Shown: one piece after another, positions 1-64,000 of the stretch | Position numbering within the stretch: position 1 is the first letter of the stretch | How the letters are laid out: each line of letters opens with the position of its first letter | Assembly: GCA_009103225.1 (NCBI GenBank) | Contig: RHPI01003156.1 | Span: 740,159-804,158, forward strand | DNA: 64,000 nucleotides | From: Chlorokybus atmophyticus | Lineage: Eukaryota; Plantae; Mesostigma and Chlorokybus algae | Direction: 5' to 3' | Position numbers and translations under genes: made by a program | Notes under the pieces: model-generated | The model's database searches: none | The model's input: only the letters and a program-made list of their open reading frames with translations | Told to the model about the DNA's origin: nothing

Positions 1-348
1 AATACCCATTCTCCCGCCCCCAACAGTGCTGCAGGCACGTGATCGCACTCTGGCCGCTCCGGCCTGGCCCCTGCGGCGGGCGGGTGATCGCGGGTGCCAG
101 GCCAGGCCGGGCCAGGCTTGTACTTGGCCAGAAACCAGGTCTAGGCCAAGGAGGCTATTCTGCTACTAGTGGTAGCCTACCACAACAAATACAGTTGCCT
201 CCTTACTAGTCTACTACGCCGCCGCTGGCCGAGCCTAGCTGGGCCAGAGCAACGGACCAGGCCGCATCCAACCTGGTAGCCCAGCCTCCGCCCAGCCTGC
301 ACCAATCTGGCCTAGCCTGGTGTGTGACTGGTCTCCTCCATCACAGTC

Positions 349-3300
349 ATGGAGTGGCAGCCGCTGGGCCTCCTGGCCGCCGCCGGCGGGGAGGAGGCGG
401 CGGACCAGCTGCTGCTGGCGGTCCGGACGGCCCTGGGACCGCTGCTGCAGAGCGCCGGAGGAGGACGAGGTGTAGGAGGAGAAGGAAGAGGAGATAACGG
501 CCAAGAGATCCTCAGACTCACCTGCTTGGCAGTTGGAGATTTGCAGCAGGTTGTGTCCTGCTGGTGGTATTGTTGGAGCACTACTAGTGCAAGATAGTAG
601 TAAGAGAAGTGGTAGCTATCATCTCTGTTGCTGTTGTTGTTGTCTGCGACTATGCATGTTTGGTATGAGGTTCTGTTGTTTTGATTATGTTTGAACGTAC
701 GGTTTTCTGATCTTTTTGAGAATGCATGCAGGATGCAGCGGGTGCGGAGCTCACGCCTGAGCTGTTGTGCAGACTAGTCACAGGTAACAGACTTCTTACA
801 CTGTGCGCACAACACTGCAGGCATTGGATGTGCAAGGCTCACAAACAAAGAACGTATAGACAGAGATCAGCATACACCTGTGTTGATACCCAATCTGATT
901 TATGTCTCAGCGCGGATGGATGCGGACAAGGCCGCATGCTTTGACGCCGAGAAGGCCCGTCGTGAAGCGGCCTTTGGTGAAGCCAACCGCCTGTTTGAGG
1001 TAGTGACCTTCATGCGACTGTGAACATGCAGATGCGTGCGTGTGCGTACGTGCATGCGGATAGGTGTGCAGGAGTGTACATGTGCTCGTGTGCCTGTGCG
1101 CATGTCTTCTTGTAAAAGTGTGCGCGCGTGTGCGTGTGCGTGTGTGTGAGCGCGTGTGTGCGCAGGTGCATATAAGTGCGAGTGCATGCATGTGTGCATG
1201 TCTGTGTCTGTGTCTGTGCATGCCTGTGCAGCACAAATACATACCCTCTCGCATTTTCTGTACAATAAAGAGAGACTCATTGCCACATACACACAGGAAG
1301 CCAAAGCTGATCTGGAGGCAGCGAGAGTGAAGCTGGCAGAGGCAGAAGCCAAGCAGGCAGCGAGTTCAGAAACAGTAAGCGCAGAGACCGCACCAGACAA
1401 CCCACCAGAGCCAATACCAGTAGCCAAAGAGAAGCCGAAAGACAAGCCCACTCCCGCAGCCGCTGCCGGAGCCAAACCCACAGCGAAAGGGAAGCCGATT
1501 CCAGAAGCCGTAGCCGAACCCGTGCTCACAATCCCGCAGCTCCAAGCCGATATTGACAAACATACCCAAACACTCCAACTAACACAACAACACAAAGACT
1601 CGGCAGAAAAAGCCCTCTCTGCCAGCTTCAGAGCAGTGTGGGTTTACTGGCTCGACGTATCGTCCTTCGCTCCCGACGCCAACGCGCTCGCCAACCTACT
1701 CGACCACGGCTTCCCCGTACACGCCGTCCTCGCGCTTAAGAACAACAACAATGTTGGGTCGATGCCTCAGTATGTGAAGGACCTCGTGCGCATGCAGCGG
1801 GCGAGCGCGGATGTTGGCGACGCCACTAGGCGTGTGGCGGTGGTGGAGGTGGATGTGGGCAAAGAGGAGGAGGAGGAGGAGAACAACAAGGAGGAGAAGC
1901 AGGAGGAAGAGGAGGGAAAGGAGGAGAAAGACAAGGACAAGGAGAAGGAGAAGGAGAAGGAGAAAGAGGTTGTGACTGAAGATGACGTGAAGAGGAATAC
2001 TGAGGGTGAGTTCACACCATGCAATACTACGTCGCGTGCGTGCGCGCGCGCGCGTGCGTGTGCGTGTTTGTGTGTGTGTGTGTGACATGTTGTGTGACAT
2101 GCGTGTACATATTTGTAAATGTGTGTGTGAGATGTTGCACTCATACATGTTTAAGTTCACCCCAACATTCTCTCCTTCTCTTTCACCCGCAGCCCTTCTG
2201 TCCCGCCTCCTCTCCTTCTCAAGTACTCAGCGCATCCACGCGTCATGGACGGCCCAGCGGCGCGTCGTGCCCGTCCCGTCGGCCCTGCCAACCGCGGACG
2301 TGGACGCGACGCGATACAGGAAGGTCGTCGGACGCGTACCCAACGCGTGCGCGAGCGTGCCCGTCGTACTGAACGCAATCCTGGAACAGGTGAGTAATAG
2401 AAGAGTTCATTACGAATGATTCGTACGTGTAGTAGTGAGATTGCTGCTGCCTGTGACTGCGACCAGTAGCAGCTTCTGTACTGATGGTACCAGCAGTAGT
2501 GGCGGTGGTGGTGCTGCCCATGTGACAATGCCTCCCCCCCTCCCCCCTCACACACACACACACGCGCGCATGCACACACTGTTGTAGCACATGGAAACAT
2601 CAGCAGTGGTCAGAATCACTGTTTGCTAGCAACAGTTTCACCACCATTGAGGGAGTCAGATGTGCAATCGGCAGCTGCTTGCAACCATAATGACTCTGAC
2701 TGGAAGTGTGCAGTTGGTGGTAGTGCTGTTGTTGCGAATTTGTATTGCTACTGGCACCGACAACAGTTTCAACAGTGGGAAAGACGGTAGCATGATAGCG
2801 GTAGTACAAAACGGTAGTGATAACAGTATCACAGGTAGGTGTGCTACCGCTACATTCATACACAGTTTATCAGTGTCTGCCATTATCTCAAGTGGCTTAC
2901 TTGTGGGCAGTAGGCCTGCGAACCAACAACACACTCCGACTTACCGACATGTTGTTTGGCAGGTAGCGTGGACCGAATGCGAGCCAACGGACGTACAAGC
3001 CGCCTACCAAGCCCAGGAGGCCGCCGACGTGGCCGCCTACATGGCCCGCGCCTTCCAACACCTCGGCACAACAACCACACCCACACCCACCACCACCACC
3101 ACCACCACACCCACACCCACACCCACCACTCTCCCCCTGCTTGTGCCTCTCGGCGACCCCGCCGCTCTCGCCCTCGCGCGCGCGGCGTCGCGATCGGGTG
3201 GACCCGCCGTGGACGACGCGCGCGATGCCGAGGCGCGGGTGTTGGGGACGGTGCTGAAGGCGTGCGGTAAGGAGGTGAAGGAGAAGGAGGAGGAGAAGGA

Positions 3301-5989
3301 GGAGAAGGAGGAGAAGGAGGAGGAGGAGGGAGAGGAGGAGGAGGAGGAGGAGGAGGAGGAGGGGGATGAAGAGCGTAAGGGCGCGAATGAGACGGCGCTT
3401 AGAGCGCACTGCACGCTGCCGTTGTCTCTTGTGCAACGCTATCGCCTGTTGGTAAGGACTTGTGTTACACAGTTACATCACACACACCCTGACATACACG
3501 CACGCACGCACGCCAACTACACTGCACTCCACAGAAAGCGTTCCAGAGGTTGGTGCCCGCGACGTTAAAGGACGTCGTGACTCGCCGTCGCCACGTAGTG
3601 GCTATGAACAAGTCCGCCCTCGCTGCGCGCATCGTCTCGGGCGCTCGCGGCCGCAACGTCAGAAAACACGCGTTTTACGCTCCCGAACACGCCACACTAA
3701 TCGCTCAGTACGATGATGATGGAGACATCAACAACAACAACAACTTAGAGTCCACATACCCACATCTCGTTGTCCCACATGAGCTCCCTCTCGGTGACTT
3801 TCACCACTCATTCAACCCGGAAAAGGACTCTTCTTTCTCTTCTCTCAATAAGGTGGTGTATGATATGGGTAAAGAGAGGGCGGGAGTGCGCACGCGAAGG
3901 GTGACACGTGGCCGTTGGCCCGGCGGGTACGCAAGGCATGAGGGGCGAGACACCACTATCGACACGTGTGAAGGACACGTGCTCGGCGTGCGCAAAGCCA
4001 CGCACGACGACGCCAACAAGAGAGAGGGATACCACTATCTCACCCTCTGTTGCGCGGACGGATACGAAGCCACACTATTCGTCACACGTGAAGGCGTGAG
4101 CCACCTTCAAATCGCCACACCCGACGGCCAGTACGTGGACGTGTCGTCAAGTGGACACGTCGTGCAATCACACCCGCGACCCAACAACAGGGCTGATGTT
4201 GGTGATAGTGACCAACACACACACACTTATGAGCTAGAGTGCTGCGTCGTGCCCTCCGGTGCGTTGGTCAAGCGCATGGCAGACGGGACGACGCAGGTCC
4301 TGCACCTCAATGGCAATGTCGCCGAGCGCGTTGTGGATGAACAGACGGGATTGCCGGCGTGGCACGTCACAAACAACGCCGGCCTGCGATGCGCTACGGT
4401 AAGCAGGAGATAGTGTTTGTGTACGTGCGTGCATGGGTGCGCGTGCGCGTGTGTGCATGTGTACGTGTGCACGCGCATGTGCTACCACCAACTATACTCA
4501 ACACTTGCCCAACATGGCCCATCAAATGCGACAGTACACTGGCACGCGGAGGATTATGGTGCCCATCACTGCTGAAGAATCCAATGTAGAAGGAGGAGTA
4601 GAGCCAACCACCGCTTCTTCTGTTGATACGCCTGCCGTGGACAGCATGCCAGCAGTTGCCACCGACAGTGGTGACAATGAGAAGGAGGTGGGTTTGGCAG
4701 GCCCACATGTTGCGCAGGAGAGAGAGGTGGAGGAGGAGTACAGCCGCGTCGGGGGCATGACGAGCGTCACGACGGTAACAGTGACGGATCCAGGTACGTG
4801 TGTGTGTGTGTAGGTGTGTGTAGGTGTGTATAAGCATGTGTGTGCCAGTGCACGTGCGCGTGTGCACGTGTGATGGCGTCATACATACACATGCTGTTAC
4901 TTGCAGATACTGGGGCGGTTGTGCGCACGCGGTCGGACCTCGTGATGGTTGTGGAGTACCCTGACGGACGCACACTTGTCAACCACGCCGGTATGCACAC
5001 ATACACACATTAACACCACACGCCCTTCTGTCTCCCTGTATTGCATACTGACTTGCGAGCTGCACGTGTACACGCGCAGACGGCACGCGCATGAGCACTT
5101 ACGGCAACCCCAGGCAGTTCCGCGTCGAGCGCGAGGGCTGCGCGACCGTGCACGCAACCGCATATGCCACAGCCGTCTACCTGGAGGGCCAACCTGACGA
5201 CGACAACAACAACAACAACAGGCTCATGGTTGCGTGGCATCCCGCCGACGGCTCCCTCGAGCTGTGTCTAACAGACGGCTCAAAACTCATAGCTCGCAAT
5301 GAGGTGAGTCTCACGCGCGAGTCTCTCATTCACACACGAAGTGAGTATTCTGCTGCACACAAACCAACATATACCCACAGAAATTGCTTTACGCTTCTCG
5401 CAACTCCGTCGAGTCCATCACCCACATTCGTGGCGTGCTCGACGCGCGTGTGGACGACGGCGAGCACACGCAAGGCTGCTGTCTCATCGACTTGGCTAAC
5501 GGCAGCGCGTGCGCGTGGACGATCGACGGCGACGGGTTCGACTTCACCGACACGTCTGAAGAGGGTGTGAACAACCACAACAACCACAACAACCACGACA
5601 ACAACAACAACGACGTGTCGCAGCTCGCGCCGCCGCCCCGACTCTTCCTCGTGTACCAAGATGGCGACGGGTATGAGCTGCTCGATGAAAGCGTATTCGC
5701 GAGGCAGATGGAAGAAGTGAAGAGAGAGGGGTCGGGATGGACTGTGACAGACGAGCCGGTGCTTGGAAGGTGCGTGTGCGTGTGCGTGTGCGTGTGCTGT
5801 GTCGGTTGTTGTATGTTGGTAGTTAAGTGAAGGTGGGAGTCATGTTGGGTGTTGTTGCGTGTAGTGAGGAGAGTAGTGTCCGCGCCTATACTTTGCTGAA
5901 GGAAGACCAGCACTGTCCCCCAGGACCCTCCCCTGTGCGGGTACAGGTGAGCACAGATTGTCACACAATAACAACAACAACAACAACAA

Positions 5990-6037
<48 letters not shown>

Positions 6038-8558
6038 CTCGCTGTTTCCATGCAGCCGCCGCGGCCACCTCGTCCCGCTTCAGCTCCAAGGGCTTTACCC
6101 ACTCTCTCCCTGCCGTCACGCCAGCACCCCACAAGCAAGCGACAACAACAACAACAACAACAAGTGCGCTCGTCGTCACGAGGGGCACCCTCCTCCATCG
6201 CCGACAGCGCCGACACACTCGGCAACGGCGGGTTGGACATCCCCGCCATCATCACGGAGGAGGACAACATTGACAACTACATGGACAACAACAACAACAA
6301 CATTGGAAGTGTCAGTGAGCCACCGGCCCTGCCACGCATTGCCGCACCACCCACAAGTAGTACACATAGTGGCACACATGGTAGCACACATGTTGGTGCA
6401 CGCACCCACATCAGAGCCACCCCGCCGATCGTGTTCGAGAGAGTCATCGAGTACGCGCTCATCACGCCTCGTGAGGTGGACTCGATCGAGGACTCGTTGA
6501 GCAAGTATGCTCGATGGCGGGCGGAGAGGCGTGCGCGGGACCGCGACAACAACAACAACAACAACGGGGTGGAGAGGGGAGGTGAAGAGCGTGAGAGTGA
6601 AGAGGAGGCCAGAGTGATGCAGATGATGAGGGTGAGAGCTTGTGTGGTCTGCACAACACTCTTGCGGCAAAGAGTATTGTGCACTAGTACTGATACTGAA
6701 GTTTATTGCGTGTAGACTTTGGGAGCTGAAAGAGCTGGTGATGCAGAAAAAAGGGCGCAATCGGCTGTGCGCAAAACAAGGGTCAGAGAGATGGAGGGTG
6801 TTGTTGGTAGTTGTTGTTGGGTCTAACATCATTGTCGTGCTTATGGCTCACAAGTCGGGCTGTCTTTACAGCAGCAGGCAGGAGAGAAAGCTTCCGCTGC
6901 TCCAAAGCCTTCCTCCTCACCCTCAACTACACATCAACAACAGCAGCAACAACCCAACAAAAGCACACAAGCAACCAACAAGCCCTCTAGCAAAACAACA
7001 ACAACAACAACGGCAGCAAAGACCACATCCTCCCCGCTAAAGTGGCACGGGAGTGACGAGGCACGTGTGTCGGCACAACATGCAGACGAGCGTGAGGCTG
7101 GAAGGTTGCTCGACAGCATGATAGCGAGTGTTGCCGACAGCTGCGCGAGCACGCCCGCGGGAAGTGTGCAGGGTGACGATGAACATGTTGAGGGAAGAGG
7201 AGAGGACGGGTGGGAGGCGGGTGAGAGCGCTGCGGGCAACAACATTGAAGGTGACAGAGGTGATGTGGACACGCCTGCGGATGGGTCGGCAGCGCAGACA
7301 GCGCTACTTCAGGTGAGGTTGTTGTGGACTTGTTGTCGGAGTGGAGTGGAGCCAAAGTGGGGAGTGTGTGGGTATAACGTGGCTGTGTGTTGTGTAAGCA
7401 GAGCAACATGCAGCTGTCGTACCGCGACTACATAAGCCCGATCACGTCGCCCAACCACATCAGGTCCCCAAAGTACGTGCAAAAGGAGGCTTTGTTGGCA
7501 ACACGAGTGAAAGGACTTTGCATCAATTCGACAGGTTATGTTGAGTAACTCATGTGTGTATGTGTAACAGGAAGAAGGAACATCCCCGCAGCGCGGTGTA
7601 CGACGTGTTCGGCAACCCTCGCAAGGCACCCTTGCCAATCACGTTGAAACACAAGTGCGTTAGCACCACACACACACACGCATCACGCATGCACACATCA
7701 ACAATGTGCTTTTCCAACCTCAGGAGGTCTGAAGCCACGCCCGCCTGCAACGAGCGGTACCTTGTGATTGAAGACTCGGCGAAGCGTCACTTGAGGACGA
7801 CGGCGGCCAACCTATTGGCTTCGCGGTTGGAGCCTTACGAAGTCCCGCAGCTGTTCTCGCTGTCTCCAGCGCACATATCGTTCGGGCTGGTGCGGCAGCA
7901 CGACGTGGTCACGCGCTCCGCGGCGCTCAAGAACGTGGGAGTTGAACCTGGCCGATTCAAAGTGAAGCAGCCGGTGGCGCCGTTTGCAGTCCACTACAAT
8001 ACGGGACCTGTGAGCACACAAGCGTACACACAAACACACATGCACATGCACACGCGCACGCGCACGCACGCACGCGCACACGCACAGATACGCTGTTCGC
8101 ACTCGTGAACAAACCAGCACACAGCAACTGGCATCAATAAACACACAACAACAAAACAAAAACCTCTCCCACAGGTGGTGCCCGGTATGCACGCGCGGTT
8201 GGAGGTTGAGGTTGAGGGCAAGCGCCCCGGTGACTACTACGGCGAGGTCGAGGTGACCACAGAGTACAACGTGTTCATGTTGACTCTCAGCGCGAGCGTG
8301 TTGGCTCCCGCCGCGTACGAGATGGCCACACTCGGCCGCATCGTCAACGCTGGCGGGGAAGATGTTGGTGAGAACGGGTCCGGTGCTGTGGAGAAAGTGA
8401 AGAGACCCGCCAACGCCTTCAGACAAGAGAGGAAGAAAGCTGCGGGGAAGGAAGAAGCAGGCAGGGCGGAGCAGCAGCGCAGCGTGCGTGACTGGGAGCT
8501 GGATGAAAGCATCACCTTGGAGGAGTTGCAACGCAGGCGGGCTGGGCTAAAAGATTGA
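349..8558 (+). CDS. SPAG17: Flagellar central-pair protein SPAG17/PF6 homologue (multi-exon; start codon uncertain)
   Basis: GT-AG-joined exons give SPAG17-like segments: DAAGAELTPELLCRLV, CVVPSGALVKRMADGTTQVLHLNGNV, VVEYPDGRTLVNHA, FLVYQDGDGYELL, and a C-terminal PapD-like block HISFGLVRQHDVVTRSAALKNVGVEPGRFKVKQP...YNTGPVVPGMHARLEVEVE. Stop TGA at 8556-8558. Family assignment is by motif recall, not database search. Confidence 0.8.
5969..6038 (+). repeat. (AAC)n microsatellite in a SPAG17 intron
   Basis: About 23 near-perfect AAC units between the donor gtgag (5947) and the acceptor tgcag (6055). Confidence 0.95.
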
Positions 8559-8865
8559 GTGGTCATTGTGCGCATTCTGTCAGAATACAACTCATTGAAC
8601 CGTCTGGCTGTAGATGCGACTTTCACAACTACTTTAGGCACCATTTATTTCAAACAACTTGTTTGTGTGAGATGGGCCATTGCTTGAACACATGACAAGA
8701 CACACCATTGCAACATTTGCTGCAGCGCAACATGTTGGCATGGAAGTCCAGCAGCACGCTCTCCGCCCAGCTAAACATAATTAAGCAAACAATCACCCCA
8801 ATACCAACACAGTTGCCTAACCCAACAAACCAGACCAGATATAGTACACTACAGACACTGGCAAG

Positions 8866-10744
8866 CTACTCTTTGACATCTGTGATACCCTCTGCGCACA
8901 CCATAAACCGCGCATCTTCCTCCGGCAAGTGCGGGCTGCAGACAAGCCTTGCAATGCGCTCTTCTCCGCGGCCCTTTCTTAGGGCCAAACTGCAGTACAA
9001 GCCGGTAAGCTCAGAATAAAGGCACACATCCTCAAGCACTTGCCAGTGTTTTGCGTGCCTGCATGCTTGCCAGCATGCAATCACAACAATATGAGACTGG
9101 CACTAGGTGATGATGCCTACCGGTAGGTGGATGCGTGTGCAATAATGTTGCCACCTATGGGTTTCACTTGAGGGCCAGAGAAAGCCATAGCGGCATCGAC
9201 TGTTGCCACCACTTGGTTGGTTATGACAATCGCAGCACCAAACTGCAAGAAGAGACAAGTGGTTGGGGCCAACCGTGCAAAACTCAACAGGCTGTGTTTG
9301 TTCTCAAGTTTCAGCTCTACTAGCCATACCGCTTCACCCAGGCGTTGCAGGGAGCGCAGAAACTTGCCAAGCTGCACCTGCCTGTCGGCAAGCTCTCCCC
9401 TGCCTGTGTACTCCACACGGAACAAAGACGTGACGCTGTCCACAATGACGACGGATATCCTGCGCGAAAACATATCCACTCGCAGTCAAAACCAACAGAT
9501 ACAATCCTCGAATGGACAGTAATTGTCGCAGAATGCTTGCTCTAAACGAAGTACTTCCAGCGCAACGTGCACGATATGCTGAGGCACATACCTTGAGGAA
9601 GCCATGAGATTGGCAGCTTCCACCAGTAACGACTGTTGGTGTTCTGTTGTTAAAGCACGGGCGTAGACGACATTGTCCAGGGCCTGCTGTGCATCTATGC
9701 GATACCTGAATGCACGCAAATGCATTCCATAGCGTATCCACAAGATGGACAATTATCTACCCGTTCGTCAGCAGTGTTCAAAACCACTGTACCTGTCTGC
9801 TATTTGCACCAAGCGCTCTGGTCGGAATGACCCCTCCGTATCAATGTAAAGCGCTTTGCCTTCACTTCCGCCATCCTTGATCTCTATCTGCACAGCAGGC
9901 AACCATAATTCCTTCACTGCAAATTATTGGACTTGTGTCATACTGCTTGCCGGGTCAGCAACAAACCAAACCTGTGCGGTGATACAAAGGTTGTGGCAGA
10001 TCTGCGTCTTGCCAGTTCTGAACTCTCCGTAAATCTCTGTTATGCTCCCTGACTCCACCCCCCCTGAAGAAACAACAATCACAACAGGGCGACCCTCACA
10101 AGCACAATGCAGCCAGTTGCAGCATGAACATTGATGCTTTTTACACCCAATTTCATACCTCCGAGCAATTTGTCAAGTTCCCTTGAGCCTGTGGAGATGA
10201 GGATGATCTCTTTCCGTATCTGAAATATGCTGGTTGCGCAAGTGAACCCCCTGGGCACGATCTTGAACACTGCGGCCGAACCACATCCGCATGTTCATGC
10301 ATTATGCATACGCAAGCATGCATTTTGAATACTCATATGCATGCGTGCTGGTGAACGGGATGCAAGTTGGCCAAAGACATACACTACCAGCAGCAAGGAC
10401 TTTTTCCGCCTTCTGCTCGCTGAAGCCCTTGATCTTCACGAGTTCACGGCGGGTGGCGTATGCTACGGACTCTACTGAGGTCAGGCCGACGTCGTGCAGC
10501 CGCTTTAAGTCCGCCGCAGCAATGCCATGTGACTACGCAACCCACAGAGCAAAGAAATGAGTGCAGTAGGTGATGGCTGCGTACACAAGCTGCAGCGATG
10601 ACGGTCACATCACCGATCTAAGCATGAACAGCAACGGCTTGCCTCCAGCGCACTGAGCGGCGTGCACCCAGGAGCGCCATCCTCCTGCTGCTGGTCCTCG
10701 TGCACTTGCTGTTGATCGCGGTGGGCCTCATGCTCAGCCTGCAT
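8866..10744 (-). CDS. RAD51: RAD51-family recombinase (multi-exon)
   Basis: Exons read [12 protein letters not shown]..., [25 protein letters not shown], Walker [22 protein letters not shown], Walker [33 protein letters not shown]...[13 protein letters not shown] and [12 protein letters not shown]...GITDVKE*. The C-terminus is RAD51-type rather than DMC1-type. Confidence 0.9.
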
Positions 10745-10829
10745 TCTGACTTTCGCTCACTCACTCGCCCTTCAAATCAAGCGCCGCCGCCGCTGCCAAC
10801 GATGACAATACCACCACCGCCGCCGCCGC

Positions 10830-10853
10830 AAACCCTAAGCAAGCCAAACCCTA
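10830..10853 (+). promoter_or_regulatory. Two telo-box motifs (AAACCCTA) upstream of RAD51
   Basis: AAACCCTAA at 10830-10838 and AAACCCTA at 10846-10853, about 90-110 bp upstream of the RAD51 ATG. Confidence 0.55.
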
Positions 10854-10930
10854 TGTTTCAAATACTTCGAAAAAAAGGGCGCGAGTGTGAATCACAACGG
10901 CGTTCACTGATCCAGGTCAGCGACGCGGAT

Positions 10931-11219
10931 TGTAGCGACGCAATGCTTATTATCAGTGTCCTGATTAGCGCCGCATTATCAACATGCTCTTAGTCAGCCA
11001 GCGAGGCCACGCGCCTCAATAGAATGCACAGTAGATATCGCATTAGCCAATAGCATGCTTTTTTTCTCATAAGCTTGTACTAGCTACATGCCACACTTGA
11101 GCCCTATTTAAGCGGGCCCTTTCTATTCCATTAATTCAGTCTTGCTTATTATCACCTGCTCAGTGTGGCTTGCTATATGCATGTGAGATGCCGCCGTTAT
11201 AGTGAGTGCCGACATTACA
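10931..11219 (+). repeat. 5' LTR
   Basis: TGTAGCGACG...GACATTACA; differs from the 3' LTR at 2 positions. Confidence 0.97.
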
Positions 11220-11220
11220 T

Positions 11221-11234
11221 TGGTGGAGACGCGG
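11221..11234 (+). other. Primer-binding site, tRNA-Ala-like
   Basis: TGGTGGAGACGCGG lies 1 nt after the LTR. Its reverse complement CCGCGTCTCCACCA matches the 3' end typical of eukaryotic cytosolic tRNA-Ala (from recall). Confidence 0.7.
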
Positions 11235-11363
11235 ATTGAGTGCCTTTTCACCACTCACCGCCCCTGCTTACGACAATTCAGTTATATATTGTCACCGATT
11301 TTATTCTTTTTTCTGTTACCGGCTCCGGCATTTTATCTTTATTTTCAGTCAACGTTGACCTTC

Positions 11364-14300
11364 ATGGCGCATAACACACGCGGCCGAGCCGCCGAAGGCA
11401 ACGTGACCCCTCCTGAAGCAGACTCGGCGTCCGCCGCCATGGCGGGCGTCCTCGACCGCATTGTTGACAGGCTTGAGCACCTGTCGGCGACGAACCCTGG
11501 TACCGCCGCACAGTCCGCGGCTCAGCAGCAGGCGGGCCGCGACCGACGCGCCCGGCCTGACAAGTTTTCAGGCGATCGCACCAAGGAAGTACGACACTGG
11601 CTTGCCGAGGTCAGCCAGTACGCCGAGTACCATGGATGGGACGACGCCGCCAAGTGCCGCGAGGTCTCCCTTCTACTAACTGGTACTGCCGCTGGTTGGT
11701 TCATTAACCAACCCATTGACATCAAAACCACCTGGTCCAAGCTCCGTGATGCATTACTTTTTGCCTTTTCGGCAACATCAGCTACATCCGCCTCAGCATG
11801 GTCACATATCTTCGCCATGAAGCAACGTGAACAGGAGACGGTCACCGAGTATTTTGTGCGCTTTAATGAGACCCTGGTGTTTGCGGATGATAATTTAACA
11901 GAAAAGACCAGAATTGGTTTGTTTTGGGCCACCGTCAAACCACATTATAGAGACAGAGCAGCAACATCTCAAGCTAACACATTGGAGGAAGCTTTTGCAA
12001 TAGCAAGGAGGGTAGAAGCAACAATTAATGATTTACAGCCCAGTCAGTTGCCCAAAGTGACTTTAAATGCACAGTCAGTTGCTCCAAGACCCTATAGTCA
12101 GTTTAACCGCTCACAGCCACGCCGATTTGTTGCCAACAGTGGCGGCAACGTACGCCACTCCCACATTCGTGGCAAGTCACGTCATGATGGCTACCAGTCA
12201 CGTCAGCATGCACAGCAGCGTCCCATGCCGAAATTCAATCAACAGGGGGAACCAAGATGTTTTAATTGCAACAAATATGGTCATTATGCCAATGATTGTC
12301 GCTTGGCAGGCCGCCGCATGCAGCAGAACGCCATGCTTACTACCGGCGAGGAGAACACGCCGCTCATCACTCATTTTGACATCCAAGCAGTGACATCTGC
12401 GACAGCAGCAGCCAGAGGCGTGTGCACCGTTTTTGGCAAGTTGGAGGGCAAGCCAGTGAATGTTCTCTTGGACACCGGCTCCTCAATTTCGTCAGTGTCC
12501 TCTGCACTCGCCGCCGAGCTTGGCTTACCAGTCACGTCAGCCCCACGCATTACTGTACAGTTTGGTGATGGCCATATCACCGCCGAATCTGCTACTGCCT
12601 GCTCTGCTACCCTCATCATTGGAGAGGCGTACACCCAACGTTGGAGGTTCCGCATCTTGCCAACACAGCTGTTTGATGTGGTCCTCGGCACTGACTGGTT
12701 GAGGGCGACAGACTGCAGTGTGTCTGCGCACTTTCTGAGGTTTTCTGACGGCACGGAGACTGCGCTGTCCCCACCAACTACTGTGTGTGCTACCACTATC
12801 GCTGCTCATGTCCCACTCTCAACAGTGCACGTACCAATACGTGTCCGGCCTCAGTCGCTGCCAGTTCAATCTACTGAAGTGTCAGCTCTGCTGTCGGAGT
12901 ATGCAGCACTGTTCGAAGCACCGGATCCTGCAAAAACCACTGACGTTGTACAACATGTCATTGATACGAGGGGGGCGAGGCCTGTTCACATCAGACAGTA
13001 CAGGCGCTCACGGCAGGAAAACACTTTGGTGGAGGACCTTGTCAAAGATATGTTGGAGGAGGGCTTTATTGTACCATCCTTTTCAGAATGGTGCAGTCAG
13101 GTGGTCCTCGTGGACAAGCCTGACGGCGGCAAACGTTTTTGCGTTGATTACAGAGCACTGAATGACGTAACAGTAAAGGACAAGTATCCACTGCCGAACA
13201 TAGATTCCATGTTTGACAAACTGCAAGGGTACAACGTATTCTCCAAGATGGACGCTGCCTCTGGATTCTGGCGGGTCCATATGCACGCTGAGAGCCGTGC
13301 AAAGACAGCATTTCAAACGGAATCTGGTCTATACGAATGGACTGTCATGCCTTTTGGCTTGTGCAACGCGCCAGCAACATTTCAACGTCTGATGCACAGT
13401 ATTCTACGTGACCTGCCCTTCGTACTTATCTACCTCGACGACATTCTGGTGTGTTCTTGAGATGAAGAGGAGCACGCTACTCATCTGCGGCAGGTGTTTG
13501 AGCGGCTCACCGCAGCAGGCATCGTACTGAAGGAACCTAAGTGCATGTTCGCTGTCTCCTCTTTACGGTTCTTAGGCTTTATCGTGTCATCTGAGGGCCT
13601 GCGCGCTGACCCTGACAAGACCAACGCCATCAGTGAGTACCTCCAGCATTATGGTGTTAAGGCTGTACGTCGATTCCTTGGCATGTGTGCGTTCTACGCA
13701 CGTTTTGTTCCTGGCTTTGCTACCGTATCAGCGCCACTGCGTGCTCTCGTGTGCAAGGACGCTAGCTTTGAGTGGACAGAGAATTGTCAGAAGGCATTCG
13801 TTCAGTTGAAGACAGCACTGGCTTCGGCACCGCTGCTTCACTTCCCTGACTTCTCATCAAGCTTTGTATTGCGCACGGATGCAAGCAACTATGGGCTCGG
13901 GCTTGTGTTGCTACAATACTCTTGCGCGCACGGTGCGTATGCGCCATTGTTGTTCGCATCGCGCTCGTTGACATCCGCGGAGAAGAACTACACCACGACG
14001 GAGCGCGAGTGTCTTGCGGTGGTGTGGGCGTTCAACAAGCTTCATCCATACCTACATGATGCGGACGTGCAACTCGAGACCGACCATAGCGCATTGGTGC
14101 AACTCTTGCGTACGAAGCAACCTAAAGGTCGCATTGCTCGGTGGGTGCTATCCTTGCAAGCATACACCTACACTATCTCGCACCGCCCGGGTACATTGTG
14201 TGGTGATGTTGACGCGCTTTCGCGCGCACCCGTTGATGATGTTCAAGCCGCACGCGTGGTGTTAGAGATACCACCACCTCCACGCCGAACACGCAGCAGC

Positions 14301-16055
14301 ATCACACGTTCAGCATCAGCAACCAGCAACAGCAGCGCACAGCGGCAGCAGACAGCATCGTATGAGGGAACTGTGCAGACTGCACGCACTGCAAGTTCTC
14401 CCCCTGTTTACTCATCCTTCATTGATGAGCCCTACCAGGACGTTCCTGCTGGTTCTTACAACCCTACCGAACCTACGAAGACAACCTCAGCGCCAGCGAC
14501 ACCACCGCCGCTCCTGTGCAGCTGCCTGCACTGCTCTACAAGGCCGCCCCAAGCACTACCCCTCAGCGTATTCCAGCTGAGATTAGACAAAATACAACGT
14601 CTCCGGTGCTACAACCACGCCAGTCATCTTCTACTCTTCAAGATCTACAGGACAAGCATGCAACATTGCCTCCGCCGCCGCCGTTGCCCTCACCCTCAAC
14701 GCCACAAACCACACCGCCGCCAACTTCCTGGCCCAGTCCGACCAGGCCAGCCCTGCCCAGCGTAACCGAGTTACGCGGGCCCAGATATTAGACTCGGCGA
14801 TATCTAAAGTTCGCGATATCATGAAAGCTGACATCGCAGGTACCGTCCCCAGTGGCACCTTGATCTCGTACTCGGTACACGGCGCGCTTGGTACAGGCGA
14901 TCTGCTGTACGCGCGTCGCAGGATCAGAGCCGCGCCTCGTCATTCCGGCGCGTTACAAGTCCCTTTATTTAGCGGCTTGTCATGATGACCCACTGATGGG
15001 CCATTTAGGGTTTCACAAGACACTGGAGCGCGTGCGCTCGTTGTACTTTTGGCACGGCCTCCGCGGGGATGTGCACAATTTTGTGAAATCATGTGACATT
15101 TGTCAGCGTCACAATGATGCCCACGGCAAGGCCGCGGGATTACTGCAGCCCATCACCGTTACAGAGCCGTTCGAATTGTTGGCCTGGGACATCACCGGTC
15201 CTCTGCCAACATCAGCATCCGGCAATCAGTACATCATCGTATGCGCAGAGTACGTAACACGCTGGACGGAGACGGCACCCATTGCGGCTGTCAATGCTGA
15301 CACCGTGGCATCCTTTCTGCTTGCCATCATCAAGCGCCACGGCTGCCCTAAGAAGATCCTGTCCGACTGTGGCTCATATTTTACCGGTGATGTAATGGCG
15401 CGCGTTGCCAGTGCCCTCGGCATCGCACAAACCTTCACCTCACCGTACCACCCTCAAACGGACGGCCTGGTGGAGCGTATGAACAGGACGCTCAAACGGA
15501 CAATTTCCAAGTATATTAACGAGTTTCATAACAGTTGGGACTCAATTCTGGGGGCTGTGACCTTTGCCTACAACACCTCTATTCACGCCTCCACCGGTCA
15601 TACGCCTTTTCGCCTGTTGTATGGCCGAGAAGCACAGCTGCCGCCACAGGCCCAGTTGCCCTCATTCGGCCCAGCCATTGATGGTACTACTTGGTACCGC
15701 CAACTCACACAGGAGTTGCCCATTTTGCGGGAGGTAGCAGCTGACAACCTACGTACGGCACAAGAACGCCAGAAGACAAATCATGACGCTCGCCACAAGA
15801 TGGTGGAGTACAACGTGGGTGACCAGGTCCTTGTGAAGACCGTGCGCATGACTTCCAAGAAGCGCAAGTATGGCTACGATGGGGTCATTCATCACACAGC
15901 CCAGATGGTCCGGTCCTTATATAGTGTTGGAACGCATCCGCCCCAACACATATAAACTTGAGAGGAGGGACTATACACCAGGTGCAAGGAAGACCAGTAA
16001 CATCCAACATGTTTCTAACATGACGCCTTATTTCGAGCGTAGCTCTCCTTTTTAA
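11364..16055 (+). pseudogene. gag-pol polyprotein with one in-frame stop and about four frameshifts
   Basis: Zinc knuckle CFNCNKYGHYANDC, protease LLDTGSS, RT YLDD, RNase H LRTDASNYG...DALSR, integrase HHCC (HDDPLMGH...CDIC), core D..D..E and a GPY motif. TGA at 13458-13460 falls in RT. Frame changes occur near 14470, 14780, 14910 and 15880. Confidence 0.93.
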
Positions 16056-16063
16056 GGAGAGGG
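16054..16063 (+). other. Polypurine tract
   Basis: AAGGAGAGGG, 3 nt upstream of the 3' LTR. Confidence 0.85.
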
Positions 16064-16066
16064 TAA

Positions 16067-16355
16067 TGTAGCGACGCAATGCTTATTATCAGTGTCCTGA
16101 TTAGCGCCGCATTATCAACATGCTCTTAGTCAGCCAGCGAGGCCACGCGCCTCAATAGAATGCACAGTAGATATTGCATTAGCCAATAGCATGCTTTGTT
16201 TCTCATAAGCTTGTACTAGCTACATGCCACACTTGAGCCCTATTTAAGCGGGCCCTTTCTATTCCATTAATTCAGTCTTGCTTATTATCACCTGCTCAGT
16301 GTGGCTTGCTATATGCATGTGAGATGCCGCCGTTATAGTGAGTGCCGACATTACA
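16067..16355 (+). repeat. 3' LTR
   Basis: 289-bp direct repeat of 10931-11219. Confidence 0.97.
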
Positions 16356-16384
16356 GGATTGAGATTGAGCCCGTTTGAGCTCGA

Positions 16385-16447
16385 TTAGGGTTTGTTTTGG
16401 GCTTAGGATAGGGCTTAGGCTGAAGCTTAGGCAAGTGTTAGGCTTAG
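16385..16447 (+). promoter_or_regulatory. Telo-box (TTAGGGTTT) followed by degenerate (C/T)TTAGG(C/A) repeats
   Basis: TTAGGGTTT at 16385-16393, then five TTAGG-core units, upstream of the macrodomain ATG. Confidence 0.5.
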
Positions 16448-16532
16448 GCCGGGGCGGCCACGGAGGTGGCGGTGCTGTCGTGCGCGTAATCGTCGTTGTT
16501 GGTGTTCGTGTCTGCGTTTGTTGTTGTCGTGG

Positions 16533-18305
16533 ATGGTGGTTCGGTGGCCTCTTTCTGCGTGGCTTCATAGCGGCGGCTCGTGCGGGCTTGTGGGGGCCAA
16601 GCGGCTGCCTGGAAGAGCTGGTGTTCGAGCTGGCAGTCCGTTCCCGGCCAGGCCGAGCCGGGCGGCAGCCACAGCAGCAGCCATGGAGCGCTTTGCCCTG
16701 ACTGAAAAGACGTCTCTGGTGCTGAAGCGTGGCGACCTTACCAAAGATGATGTGCGTGCATGCGTCGCTGTGTCTGCATGTGGCGTCATGCATGCTCAGT
16801 GGAGTAGTGACTAGCGTCTTGATGACCGATTTAAGCACGCCTGTTCAGGCGGACGCTATCGTCAACGCTGCTAACCAGAAGATGCTGGGCGGGGGTGGCG
16901 TTGACGGTGCCATCCACAGGGCTGCTGGCAAGGCGCTATACAAGGCTTGTTTGGAAGTGCCGGAGGTGCGGGCTTGCTTGCTACGACACAGACCCCTTCG
17001 TGCATGTTGCAGCAGCTGATTTTGGTCGCAATACTACTCAGAGCAGCCAAGCACAAAGCATTAGATGTGGAACTTCTCATTGCGAATGCAGCTTTATGCT
17101 GGATACGTGCTGCAGCCAATGGTCGTATCTCACAGGTGCGTCCTGAAGTCCGTTGTCCAACGGGGGAAGCACGGATCACTCCAGGGTTCAATTTGCCGGC
17201 CAAGTTTGTGATTCATACAGGTAGCGCTTGCACTAACAGTTCCTGTGTGCATTGCCACTGCATGCATTTCTTGTTCGATAATCCAGCTCTATTGTTGAGA
17301 ACACCTGTGGCAGCTTGCAAGTTAATGGTGCTTGGGCTTTGTGCATGCGCCGACGAGCTTTGCACCAAAGTTGAGCAGTAAACACTGAGTCAGCTTATAT
17401 TTTTTCAGTGGGGCCTGTGTATAGAAATGCAGAGAAGTCTGCTCCTCTGCTGGCACGCTGCTACCAGTCAAGCTTGGCGCTTGCAAACCAGCACAAGCTG
17501 CGCACAATAGCATTCCCTGCGATCTCATGCGGAGTGTAAGTAGTGTGTGCATACCTACAACGCCTGTTCTGCTTGTTGCGGTCTTCAACAGGCTCTCAGT
17601 TGCATTACTGTTTCACAGATATGGTTACCCCTTTCATGAAGCTGCAGCAGTTGCACTAGAAAACTGCAGGGAACATGCCGACAACCTAGAAGAGGTGACT
17701 ATTGTGTGATGCCGGCAGTGTACTGCAGGTTTGCATATTATCACTGTTGCGCAATGTTACATGTTCATGCATGTAAGCTGAGTTACTTGGCAGGTGCGGT
17801 TTGTGTTATTCGACCAAGGTGCATGGGAAGCGTGGCTGCGTGCTGCACAGGTGAGTTCTGCGGGCATTTGTGCTTGCCATTGGCTTTGAGTATGGTGTGT
17901 GGCGACAACCTGTGGTGCTTGAATGCAGCTGCTTGACAGGCGAGGCTAGCCTCGAGTGAGCCCGCTGAGCTGGGCGCAGTGGCCAGTGGAGCTGAGTCTG
18001 ACATCTCAAGCGAAGGCCGCAGCGAGCCTGGCACGGTCAGTGAATAGTTGTAATGCAAGTCGTCCGCCATTCTGTGTCATGCAGCTTACTCATGTCTGAG
18101 CTAGATGTTCATGTTGCAGCCTTCAACACCTAGCAATGCTGCTTTACCTTTGCGTGGAGCAAGACTGAGCGAGAGCGATGAGGTGAAGGCAGCAGCTACC
18201 GCACCTACCTTTCCTGATGGTGCGGCAATGAAAGCCCAAGGTATTAGCGTTGCCAACAGCGGTTACGAGAGCGACACAGAAGAGGACAGGGAAGGAACGG
18301 TGTAA
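16533..18305 (+). CDS. Macrodomain protein (MacroD/YmdB-like ADP-ribose or O-acetyl-ADP-ribose hydrolase) with probable transit peptide
   Basis: [60 protein letters not shown] and YGYPFHEAA. In-frame ATGs at 16533 (followed by an R/A/S-rich leader) and 16683. Confidence 0.88.
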
Positions 18306-18854
18306 AACTCATGTTGTGCTGAGCTGTGTTGTACATAGGTGTTGTGTGTGTGGATTTTTAGCAGAATGTGTGCACAGTAAAACTGCTCAGTAAACTCTTT
18401 GTCACAGAATGTCCAAACATCCCATGCAGCATGCTTTGAGCGTCTTCATGTATGTGGCAATGTGTCTTGTGGTGTTGGCTGTTCCATGCATGCTGTTGTT
18501 GGTGCGCTGCCATTGGTGTATTGCAAGAACCAATGCAAGTAGTGCTCAGTCATGACTCGCGATGTAGACACCCGGCCACATATGGCGGGTGAAAGAATTT
18601 TTATTACAATACAATCTTTATTACAAAATGTCCCTGCTGCAGGTGTGGCAGCAGCCAGGTGTTGGGTGCCTTTTTCTTACACTATCTACATTACGGCTAC
18701 AATTGTTTATGTAATGTGATCTGCCCATCTATGTACATATATGTTACTGGAATCTGTGCATCATCTACATCTCGCCTCCAATTTGGTATCCATGCCAATG
18801 GGCATGGTTGGCTGTGCTTCTTCTACAAGTGCACATGCAATGCTCCCTCTTCAT

Positions 18855-21653
18855 TCACGACTTCAACCCCTCTAGTGCACGCTCCCGCCTCCACTTGCTC
18901 TTCTGGTGGTCTGGTGCTATCGCCAACGCAGTGTCGGTGTCGGCGAGCGCACGTGCACACTCCTTCTCCCGTAGGAACGCCTCGGCCCGATTGCTGCAAA
19001 CATTGAACGTCAATACACGCACATCAAACTGCACTCGTGCTGTGTCTGTAGCTGAGGCAAGATCAGGCATGGCAGTTGTTGTGTACTGTCGCATGTGCAA
19101 CAAGTATGTAAGACCACATGACCTTTATAGCTTGCTTGCTGTGTGAGTTTTGCAGGCATTGCATGCTTACCTGTACAAAATGGCAGTATCAGCATGGCGA
19201 GTGCCAGTCTGCCGCGCGCATGTGTGCGCGGCATCGATGGCATGGGAGTACCAGGCAACTGCCAGCTCCTGTTCTCCTTCATCCAGCGCCTTCTTGCCCT
19301 TCTCCCGTGCATGTGCGACACTCTTGGATGCGACGACAATGTGCTCAAAGTCAACCGCTTCGCTCAACACTTGGGAACTGGTAGCGTGCAAGTGCGACAA
19401 GCCCACCACCACTGAGTGCATCGCTGGAGGTGCGTGATGGTACAGTGTGCTTTGTGGAGCACCGTGTGATGCATTCTGTGGCAGTCCAACACAACATCAA
19501 GATAATAAGTTCATCTCATAATGCAGGTGATTCTGCTCTGTGTCTACAACAAGAGCAGCAAACAATCCCCACACTTGCCCACCTTGCTGTGGGTGGTTGT
19601 GCTGTCCAACATAGCAGAGGTGATGGCTACGTCCACATTGGCAAGCACATGACGCAGCGTGTGCGACTGTTCCGAACTACCCTCATGCAGTACGCGCAGC
19701 AGCACAGGCACGACGGCCTCGTGCGCCGCAACCGACGATGCGATAGCTGGAGGCTGAAGCAGCCCTGACAAAGCATGTATGATGTTAAGCATTTATGCGA
19801 AAAGAGAGACAAGCAAGCAGACATTGTGTGTAACAATTTCTATGAGACAGTTACCTGCAATGCAGTTGGCTATCAAGGCTGGAATCGCCACCAGAGCCGA
19901 GGCGCCGGGCCGTTTCCAGAAGTCAGCACCACGCATGATGTCGAGGTAGGCGTTCAGGGACGTTGCGAGTGGTATGGTAGCCTCTTCGAGCGGTGTGGCG
20001 GTTGGGGTGGTTTGCAGCAGCTGTGCCTGCTCTGTTGTCGCACATAGTGCGTCCGACTCGCTCACCCACACATAGTCGTCTATGTCCTCGTCGTCCGTGC
20101 GTGGAACATCCACAGGGTCCACCACCAGGTACTGCTCGTGTGGCCTGCGTGTCGTGAAAGTGTGTCTTCATACCAAGTTCACATCAACGTTTCGCGAATG
20201 TGTGATCAATATAAGGGCTCGTACCTGTGGCACAAGCAAGCTAATGTCCGTGCGGCGATGTTGGCATTGTGGACGTTCTCTTCGTTCAACAAATCCAACT
20301 TGCTCAGCGCCTCAAGCAACAAGGGAATAAGCGATGCTTCATGCTCTAACAGGAGCTGCCTGTGATGGCAAAGCAGGTGAGATATTATGACCATTGTGCA
20401 CATCATGGCCTTGCTGCCGTCAACCATAACACGTACTGGCGGGTACTCGTGTCGTTCGAGCACGCGCACACAATGGCTGCCAGGGCAGAGAGGGCTGAAC
20501 TGCGTACGCAGTTGGCAAGGTGCTCATCAGCGTCAACATGCGTCTCATTAGCATCGTGAGTCTCGTCATCAGCGTCTTTACGCTTTGATGCATCCGCATC
20601 CTGTACACTTCTGCTACTATGCACCTGCACACAATAATTGTTGAGTCGCATGCCAAGTCAGTGACAACCCACCCACCTGACAGCATATTACATACTTCAA
20701 CTACAGTTGTTTTGGAGAGCTCCACTAACGCTCTAATTGCTCCAACGCGAAGCACCCCACTCAAGCTCTCTGTCCCGCAGCTCGTGCATGCGGCTGCAAA
20801 GCATGCCGCCGCCGTGACACGCTGCTCGTGTGAGCCTAGCATTTGTGTCAAGAGTTGGTCATCTTCGGCAGTTCCTGTACTGTATGCGACACGTCTATTG
20901 TTCCTTGTCGTTCAAATGCAGCTATGCAGTCTTACCAGTTGACAGAAGCTTTGTCACAGCCGTAAGCGCCAGGTCGCAAGAGAGGAAGTCCGTGCTGGCA
21001 CTGGTTGAATTTGAACATGATGTGAAGGACTGCTTATATCATGTTAACAAGTTGTACAAACATGCATAACCAACAGTGCTTACGGTTGGCTGTGGCGCAA
21101 GATCAGGTGCAAACAGTCCACAGCTGTGCAGTGGTCATTTGCAGATGCCGCCAAAAGCTGCGCACAATACGCTGGCTTCAATACACAACAACTCCATGCT
21201 GTACATGCTGAAACAATATGGTCTCAAGTCTAATAGATATGACAATGCACTTGCAGCGATGCATCATGACCATGTGACTGTTGTCATTCTGGCTTTGTCA
21301 TTGATGCGAAGCTGCCGCAGACTGTTGTTCATCACCTGGCCCAAGGTGCGGACGATATCGGCTGCAGCGAGCGTTGCCACCAGCTCCCTCCCCTGCTCCG
21401 ATATCACTGCATCCCCAGCAGCATCCGCGCTGCTACCGACAACGTACACAAGTTACTACCAACCTCACACACAAGCAGAAAACCACCCCTTCAACAACAT
21501 CGTCTCCACACTCACCTGCTCAATATTACACATGCCCCCTCCAGCCACCTCTCCCGCGCTGCATGTGGCACCTCGGCCACTGCTAGAGCAGATAGTGCGG
21601 CCTTTGCGTTACGCAGACGCTGTGATAAGGTGGAAGGTGTGAGAACAATTTGC
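18855..21653 (-). CDS. Helical-repeat (ARM-like) protein with C-terminal TPR domain; 5' end unresolved
   Basis: The C-terminal exons AREKGKKALDEGEQELAVAWYSHAI...ILYSNRAEAFLREKECARALADTDTALAIAPDHQKSKWRRERA form a typical TPR triplet. Upstream exons are helical (LIPLLLEALSKLD, VGAIRALVELSK). The most 5' readable exon starts at about 21653 and the gene may continue into the N-gap. Confidence 0.65.
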
Positions 21654-21823
21654 TAGACACAAGTCGTGTAGCGCTGATGCATGAAGTATCAACGCACTAC
21701 AGTCGATAACATGTGGATAGCTGCTGTGCAAGGGGGGTGTATCACAAATGTGCCATTGTGCAACAACTGCCCTAATTAAGTATGCCTCAGTCATGTGGTA
21801 CCGGTTGTACTCGATTGAGAGAG

Positions 21824-22103
21824 GGGGGGGGGGGGGGGGGGGGNNNNNNNNNNNNNNNNNNNNNNNNNNNNNNNNNNNNNNNNNNNNNNNNNNNNNNNNN
21901 NNNNNNNNNNNNNNNNNNNNNNNNNNNNNNNNNNNNNNNNNNNNNNNNNNNNNNNNNNNNNNNNNNNNNNNNNNNNNNNNNNNNNNNNNNNNNNNNNNNN
22001 NNNNNNNNNNNNNNNNNNNNNNNNNNNNNNNNNNNNNNNNNNNNNNNNNNNNNNNNNNNNNNNNNNNNNNNNNNNNGGGGGGGGGGGGGGGGGGGGGGGG
22101 GGG
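21824..22103. other. Assembly gap (N 21844-22076) flanked by poly-G runs
   Basis: 233 N with about 20 G on the left and about 26 G on the right. Confidence 0.98.
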
Positions 22104-23550
22104 TCCCAACAGAGTTTTAGACGAAACAGGTCTGGAACATGCCTCTTGTACAAAACATATCACTTTGACACCAAGTGTTATGTCGTGTTTCAAGACATAC
22201 TCATCTTGCAGCAAACAGAGTTCTTCTTACTAATGCAGATGCCAACTGGCAAACACCTTTCTGGGATGCTTTTGGCGCAGCAGGCAGCGCACGCAACAGA
22301 GGTTTCCCTCCGGCGCCACGTGGCGCCTGCCAGCCGGCCCCGCCGCCCTTGCAACGCCCTTGCAGTCACACCCACCACCGCCGCTCCTACCCATCCTGGT
22401 GCTGCACACACACTCCTGCCCCTTACTCCGCCCCACCTCCTCCACCTCCACCTGTTCCTACAACTACCACTCTTCTTCCTTCTCCTCCGCCTCCGCCTCC
22501 TCCGTCGCCACCTTTTCGCCGCCTACTCCACCGTGACGCCAGCTGGGATCACACAGCAGACACGCATAGGCAGAACTTCTGCCGCAGAAGTGAACCTCAC
22601 GTGTGCAGACCGGGCAGAACCCAAAACAATTCCCCGGTTTGTGCTGTTTATATTCTAACGTCCGCTCGCAGCCCCACAATTACCCTGGCTGCACTGGGAA
22701 GTTTTACGCTCTCCAATTTGAATGAATAAATAGCTGAGATCCCAAGAATCTGTCCAACTTCAACGGCCTCAACAAAAAGTTGTTGCTGAGAAGGGAGTTC
22801 CTTGAAGGAATCCTCACTCTGCAAGCAGTTGCCAGCCACCAAATGGAGATCTTAACAAAACAATTTACAAATCAACAAGTGTGACACAACGCTTAGCTGG
22901 TTGGTGTTTGGCAAACTGTTTTGATGATTGTTGCCACGGCAGCGTGACGTTCACATTGATCGGCGCTGCCAGCTCGGATTAGAGGACAGACATATTTTGA
23001 TCAGGCCTTTTACTGATTCACACCAGGTGAACAGAGCTTCACTCGTGGACCACTTGTGACTCATGAGTGATTCAGTGACTCGTGACATGCCCCTTCTGAC
23101 GTGGAAAAGTTTCCCCTTGCGTGCCGTGCACACGCAGAGGATCTTTCTGCGGCGAGAGGATTTCCTTATTGCCGAAAGTTTTCGTTAGTGTGTTTTATTA
23201 GGTTGACACGCTCGCTGCCAACAAGGCATTCACCAACGAGGGAGTTTCAACTGAACAAAGGTCATCTTTAACACTGTGAAAAGTGTGCCATTATTTGCAG
23301 CGATAAGTTATCTTTCCATACGTAAATAGTTAAGCATCAATATCATGTCTTTTTTCCCCTTATTATTTTATCTAATACCGTGAATACGGAATTGCAGGTA
23401 ACTGATTATTTTTTACATAATATTCTTGATATCATCATCATCATGATATGGATGTCGTAATGCACTCAATTCTCATATGTACATGTATAAGTTTTTTTAA
23501 ACATGACAACATAAACATTGCTATATAGCAATTCGCTGTCGGAAAGGGGC

Positions 23551-23683
23551 CAGAATGATCGTCGTGACTTTACACTATACATTACATGATGCTAAGGCAG
23601 AGCTAAACACATGCAAGCGACAGAATGATCGTCGTGACTTTACACTATACATTACATGATGCTAAGGCAGAGCTAAATACATG
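23551..23683 (+). repeat. 63-bp tandem duplication (period 70)
   Basis: CAGAATGATCGTCGTGACTTTACACTATAC...GAGCTAAA(C/T)ACATG starts at 23551 and 23621, with one mismatch. Confidence 0.95.
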
Positions 23684-24851
23684 ACCCAACTCAACACAAG
23701 CAATTAAGACATTGCTAGAATATTAAGCCACGACCCTTGAGCAGCAATGGGAGGAGCAGTAGCATGACAGCAAGCGCAAAAACCATGCCTTCAAAAGTTG
23801 AGTCGTTTCTCAAAAGACAACTTGTGGAGGTGAAGGGAAAGGTTGGATCCCATTTGAAAGGAGCAACGGCATGCACAACGTTCATGGTGACGACAACAGC
23901 ACGAACAACGATTGCTTAATCCCCGCCACCATTAGGTGCACAGCCCGTCTTCCATTATGCTCATCGACATGCGGTTATCGCTTCGTAACACAATCTTCCG
24001 GAGCACAGTTTCCCTTCCCCCCGCCCCCTTTTCTTTGAAGTGGAGACTCTCCAACATGATTGAAGAGGATAGAAAGAAGATTTCAAAATGGGTAATTGTG
24101 AGAATTATCTGTATTACAAATTGCGTACGAATTTTGCTAAAAACCACTGATGGTTGCTGATGCGAGTATGAATGTCAAAGTGCCATTATTAATCTCATTA
24201 TATGTAACAATTGCAACTGTTTAGCGGAGCGGTGCCACACACAAACAATCTACTACATTAATCAAGTTTCGTATTTAACATCACTGTTGCTGAGTACACA
24301 ATGCCTTGTCATATATGCTTGTTTGAGGGGTTGCTCATCCGTGTTAAATGCATGTCATTAATATGCCATAAGTTTGTGACAAAATACTCATGATTATAAA
24401 ACCCGAATATGTACCGCTATGTACATAGTAATGCATGTATCCCATTATCGAACATTGATTACAATGTTGATGATTATCATACGCAGCATACAGCATGAGA
24501 ATAACTTGTACAAGTTCCACAAGATTACGGTTCATGGCTTGAACTTCAAACTCGCTTTTGACATCACACGAGAGCAGGTGGTGAGGCACACAGGTCACAT
24601 GCAAGCGGCGCCTCCTCCCATTAATACCGTTCCCTTGCCGCTTCAATCGCTTCAAACCGGCGGACCCTGGTCCGGCGGTGTAAAAGCAAGCGGCGGCGGG
24701 GGCGGCGGCAGCGGCGATGGCGGGGGCTATGGTTGTCGCAGACGGACGCAGCGGGATGCTGGCTGCAGGTGACAGGCGGTGTAGAGGCTCCACAACATCA
24801 CCCTTCTTAGCTTCTTAGCTTCCCCCTCCTCACCTCCCCAAAGCGGCGGGC

Positions 24852-27294
24852 ATGGGCGCCCCCGCCCCCGCCCCCGCCTCCTCCGCCGCCGCCTCCGCCC
24901 AGGCCGGGCCTGGTGGTGCCCCTCTCCCTGGCTCCAGGGCTAGAGCCAAAGCGCTCAACCCGGGTCAGTCCGGCCAGGCGCTGAGCGCGGTGCAGGAGAG
25001 GGCGGGGGAGTACGCGTCCTGGTCGGGGCTGAGGTGCGGAGCGTACTGGCTGGTGACGGCGAAAAGCTTCTCGCATGCCATTCTCGGCGTCGTTCTGTTC
25101 AATACGTTGGTGATTGCCCTGCAGACGGAACCAGCCTCCTCGCACGCTTTTGGTATGTGTGTTCTGGTGCCTTGCAATGCTTTGCAAGCATGCTCTGCTG
25201 CTGTTCTGCTTTGCTTTTCCGCTGCTTAACTTTGCTTCGATGGAGTACTTGTTCAATCTCTTGCTATCTGTGTGTTTAACTGGTCGATTGAGTCATGTTC
25301 TCTTGGTTGCTTGCTTGTTTTGTCTACGTTTTGTTCGCTCGCTTGCCTGCTTGTTTTCTATTCTCAACCAACACTTGCAATTCTTGCATTGTTGTGCTTT
25401 TGCGCAAAGCAAGTTGAAAAGGTTGTCATGCCTTTGCGTAGAGTATGCCTCTGTCTCACTGCCGGCTCATATGCAGGTTGGTATCTGACCATTCTAGACA
25501 ACATCTGCAACGGCATATTCTTGTTCGAGCTCTGCACCAAGCTCTATGTATATAGAAAAAAGTACTTTGCTTCGCGCTGGAACATTTTTGGTAAGCACCT
25601 TTCTCTAACATTGTTCATGGTGCTTTGAAGGCTGCCCTGTCTGTAAGCAATCATCTAACACTTGATTCGCGCCGGCAGATATGGTTATCATTCTTAGCAG
25701 CTTTTTAGACTACTTGCAGTACTTAGCTTCCGTCATTGGCAACCTCAATCCAAAGGTAGCCTCATGTTTGATGGTTCAGGCATACAATTCTTCTAATTAG
25801 TGATGTTGAATACAACCCACCATGGCAGGTGTTCAGGGTGTTGAGAGTGTTGCGCGCGCTGCGTGCGCTGAGAGCGCTGCGTGTGCTGCGCACGATCACA
25901 TTCTTCCGCAGCCTCCAGATGATTGTGCAAACCCTGCTCAAGTCCATACCGGCGCTGTCATCCATTGTCCTCCTCCTCGGCCTCGTGCTATGTACGCAAG
26001 AATGCAGCACACGCATATGCACGCACACGCGCACATGCGCACGTGCACACGCACTTGTACACCTGCAGGCCTTCACAAACGCACGCACGCACGTACATGC
26101 ACATACACTTGCACGTGCATATGCTCCCACGCACGCACGCACGCACCCTCGCATGCACGAACCAGTAGTTGCACTCGTCGACACACGCATACACACTCTC
26201 TTGCACACGCCCACATGCATGTGTACACTTGCCCAACAACACAACAGTGCTGCATCCTCTGTGCAGTTGTGTTTGCCATTGCGGGGCGGTACCTCTACGG
26301 CACCATTTTCCCGGACAAGTTTGGCAACTTGGCGCGTGCGACGTTCACGCTGTTCCAGATGCTGACTCTCGACAACTGGTACGACGGCTACGATATGATG
26401 CGCCAAGTGCAGGCTTCGGTGCTGCTCTACTTCGTGCTGTTCATCATAATCGGTGAGTGGGACTCCTATAGTAAACACATATTGACAGAGTATAACTGAC
26501 GGTGCTTACACATATTGTCATATGTCTGTACAGAGGCGTTCATTTTCCTCAACCTGTTTATTGCCGTCATAGTGAACAACTTGCAGAGCAATCAGCACCA
26601 ATTCCGTGCAGAGAGGCGAAGGGTAAGGCTGGCTGCGATGTGTGTTTGTGCTTGCAATATGTTGTGTGTACACCTGCGGCTTGTTGACACCAATCATCAA
26701 CTGAGGTTAATGTAATGAATACTTGTATATCTCGTGAAGCAGCAAGAGCGGAAACGGCGCGCCGAGATGCTCGCCGAGCTGCGCCGCAAGCAACTGGTAT
26801 GTTGGCCTGTTGTTTGCATGTGTATGTGCTTCTCTGCAGCACACAATATGTGACGAAGTGCTCATTGTGTGGGCCAAGGCGAAATCATCATACACACTTG
26901 TCATTTTTTACTTGTTGCTTTCTATGTCAGTTCAACCCGGATTCGATGGATGCCCGCAAGCGCAAAGTGTTCAAGCAGTTCCCTGCTATCGACCGCACGA
27001 TAGAGGACTACTATGCTGGCGACCCCTCCATGACAACCAGGTGGAGCACTGCTTTATGTGTACTTTGGGTCGAGTTGTGTCCGCGCAAAAGGAAGTGCCA
27101 TGCAAGCGCGGCTGATTAAACAACCCAACAACATTGCTGAAGATTGTGTTGTCACACTCTCGTGCAGGAAGAAGCAGCTGCTGGAGAGGTACTTGCAGCT
27201 GCTGGCTGCGCTGGAGAGCAACCATGACTTCTATCAAAACCAGCAGCAGGCGCTGGATGATCTGGTAGACATGATGGTTCTGGAGGGCATGTAA
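24852..27294 (+). CDS. Single-domain voltage-gated cation channel, CatSper1-like alpha subunit
   Basis: S1-S6 architecture, S4 FRVLRVLRALRALRALRVLR, pore TLDNW (26365-26379), S6 FIFLNLFIAVIVNNLQ, and C-terminal MTTRKKQLLERYLQLLAALESNHDFYQNQQQALDDLVDM resembling the CatSper1 tail. Multiple GT-AG introns. Confidence 0.82.
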
Positions 27295-27676
27295 AGAGCG
27301 TGCACGTGTGCACATGGCACCAGCGGCATGTTGATTTAAACATGTCCGTAATAATGTCTAGCTGGGTGACACCGGATCTGTATGCCTGCGTGGTGAATGG
27401 CGTGGTCAAAGGCATGTAAGCGTTGGCTTCAAGTTGGTGTTGCACTTCGCGTTCGGGATCTGTCGCCAGTTGAAGGACTTTGACGTGTGCACATGCTTGT
27501 TTCTTTCTTTATTTGGTTACAATGCTGCTCGTTGGAATGGGTAGCAATAGCTCACTGCAAACGCAATGCAAGACATGCGTACACGCGCACACTATGTTCT
27601 CGAGCTTTCTGTACACAGCACCAGCGTCGCTACTTCATGCTGAGCCTTAACACTTAATAACACAGCATTCCCATGA

Positions 27677-29137
27677 TCATGATTGTTGCTGCCTATTGCC
27701 GCTGCTCAGCTTCCACACGCTCGCAGCCGCGAGGTTGGCCAGCGAGTGCGCCAGCACAGGTGCAGCCATATCATGCGTCGCGACCGCAAGCGCACCGTAC
27801 AGCACTCCCACACCCGAGGCCCTGCACATGAACAATGTCGAAGCAACTCACCATGATCACAGTGAAGGTCACAGTGTGCTTGTGTGCGTGTGTTGTACCA
27901 TATTGCAGAGGGGATGCTCCTCCCGCCGCTGGCGTGCAGCGCCCCGAACACGGCCCCCGAGACTAGCACACCAGCCGGGTTCATCCCAATGGCCGGCAGC
28001 AGCGCCCCGCGAAACAGCAGCTCCTGCGTTGGGGTGTATGCGTGTAACAGATGTGGCAACTGCGTTGATATGTTGGTGTGGTGATGCGGCTGCTGGCTGA
28101 GTGCTTGTTTGTCAAGTACGCACCTCACCGATGCCAGGGAGAAAGGAGACCCATAGAAGGTCCAAAGGCTGCAGATTGGACAACACCTGCGCAGTGTATG
28201 ACACTCACTTCAGTCAAGTTAATTAGCGTGGTTACTTGAGTGTGCTTCACATGCACATGCGTGCGTGCACGCGCATGCGCATGCCAAACGCCCGCAGCTA
28301 ATGAACGCGCATGCAGCTACAAAGGCACTCATGCGCGCGAACACATGTACAGCTATATATATACGCGCAAGGGTCACATGCACACTCACATGCTGACGCA
28401 GGCGCACACATGCGCTTGGATGTTCTTCTCACCTGAGCATTGGATCGAGCGCTCTCTGCTCTCAACTCACTCCACACTCCCTGAACCAGCACGCGCGAAA
28501 TGGCCACGGCCCCTGCAGCCGCCAGCGCCAAACCAGCACTCCCGGCATCGTACCGCACTGCCAACAACAAGCCAACATGCTGGGAGATGACCATTGGGAA
28601 CATACAGAAGAGCACAATAACCACAATAGCACACGCTCTGCTCGTACGTGGGAGCTGCTGCGTCCAATCGGAGGAGTTGAATAACAGGCCCGCATGCGAA
28701 GCCTGCCAACAGATGAGAGAGTTGAGATCAACCATGCAGATGTGTATGTAGGTGTTTAGATATATTGGACTTATTGCACAGAAGAAGTGTGTTGTGTGTC
28801 TTACTTGGCGTGCGATCAGGGCGATGGAGGCGAGGGCCCCCGACACGCCCGCACACGCAATCAGGACTCTTTCGCGTGGAGCCGGCGGGAGGGATGGTGT
28901 CGTTGATGACGAGGGTGAGGATGTTGTTGGCGTGCTGGAGGGTTGGAATGTTGGGGGGGTGCTGGATGATGGGGAGGAGGAGGAGGGTGCGGTTGTTGGA
29001 GTGGTTGTGGCTGCACATGGTGATGTCAGACTACCACGCATAAAACAACTGCCTGTGACAAAACATGGCACACGCAGATATACAAATGCAAGCGCGTAAA
29101 CAGAGCGTGTCTCTCTCTCCGTGCGTGCATGCGTGTG

Positions 29138-29179
<42 letters not shown>

Positions 29180-29828
29180 CTCAGTCAACAACCCTCAGAA
29201 AGACCTTCACCCGCCCAGGTCGGTCCCGTTGTCCGGTCCCTTGAGAGCAAGTCTCCCGACTGCTGCGCTTGATCCCCTCCACCATCGTTCTTCCCTCCCC
29301 TTTTTGAGGAGGAGGCCCTGCGCTTGCTTTTGCTGCTGGAGCAGCAAACCTATACCAACGACTCAGCAATGAGATGGTGCAGTGGTATTGAGGTGCGGGT
29401 GCTCGTGCTGATGGACACAGCGTGCATGCGTGTGCACGCGTGTAAGCCTTACAGAATGCAGAATGCAAAGAACAAAGTGTCTTCTACTTAACACAGGATG
29501 GATGCTCGAGTTGAGAACAAGCACAATTGTGCGCCGAAGGATGATGAGGTTGCTAACCAACATGCATGGCTGATGAGATGTTGAAGATGCATCAACATGA
29601 TGGTGATAGTGATGATGAAGCTCATGTTACTGCTGTGGCTGTTGTTGAAAGGATGGTCGTAAACGCACGGTCCCCGTCCAGAATTGCAAATGAACAAGAA
29701 GCAAGCAAGCAAGCAGTGGACAGAACTCGCCAGGTTGATGTCTGGGCGTGCACCTGCAGGCGGGCTGTCGCCGTCGGCCTTGACGGCGCGACTAGCTGCC
29801 ACGTGGCGCTGCACAAGCCGGCGGCCAT
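27677..29828 (-). CDS. CPBP (CAAX protease/Abi) family intramembrane metalloprotease, probably plastid-targeted
   Basis: Motifs ELLFRGALLPAIG, SGAVFGALH and AHSLANL. N-terminus MAAGLCSATWQLVAPSRPTATARL looks like a transit peptide. Stop TGA at 27677-27679. Confidence 0.8.
29141..29176 (+). repeat. (AG)18 microsatellite in a CPBP intron
   Basis: Perfect dinucleotide run. Confidence 0.95.
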
Positions 29829-32800
29829 ACCGTGCTCCTCACGCCGCGGCGGCGGCGGCGGCAGACTAATGCAATGCTGAAAGATGACTGTAAGCTTTGT
29901 GGCAAGTTGCCACTGCCAACCTGCTTCTCGGCTTGTAGGGCCGATTCTGTGGCTTGACGGCTGTTGATTGAACGTTTGCGTGCCAGCGCGCAAGGTATAT
30001 GTAATGTACACATTCTCACAGACGCGGCGACTCTTACTTGTCAACCACTGACATCATAGGGTATAGCATAGAGGCAAGCAAGGCAACTCTAGGCAGGGGA
30101 GTCTTACACAGTCACACCATCTACTTATAAGCCATGGGGCTGGGTTCCTACGTGCAAATGCAAGCAGGGCACATCATGCTTCAGTCAAGTTGGTTTGGCT
30201 GCGCGTTCTTGTGTGCAGATTGCACTGCACTGCATCGCTCCGTGCCACAACTGACCGTCAGCTTTGCAATTACACTATTGTTCACATGGACTATTGCTCA
30301 CATGTACACGAGTGCACTGCAGTATTTGCTATGCGCTAGCACGCACTTGCGCGTGCGTGCACACCTACCTAATGTCACCTCAGAGTGTAGGTCACCATGG
30401 ATGGTGGCCTGCGCACAGCTGCAAAGTGTTGCAAAATTACTTACGAGTACAAACCTTACACAATGCACACATACTTACAAGCAGCAACGCAGCATTAAGC
30501 AATTGTCAGACAGCCCACACCAGCGACCTATCTGACACTATACAATCACAACAACTAGATGATTGCTAGATTGTTGGTGGACGCTGACTAGACTGAAACA
30601 GGACAAAACAGTTACACTAGGCAGGCAACGAAGCACCACGTGCGCACACATTGGTTTTGCCAGCAGGGCACATCTATAGGAACATCAAAGGATCACGCAG
30701 AATACGTCGAGCGTTTGCTATGGCGACGGTGATGTGATGGTGTACAGGATATGTGCGATGCTGTTTATATGAAGCAGCGTGCGACAAACCAGCATCATGC
30801 AACCACGCCAATATGCCACCATATGCATTACATGTAGAACACAATAGCTACTTCTCTGTCACTACCAGCCTATCTCACCACCGACTCTCCCCTTTTAGCT
30901 GTGTTGTAGGGTGGGCGTGCGGAAGGGGGGGATGATATTAGCGCTTGCTAGACAGACCATGTACTACATGTGACATGTGTCTGTGAGAACATGGTTGCAA
31001 CTCATACTCTTTCGCACAATGATGTCATCCACTCTCGCATTGCACATCATCAAATATTCGGCCCACAAGTTGTGGGCCACCCCCACGACCACATTTCAAA
31101 CCATGACGGGAGTCAGTCACTGACCACTCTTGGCATTAACAGCAGTGCTTTATTTTCAATAATCTCAGCGAATGTATGCTAATAGTGGGCACAACAAAGT
31201 CCTTAACACATACACACACGGGCTCCGTGCGTTGGTTTCGTTACAATCAACATGCGGAGTGTGCTATTTTAGCGCGCCGTGTTGAAACACGAGTTTTACA
31301 CAAATCAATTATACAGTGGTTACGTAATTGTGAGTCGATACATTAAATATATATTTAGGGTGTTATGAATGATATCGCATGTTATGCACTTTGTTAATGA
31401 TTTACAATTGCGAGGGCATTTGCGCACACGCGTGCGTGGCCCTTCGCAAAGGGGGGGCTACCTTGCAACATATATTGCAATAAGAATCTTATCATAAAGT
31501 TGGTCATTAATTCAGCAATCTTATTCTCATGCATCTCTTATACATGCTTGTAAGCATGTTTGATACATCATACAATTAAGCTGTCATGTGAATGCTTATA
31601 AACATGACGCGCATCGTGTATGCTTTCCATTGCCTAAGCAAATTAATGCACATGTACAAATGATGCACAATTGTGTGTTGGTTTGTTGGTGGTCATCACA
31701 TGATAGCGAGCCAAGCAATGGCTTCCATGTTTAGACCTTGGAGAGAGAGAGCAAGCTGACAGGGAGCAAAGCTCATGGATGCTATGCACCTTGCTGTTCA
31801 ATTGGCCGACCGAGTTAAATGCAGGGACAGTGCGCGTACACCTTCGATGGTCGATGCAACGTCCGCATTAACCCATGCAATGGTTATGCCAACTTTGCCA
31901 ATGGAGTAACGCAATCTCAGCGCCAGCACTGTACCATGCTAAGAGCATACTATCTGATCTGCGTCATGTTACCGTATATATACATACAAAAGCCCCCCAC
32001 CCCGTTATTATGGAGGGGGGGCTTGCAGTAGAGCAGGTGGGCTTATATGTGAGCGGATCATGCTCATTTTCGCTTCACCCACGCCTAGTAACGTACTAGT
32101 AGCATGCGTAACCAACGCCAAGCAGAATGGCCCCACGTCATGCATGTGGGGGTGTATAACGGTCGGAGGGGCTTAATACTTACACATGGCTAGGGCTAGG
32201 TTTACACCTTGATATGGGCACATTCGAACGAACAAAGAACATTACCAAGAACAATAATGTTCATTTTTTGTTCCAATAACAACCTTCACCTTTAATGTTC
32301 TGTCTCTAAATTGCATCATGACATAAACGAACTTGCAATAATGAGCAATATTCCAAATAGATTCGAAAATAACAATGAGATATTAGACAATTACAATATT
32401 GTGATACGCATCATAAAGCATAGTATGCTATATATACATTTGTAATATACTTTTGCACATAAATACGCGCGCAGTTTGTGAAGATTTTGCAATACAGTAC
32501 ATAATAAAAATGCTGACATTTTATATATGACTTGCTAACAACAACAATACATAAAATGTATTTATAGTCATATCAATATCCATCACATGTGTGCTGCTAT
32601 GTGCTTGTTCGTTCTTGCTTTTTGTATATAGCCCGAACGATCAAAAAACGTTTTTTTGGGGCGGATTCTATTTAACATGGATGTTCAGTGGGCAAGAACG
32701 CGCAAAGAAGGTTTTTGTTTGTTCATGTTATGCTCAGGAACATATTTGTTGAAACCCAGCCCTACACAAGGCCCCCGGTGGGCCCCCACTCTTTTTCGCT

Positions 32801-34449
32801 AATGGGGCTTGTTATTCGGGTTCGATTACAAAGAGAATCGATATGCATTGGTTACTGGAATCTATTATCGGCGCAATCTGGTCGATTATCCCACAGTGTC
32901 TATACGGGTAATATCGTATGCTTTTGGCTATGCTGTATGCATGAAAGACCATACAGCATAGCCACATATATTGGAAATTAAAAGCACATCCGTGGGCAGG
33001 GTGCGATTCTCCCATCACACCCTGCCCATTATGCTCTGCCCATCCTGTCGTCGCGTTTATCATGCTCAGCAACTTCGTATTATGTGCACACATAACTCGT
33101 CACACATATCATCATGTTTATGTGTTACTCTTCTTTCATTCACTGAGTTATCGCTTAAGAAAGCTTGTGAGATATATTGCAAGCTTACTTTTTGGCAGCG
33201 AATTGCTTAACGAGGTCAACCTACTACACATGTACAGCTTGTAAAGCTTGTAACCTACCCTTACTATTGGAATTTTATACATCCGCTATCTTCAACTCCA
33301 GCGTGGTAGTTTTTGTTGTTTCAAAGCGGTCGATTGAAAGCATAGCATGCGCTTTAATGTCAAGAGCATAACATACAAATGCTTATACAACCATCACAAG
33401 ACGCCATCACGCCAATCATGCCCTGCCCACCACGGCTCCATAACTGTTTATGATAATACATTGCTCATTATATAGGATGTAGATCGTGGTATGCATACCA
33501 CGATATGGATTGTGGTATTTTATATCAAGAGTACTATGCGTTTCGTAACCCTCAAGTTAAGCATAACCTCCACTGCATCATTATTGCCACAGAAGCTGTC
33601 TCGTATCGTCAATGTCTATGCTGTTGGAGAAGTTATTCTTGTGTGGTGAAGTCTGTGAGTGGGAGTAGACCATACCACAACGTGCTCAACCAAGCTTTGT
33701 TTAGGGCCCCAACAAGGCGGCGGTGACAATGTTGTTAGTGAGCACTTGCGTCGACGACTACCAAATTGTCTTGCCATTTTATTATTGTATAGAGTAGTGA
33801 AAACAGATTGTTTGGCTACCACAAATGACAATTTATATCATTAAAAGCAATTACAGCGATTGTTTTTTTCTCACATGGTACGGTTCACAATCTATCAAGG
33901 AAAGCACCACAATCCACAACATAACATACATTGCATGCCTATACAATAGTACAAGATGACAAAACATTGTCCCAACAGTTTTCGTAAATGTGACACCAAA
34001 CAACACACAACCCACCACACGCTGAAGCGTCCAGCAAGTGGCCAGCATTGCATTGGCGACAGCCATAGATTGTGTCGGCTGCTTCGCTGGCATGCAAGCC
34101 ACCACGCTCGCAACTCAATAGGATATAGCCAAAAGACGGAAATGCTTGAAGCTCGCAGCCAAACTGAGCCACTCAACACTGTGGATTGGTGCAGCACGGG
34201 CGCAGAGGCACAAACCAGTTACTATTAACATCAACTACTGACTGTGTATCTAAAAAGAATATGCAACACACATCTGCAGCTAGGACAAGGCACGCATGGA
34301 TTGTTGCTTCTGTGTTCACAACACCGAAGCTAATTGTGCATGAAGCAGGTATAAGAATCATCCTGGAAACCGGAAGCCCATGCGCGGCAGCAGTAAACTC
34401 GATCCAAGACAATTGACCGCATGCTGTGCCGGAAGACACTGGCCTTGCA

Positions 34450-37400
34450 CTACGTGTTGGCAGACGGCGGTCGTTGCAGCGGCTTCAGCTCCTTCAGCAA
34501 GGTGCTAAAAGATGGCCGCATTGCAGGGTCACTGCCAATACGGACATGTTTAAACATGCAGGAACAAGAGTGGCGAGAGGGTCAATCACAACCGACAAAT
34601 CACCTGTGCCAGCAACGTTGTATGATGTCTGAAACCACAGGGTCCACAACGTCTGGCATGGGTAGTCGACGGTGCTGGAATCCAACAGCACCAACAACCT
34701 GCACACAGATACTCAGTGCAAGGGACCAGCATAGCTGTATTATGTATGCAGCACTGTACGATCACAAAAAGATTGTGAACTTGTGATACCCTGAACATCC
34801 TCAACAGTATGCTTGATTGCTGCCTTGATGCCTGTCACGCTAGCATCTTGCCATACCACTACAGTCAAGCCACTGCCATACCTGCATGGCATTCATGTCG
34901 CGCCAGGGTTGTTCCAACGTCATCAACTCCCACAGTATAACGCCAAAACTATACACATCCGCTTTTTCATCGGAGGGCTCATTACGCAATACTTCCGGTG
35001 CCATCCACTCCGGCTGTACAATGCACACGCTGAGCACTGGGACAACAACATGTTCAAGTGCCTGTAATGGGTAGGTTTCATTGAACTTACCGTTCCAGCA
35101 TTGGAGCGGGTTGACAAGAATGTGTGATGTTTCAAACGCGAAAGTCCGAAGTCGCAAACCTTCACCACCCAGTTCTTGTCGACCAAAAGGTTGGGAGACT
35201 TGAGGTCACGGTGCACAATGCAAGGTCGACAGTTGTGTAGGTAGTTCATACCTTTAACCTGCAAGTGTGCCCAATGCACGCATTTACTACAACATACCAT
35301 CTGACAAGTCAAAGCACCCATAGCGTACATACCACGTCATAGGCCATGCGCATGCGTTTGCGATCGTCAAGCTTGGTGGGAGTTTTATGGAGAAGCCTGA
35401 ACAAACTTCCCCGAGGAAGAAATTCAGTCACAATGGCTAGGTTTGGTGGCCGGGTGATGGCTCCCATGAACAGCACAACATTGGGATGCCGCAGGCGCCG
35501 CATGATGCCAACCTATTCCATAAGGACAGCAAGCAGTCAGGCAGTCGGGACACAGCAAGCAACGACTTCAACTGAAGTGTGTGTTGGTACTGACCTCTGT
35601 TCGAAACTCTGCAAGGCGCTCTGGAGACAGGTCTTGATCCAGAAACTTCTTGACAGCCACTTCCTGCAAAACAGTACATGGTCACTTTCCTGCTACGCCA
35701 TGCCCGCAGAAAGCATAACAAAGCAATGACGCACCGAACCCTGCCAGTCAGCTTTGAAAACCTCGCCATATGACCCTGTACAACATACAAGCCATCAAGT
35801 AAGCAGGTTGTCTTGCTATGCAGCTATGCAGTCTGTATCATGCTACCAGTGCCAGTTCCTGCAAGGTTTGCTGAATTTGCTGCAAGGTGACAGAACATGG
35901 TGCCAAAGATCAAAGTTTGGATAAGTCTACAATGACATGTGCACATACCAATGCCGATGCGCTCCCCTAGCCGAATATCTTCAAAGCTTATCTCAAACTC
36001 CCCAACATCCAATTGAAGATCACTCAAGCGCATGACACTGCCATTGCCTTCACTTCCACCGCCACTGCTGCTGACTTCTTGCTGCTCTGCATGACCATCG
36101 GCGAGACCAGGCGCAGGCCTCCCCTGGTCTGCATCTGCTGTGCTGTCTTTAGCAGCGGCGGTGGGCCAGTTTTCAACGGCGGGGGGTTTTGCAGGCTGTG
36201 GATTGGCGTCTGCTACGCGCGACAGGACTGCCTCCACAGCTGAGGACTCTGAGACAGTGCGCATCAAAGGTGGACCGTCTAGAACTGCGCTGGTCCAGTT
36301 CTGTAATAGCGGAGATTAGCACGGTGGCAGCACGGCTATGGCTGCTGTGAAATATGCACACAAATTTACCGCAAGACGCGGTTCAGAAGGCACTTTGGAC
36401 AACTGGTCAGTGGGATTGGCATCCGCGCGCAAGTTAGGCAAAGGTGGTGAGCTTGGGTTGCTGTCATAGGGTGGTGGCTGCAGTGTATCGAGTGCCCTGC
36501 AATGGTGGGGTCAGTAACGGAAAAAGCCTGTACACGACCCCTACAGAAGCACACGACCTACCCTGGAGGCCACTTGTTGTCCTGCAGTAGGCCGTTTGTG
36601 CTGGGCACAGCTATGCTGCTGTCGTCATCATTACCGGCATCTGTGCCGGTGTCATGTACCTAGCAGTATGCATGTCAGGGGCCAGTAGTTATAGCCGCCC
36701 AGTAATGCACAGCAGGGCGTATGCTTCAGTGCTTCTGGCTGGCACGCACGCATGCATGCACGCACAGACAGGCACAGCACCTCTACAACATGAAGCGGGG
36801 AAGTGGGCTGCCTAGAATGGCTGCCACTGCTGCTAGCTGCTGCAGACGTAGAAGCACCATCAGGTGTGGATCGCCTTGCCAAAGCATCCGGCCTAAAAGC
36901 ATAAGTAACACAACACATCAGACTGTGCTGCTTGGCTTGGTCACCCAAAACCTTTCAGGTAATTTTGGGGTTCAAAGGCACAGATTGCACACTTCACAAC
37001 GCCACCTCACTATGCAAACATGCAGTCATTTCAGTGATGCACATGCACGCTGATCACGCAAATTGTCCTGCCAACCGACGCCCTGAACGCGTTTGGTCCC
37101 AACATCCCCCTCCCCCCCCCTCCNNNNNNNNNNNNNNNNNNNNNNNNNNNNNNNNNNNNNNNNNNNNNNNNNNNNNNNNNNNNNNNNNNNNNNNNNNNNN
37201 NNNNNNNNNNNNNNNNNNNNNNNNNNNNNNNNNNNNNNNNNNNNNNNNNNNNNNNNNNNNCACCCCCCACCCCCCTCGGCTTCTACCAACCCTCTGCCTC
37301 TCCTCCTGGGCTTTGCGTCGCCTCCACCATGCAACAGATGCCAATGCCTCTGTATTGCTTAACCTTACCGTAGTGGCAAAAGCGGCTGACGTCTGCGGAC

Positions 37401-39130
37401 TTCTCCAGCAGCAGCTAACGCTGTTGAGGGTAATCGGGGAGAGCGAATTTTTTGCAAGCCACGGCGATGCTCTAGAATACTTAGCATGCCTGGCTCCGCG
37501 AGAAGGTCCAGCACGTACTCCCTGGTAAGACATGCATCAATAACGGACCACTAGCTTGCCACACACATAAGAGACGATCTATGTTCACATACCCGCCGTC
37601 TTCCACCTGTACAATGACCATGGCACCATCCTCTTGGCCTGTATAAAACTCTCCTCTCAACACCCTTGCTGGTAGCCCGACTGCGTCCGCCAGAACCTGC
37701 CCCATATGCAAACGCGGAGTTAATATGTATAAACGACCGAGCAGCTGGATACCAACCACATAATCGTATGACAACTGGATGAGCAGCTTGCATTCCAGAC
37801 ATGTCACACCTTAAAGAGAAGGGCGCGATGGCGCAACAGACCGTAATGTATGCTTCCGATGTGCAGGACCACCGACCTAGGATCAGCATGTCAACAACAG
37901 TTTGATGAACACTCTTGTTACCAATTCTGTCCAATGACCATAGCAGTCTTTCGTCACACCTGCATTTCTGCTTCTCGCGGCTTGCATCCAAAAACCACTT
38001 TTCTCTAAGATTTGGCTCGGCGCTGAAACTGCCTCCACATCGCTCTGAGACCAGCTGGGCCAGCGACTGCGCCTTGGTTGCATTGTTGGGCAACATCACA
38101 ACCATATCAACAGCTCTGTGAACACCATGTCAGTTCGCTCTGCACATGACAACATGCAACACCTATTGTGAACAGCTGAGGCATCTAAGTGCCTTCACAG
38201 GGCTTACATCTCTTCCAGCTTGCAAAGAGCCGTGTCATTGCTGTGATCAACTAACAGCACCTCTCGCGAATCTCCATTCACTGGCTTCAACCGTTGCAAA
38301 TCAGGCAGTGCGGGCATGGCTCCATACTCAACCAACTCTAAGAACTCGCCAAAAACATCATAAAACCCATCAGGTACACGATCCCGATACTCCAGATGGT
38401 TATCCGACTGCAGAAGCAGCAGTGCATGATGTGGAGTCAGTACCTTGTCCATGTATGCATCCTGCTGCAACACACATGACTTCACCGTCAGAATCATACC
38501 CAATAGCGATAGGACAAAGCCTCAGCTTGGCGATGCGCTGCTGTGCCTGGCTTGCCAAGCGATTCGCGCTTAGCTGCTGCTACGTCAGCATCGTCAATTG
38601 AGGCTGCAGGATCAGATCTTACTGCTACATCTCCAGCCACGGACATGCTGAGTGCTTTTGCCAACTCCAGCTGGTACTCTTCCTCTTGCTGTATGCAACA
38701 TGGGCATGAGAACCAAGTAACAAACGCACATCACACAACTTGTACAGTAGCAATGTATACTGAATCGCATGCTGGGTACATCATGCTACAACTCCATGTC
38801 AGCCGAGTACATGTACCAAGCAGGCAGTTGAAGCTAGGAGGTTACACACAACAAGAGTACACCTTACAGCCATCTAACCTTGAGGAACACAGGAACTTCG
38901 GAGTCATAGAAGTCATTGGCTCCGAAGGAGTTACTGCGAGACAGTGAGGAAAGGTGATTCGCACTGCCACCAGAGCTTGCAAGGCTGGTTTGGCTGCCCG
39001 GCTCACTGTGCTGCAGCCTAGGCAGCTGGTCTGCTCTGCCGGAGTCTGGACGCCCAGGAGTGCGTTCCGCCGCGGTATGTCCATCCCCATGCGGAGTTGT
39101 TAAGTGAAGGCGACGAAGCAGGTGCTTCAT
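34450..39130 (-). CDS. Raf-like MAPKKK of the EDR1/CTR1 (B3) group
   Basis: N-terminus [13 protein letters not shown]1 domain ([51 protein letters not shown]) and kinase motifs [42 protein letters not shown] and [24 protein letters not shown]. Confidence 0.93.
37106..37276. other. Assembly gap (N 37124-37260) flanked by C-rich runs, within the EDR1-like gene
   Basis: 137 N between C-tracts. Confidence 0.97.
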
Positions 39131-39709
39131 CGCTCTTCAACCTACAAGCAGATGCGGTGCACTGCTCAGACCTCAAATGCATGCTTCCACTTGCGCACAC
39201 AGTGCTGCTGTCACATCCAAGCACAAGTATGACTGATATTGCATTGAAGATACATGTCATGCCAACACAGCGTCTCGATCAGAAGCAACAAATTGAATGA
39301 TTACATCCACAGTCGCAAGTTCTGAGGCTGAGACAACAACCGAAATGCCAGATGTGACTTCAACCTCCAACAAACAACTGACCTAACCACATAAACGGAT
39401 ATGCGGTAGGCGTAAACTAGAGGTAGTGTACTGGGGGCCAGGGCAGCGTCTTCAGCGGACAAAGCAATAACCAAAACCAAGCAAGACACGGCTGCTTCCG
39501 TCCTCTACTAGCAAGTCGCCTAATAGCTGCAGCTCAGCATGAACTAATCGGTAGGACCATTACGTAACAAACGACGCAGCAGTGTGCCTCCGCAAATCGT
39601 TCCCTCCGAAATAGGATGACGATGGCTTCAGCTTGAAGAACCAAGTACACATGTACAGTACACAAGAAGCTTAACTGCGCCTCACCTCAGAGACACCAAC
39701 CCATGTGAG

Positions 39710-39718
39710 TTAGGGTTT
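39710..39718 (-). promoter_or_regulatory. Telo-box upstream of the EDR1-like kinase
   Basis: TTAGGGTTT on + (AAACCCTAA in gene sense), near the GC-rich leader region. Confidence 0.45.
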
Positions 39719-40625
39719 CACTGCTTGTCTGCTCCAGCTGCGATCCATCCAACCAGTCAGCCCGCCGGGCACCAGAGACCTCACTAATCAGCACTATAAC
39801 CTCTCAGCTGCCCTCGCTAACTCCCGCCCCCGCCGTCCCTGCCGCCGTCGCCGCCGCTATCGTGCACACGCTGAGCAATGCGGGGAGCATACTGCTGTTA
39901 GCTCCAACCGAGATCTACTTAGTTAGCCACGACACTTCTTGTGCACAACGCAGTTACGTGAAGGTGTCCCACTTTCCCAGTTAGTGCATTGGCTGGGGCG
40001 GGCGGGCGGCGGTGTCGGTGTGACCGTGGCTAAAGTCAGTCGGCTGAGTGACAAACATCCTTGCTTGCTACTGCACGCTGGGTATGCGGTACTGAGTGGT
40101 TGTCGCTATGAGCATGCAATCTCAAACTGTTGAGTGGAACCAAAGTCACGCCAGGCTTCAAGCCATTAGGCCTTGAAGCCTGCCGCGACTCAAAGGCTGA
40201 TGGCTGGAAGTTTGGAGTGACTCGCTTTCAACCTAGCAAGCCAAAGGCCTTTGGCTTGCGTTGCTTGGTGAAGTCTGTAGCATGGCTGTTCCAGCTCTAA
40301 CAAGCCCCAATCGGGTGCCGCACTGCATACGTACACGATGAGTAGGCACGTAATAATGAGCGAGTTTACATGACATGCATACTTTGCCCATTGACAGCAC
40401 TTGCAATATGCAACTTGATGGGCATTTAGATTTGCTTTAACATGCCAGTCTTATGTTAGCAGCGCAGTAAGCGCGCGCTTCTGCTCTCATGCTTGGTATT
40501 GCTGCTGTTGGCATGTTGTGATCCGGTGCCGTTGTTCGCGAGCCTACTCTCATGGTGTTTATACATTCAGGGATCAGCTGTAGTGTCCGTTCTGTTTGCT
40601 GAGTGCTTCTGGCACAATGGCGGAC

Positions 40626-42312
40626 ATGTCACAGCCTCTGGTGACCCCATCAAATCCAGCACCCAGCTGGCTGCGCCAGTCGCTGCCGCTTGGCTACGTC
40701 ATGGGCATTCCAGTGCGGCTGCACGTCTTGTTCTTCATTCCGATGGTACCCATGCATTCATGACGAGAAAGCCGCATATGCACCGGCTGCATGTATGCAT
40801 GCACTTGCCACGTAGCAAGCATGTCCGTGGACTCGAGGGCACTTCCGCCAGTATCATAAACTCGCGTGTTGATGGCAGTCGTGCAGGAGTATTGCATTGT
40901 GGTGGCATGCGGGCTCTCATTTGCGTTGCAGCTGTGTGCTTGCAGCGTCTAGCTCATCATGCATGCAAGCGTCAAACCCACTTCTGTCATGCCAGGCGTT
41001 GCAGCTTGCTGTGGTCACGGTCACAGGCTTTTCGCTCAGATCGTTCCTGCTGACTGCGCTGCTGCTTGGGCCAATTCTGTTAATTACAGTCCTGATACAC
41101 GAATTGGGACACTGTATGGCGACGCATTCCGTTGGTGGGACGGTATATGGCATGTAAGTCCAACTGTTTCCGCAATGTAATTATGGTGATATTGTGCAAG
41201 ATAGTACAGCTGACATATCAGAAACCTATAAACATGCGAGTTGGCTTGATTTGGAGTCTGTGCATGCGCATGTCATATGCATCTACATGTACCAGATTAG
41301 ACATGTAACGCCGCATGTAACACTTGATAACGGTTTGGTGTACGACAGCTTGCTGTGGCCGCTTGGTGGATTGGCGTTCATAGGTACGCTCTATACTGTA
41401 TGCACCATTCCTTGCACCGCGTATGGCAGTATGTAAATCCACCATTGCACTTGTGTAATGCTTATACCATCTCATTGTTTGCGCCACAGGTCATGGGGGT
41501 GGGCCAGCCGATGATGTCAAAGTAGCTTTGGCTGGCCCATTAACACATCTACCGCAGGCAAGCTCACCCAGTAACGCCTTGACGCTGTGATGACACACTT
41601 ACCAAAATCCGATTTATAAACAGGCTGCAGTTTGGGCCATTTTGGCACTGATAGCAGGAGGAGGGAAGATCTTGTGGCACTACAGTGGACCGTTGCCAGG
41701 GCATTTCTTCGCTGTGCTGTTCACTGAGGCTCTGAAACTCCAGCTTTTCTTGATGCTCTTCAACCTTTGCTTGCCAGCCTACCCTCTGGATGGAGGTAGA
41801 GATGGGTCACGTCTTGCGTACACGCGCTGATGTTGGTTTGGACAGTCTTGCGACAGAACTCTGCACTGTCAGTCTCTGACTCTCAGACAATCTGGTTGGG
41901 TATCCGCAGGCCGCATATTTGCAGATGCGCTTCTGTTGTTTGGCTTGCCTGTGCGCACGGCAGCAATCGTAACAGGTACCTTGCCACTAGTCATGCACGT
42001 TACCATAGCTGTGACTGCATTTGCTTGCGGGAACAGCAACACAGTCAATAGCGCACATTGCGGACTTGCAATGTGAAGCTGCTCCTGCGACACTGCGTCA
42101 ACTCCTCACTCTCCTTTTCAGGTGGAACCTCCCTCATCCTTTCTGTTGGTCTTGTGCTGTGGGGTTTCTCGGGCGCGGGTATGCTCGCATCTGCGGTCGG
42201 GGTGTGGGTTGGCTACCAGGCGTTCCAGCTGCTCCAGATGGTGCGGGCCGGCACAGAGGAATCGCACCCAATGTTCCACTACAGTGACGAACAACCTGAG
42301 AATGGTATTTGA
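40626..42312 (+). CDS. Site-2 protease, peptidase M50 family
   Basis: HELGH zinc motif (41098-41112), LLWPLGGLAF, VALAGPLTH, FNLCLPAYPLDGGR and hydrophobic helices. Stop TGA at 42310-42312. Confidence 0.9.
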
Positions 42313-43559
42313 AAAGATGCTCTGCTGCTTGTAGTGTAACAGCTGTAGTGTAAATGCTCAATGTATTCATGTCATCTCATGATGGAGACTGTAGATAGTT
42401 GGTTGTCCTTGATAACATCGCTGCGCATGGCGTTGGTTATTCCCTTGAGATGTGTATGAGCGCAGTTTGGTAGCAGGCAGGCTGTACATTTCACACACGG
42501 GACCAACGTAGCATGATTAACCCTCTTTGTTTACCGAAACATACGATTGCAAAAGCAGCCCATTGTCTACCTATCACACCTAATCAGGAGAAGTAGCAAC
42601 TGATCTTCATGACCACACACCGCGATGTTGCTGCTGTGGTGTCGTCAACATGGTTGCGGCGCTATGCACTATTGTGGTGTGTTCTATTTGAGAAGGAGGC
42701 ATCACCCAGTGGAAATGTTGTCAAACAGTGTTGTGCATGCGCCGGTATGTATGCTGGACGCACACAGTGTTTAGCAGAGTATGCTTAGGGTATTGACGAA
42801 TAGCAATTAGCATGCAACCTGTTGTACTGATTAGAATAGGTCAGCAGCTGGAACAGCGACTTGTTCTCTTTGGCCAGGGCGCTGCACTTGTGCGGGAGCT
42901 ATGTGAGTTGCTTATCATCTCGGCACTTCAAGGTGGCTTATCCCNCCACCACCCACCACAAATGGAAACAAGAAGCCCACATCCCTAGAGCAGCCTAACA
43001 TGTACATGCACGTACAAGCGCATGGCAGCATGCACGCAAGCATGCAAACGTAAGTTGGAGCAAGTGTACACATCTGCCGACGTCTGCCCACCACCCACCA
43101 CCACCACCACCACCACCACACACACACACACACACAGCCCGTTTGGGCAAGGTAATGATAAACGTGCGCATGTACATGCATGTCTAACAGGGAAGGCTAG
43201 TAGCTGGTAGTTTAATGCAGTAGATTGGCCCGGTGGTGACAACGGTGAGATGTATACCAGTATGCTTGTAATGCCGGAGTGATTGTGTGCATTGCATGCG
43301 TGTGCCTAATAGCACGTCATAACCTGTACACACACAAATCCCATGTGGGCAGGTAATTGACCACTAACATGCATGCATGCATGTCTATACGGGGAGGTCT
43401 AGTGTAGTGAGTTAGGTGTGAATGGACAGTGTATGTAGCCGGGTGGTGGTGTATACCAGCGTGTTGGTATGCTGCTGTTTAAGTCATGCATAATTACAAC
43501 TACTGCGCACATATCCTGTACACCCACCCACCCACTCACCGGGTACCCACCCACAACAC

Positions 43560-44774
43560 ACCATGGCTACCGCCACATCCGCCACGAAGGCGGCTTTCAT
43601 TGTTATCGGTGCTGCTTGCAAGCCCTGCAACCCCTCATGATCGCCACTGCTTAGCTCCACGCTTCAGCGTGCCACGCTGACAGTGTGCCTACGCAGGCTG
43701 CGCTCGCTGCAATCATTACCGCCACGATATTCAAAGGACACTTAGAGGGCACGTGCAGTGTGCGCCTCGTTCGGCGGAGCTGCGGCGTCGCTTTTTCCAA
43801 GTGGTAGTGAGATGGTTGCCGCCATTAAGGGCGTCGTCGATACCGCGGCCGGCGCACGCTCGTTTTAGCAGGACTTGCGCGTAGCAGTTGATTCATTGCT
43901 GCTGGCGTCGCGTCGCCTGATACCGCCGTTCTTGGCATTAGCGTGCACCACGGCACGTTCATTGCAGCAGAACTTGGGGAGACGGTAGACGCTTCCATGG
44001 TTCAACTATGGCAGTGCTCTCCACGACCGTGGCGCCTCAGTGGATGACGTGTCACGGGGGGTGCTGGTGCGTGGCTGACAGAAATGCCATTGACACCGAC
44101 GACAAAATTATTCAGCGACACTTTTTGGCATTGTGCGTACGCTTGGGGCTACGACACCCGTTGTTGGCGGGCGTGACGCACTGCGCCTGGTGCGGGGCAG
44201 TCAAAGGGCACTCACTTGTTTCGCTGCGGCGTGTGCCGAGCGCGTACCGCCACACACTACGCTGTGCGTGACGAGATGTTTGCCTTGCTGACGGACGCGG
44301 GGTTGGTGGTCAGCCGCGAGCATTCCGTTCCGGTTTCATGCCCATCAATGCGGGAGAGGTGCGGGGCAGACGGTTGGACTTGGTGGCATCCAAGCCGAGC
44401 CACAACAGGAAGCTGCTGCTGGACGACACGGTCACGGTGTGTGGGGATATCAATCGGCGAAGCGTTGCAAGTATGGTGACCACCCGTCGGGAGACGCCTT
44501 CTACCTGCTCGCGATGGAGACACAGGGGACGCTGGGAGAGGACTTTGAGCATGTGCGTTTGCGTGCGCGCCACATCGCCACTGTGCACGGGACGGAGCCA
44601 CGCCGACTAGAGGGCTTCATCCGCATTTGCCGTCAGCGTGTGGCATGCGCCTTGCAGCAGGCGCAGGCGCTAGTAATCTTGGAGCAAGGAGCTGCGGCGG
44701 TGGCCGCGGTGCCGGGATGGGATCCTATGGCGCAAGGCCCTCCAACTACTGAGGCAGACGTTGTGCTTGCTTAA
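43560..44774 (+). mobile_element. 5'-truncated, decayed non-LTR retrotransposon with restriction-like endonuclease (CRE-like)
   Basis: Frameshifted remnants: FLALCVRLGL, CCHC-type CAWCG...HLFRC...THYAVRDEMFALLTDAGLVVSRE, RRLDLV...LLLDDTV, and FYLLAMETQGTLG...QRVACALQQAQA. This is the typical C-terminal order of RLE-type LINEs. Confidence 0.7.
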
Positions 44775-44977
44775 CATGACGGGGTGTGCGTATTGATTGT
44801 GTACTGTTGAGCAAAAAGGTATTGTGGCAGCACTGACAGCGGACGCTTGTATGTTAATGATAACAGGGGTTGAGAGATGCCCACGCTTCAACGCCACCAA
44901 GTCGACTCGGCGGTTATCTGTCTCAACCCAAAAAAGTAATGAGCACCCTCCAGTGAGGTGTGGCAGGCTGATGTGTT

Positions 44978-45347
44978 GATGATATGGCATTGAGCGACTC
45001 GCATTGTACTCACCCATGTGTAACTGTATCTGTTAATGTGACTATCTTCAAATGCTTGGTAACTGTAAGCAGCAATGCACATGTGGTGGTTGTTGATTGT
45101 AGATAGAGAACGGTTGTCTTTACAACCGGATTGGTATCACTCACCAATACTACCTGGGATGATATGGCATTGAGCGACTCGCATTGTATTGCACCCATGT
45201 ATAATTGTATCGAATAATGTGACTATCTTCAAATGCTTGGTAACAGCAAGCGGCAATGCATATGTGGTTGTTGTTGATTGTGGATAGAGAATGGTTGTCT
45301 TTACAACCGGATGGCATGGTATCACTCACCAATACTACCTGGGATGA
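44978..45347 (+). repeat. Two tandem copies of a ~180-bp unit
   Basis: GATGATATGGCATTGAGCGACTCGCATTG...TACTACCTGG starts at 44978 and 45158. The copies differ by scattered substitutions and a small indel. Confidence 0.93.
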
Positions 45348-46015
45348 TTTGTCGAGCTGGTTTGCAACTGCGAGAACTGATCTGTCAAGTTGTTTACAAC
45401 ATCATTGGCCAGCTGCGAACTGTAATTGTTACACAAGGGCCAGCCCCCTGCCAGCTCTTGCCATTGTTACTGGTTGCTCCTGCTCCTGCTCATACTGCCT
45501 GTATAGTGGAAGAGTGGTGTGTGTGGATAGAACCATGTGTACATGTGTACAAAAGATGCGAAAGGCAATTAGTACATGCAAACCGACGTGCACATGCAAT
45601 GTTACCAACATCACAACCACTCACCAACTTGACCACCGGGCTGAGGCATGCGCCTGCTATCTGTCAACTACTACTAGACCAAACCCCTACTGCCCCCCTG
45701 TTAGACAAGCATGCACACAGCAATGATAGTCACCTGCACATGCGCCTTGTGTAAGCGCATTGCTGTGCATGCAAGGAGCTTTGCTGTAAGTGAACGTATA
45801 TTCAAAGGAGGAGCCCCAGCCACAAGCTGACTACAGAGAAACAGCTGACACACAAATACCACTGTGACATAAGGCTGGAGTAAAGAATGCTAAGCACGTA
45901 ACTGTTGCAATCACACTGTTCTGTTCAGGGCTGAGACCATTGCCAATCCGTGCGACGCACTAACCCTGCTCTGAGATTGCAAACAGACTACATATGTACA
46001 ACGTTCTACAGTTTT

Positions 46016-49000
46016 TCAGCTCTGGAGCGACAGCGGGGTGACTCCGTCACCAGGCACGCTGGACGTGGTACCAGACAGCGGGCTGAGCTGAGCTCCAGCG
46101 CTGAGCTCCCTTCTTTGCCAGGTGCAGGTAGTGGGGTCCAAGTAGAGCTCCCACATCGGCCAGTAGTGGAGATCAAGCTTCACTGTGAGCACCTTGGACT
46201 TGCCTGTGAGGTTGACTGTCTTGACGCGAACAAAGGCACCATCCGGAAGGGACTGCGCAAGGCTCACGAAAGTGTCCAGGTCAGCTGTTTTGTGTCCGTT
46301 GATTTCGGTGATCCACTGAAGGGCGTACAGCCCGTGCCGGTGCACGGGGCTGCCGGAGTACCACCTTGATACAAACACGCCGTACCCCTCGGGAGGCAAG
46401 TAACCCAGTTCCATCACAGCGCGATGCGGCGCCTGGAGCAGCGCACCAGCCCAGTGTATCATCCGGGACGTGCCGCGCCCGTCCAGCTCGGTAATCTTGA
46501 CGGCGACTGCAGTCTCTCTGCGCTCTCTCAGTACCGTTAGGTGAAGCACACCGGGCTCTCCACCGTTGTCTTTGTTGGAGAACGCATTGTCACATGTGCG
46601 AGATACATCTCGGAAGCAGATGATGGGGCGGCCATTGGCCTGCAGTTTGCATGCATAAGGAGTAAGTAGGTTGTGGGTTTGGGACGAAACCCTGGCAATA
46701 GCATACACACAACAGTACAAAAGGTGGCAATCAGTGTTTGCACCTGCAATAGGAGATCACCAGGACGAAGCACATCGGCAGCAGGAGAGCCTGCAACACA
46801 ACCTCGCACTTGCAGGACCTGTCGCCTTCGAGGATCCTTAGCGCTCAGCATCTGTTGACAAGCGCAGGTCAAGTTTATACCAACAACCACATGTGCGACA
46901 ATGGGACACTCGTGCAACACTTTTGTGGCCATGTCTTGGACACGCACACACTTTGTTGTGTTTATTGTTTGCACCATGCAACCAACCTTGATCCACGACT
47001 CAGAAAGCCCAAAGTCCCTAGCCTTGCTTAGTGGCAGCGGATGCAGCTCTACATCCAGCACGCTGACATGTGTGCTGCGAGGCATGCGGCCAGTAATGCC
47101 GCGTATGACATTCTCCCTTGATGAGATCAGGGCCTATGTAAAAGCGCTGATGAGTCTATGCGTGCAAAGTACCATAGCATACCATCCGCAGTGCTGAATA
47201 CTGCATACCTGAACAGTGGGTGCAATGGCATCCATGGAAAGGCCACAGACGAACTCTGTGTCTTTGGTATCACCACTGGACAGCCTGTCTTGCTTGCTAT
47301 AGCTGCCCCACAATGCTCGCACCTGTCACGGAGCTGCTCTTAGCATGCCTATTAAGCCTAGCAGTAGTAGTGCAGAATGCACACAAAGCTGCCACAAGCA
47401 TACCCTGCCAGTGTCATCGCTCAGCACACCAGAAAATGTTGAACCAAAGTCTGTGTCCAATACGACGACTTCTTCATTCACAGCACGGTAGCGCGGGACG
47501 GACGCCGAAGGAATGTTCACAGAGGCATGTGCGTTTGTCACAAGCGACCTGCAACGACAGCAGTCAAACAACCACACATGCTTGCAGACAAGATGGTCCT
47601 AGCCATTGGCACCCTGTCACCTCACCTGCGACTCGTGGCACGCAAGTTGCGCATCAGACCAACCAAGTGCACTGCATCGCCTTGCTTAAGAACCGGCTCA
47701 GGCAGCAATACCGCGGCGCGTATGGCAGCCCTTGCGTTTGCCGGCATCATGCATGGCTGGAAAGCCAGGATGGCGAAGTTGTGGATGGGATGCAGAAACA
47801 CAATCTCTGCGGGCACATCAATGGGATATGCGGCAAAGGACAACATAATGTCCGCAGCCGATGTAGGAACTGTGTTGCGGTCCACCAGAACCAATCCCAG
47901 ATCCTACACACAAACAACAATGTCATGCAACAGGTCTGTGCAAAATGCACGCATACTAGAGGTGATCAGTGCAAACTGCCACAGCTTCACCTCCGCCTGG
48001 TGAACGACCAGTCCGGTCCCGTCAAAAGACTTGCCGTGCACACCGTCAACCAATGCCACCGGTGGAATGTGGACCTAGACAATGATCACACAACAACAAG
48101 GTCACATGCGTTGGCTCAAGACACTCTACATCACACGCGCAATGCGACTACCAAACCACACCAAGCGATGGTAGCACTGCAGTAAGCTTACAGCAACACC
48201 AACTTGCTCACTGACTTGCTGCCAACGAGAGCGCTGACAGAGAATTGGATAGAGCTGCTTCTAGTGACAAATCCAAACGCGTACCTCTACCAGCGCCAAG
48301 CTTTTCTCAACAATATCCTGTGCAGTGTCAGCTTGCACTGCTGCAGCCTCTTCCTCCTCAGGTGCAGACCAAGGCTTGGAATCAGCCATATCACCAGCAG
48401 TTGACATCAGGCTGAATGCATCTTCAAGTTCCGGAGGTGGCGAGCGATGTTGAGCAGGAGACATAACGCATGGCGACTGCATTAACATTATGTGAGTAAC
48501 TTTGATTGCAGCGAACGACTGAGATGATGTTACGCAACAACACGAAGTACAACATTCATGCTGCTGCACATAGATGCTGACACAGCAAGCCAAGGGGCAG
48601 AAAAAATGCCATGCGCGCATGCATGAAGCCAGTCCGCCACCAATACCTCCGGCGGAGCTGCAGCGAATGCTTCCCTTGACCACCAAAGACCGGACGAGTC
48701 ATCTCTGTTGTAAAGCCTTGGACTCGCATACCATCGCCAATCCACTGTGACCAAGACAGACTGCACACATGTTGCAATTAGCAGCTGTGAAACAAAACAC
48801 AACTTCAATGTGGTACCAAGCCGTGCACAATCCCACCTTTTTGTGATGTCGATTGGACGTCGTTGTGAACTCAAGCGGTACACGTGAGCCCTGCGCTTGT
48901 TGAGCTAGTGCTTCAATGAAAGCGTCCAAGTTCGGGGTTGGAATGCCGGCGAGAGAGTGAATCATTGCTTGCCTGCCAAAGGGACTCAGCAACAATGCAA

Positions 49001-52000
49001 ACCACAGGTGCAACACATCATATGCTGTGCAATGGCAACAACTTACTTGGGCACAGCTGCACGCGAGAGCATGTACCCGGCTTCTGCGACATACACCAAA
49101 CCACAATGTGCGCTAAAATTGCGCGCCTGCAGCATAAAGCAAGGTACAGTGTTGCTTGTGGTGAAAAGCCTTGCTTCGGCAGTTTACACACAATTACCTG
49201 TTGGTAGGAAAGGGCATGTATAACACCACCACAAACTTCAAGGAATGTGTCAGGAGTGATGCTGTGCAGGTCTTGAACCGTCAAGGAAGCCTGAATCTCT
49301 TTACCACCCCGTTGAAACACAACCTCAATCTGGCAAGGCCAGAGTCAGCACAACAGATCGCGGCTGGCAGTTGACATGCTGGTAAAGGCCAGTTTGCAAC
49401 TGTCTTGCAGACTAGTAAGCGTGACCTTGTAGTGAACATGCGCCCATAGAAGAACGCGCACCTGTTTGCCGACATGGTCATCAAAGGTGGCCTCAAGATC
49501 TAGGAATTGTGTCATGACTTGATCTTGCATTTTGATAAGTACATCGCCAGGCTCAAGAACCGACGCTGCTGGCCCGTTCGGAACAACAGAGTCCACCACA
49601 AGCATGCCAGTCTCCTCAGTGCCTTTCACCTAAATTTCAACCACTCAAATTGAGTATGAATGAATGCAAACAGAGCATGTAGTATACGCCTGCTGCAACA
49701 TGCACACTGCTTGCCTTGCGAACAAGCTCCTCCGTTTGGGTCTGCAAACCCAACCTTCTAGTCTCGTCAAACCCTTTATGACTAAATGTGACCTGCAGAC
49801 AACAACGCCGTCAATAACTGCAGGTCACAGCTGCGCACACCGAGGGATGCTTTTCCAGCATGCAAACAAGTTGGTAGATCTCAACAGTAGCAAACATGGA
49901 ACTTACACGTGTAAAAACTTTCCATGTCATCAAAGCAACAACGCGTTGGAATCAGCAACCAGTAACTCTCTTAGTGCGGATGTGCTAGCTATTGACAGTG
50001 TGCACAACAACCATACCTGCAGTGTTCCTCGCGCAATCTGCGGAGCTGGAAACCCGGTAGTGGGTGACCATGAGCTCTGGAGCATCTTCAGCGCCCGCAC
50101 AACACGGTCCAGTGGCAGGAAGAATGCGGAACTAGACTTCGTCTTGGACCCCGCATTCAGTGCTACTGCATGCCCACGTGCATCTATAACAGGGCTACCA
50201 CTGCTACCCCCTTTTGTGCCCGATGCTGCCTGTCATGAAAAAGCACTTTACTATCACCACGAGCCCATGACAACCGTGCTGCTGTGCATGCAAAGCCAAC
50301 CTGCAAATAAAAGGTGTTGAAGTCATTGTATCCATCTGAGCGATAGAAAGGCGCATCTCTGTCCAGCCTTGCAATGGTACCCGACAGAATGGAAATTTTC
50401 TCACCAGAGTCATTGCCCACAACTCGAATTTCTAATCCCACCTGCGAATGACCACAGTTATTCAGTGGTACACAACAAGGTGAAGACACTAATGGACTGG
50501 GGTACAACCTGGGCATAAACTTGACTACTGCTTACATGTGCGCCCTCAGGGGCCAGAGGGACTTCGCCCACTTCCATAAATTGCAGAGCCTTGGGATCAA
50601 ATCGCATGAACCCGAAGTCATGCACTGGGTCTCGGTAGAGGGGCTGCACAACGATACATGTTGACCGACCAATGCACTGCTATTTCGCACGGCACCAACA
50701 AGCCCTGCTCTGCTTCAGCGCAAGGACATTGACAGGCAGTGCTTACATGGACAGGTATCTCCTCTCTGTTAAGGAACACGGCCTCAGCCACAACTGGGCC
50801 AGGCTTGACGACATGGCGATTGGTCAACAGCAGACCGCGCTCTTTGTCGACCACGAAGCCTGTAGCATAGCTGGAGCCAGCAGACTCGGTATCAAAGCTG
50901 CGGGTTGCAGTGACACGCAGCACCACCTGTGGCCATCAGACACGTGACACATTGTTGATAGATTGGGTTCAAATGCCCGTGACTGACGACTTTTGGCTTT
51001 TGACAAAACAACTTACTATAATTAATGGGCAATGAACAATGGACAAAGGACTTACCACGCAAGGGACAACATTCTCCAACGCTGATCGCCAATCGTCCTG
51101 ACTATGGCTGACAGACTTAGGAGACCTCACAGCACCATTGACGTTGAGCGCCGACTCCACCAAAAGCGCCTCCATGGGCATGGCTGCTTCCTCTGATCCA
51201 GACGTTGTGCCAGCCATCTGCGACTAGGCGAGTAACACCACAATAAGTTGTGCACACGCGCAGCTGTACAAGTCTGTTGGTGCATTGCAACAATTGACTG
51301 CCTATTGAACACGACCTGTGCACACTTGGCTGTGCACATGGGCACTGCCGCAACCATCCTGCACAGCAAGCACGCACCGGCAACACCAGCTTTTGTTGGC
51401 GGAAGTTTGTCACTCGACAACATGTCAACTAGCAACCAACCACCAACTGCGTAGCTGTTGAGTATGACAGCTAGCACTTTGAAACAGACACCACAGGCGT
51501 TGCCTGCCAAGCAGACAAACTTGACGTCTCACGCTACGCGCATGCAGTGCAGAAGCCAAAATACGCACGCTCAGGCACCTATGCATTAGTAATCTGCAAG
51601 GAGCTGTGGCCTACCACACGTAAAACCACGGTACAAAGCCACTCACTTGGTACGCCTTCACCCGCATACGTTCATCTATACAATGAGCATGGTCGCACGC
51701 TGCGTGCCAAAGCTGTCCGCTGGCACGATAGTGACTGACCGATCTACCAAGCAGCTGTGGCCCGCAGCCACACGTTTAGGCTACAAGGTATCGCCAATAC
51801 AGTAGGCCTCCACCCGCGCATACATTCATACAGTCATACAGTAAGCATCGTGACACGCGTGCCAGTGCTGCAAGGTGTCTGCACTCAAGCAAGCCGCTTG
51901 CTTACTTCCATACAGCAGTGCGGTTGCACAATTTGCGACTGCCGGCGTCGGCGCTGAGCAGCGCTCACAGGCCAAGCAGCCGTAAGGGTGGTAGCAGCAG

Positions 52001-52193
52001 CACCAGCCCTCCTAGAGCTCAAGCTGTGCGCGGCACCCACCGCCGAGGCCGCCCTGTGGCAGCTTCTGCTGGCTCCTTGGGCGCCTCTAGCAGTAGAAGC
52101 CCTAACGCCCAAGCAGCTGCTGCTACCACTATAGTAGCTGCCCTGCGGCCTCAACCACAACAGCCTAGCGTGCTGCTGCCGGCATAGCTGCAT
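46016..52193 (-). CDS. DEG7: DEG7/Nma111-type HtrA serine protease (tandem protease/PDZ architecture)
   Basis: Catalytic motifs [15 protein letters not shown] and GGSSGSPV; [14 protein letters not shown]; [10 protein letters not shown]; C-terminal [12 protein letters not shown]. Downstream ATG at 51217; a putative transit-peptide exon lies at 52193-51906. Confidence 0.92.
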
Positions 52194-52657
52194 GCCCCCA
52201 CAGCACCAACACAGTCAACAACCACCCTTTGCTGCTCACCCGCCTGCTGCCCAACAAACGCCGCCGTCAATACATTCATAAATCATCATTTGAGTCATCG
52301 GTTCCCTCATTCGGAATGAGTCATTCCTGCCGGCCAACTGACACGTACACGTGTACCAGGTACCAGGTAGTTTGCAATCTGCTGTCGCTAGTCCCAAATA
52401 CGGTTAGGACTAAGACTGTTCTTTGTGCAACCTGCTTGATAAATCGGAGCCGGGCCTGATCAGGGACTATGTTGGTGTCTGTGAAAACATTGCTCAATGA
52501 GTCCCGGCTCGGGCCCTGCCGCGGAGCGAAGGATTGCACAGTGCTTGCAGGCAAAAGATGTTAGCGAAAGGGCATCAAACTGACAGGAAACAGGACGGCT
52601 AACGGCATGGGCGCATCAAATTTTGTGCGAGGGGGCACAGCTTGTGCGTAGCACTGC

Positions 52658-52666
52658 AAACCCTAA
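52658..52666 (+). promoter_or_regulatory. Telo-box upstream of PheRS beta
   Basis: AAACCCTAA, 64 bp upstream of the ATG. Confidence 0.55.
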
Positions 52667-52729
52667 CCCCAACACTGTCTCCTGCGGGTTGACGCCGCCG
52701 TTGGCGTCGCTGCCGCTGTCGCCGGCGCC

Positions 52730-55700
52730 ATGCCGACCGTCAGCGTTGGACGCGATCTTCTTTTCGAAGCGCTGGGAAAGTCATACAGTAAGTGTTGCCG
52801 TTGGGCTGTCATTGGGAGCAGCTTGAGTTCACGTTTGCATGCCAGCATGTTTCATGTGCATGTGACATTTGCATGTTGTCAAGTTGATGGTTCTGCATGT
52901 CGGCAGCTGATTAATGTTAATGCTGTGTTCTTTTTCAGCTGAAGAGGAGTTTGATGAGCTATGCTTTGAGTTCGGAATCGAGCTGGACGATGTGGTCAGT
53001 GTGAATACAAGCACACATTGCACGGAATCTCAAGCACGCATTGCATTGTTCAGGACGAGGGTATTACTGAAGCTATCATCGGCTGTGTTGCTGTGTCTGT
53101 TGGTCTGACAGCATTACGCTGTTACAGACGACAGAAAAGGCAATCATTCGAAAAGAGAAGCACTTGGCAGATGAGGCAGATGAGGATGAAGAAGTGATTT
53201 ACAAGATCGATGTGCCTGCCAACAGGTATGTGGCTGCACTGGCGTTATTGTGGGTGAGTTCTTGTTGATGTGCAGAGCATTGCTTTTGGTTATCTGATGC
53301 GACGAAAAACCGAGCTGTTGTGTTGCAGGTATGATCTGTTGTGTCTTGAGGGATTGGCCAGAGCGCTGCGTGTATTCTTAGGCACAGAGCCAACACCAAG
53401 CTTCAAGCTTGCGGACGTTCCTAGGAGTCAACTGCAAACATTGACAGTTAAACCTGAGGTATGGATGTTCGTTGATGCAGCAAACATTATATACACACAA
53501 TATGCTCAGGGTTGGTGATCAGCACGCATCTACTTGTCAACATGCGAATAGCACAAGCGCACTTGCTCCATTATGACCTGGCATTTGTGGTGGTTGTGCA
53601 TGTGCAACTGTGCTAATTGGGAGTGATCCTTGTCTGCAGACGGCTTTAATACGACCTTTTGTTGTTGCTGCCATACTGAGGGGCATGACCTTTAACAGTG
53701 CACGCTATCAAAGTTTCATTGACCTTCAAGAGAGGTTGCATCAGAACTTATGCAGGTGAGCGCATGCTCTTAAGCTGTGAGTTGTGACATTTGGAGCTCA
53801 GTAGCAGGCCGAGATGGCATGCTTGTGTGTACTGCACAACCCTGCAAGCGCTGTATCTCAACCCATGCAGGCGTCGAACACTGGTAGCTATTGGCACCCA
53901 TGACTTGGATACGCTTCAGGGACCCTTTACATATGAGGTTTGCAGTGTTCAAGTGCTGAGAACTGGCACAACTTTGTTGTTGATGTTCGTGTATAATGAT
54001 GCTGCATCAACATGCAGGCGCTGCCTCCACAAGACATTCGCTTTGTGCCGTTGAAACAGGTCTGTGGTTGAACATTCTCACTGTTAATGCCATGGCTGCG
54101 TAACTGGAGTAACCATGCTTGTTGTAATGGTGCTTGCCGCAGACCCGCGAGTTTGCTGCACCGGAGCTCATGGAGTTCTACAAGGTACCAATGAGGGCAT
54201 GGGCATAGCAAATGTGCCGTGTGTTGAAACAGAGCCCCCTCCTCCCCCACACGTGCGCCTGATTACGAAACAGGCCCTTATGGCACAGTGAAAATCGTAA
54301 ACTCAATGGCACGATCCAAGGACTTCAGACCTGTGAAGTCCTTGAATCGTGCCACCCACCCCCACCCCCACCCCCCGCGCGCGCGCGCGCGCGTCGTTTC
54401 TCAGCGCTTGCGCTACCCCCAGTTGTTTGCTGCGACTGCAGCAGGCAGGCTCTGGCTGTGACTTCTGAGCACCAGCTGCAGTCGCCAGAACATTGATGGC
54501 ATTGCGCCTACGACAAGACGTGTCTGGCTGCTGGTCACTCAATGCCACATCCAAACCTGTTGCGTGGCGTGTAAGAGCGGACAGGGGGGGTTGGGGGGGA
54601 GTGTCAGAGTGTGTCTGCTTGGGCTAATACCTTTGCTGCCTGAATAGATGACGGCAACGGTACAAACCGTAGCAACAGCAATGCTGTACAGCTCATGGCA
54701 AGCTTGCAGGACAGCATCAGTACCTCAATGCTGGCCGTGCCAAACACACCGTGAGACATGTGCAAAACTTTTGTCTATCCCTCGTGTACACGAATGTGAC
54801 CGTTGAATGTTTGACCAGGAGTGCTACATGACACCTTCACAGTGTTATGGTTCTGTTGGGTCCAGTCAAGGTGGTCTAGTAAGAGAGCGTCACTTTGTTT
54901 GGCTTTGGCATTCTTAGCTCACTATGTGCGAATTCAGTCTGATGTGAAGCTGAAGAAGTTCCTAGGCATCATAGAAGACTCGCCAGTCTTTCCAGTGGTA
55001 CTCGACAGCAACAGGTATGGGGATGGGACATGTGTCGCAGCTTCCCGTTGCACAGTGTGCCGTAACGACATTACTTACTGCACAGGACAGTTCTGTCACT
55101 TCCGCCCATCATCAATGGGGCTCACTCCGCTATCAAGCTCCAAACCAAGAACGTGTTTATTGAGTGCACAGCCACGGATCTGACCAAGGCCAACATTGTG
55201 CTAAACACAATGGTATGCCATGTGTCCTTAAGAAGCTGCGCCCTTTGTTCAAGCATGGCAGCAAGTTGAACAATATTGCTCAAGGATAGGCCATTGCAGG
55301 TTACAATGTTTTCTGAGTACTGCAAGGAGCCATTTGTTGTGGAGCCTGTCCAAGTCATTCAGGCAGGTGAGATGTTTTGATCGCACTCCGCACATGAGAT
55401 GGATTTGCGATGCACCACGTCAACTCACAATGAGCGCACAAGTGTCTCGCAGATGGCACAAAGCAGCTGTATCCCGATATCAGTAGTCGTGATGTTGTAA
55501 GCAGCCTTGAGTACATCAACAACTGCGTAGGAGTTACATTAGATGCTTCCAAGGTATGGTGTTGCATGCTCCAACTATTGTGCTGATGGCTGTAGCCGAG
55601 TCGTGTTTGTTTGCTTCGTGGGCGTTGGTTTGTCACATTGCAGGCAGTCACTTCTGCAGCTTCCGTGTGCACAGTCAATGCACTGTCAGTCAAATGCTAT

Positions 55701-57410
55701 GCAAGCAACCTGGCGTAGTACTTTTGTCAACACTGACGTTCATTGCTGCTTCAGGTTGTGGACTTACTCAACAAGATGCAACTCAATGCTAGGCATGCAA
55801 CCAGAGAAGACGGCCAAACAGACATAGCTGTTGCTGTGCCACCACAGCGCAGCGACATTCTGCACGCTTGTGATGTCATGGAGGTAACTTCACACCCCAC
55901 ACATGTCCCGTTTAGCAGCTGGCGGTTGTGCCATGATTTATGCACACCACAGGCATAGTCATAGCTGTCGTCGTTACAGCATTGCAGGAGGCTGCCTTGC
56001 CAGTGAAACGTAAGAACTTGTCCTGGCGTCTGCAACAGTGTATGTTTGGCAGGATGTTGCAATTGCTTATGGCTACAACAACCTGAAGAAGACGGTACCT
56101 AAGTGCGTTACCGTGGGTCGACAGCAACCGCTGAACCACTTTGCTGATCTTGTGCGGGAAGAGGTACGCTATATGCAACCGTGTCATGCCACGTGATTGC
56201 ATACCCATCTGTGCCTGCACCACTTACAACATTTGCCACAGGTAGCCTTAGCTGGCTTCTCTGAGGTGTTGACGTGGATTTTGTTATCTGCTGAAGAGAA
56301 TGGGGTGTTTGTAAATGGACATCCCGATCGAGTCAGCAAAACCGCAGTTGTTTCCAATCCCCGCTCCAGTGACTTCCAGGTACAATGTCTTTTAGCTGTT
56401 GATGGCGCGATGCAGAGTGCAGCTCATTTGTGATGGTTGTACGTTGTTTTGCAGGTATGCAGATCAAGTTTATTGCCAGGTGTGCTCAAGACACTTGGTC
56501 ACAACAAGGATGCACCCTTGCCAATAAAGGTGTGTGGGCTGGCTGTATCATGGAGTTGCTTTTTTTAGTTTGATCAGCGTGCAGCAATTCTTCGAAGCTG
56601 TTTGCACATTACATGCAGTTGAAACGAATCTGCCATTGCTGCATGCTGCTTGTTTGCAAACGGCTGGCTTATGGCGTTGTTGCCCCTCATTGGCAGTTAT
56701 TTGAGTGTGGTGATGTCGTGCTGTTGGATTCAAGCACAGACGTTGGGTCGCGCAACGAGCGGAAGCTCGTCGCCGTTCACTGCAGCCAATCATCTGGATT
56801 TGAGGTACTGAGGAAGCACAACAACATTGTCCTGGTGCAGTTCAAAAGCTAATTGCAGGTTATCCATGGACTTGTCAACCGGATCATGGAGGTGTTGGAT
56901 GTACCAATTCTGCAAGCAGAGAGCGCAACAGAACATGGCTACAGCATCCAACCATCACAGGTAGCGCAACATCCAATGAGATAAGCATCTAACCACACGC
57001 AATGGCGTACCCAGCAAGCAGCGCTTGCTTGGCATGCCATCACTTTTCACACCCTGCATTTAGCGACTGTAAATCATGACTGTTGATTATGGTTCTTTTT
57101 AGCGGTTTCGGGGCAAGTGTCTGGGCTGACCTGAGCGTTGTCTTGCTTCTGCTGGCTAATTTTCTTATTGCTGCAATCAGGATGCGACGTTCTTTCCCAA
57201 ACGGCAGGCCAACATACTGTACAAGCAGCAAATCGTGGGCACATTCGGAGTTATCAGCCCCGAGGTACAGGCCTGACCTTTGCATACCTCCCCACGTGTT
57301 GCTTTTTCTTGTTCGCCTACCAACCCCGTGAATGCTTGTAGGTGTTGGAGCGCTTTGACATTCCAAACCCATGTTCAGCTGTCGAGCTTAGCATACAGCC
57401 ATTCTTGTAG
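52730..57410 (+). CDS. FARSB: Cytosolic phenylalanyl-tRNA synthetase beta subunit
   Basis: [94 protein letters not shown] and FELGDVVLLD-like segment. Stop TAG at 57408-57410. Confidence 0.96.
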
Positions 57411-58355
57411 TTTTGTTTTGCAGTTCAATGTGCTGCAATCGGTCATACCATTGTTCAAGGGTGTCACCACATGGATTAGCATAGTGTAGAAAATATGCAA
57501 TGCTGTGCATGTGACTCACCATTGCACGGCCCATGCAACATACGCGAGCACAAGCACAGTCCAACATGGCAGCAACTTATTTCACCACCGGGCTGCCTAT
57601 ACAACCTAGCTAGCTTCGCTATTGCCCTTACCCTGTTAGTCAACATGCATGCATCATCACCTGCGACACCGCCAATAGCATCAGCCTTGCACCACTGGAT
57701 GTCAATGATCACCACGACCAGCAGACCAGACTCTCACCGCCACTGCTCTTCCACACCACCACCACCGCCAGTACTGCTGCTGCGGCTACCAGCTGCATGC
57801 TTAGGGTTCGTCAGTCGCACCACTCACACGCACGGAGGCATGCACGGCTCAAACTCCCTGCGTGGATGCGTCCATGTGCCCCTGACTGGTAGTGGTCATA
57901 TGTGTGTGTGTGCGACGGATGCAAGGTCAGACAATTGCACTGCTGTGTCATGCAAGATGGTGACATGGAAGGCCAGGTAACAGTACACATACCAGCACAC
58001 CCCTTTTGTACACATGCCAGTCATTGTGTGTTACACGCCGAAGCGCAGACACCGACCATGTCACAGCTCTTGATGCCACATATACACTGGAGATTTGAAT
58101 GATGTTATATACAGGGAACAGAAACATGACTGTACATGACAAGTTCGACACAGGCAGCACGTTCGCCAGTCTGTGTGCTTGTTGCAGCAGCTAGTCTAGC
58201 ACTGCAAGCATTTGTAAGACTCATGACAACAGCTGGTTGCGGCAAAGCTGTGTCCTGATCTGCAGTCATGGCCTTGCCCGTCATCATGCAGTGTCGGGTT
58301 TGAGCGTCCGCAATGCCCATTGCGGACACCAACTGGTTGCATGATGTGCCAATGG

Positions 58356-59761
58356 CTACTTGGCAGCAAAGCCCAATGCGCACATGATTGGAAAATTCAG
58401 CGTAGCACCCTTTTGAGCAATGTGCACCGGGTACTGGCACGCAGTGACGCAGCGCACATTCCACAACCCGATATCCGTGAACAAAGCGGTCATTTGTTCG
58501 AAAGAGAACCCGTCTACATGACAAACGATGTGAGCAGCATCAGTGCCAAGAATTGCTGGTACCATTAGTTCGTGTTCCTGCTTGCACCTTGATGAGGTAT
58601 ATGGTGAGCGCCGTGCGCAGTGAACAACAAGTTTGTGTACTCGCGTTGCTCAAAGTCAAAGATGGCCAGAACCCCTCCAGGCCTAAGCAGTTGAACCAGC
58701 AGCCTCAGTATACTCTTGACATCTGAGTATATAGACACTCATGAACATAAGTAAGCATACATACATACATACAGCATTGCTTACTCTGCTGCATGATCTC
58801 TGACCTTCAATGTGGTGCATCACCAAGCTGGACACAATGACATCGAAGCGGGCATCATCAAACTGCACCAAGTCCTCATCGCTTTTCAAAGCAACACGCA
58901 AACACTTCACATTGCGGATGCCCGCTGCCTCCGCCTTGGCCTCCAGCACCCGCAAGAGGACAAGTGTGAAATATTTTAATGTGTGCCTATATTTTTTGAC
59001 AACTTCTCGTAGCAACACCCAAGCTAACTGACCAAAGCGACATTACCTTAAGCATTCCTTGGGATGGATCTATGGCCATGACACTGCGCGCCCTCCGCGC
59101 GATGTCCAATGCCACGTTGCCTGTTCCGGCACCTAAATCCAACACGTCTGCCTTATCCCATCTGCGTGGCACATATGTGGTTGTGTTATCAATGGTGGTG
59201 ATGGTGAATGCAGTATGCAGTTGGTGTTGTGGTACGTTGACAAGTGATGTCGTCTCTTTGTGTCAGGGTCTGTTGCTCAGGCAACATGCACATTGTGTAA
59301 ACTCATTGTGTAAGTACACAAGGCACAACACTTGAAGGCCAATAGGACAGCGTAGGCGAACTGCATTACGCACATGGGTTCGCAACAACTGCGTAGATGC
59401 CCTTCACACAAATTGTCGCTGCACCAAGCACAAAGTGCCTGCATGTCGTGTTGCAGACGTGTGCACCCACAAGCACAACACAACAGCAGCCCCAAAACAT
59501 CAGCGCTATCTCCACATGCAAGCATGGATATCCATACATGTGTGTTCTTCTTTCCATGCACGGTCACCTCAGGTCCGGAAGCTGACTAAACAGGGTAGCG
59601 GCGACGTCCTTGGCGACCTGTACCACGCCGGGGATCTCATCGTACTTGGCGGCACGTTTGTCGAAGTCGTCAGCGTCCTCCTGCTGATGGTGATGGTGGC
59701 GGTCGTGGTGGCTGTGCTGCTCATGGCTGCTCGCCGCCTTCTCGCTGGCGTTGTCGGCCAT
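58356..59761 (-). CDS. Class I SAM-dependent methyltransferase with His-rich N-terminus
   Basis: Motif I DVLDLGAGTGNV, AIDPSQGMLK, FDVIVSSLVMHHI and LRPGGVLAIFD. N-terminus SSHEQHSHHDRHHHHQQ. Confidence 0.87.
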
Positions 59762-59800
59762 GCCGCCGTGAGGAAGCAGACGATCGCACGCACTGGTACA

Positions 59801-59849
59801 ACATATATATATATATATACATATATATGTATATATATGTAATTAATAT
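59801..59849. repeat. (TA)n-rich microsatellite, probably in a 5' UTR intron of the methyltransferase
   Basis: The TA run is followed on the - strand by acceptor tgtaccag about 30 nt before the ATG. Confidence 0.8.
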
Positions 59850-60387
59850 AAGCACCAGACCCGATTACATGCGGCTCCCTCGAAAGTCGCGAGTCTTGGC
59901 TGACCCTCGTCCAAGGCGTCGGGCACCAGCGGAGGAACCAGAGTGTCGGCAGTGAACTACTTAATTCACTACCGCCGCCGACTCGATCGCGGACGGAGTG
60001 ATCAAATTGATTCATTCCACAGGTGAACTAACTACTCACAGGCATACGCAGGCGGTGGCGTCGCTGGCGGGGTTGGTGCCGTCCACAGCGGCGGCGGCGG
60101 CGGCGGTGGCTGAGGCATAGCTGGTCAGCGTCTACTGGATGTTCTTTTCCACATGTTCGCATGTGAGCGCCTGATATTGCACATACGCCTTACATGGCTG
60201 CGTATTGCTGCGTAGACAATGTGCGCAACATACACTGCGCAACATGCATGATTGAATTGCATGTCATCAGCAGCAACTTGCAGGTAGCAGCGGTAGCACT
60301 AGCAGCAGCAACATCTATAATAGATCTTTCACAAGCGCAGAGCGACAAGGTAGTATACTTACAAGCATCTTATCGGCTTAGCAATTC

Positions 60388-63300
60388 CTACTTGCTAGCA
60401 AACAGTTGTTTAGGTTTTATGGTAGGTTTAACTTGCTTGTTGGGACGTGTTGCCCATGGAGATACCGCCAGTGGGATGTGAGTTTTGCCGCTGAACTGGC
60501 TCACATGTTGCTGAGGCTTTGTAGCATGTTGTGGTTGTCCACTTTTTAAACTACATGCTTCTTCATTTGGCATCGTCGCATGCTGGCTGTCTGACTGCTT
60601 GGTCTGCACTGACTTGGTCTTTGCACGAGGCCATCTCATAGGAAATGAGCGTTTACTTGTTCTTGTGTAAGTTTGGCCGCGCATCACTGTTTTCGGCCTG
60701 CCTACAGGCACGGCCTTCTTGATTCTCACATGCTGCTCCTCTTGTGATGTCGGCTTGTTTGGTTCACCAGCGTTGTCCTGCTCAGCAACAGGCGGCTTGT
60801 ATTGCTTGCGCCTATTGAACAGAGCCTTGTAGTGACGGTCGCTAGCTTTGCGACGGTCTCGTTTCTGTTGACGCTTGGCTGTGGGCTGAACTGCAGGGAT
60901 CATTGACCTCACACGGTCCGCTAGCAGGCACAAGTCTTGGCAGATGGCAACAATGTGCTCGTCGGGAATATAAGAGAGGTTAGATTTAATTGCATGCAAA
61001 GCTCGTTTGGCATTGTCATGAGCTGTTGCAGCACACGCATCTTTTCCACCACCTGCGACAATCAAAGTCACAACTTGGTCATACATGCTGGTCATAATGA
61101 TGATGTGCACGAGCATGCGCATGTCAACCACACCTGGTAGTTGTTGTGTTTGCGTGTTTGGCTGGCTGATGCCGCAGTCCTTGTTGATGTCAAACCCCCA
61201 TTTTAGGATCATCTTGCTCATGTACAACTTCGGGCTCTTCTCTTTGCTTTCTCCCAGTTCTAGCCCACGCCTCTGTCACATTATCTACCTCTGCGTGCGT
61301 TGTTGAAGTAAGCTGTATTGATTGATGCAGGGTGTGGCACTACACGCAGCAAGTGACCTTACCTCCGTCAACGAGGCTGCTAATACCGAGCACGGTCGAC
61401 ACCGCAAGTAAGTGGCAACACACATTGAGGTAACGGAAGGCGATGCAATTGCAAAACTTGGCGAACACATTGATGTCGAACTGCAATTGAGCAGGTAGGA
61501 GGCTTTTGCAGGTTGCCAGCCCAAGCTTTTCGTCAACGATATCCACACATCCATTAGCAACAAGCTTGGTTGAGGCCACCTGCAAGCACATGTAAGTAGT
61601 AGCCTTATGCTAGCCACTGGTCAAAGCGCGCATGAATACGCCAACCTTGGTCATATCGGGTGTAACATGGCAGGCACGAGCGCTAGCCTCCGCGTGCTTG
61701 CAGAGGTCATGATAATAAAGTGACGCCTTGCATGTGCAGCTCAGCTCCGGCACCATACACGTGTAATTTGTGTTGTCTGATGACAAGCTGATCACAGTGA
61801 GGCTGCCCAAAGCTGCGTCATTGACGCTGATACAGCCATTTGTGCCCAACAGGTACTCCACTTGGTACTGGTGTTGTTGTTGCTGCCAAAGGTGTCGATT
61901 CCGATACCGATCAGCTAGTTTCATGCGACGCTCGTTGTAGTAAAACGGGACAACCTTGTTCATCAAGAAGTTGATCAAGTCACTCAAACGCCGATTAACA
62001 ACGCCCTTCATGAACATGTACTTAAAAGTTCTGAAGAACCGCTCCAGCAAGTTGTTGGTTTCAATGTTGCGATGGGCGAATTGCCGCCCACAATCTGCCC
62101 ACATGCCTGCGTACACATGTCCGTACTGACTGTTGGTTGAATTGAGCACTGCTGGCAAGGCTCATGCAATCAACTGCTTACCATAGCAAGGCAACCACTC
62201 TTCTTGCAAGTACTTAACATTAGCTGGCTGGTTGGCGAACTTTAAGCAGAATCTCGTGCAAGTCGCTTGAAGACATCCTCATCTTGCGTCTGCTTCAAGT
62301 TGCGCACGTCCGCAAGCACCTGCTTGCGCGTGCCCGCGTCTCGGACACTTTTCTTCAGGTGCCTTTCCCAATCTTGCATGAGGTGGAAATAGCACAACAG
62401 CACATTTGCTCCTACTGATTGCACAGCCTTGATCTCGGCAGCGCTCTTATCCATCATGATGTTCTTGGGAAGAACGCCACTTGCAGCTGCGATAGCTTTG
62501 AGAAACATGGCAATAACGGAGTGCTCCTCTGTGTTGCAGATCATGAAAGCCACCGGAACACCTGTCATATGACAACATAAAGTTGAGGTTAAGCACACCT
62601 CGCACAAGTAAGAGCCTGTACGTACCGTTACCGAAATCATCCTTTATGAGCATGGTGAAGAATGGATAACCATACTTGTTGGTGCCGCCAGTTGCGTACA
62701 ACAGGGCTATGTCCCTCCCAAAGATCTGCAACATTTGCCGTTGAAATTGTGTCTGAACACCAACAACCACATGGCCTTCTCTTGCTGGTGATGTCAATGC
62801 TTCGTTGGTGTAGAACAAGATGCTAGTCGTTGGCAATTGCGCTACTATCTTGTCCAACGCAACAGCATCATTCTCGTCAAGGCGTGTTGCTCGTTGTAGT
62901 CGTTTGTACAAGTTGAGAATGCCTTGATAGCTCAGTGTCTGCCTCGCATCCGCATATGGATTGCCATCAATTTGCTGATTCACCTCCGTGCTTAGCACTA
63001 GCACACAAAGCACGTGTTATTGCAGGTCGTTAAACTGACTGCCACATGTGCTTGGCATCATTCACTCTTACCAATCTGCACCTCCTTTGGTTTCAGACCC
63101 AAACGAAGAAGCTCCACCATCCTTTCCTCCAGCGAATGGTCAGTGTCCAAGAACTTCAAGTCCTCAACGCTATCTGCATGTAGCTGATCAGTCCGTGCTG
63201 ACACTCGCACGCGCACGTGCTGACCAATGGCATGTTGATGCACTACATCAGGTAAGCCCTTGCTAGCCGGCATGGGCATGTGTGCATGTGCTGTTGAATG

Positions 63301-63986
63301 CAACCAAACAGGTCATCCCGTGCATGCAAGGAGGCATGCGCACGCTCACATGCGCATGCCTCCTTGCATGCTGATGTGTGATAGGCGAGCCCGTGCTGCC
63401 TTGGATATGCGTGTGTTGCCTGCGCATGCACGTGCCGGTGTGCGCATATACGCGCATGTGCTGCCAACTGGTGCGCTGATGGTGTGCAGGTGTGAAGTGT
63501 TCCAAGCAACATACCTGGCACGTGGTTGGTATGGTTGCACACTTCCTCTATGATGGCAGCATCCGGTTCATGAGTAAGTACGGTAACTGTCAAGCGAAAT
63601 CCACATCCGCACTTTGCAGAAGCAACTGGCTGTCTCCGTTGATCGCGCGTGCTTAATCTAGCACCACCGCGCTTGCAACCATAGGTGATTTTCTGTAGAT
63701 AGTGTTTGCGCTCAGTCTCCACCTCATACCGACTCTTAGGATTGTACAACACGCGCAAGTTGACGCAATTCTCTTGTTGGTATGCTTCCAGGAACTTTGC
63801 AACATCACGGCGCAACACGGTCTTCACTAGCAGTTGGCCTAGGAGAGCATGTCATTTCAGATCAGTAGTTGAAAGCATGCATTGCAAAGAAAAGAAGCCC
63901 AACTGTGTACCTTGTGGTTGTTGCACCGGTTGAGGGGTAAGAGCTTGCAAGTGTGTTTTCGCTACTAAAGCTTTTCGTCCATCCAT
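60388..63986 (-). mobile_element. MULE/MuDR-superfamily transposase pseudogene (N-terminal zinc finger + DDE + SWIM) with spliceosomal introns; element probably continues beyond the window
   Basis: N-terminal YGCKRGG...AKCGCGFRL...HTNHVPG, xATGGTNKYGYP, GVPVAFMIC, IMMDKSAAE, LLCYFHLMQ, TNNLLERFFR and SWIM CTC...LCKH. The first catalytic Asp appears as Tyr and there is a frameshift near 62250. No TIR or TSD could be identified. Confidence 0.85.
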
Positions 63987-64000
63987 GAAGGTCACAGCAC

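What the first reader, a model, noticed from the sequence alone, without database searches (positions are those of the whole stretch)
24852..27294. CatSper1-like Ca2+ channel subunit in an apparent green-lineage genome
Seen in sequence: an intact spliced 6-TM channel with an Arg-rich S4, an Asp-type filter TLDNW, and a tail (KQLLERYLQLLAALE...ALDDLVD) that closely parallels CatSper1. Established: CatSper alpha filters are T-x-D-x-W (CatSper1 TLDDW), bacterial Nav-type filters usually have Glu, and the CatSper complex is known from animals, some fungi, a glaucophyte and a few protists while generally described as absent from land plants and Chlamydomonas. Inference: this alga may retain a CatSper-type flagellar Ca2+ channel for zoospore or gamete motility. 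I cannot check whether this has already been reported for streptophyte algae.
Basis: partly seen in the sequence, partly recalled or inferred. Interest (0 to 1): 0.85.

Follow-up and report, generated by a model that had tools for sequence, protein, structure and literature searches.

The report
CatSper1 channel gene in Chlorokybus
The streptophyte green alga Chlorokybus has an intact, spliced and transcribed gene for CatSper1, a pore subunit of the calcium channel that steers animal sperm tails. This puts the subunit in the green plant lineage, and it is probably as old as the eukaryotes.

Summary
Window 24852-27294 (+) carries a 9-exon, all GT-AG gene for a 407-aa single-domain 6TM channel. 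A 1485-nt spliced contig from a public run removes all eight introns; it differs from my first manual model only in using the acceptor 3 nt upstream at exon 7.

The interpretation also holds.
- In a maximum-likelihood tree of the S1-S6 core (84 rows), the protein lies inside a 50-member CatSper1 clade (UFBoot 99 / SH-aLRT 100). That clade includes mammals, cnidarians, echinoderms, a sponge, blastoclad fungi and many protists.
- Its sister is Mesostigma viride (100/98). It falls outside CatSper3-like, CatSper4, BacNav and multi-domain channels.
- An AU test rejects grouping it with BacNav (p 0.005).
- Its C-terminal helix matches only mouse CatSper1 in the whole PDB (E 4.8e-7). The motif occurs in 46/50 CatSper1 rows and 0/34 others.
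- S4 has seven Arg. The filter is TLDNW, so Asn replaces the usual CatSper1 Asp next to the filter Asp.

The public JGI model of this gene (Chrsp23S03822) omits the pore exon.

Earlier notes of this scan report CatSper2, 3, 4, beta, epsilon, theta and EFCAB9 elsewhere in this genome; I did not test those. Flagellar function is inferred, not shown. This is a new member of a known kind.

The parts
24781..27484 (+). Transcribed unit (5'UTR, 9 exons, 3'UTR) as covered by a spliced 1485-nt contig
   Evidence: table 8: X1 record 1, no other letters, 8 GT..AG joints
24852..25152 (+). Exon 1: start codon, a 60-aa Ala/Pro/Gly/Ser-rich N-terminus with no His, and S1 (aa 71-90, 25062-25121)
25477..25590 (+). 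Exon 2: S2 with the acidic/aromatic charge-transfer residues (FLFELCTK) and the start of S3
   Evidence: (Ion_trans 5.4e-6)
25679..25755 (+). Exon 3: remainder of S3 and the S3-S4 loop
25829..25991 (+). Exon 4: S4 voltage sensor with seven Arg at every third position (25832-25894), the S4-S5 linker and the first half of S5
26267..26452 (+). Exon 5: end of S5, pore helices, selectivity filter TLDNW (26365-26379) and the start of S6. This exon is missing from the public JGI gene model
26534..26622 (+). Exon 6: remainder of S6 (FLNLFIAVIVNNL) and the basic post-S6 helix
26740..26796 (+). Exon 7: Arg/Lys/Glu-rich extension of the S6 helix. It has a NAGNAG acceptor (26740 used in the transcript, 26743 in the JGI model)
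26931..27040 (+). Exon 8: linker that is weakly conserved among relatives and of low model confidence in the Mesostigma orthologue, plus the start of the conserved tail (EDYY...)
27168..27294 (+). Exon 9: CatSper1-specific C-terminal helix (aa 365-405, 27036-27285 across exons 8-9) and the stop codon

Best explanation
This is the Chlorokybus atmophyticus orthologue of CatSper1, one of the four pore-forming alpha subunits of the CatSper cation channel. Shown: it is an intact, spliced and transcribed gene for a single-domain voltage-gated-type channel subunit. It has six TM segments, an S4 with seven Arg, a T-x-D-x-W filter, and a long S6 extension followed by a conserved C-terminal helix. It belongs phylogenetically to the CatSper1 orthogroup and was inherited vertically, because it is sister to Mesostigma. 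Inferred: it co-assembles with CatSper2, 3 and 4 subunits into a heterotetrameric pore, probably through the C-terminal helices, together with auxiliary subunits. Earlier notes of this scan report those subunits elsewhere in the genome. Also inferred: the channel sits in the membrane of the two flagella of the zoospore, where depolarisation and/or alkalinisation opens it, and the Ca2+ entering changes the flagellar waveform, as in animal sperm. The Asp-to-Asn change next to the filter Asp may lower Ca2+ selectivity relative to other CatSper1 proteins; this is also inference. The confidence given is for the shown part (an expressed CatSper1 orthologue); I put the inferred flagellar heterotetramer role at about 0.6.
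For: - Gene model and transcript.
- Pfam Ion_trans.
- Nearest full-length relatives of the 407-aa model are eukaryotic CatSper1-type proteins (Diphylleia 3e-103, Mesostigma 2e-96, Rhodelphis 2.5e-95).
- A profile of 12 of them retrieves about 85 proteins whose source names, where given, are 'cation channel sperm-associated protein 1' or generic ones such as 'ion transporter', never CatSper 2, 3 or 4. They come from mammals, cnidarians, echinoderms, sponges and blastoclad fungi. BacNavs start only at 1e-54.
- The same profile scores mouse CatSper1 (7eeb_A) at 262.5 bits in one stretch that includes the tail. The best BacNav scores 181 bits, and no CatSper2-4 chain is among the 60 rows shown, whose lowest score is 170 bits.
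- Careful IQ-TREE (LG+C20 PMSF, S1-S6 only, 239 columns): CatSper1 clade 99/100, Chlorokybus+Mesostigma 100/98, CatSper3-like 100/99, CatSper4 100/100, all CatSper 88/95.
- The AU test rejects green+BacNav (delta lnL 45.8, p 0.005).
- A tail profile built from non-animal sequences hits only mouse CatSper1 905-950 in the whole PDB (E 4.8e-7). The tail motif occurs in 46/50 CatSper1-clade rows and 0/34 others.
- Filter and S4 signatures by clade.
- AlphaFold model of the Mesostigma orthologue: S1-S6, a low-confidence linker and a 40-residue C-terminal helix.
- Host identity: the protein equals JGI Chlat1 Chrsp23S03822 except for the skipped exon.
Against: - No data on localisation, current or developmental stage. 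The runs holding the transcript are only guessed to be RNA, and their culture stage is unknown.
- The position after the filter Asp is Asn, not the Asp said to typify CatSper1 (PMC10120453).
- On single-sequence comparison the pore exon alone is closer to BacNav pores than to mouse CatSper1. The S1-S3 region does not pick out CatSper1, and the fold search does not discriminate NavAb from CatSper1.
- CatSper2 and verified EukCat sequences were not in the tree.
- The presence of the partner subunits in this genome rests on earlier AI notes that I did not test.
Confidence: 0.84

Rival explanations
1. It is a BacNav-derived or EukCat-type single-domain Na+/Ca2+ channel that forms homotetramers and drives fast plasma-membrane excitability, and only resembles CatSper1.
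For: The pore exon alone gives its best PDB sequence matches to BacNav pores (NavMs, NavAe, NavAb; 6e-9), with CatSper outside the top 60. The fold search ranks NavAb structures level with CatSper1. EukCats exist in several algal groups (PMC6509283).
Against: The full-length phylogeny places it inside the CatSper1 clade (99/100). An AU test rejects union with BacNav (p 0.005). The filter has Asp, not the Glu found in all 14 BacNavs compared. S4 has 7 Arg against 4 in BacNav. The C-terminal helix is CatSper1-specific and matches no BacNav coiled coil in the PDB. Helliwell et al. report EukCat clades as distinct from CatSpers (PMC6509283).
Confidence: 0.03
2. It is a true CatSper1 orthologue but works outside a canonical CatSper complex: as a homotetramer, or in a non-flagellar membrane of the vegetative cell packets (Chlorokybus is mostly non-motile).
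For: The transcript is well represented in a general culture run (contig depth 60), although zoospores are probably a minor stage. The Asn replacing the usual Asp in the filter and the lack of a His-rich N-terminus show that regulation and selectivity need not match mammals.
Against: Every organism named for a row of the CatSper1 clade has a flagellated stage (established biology). Protists in my sample that have CatSper1 also have a CatSper3-like gene (Fabomonas, Gefionella). Earlier notes report CatSper2-4 and auxiliary subunits in this same genome. Contig depth is not a measure of expression.
Confidence: 0.12
3. The gene is foreign: contamination of the assembly, or a recent horizontal transfer from a protist.
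For: CatSper is otherwise unreported in Viridiplantae, and the closest non-green relatives are heterotrophic flagellates.
Against: It lies in a 64-kb window of uniform composition. It has eight GT-AG introns and is in the JGI Chlorokybus annotation. Its transcript is present in runs of two studies labelled as the same organism. Its sister is Mesostigma, the accepted sister lineage of Chlorokybus (100/98).
Confidence: 0.01

Closest known systems
Mouse CatSper1 (PDB 7EEB chain A, the CatSpermasome)
   Same: Single 6TM domain; T-L-D-x-W filter; S4 with a long run of basic residues at every third position; the same C-terminal helix at the extreme C-terminus. Both lie in the same clade in the tree through other mammalian CatSper1 proteins. 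The Mesostigma orthologue model is 34% identical to 7eeb_A over 256 aligned columns.
   Different: The alga has no long His-rich N-terminal domain: its N-terminus is 60 aa with no His, against several hundred residues before the channel domain in mammals. The filter is TLDNW rather than TLDDW. S4 has seven Arg, whereas mammals have Lys at two positions. Mammalian sequences sit on a very long branch (1.55).
Mesostigma viride Mv00989 (JGI Mesvir1; P0001)
   Same: Sister in the tree (100/98). It is 58% identical over the S1-S6 core and 48.5% overall, with the same architecture and tail.
   Different: Mesostigma keeps TLDDW. Its N-terminus is shorter.
Protist CatSper1-type proteins (Thecamonas trahens XP_013763141.1, Diphylleia, Rhodelphis, Fabomonas, Gefionella, Ancoracysta, Paratrimastix, Hondaea)
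   Same: Same clade, with the same filter, S4 and tail motifs.
   Different: They differ only in variable N-termini and in the linker between S6 and the tail.
Bacterial voltage-gated sodium channels (NavAb, NavMs, NaChBac)
   Same: Same fold and single-domain design. They are the best single-sequence match of the pore exon.
   Different: Glu rather than Asp in the filter, four S4 Arg, no CatSper1 tail, a separate clade, homotetrameric.
CatSper3-like (protists) and CatSper4 (turtles)
   Same: They join CatSper1 in one CatSper superclade (88/95) and also have Asp in the filter.
   Different: Their filters are T-A-D-G-W and T-Q-D-G-W, with Gly after the Asp. S4 has four Arg (CatSper3-like) or about two (CatSper4). 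They have no CatSper1 tail.

Membership tests
CatSper1 (pore-forming alpha subunit 1 of CatSper) | Single-domain 6TM voltage-gated-type cation channel subunit (Pfam Ion_trans) | tested here: met
   Ion_trans matches on exons 2, 4, 5 and 6. The orthologue P0001 scores 7e-40 over positions 1-237/241. The predicted fold has S1-S6.
CatSper1 (pore-forming alpha subunit 1 of CatSper) | Falls inside the clade that holds animal CatSper1, to the exclusion of other CatSper paralogues and BacNav | tested here: met
   CatSper1 clade of 50 rows at UFBoot 99 / SH-aLRT 100. CatSper3-like and CatSper4 form separate clades. AU test against BacNav gives p 0.005. CatSper2 was not available for the tree.
CatSper1 (pore-forming alpha subunit 1 of CatSper) | T-x-D-x-W selectivity filter | tested here: met
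   TLDNW at aa 252-256.
CatSper1 (pore-forming alpha subunit 1 of CatSper) | Asp at the position after the filter Asp (the 'beacon', TLDDW), which PMC10120453 says distinguishes CatSper1 from CatSper2/3/4 (Gly) | tested here: not met
   Chlorokybus has Asn. Mesostigma and 41 of the 49 other CatSper1-clade rows of the final tree have Asp. A few fungal sequences and one Logan-derived (public-run assembly) sequence also deviate (Glu, Asn, Ser). The RNA contig confirms the codon. It is not Gly, so the position still differs from the CatSper3/4 type.
CatSper1 (pore-forming alpha subunit 1 of CatSper) | Strongly charged S4, with more basic residues than the other CatSper subunits | tested here: met
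   Seven Arg at every third position, against four in CatSper3-like, about two in CatSper4 and four in BacNav.
CatSper1 (pore-forming alpha subunit 1 of CatSper) | Conserved C-terminal helix shared with mouse CatSper1 | tested here: met
   Tail profile against the PDB hits only 7eeb_A 905-950, E 4.8e-7. The motif is in 46/50 CatSper1 rows and 0/34 others. It is a helix of pLDDT about 80 in the orthologue model.
CatSper1 (pore-forming alpha subunit 1 of CatSper) | His-rich N-terminal domain | tested here: not met
   No His in the first 60 aa. This appears to be a mammalian addition. Cnidarian, sponge and protist CatSper1 proteins of 376-460 aa have no room for it either, so it does not define the orthogroup.
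CatSper1 (pore-forming alpha subunit 1 of CatSper) | Co-occurrence with CatSper2, 3, 4 and auxiliary subunits in the same genome | not tested
   Reported by earlier AI notes of this scan for other pieces of this genome.
CatSper1 (pore-forming alpha subunit 1 of CatSper) | Flagellar localisation and a Ca2+-selective, pH- and voltage-dependent current | not testable with these tools
   Needs proteomics, imaging or electrophysiology.
BacNav | Glu-based filter (TLESW/TLEGW type) and membership of the bacterial clade | tested here: not met
   Asp in the filter. A separate clade. AU test p 0.005.
EukCat (A-C) | Membership of the EukCat clades of Helliwell et al. 2019 | not tested
   No verified EukCat sequence could be fetched. 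The paper reports EukCats as distinct from CatSpers (PMC6509283), and the window protein is nested in CatSper1 at 99/100.

The most novel reading that the evidence does not exclude
[quoted passage not shown] In that case 'the sperm channel' is an ancestral eukaryotic flagellar Ca2+ channel that was lost in Chlorophyta and in the lineage leading to land plants. The Chlorokybus Asp-to-Asn change beside the filter Asp would then mark a natural variant with altered ion selectivity.
Probability: 0.45. Interest if true: 0.8.

Novelty: new member of a known kind. Interest (0 to 1): 0.66.

Why it matters
Reviews place the origin of CatSper in the common ancestor of apusozoans, animals and fungi (PMC7935092). 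They describe it as lacking in Arabidopsis (PMC5406480) and Chlamydomonas (bioRxiv 10.1101/2020.08.17.240366), with scattered mentions of stramenopiles and glaucophytes (PMC10120453).

A bona fide CatSper1 orthologue in the earliest-branching streptophyte algae changes that picture. It sits beside orthologues in Rhodelphis, malawimonads, ancyromonads, CRuMs (the protist group that includes Diphylleia), a metamonad, a foraminifer and a colponemid. This distribution argues that the subunit dates to the last eukaryotic common ancestor, or close to it, and was lost repeatedly, including within green plants.

It also offers photosynthetic organisms that can be grown in culture, notably the permanently flagellate Mesostigma. 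In these, a channel that has resisted heterologous expression might be studied in its native setting.

On the practical side, the public Chlorokybus gene model lacks the pore exon. That omission would hide the gene from filter-based channel surveys.

Tried and rejected
- PDB sequence searches with single exons. The pore exon favoured BacNav, the S4 exon favoured eukaryotic Nav domains, and S1-S3 did not list CatSper1 in the top 60. Single short pieces do not discriminate, and mammalian CatSper1 is fast-evolving.
- Foldseek of the orthologue model against the PDB. NavAb and CatSper1 were indistinguishable, as expected for one fold. The tail is not resolved in 7EEB (258 residues aligned).
- The protein-atlas search gave only family-level neighbours (clusters named CatSper2-like and CatSper3; the top cluster carries a generic name) and no usable ids.
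- I could not pass the spliced 407-aa protein to the remote tools by reference. Remote searches therefore used exon pieces, the exon-skipping JGI model P0180 or the Mesostigma orthologue. The full model was used only in local scripts.
- To get other CatSper paralogues I used a long-query alignment, so that the length filter removed BacNavs. That yielded CatSper4 from turtles and one protist sequence. Used as a query, the protist sequence gave a CatSper3-like family. No CatSper2 seed was obtained.
- Cai, Wang & Clapham 2014 (the key survey) is not held, and the supplements of Helliwell 2019 are not held. Cai & Clapham 2008 mentions no plants or algae.
- Literature searches for CatSper with Chlorokybus found 0 papers. 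CatSper with Mesostigma found one unrelated paper. Among the 20 listed results of a combined search of CatSper with Archaeplastida, streptophyte, LECA and related terms, none contained CatSper.
- The contamination/HGT and BacNav/EukCat readings were considered and rejected on the tree, the introns and the annotation identity.
Full report
**Observation.**
Reading window 24400-27800 and assembling exons by eye and by script gives a nine-exon gene on the + strand.

Public runs hold it in spliced form. One 1485-nt contig (run X1) spans 24781-27484 with all eight introns removed and no mismatch. Two shorter contigs from a second study (X2) confirm three of the junctions. The transcript uses the upstream AG of a NAGNAG acceptor at exon 7 (26740 rather than 26743), so the protein is 407 aa. 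Pfam Ion_trans matches four of the exon pieces.

**Host.**
A profile search returned the protein jgi/Chlat1/3438/Chrsp23S03822 (P0180, 341 aa). This is the JGI Chlorokybus atmophyticus model of this same gene. It is identical in the shared exons but joins exon 4 directly to exon 6, and so lacks 65 residues: the end of S5, both pore helices, the selectivity filter and the start of S6. The RNA contig shows that exon 5 is included.

The window has uniform composition. It also carries a Ty3/gypsy-type retroelement and other spliced genes. Contamination is not a tenable reading.

**What it is related to.**
Single exons are ambiguous. The pore exon is closest to bacterial Nav pores in the PDB and the S4 exon to eukaryotic Nav domains.

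An exhaustive HMMER scan with the pore exon gave full-length proteins. I scored these locally against the whole 407-aa model. The best are:
- Diphylleia rotans, 3e-103
- Mesostigma viride, 2e-96
- Rhodelphis marinus, 2.5e-95
- Ancoracysta, Fabomonas and Thecamonas
- metagenomic proteins that JGI names 'cation channel sperm-associated protein 1'

A profile of twelve of these (A1) retrieved about 85 relatives. Their source names, wherever given, are 'CatSper 1' or generic names such as 'ion transporter', and never CatSper 2, 3 or 4. They come from mammals, cnidarians, echinoderms, hemichordates, amphioxus, sponges, blastoclad fungi and protists. Bacterial Nav channels begin only at E 1e-54.

Against the PDB, the same profile scores mouse CatSper1 (7eeb_A) at 262.5 bits in one stretch that runs through the tail. 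The best BacNav scores 181 bits and the best single domain of Cav3.1 scores 122 bits. No CatSper2-4 chain is among the 60 rows shown, whose lowest score is 170 bits.

**Phylogeny.**
I obtained CatSper4 sequences (three turtles) by using only long CatSper1 proteins as the query, so that the length filter removed BacNavs. A protist family that JGI names CatSper 3 came from a follow-up search; it includes Pygsuia, Picozoa, Fabomonas and Gefionella.

The tree has 84 rows restricted to the S1-S6 core (239 columns, tail excluded). It was built with IQ-TREE LG+C20+F+G4 PMSF in careful mode.

| Grouping | UFBoot / SH-aLRT |
|---|---|
| CatSper1 clade (50 rows, branch 0.72, includes the window protein) | 99 / 100 |
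| Chlorokybus + Mesostigma | 100 / 98 |
| CatSper3-like | 100 / 99 |
| CatSper4 | 100 / 100 |
| All CatSper together | 88 / 95 |

BacNav and multi-domain channel domains fall outside. Rhodelphis is the next neighbour of the green pair, but without support (11/78). An AU test rejects the best tree that unites the green pair with BacNavs (delta lnL 45.8, p 0.005).

Two caveats apply. The bootstrap had not fully converged (correlation 0.987). No verified CatSper2 or EukCat sequences were available.

**Clade signatures.**

| Group | Filter | S4 Arg at every third position |
|---|---|---|
| CatSper1 clade | TLDDW | six or seven |
| CatSper3-like | TADGW | four |
| CatSper4 | TQDGW | about two |
| BacNav | TLESW / TLEGW | four |
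| Chlorokybus (this gene) | TLDNW | seven |

The Asp after the filter Asp is replaced by Asn in Chlorokybus. A review calls this residue the 'beacon' and regards it as typical of CatSper1, against Gly in CatSper2/3/4 (PMC10120453). Mesostigma keeps Asp. The codon is confirmed by the RNA contig.

**The tail.**
The last 41 residues align to residues 905-945 of the mouse CatSper1 chain (E 0.048 as a single sequence). A profile of the tails of twelve non-animal orthologues (A2) hits only that chain in the entire PDB, at its extreme C-terminus (905-950, E 4.8e-7). The PDB also holds the other CatSper subunits and the full-length BacNav coiled coils.

Locally, the motif is found in 46 of 50 CatSper1-clade rows and in none of the 34 others. 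In an AlphaFold model of the Mesostigma orthologue (mean pLDDT 72.5), S6 continues as a long helix. A low-confidence linker follows, and the tail forms a 40-residue helix of pLDDT about 80. Foldseek does not discriminate NavAb from CatSper1, as expected for one fold.

**How it most likely works.**
- Shown: this is an intact, expressed CatSper1 orthologue with a complete voltage-sensor signature. S2 carries FxxExxxK, S3 carries the NxxD acidic site, and S4 has seven Arg. The filter is Asp-based.
- Inferred from the animal complex (7EEB) and from co-occurrence in protists: Fabomonas and Gefionella each have both a CatSper1 and a CatSper3-like gene. On this basis the protein would form one quarter of a heterotetrameric pore with CatSper2-4, assembled partly through C-terminal helices.
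- Inferred from biology: Chlorokybus makes biflagellate zoospores, Mesostigma is a biflagellate cell, and every organism named for a row of the clade has a flagellated stage. The channel would therefore sit in the flagellar membrane and convert depolarisation or alkalinisation into Ca2+ entry that alters the beat.
- The mammalian His-rich N-terminus is absent (no His in the first 60 aa), so any pH sensing would need another component.
- Earlier notes of this scan report CatSper2, 3, 4, beta, epsilon, theta and EFCAB9 genes on other pieces of this genome. I did not test those, and I use them only as leads. This finding would supply the fourth pore subunit.

**Comparison with what is known.**
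- Arabidopsis is said to lack it (PMC5406480).
- Chlamydomonas is said to lack it, while glaucophytes have it (bioRxiv 10.1101/2020.08.17.240366).
- One review lists yeast (the review's wording), apusozoans, stramenopiles and glaucophytes as holders (PMC10120453).
- No paper in the library pairs CatSper with Chlorokybus. The only one pairing it with Mesostigma is unrelated.
- The key survey (Cai et al. 2014) is not held.

I therefore rate this as a new member of a known kind: the family is known, but the lineage is new. Together with the protist orthologues seen here, it argues for an origin at or near the last eukaryotic common ancestor, followed by loss in most green plants. Among the named hits of the profile search, the only Viridiplantae are Chlorokybus and Mesostigma. 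That search is word-indexed, however, so absence elsewhere is not proven.

**Verdict.**
Observation confirmed and interpretation supported. Orthology to CatSper1 is well established. The flagellar heterotetramer function is a reasoned inference that still needs proteomics or physiology.

Noticed in passing
window 25982-26535 (relative to JGI model Chrsp23S03822 = P0180): The public JGI Chlorokybus gene model joins exon 4 to exon 6 through alternative GT/AG sites. It omits 65 residues: the end of S5, the pore helices, the filter and the start of S6. The spliced RNA contig includes exon 5, so the annotation is wrong or reflects a non-functional isoform.
   Followed up: yes
window 26738-26745: NAGNAG tandem acceptor (AAG|CAG|CAA) at exon 7. 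The transcript contig uses 26740 and the JGI model uses 26743, a difference of one Gln.
   Followed up: partly
window 11202-15955 (+): Ty3/gypsy-type LTR retroelement of the alga, read as three consecutive long ORFs: gag/zinc knuckle/aspartyl protease/RT, then RNase H, then integrase. The polyprotein is interrupted at least twice.
   Followed up: partly
window 27706-28128 (-): An ORF piece with a CAAX prenyl protease / Rce1-like (CPBP) match (7e-5). It is probably an exon of a convergently oriented neighbouring gene, and it lies only about 220 bases beyond the end of the spliced transcript contig (27484).
   Followed up: no
window 25992-26266 (intron 4): The intron is made largely of imperfect CACGCA/CGCACA-type low-complexity repeats. 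Its translation produces the long spurious ORFs listed on both strands.
   Followed up: no
related proteins P0037, P0074, P0007, P0106, P0004, P0041, P0155, P0164, P0181, P0293: CatSper1-type proteins occur in CRuMs (Diphylleia), malawimonads (Gefionella), Rhodelphis, Ancoracysta, ancyromonads (Fabomonas), a metamonad (Paratrimastix), a foraminifer (Nonionella), a colponemid (Colp12) and a thraustochytrid (Hondaea). CatSper3-like proteins occur in Picozoa, Pygsuia, Fabomonas and Gefionella. This is far wider than the 'Apusozoa + animals + fungi' origin given in reviews.
   Followed up: partly
protein P0048 (781 aa, UPI00078A395A): This protein matches the CatSper1 profile twice in tandem (residues 57-373 and 534-766). 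It is either a two-domain CatSper1-like protein or a fused gene model.
   Followed up: no
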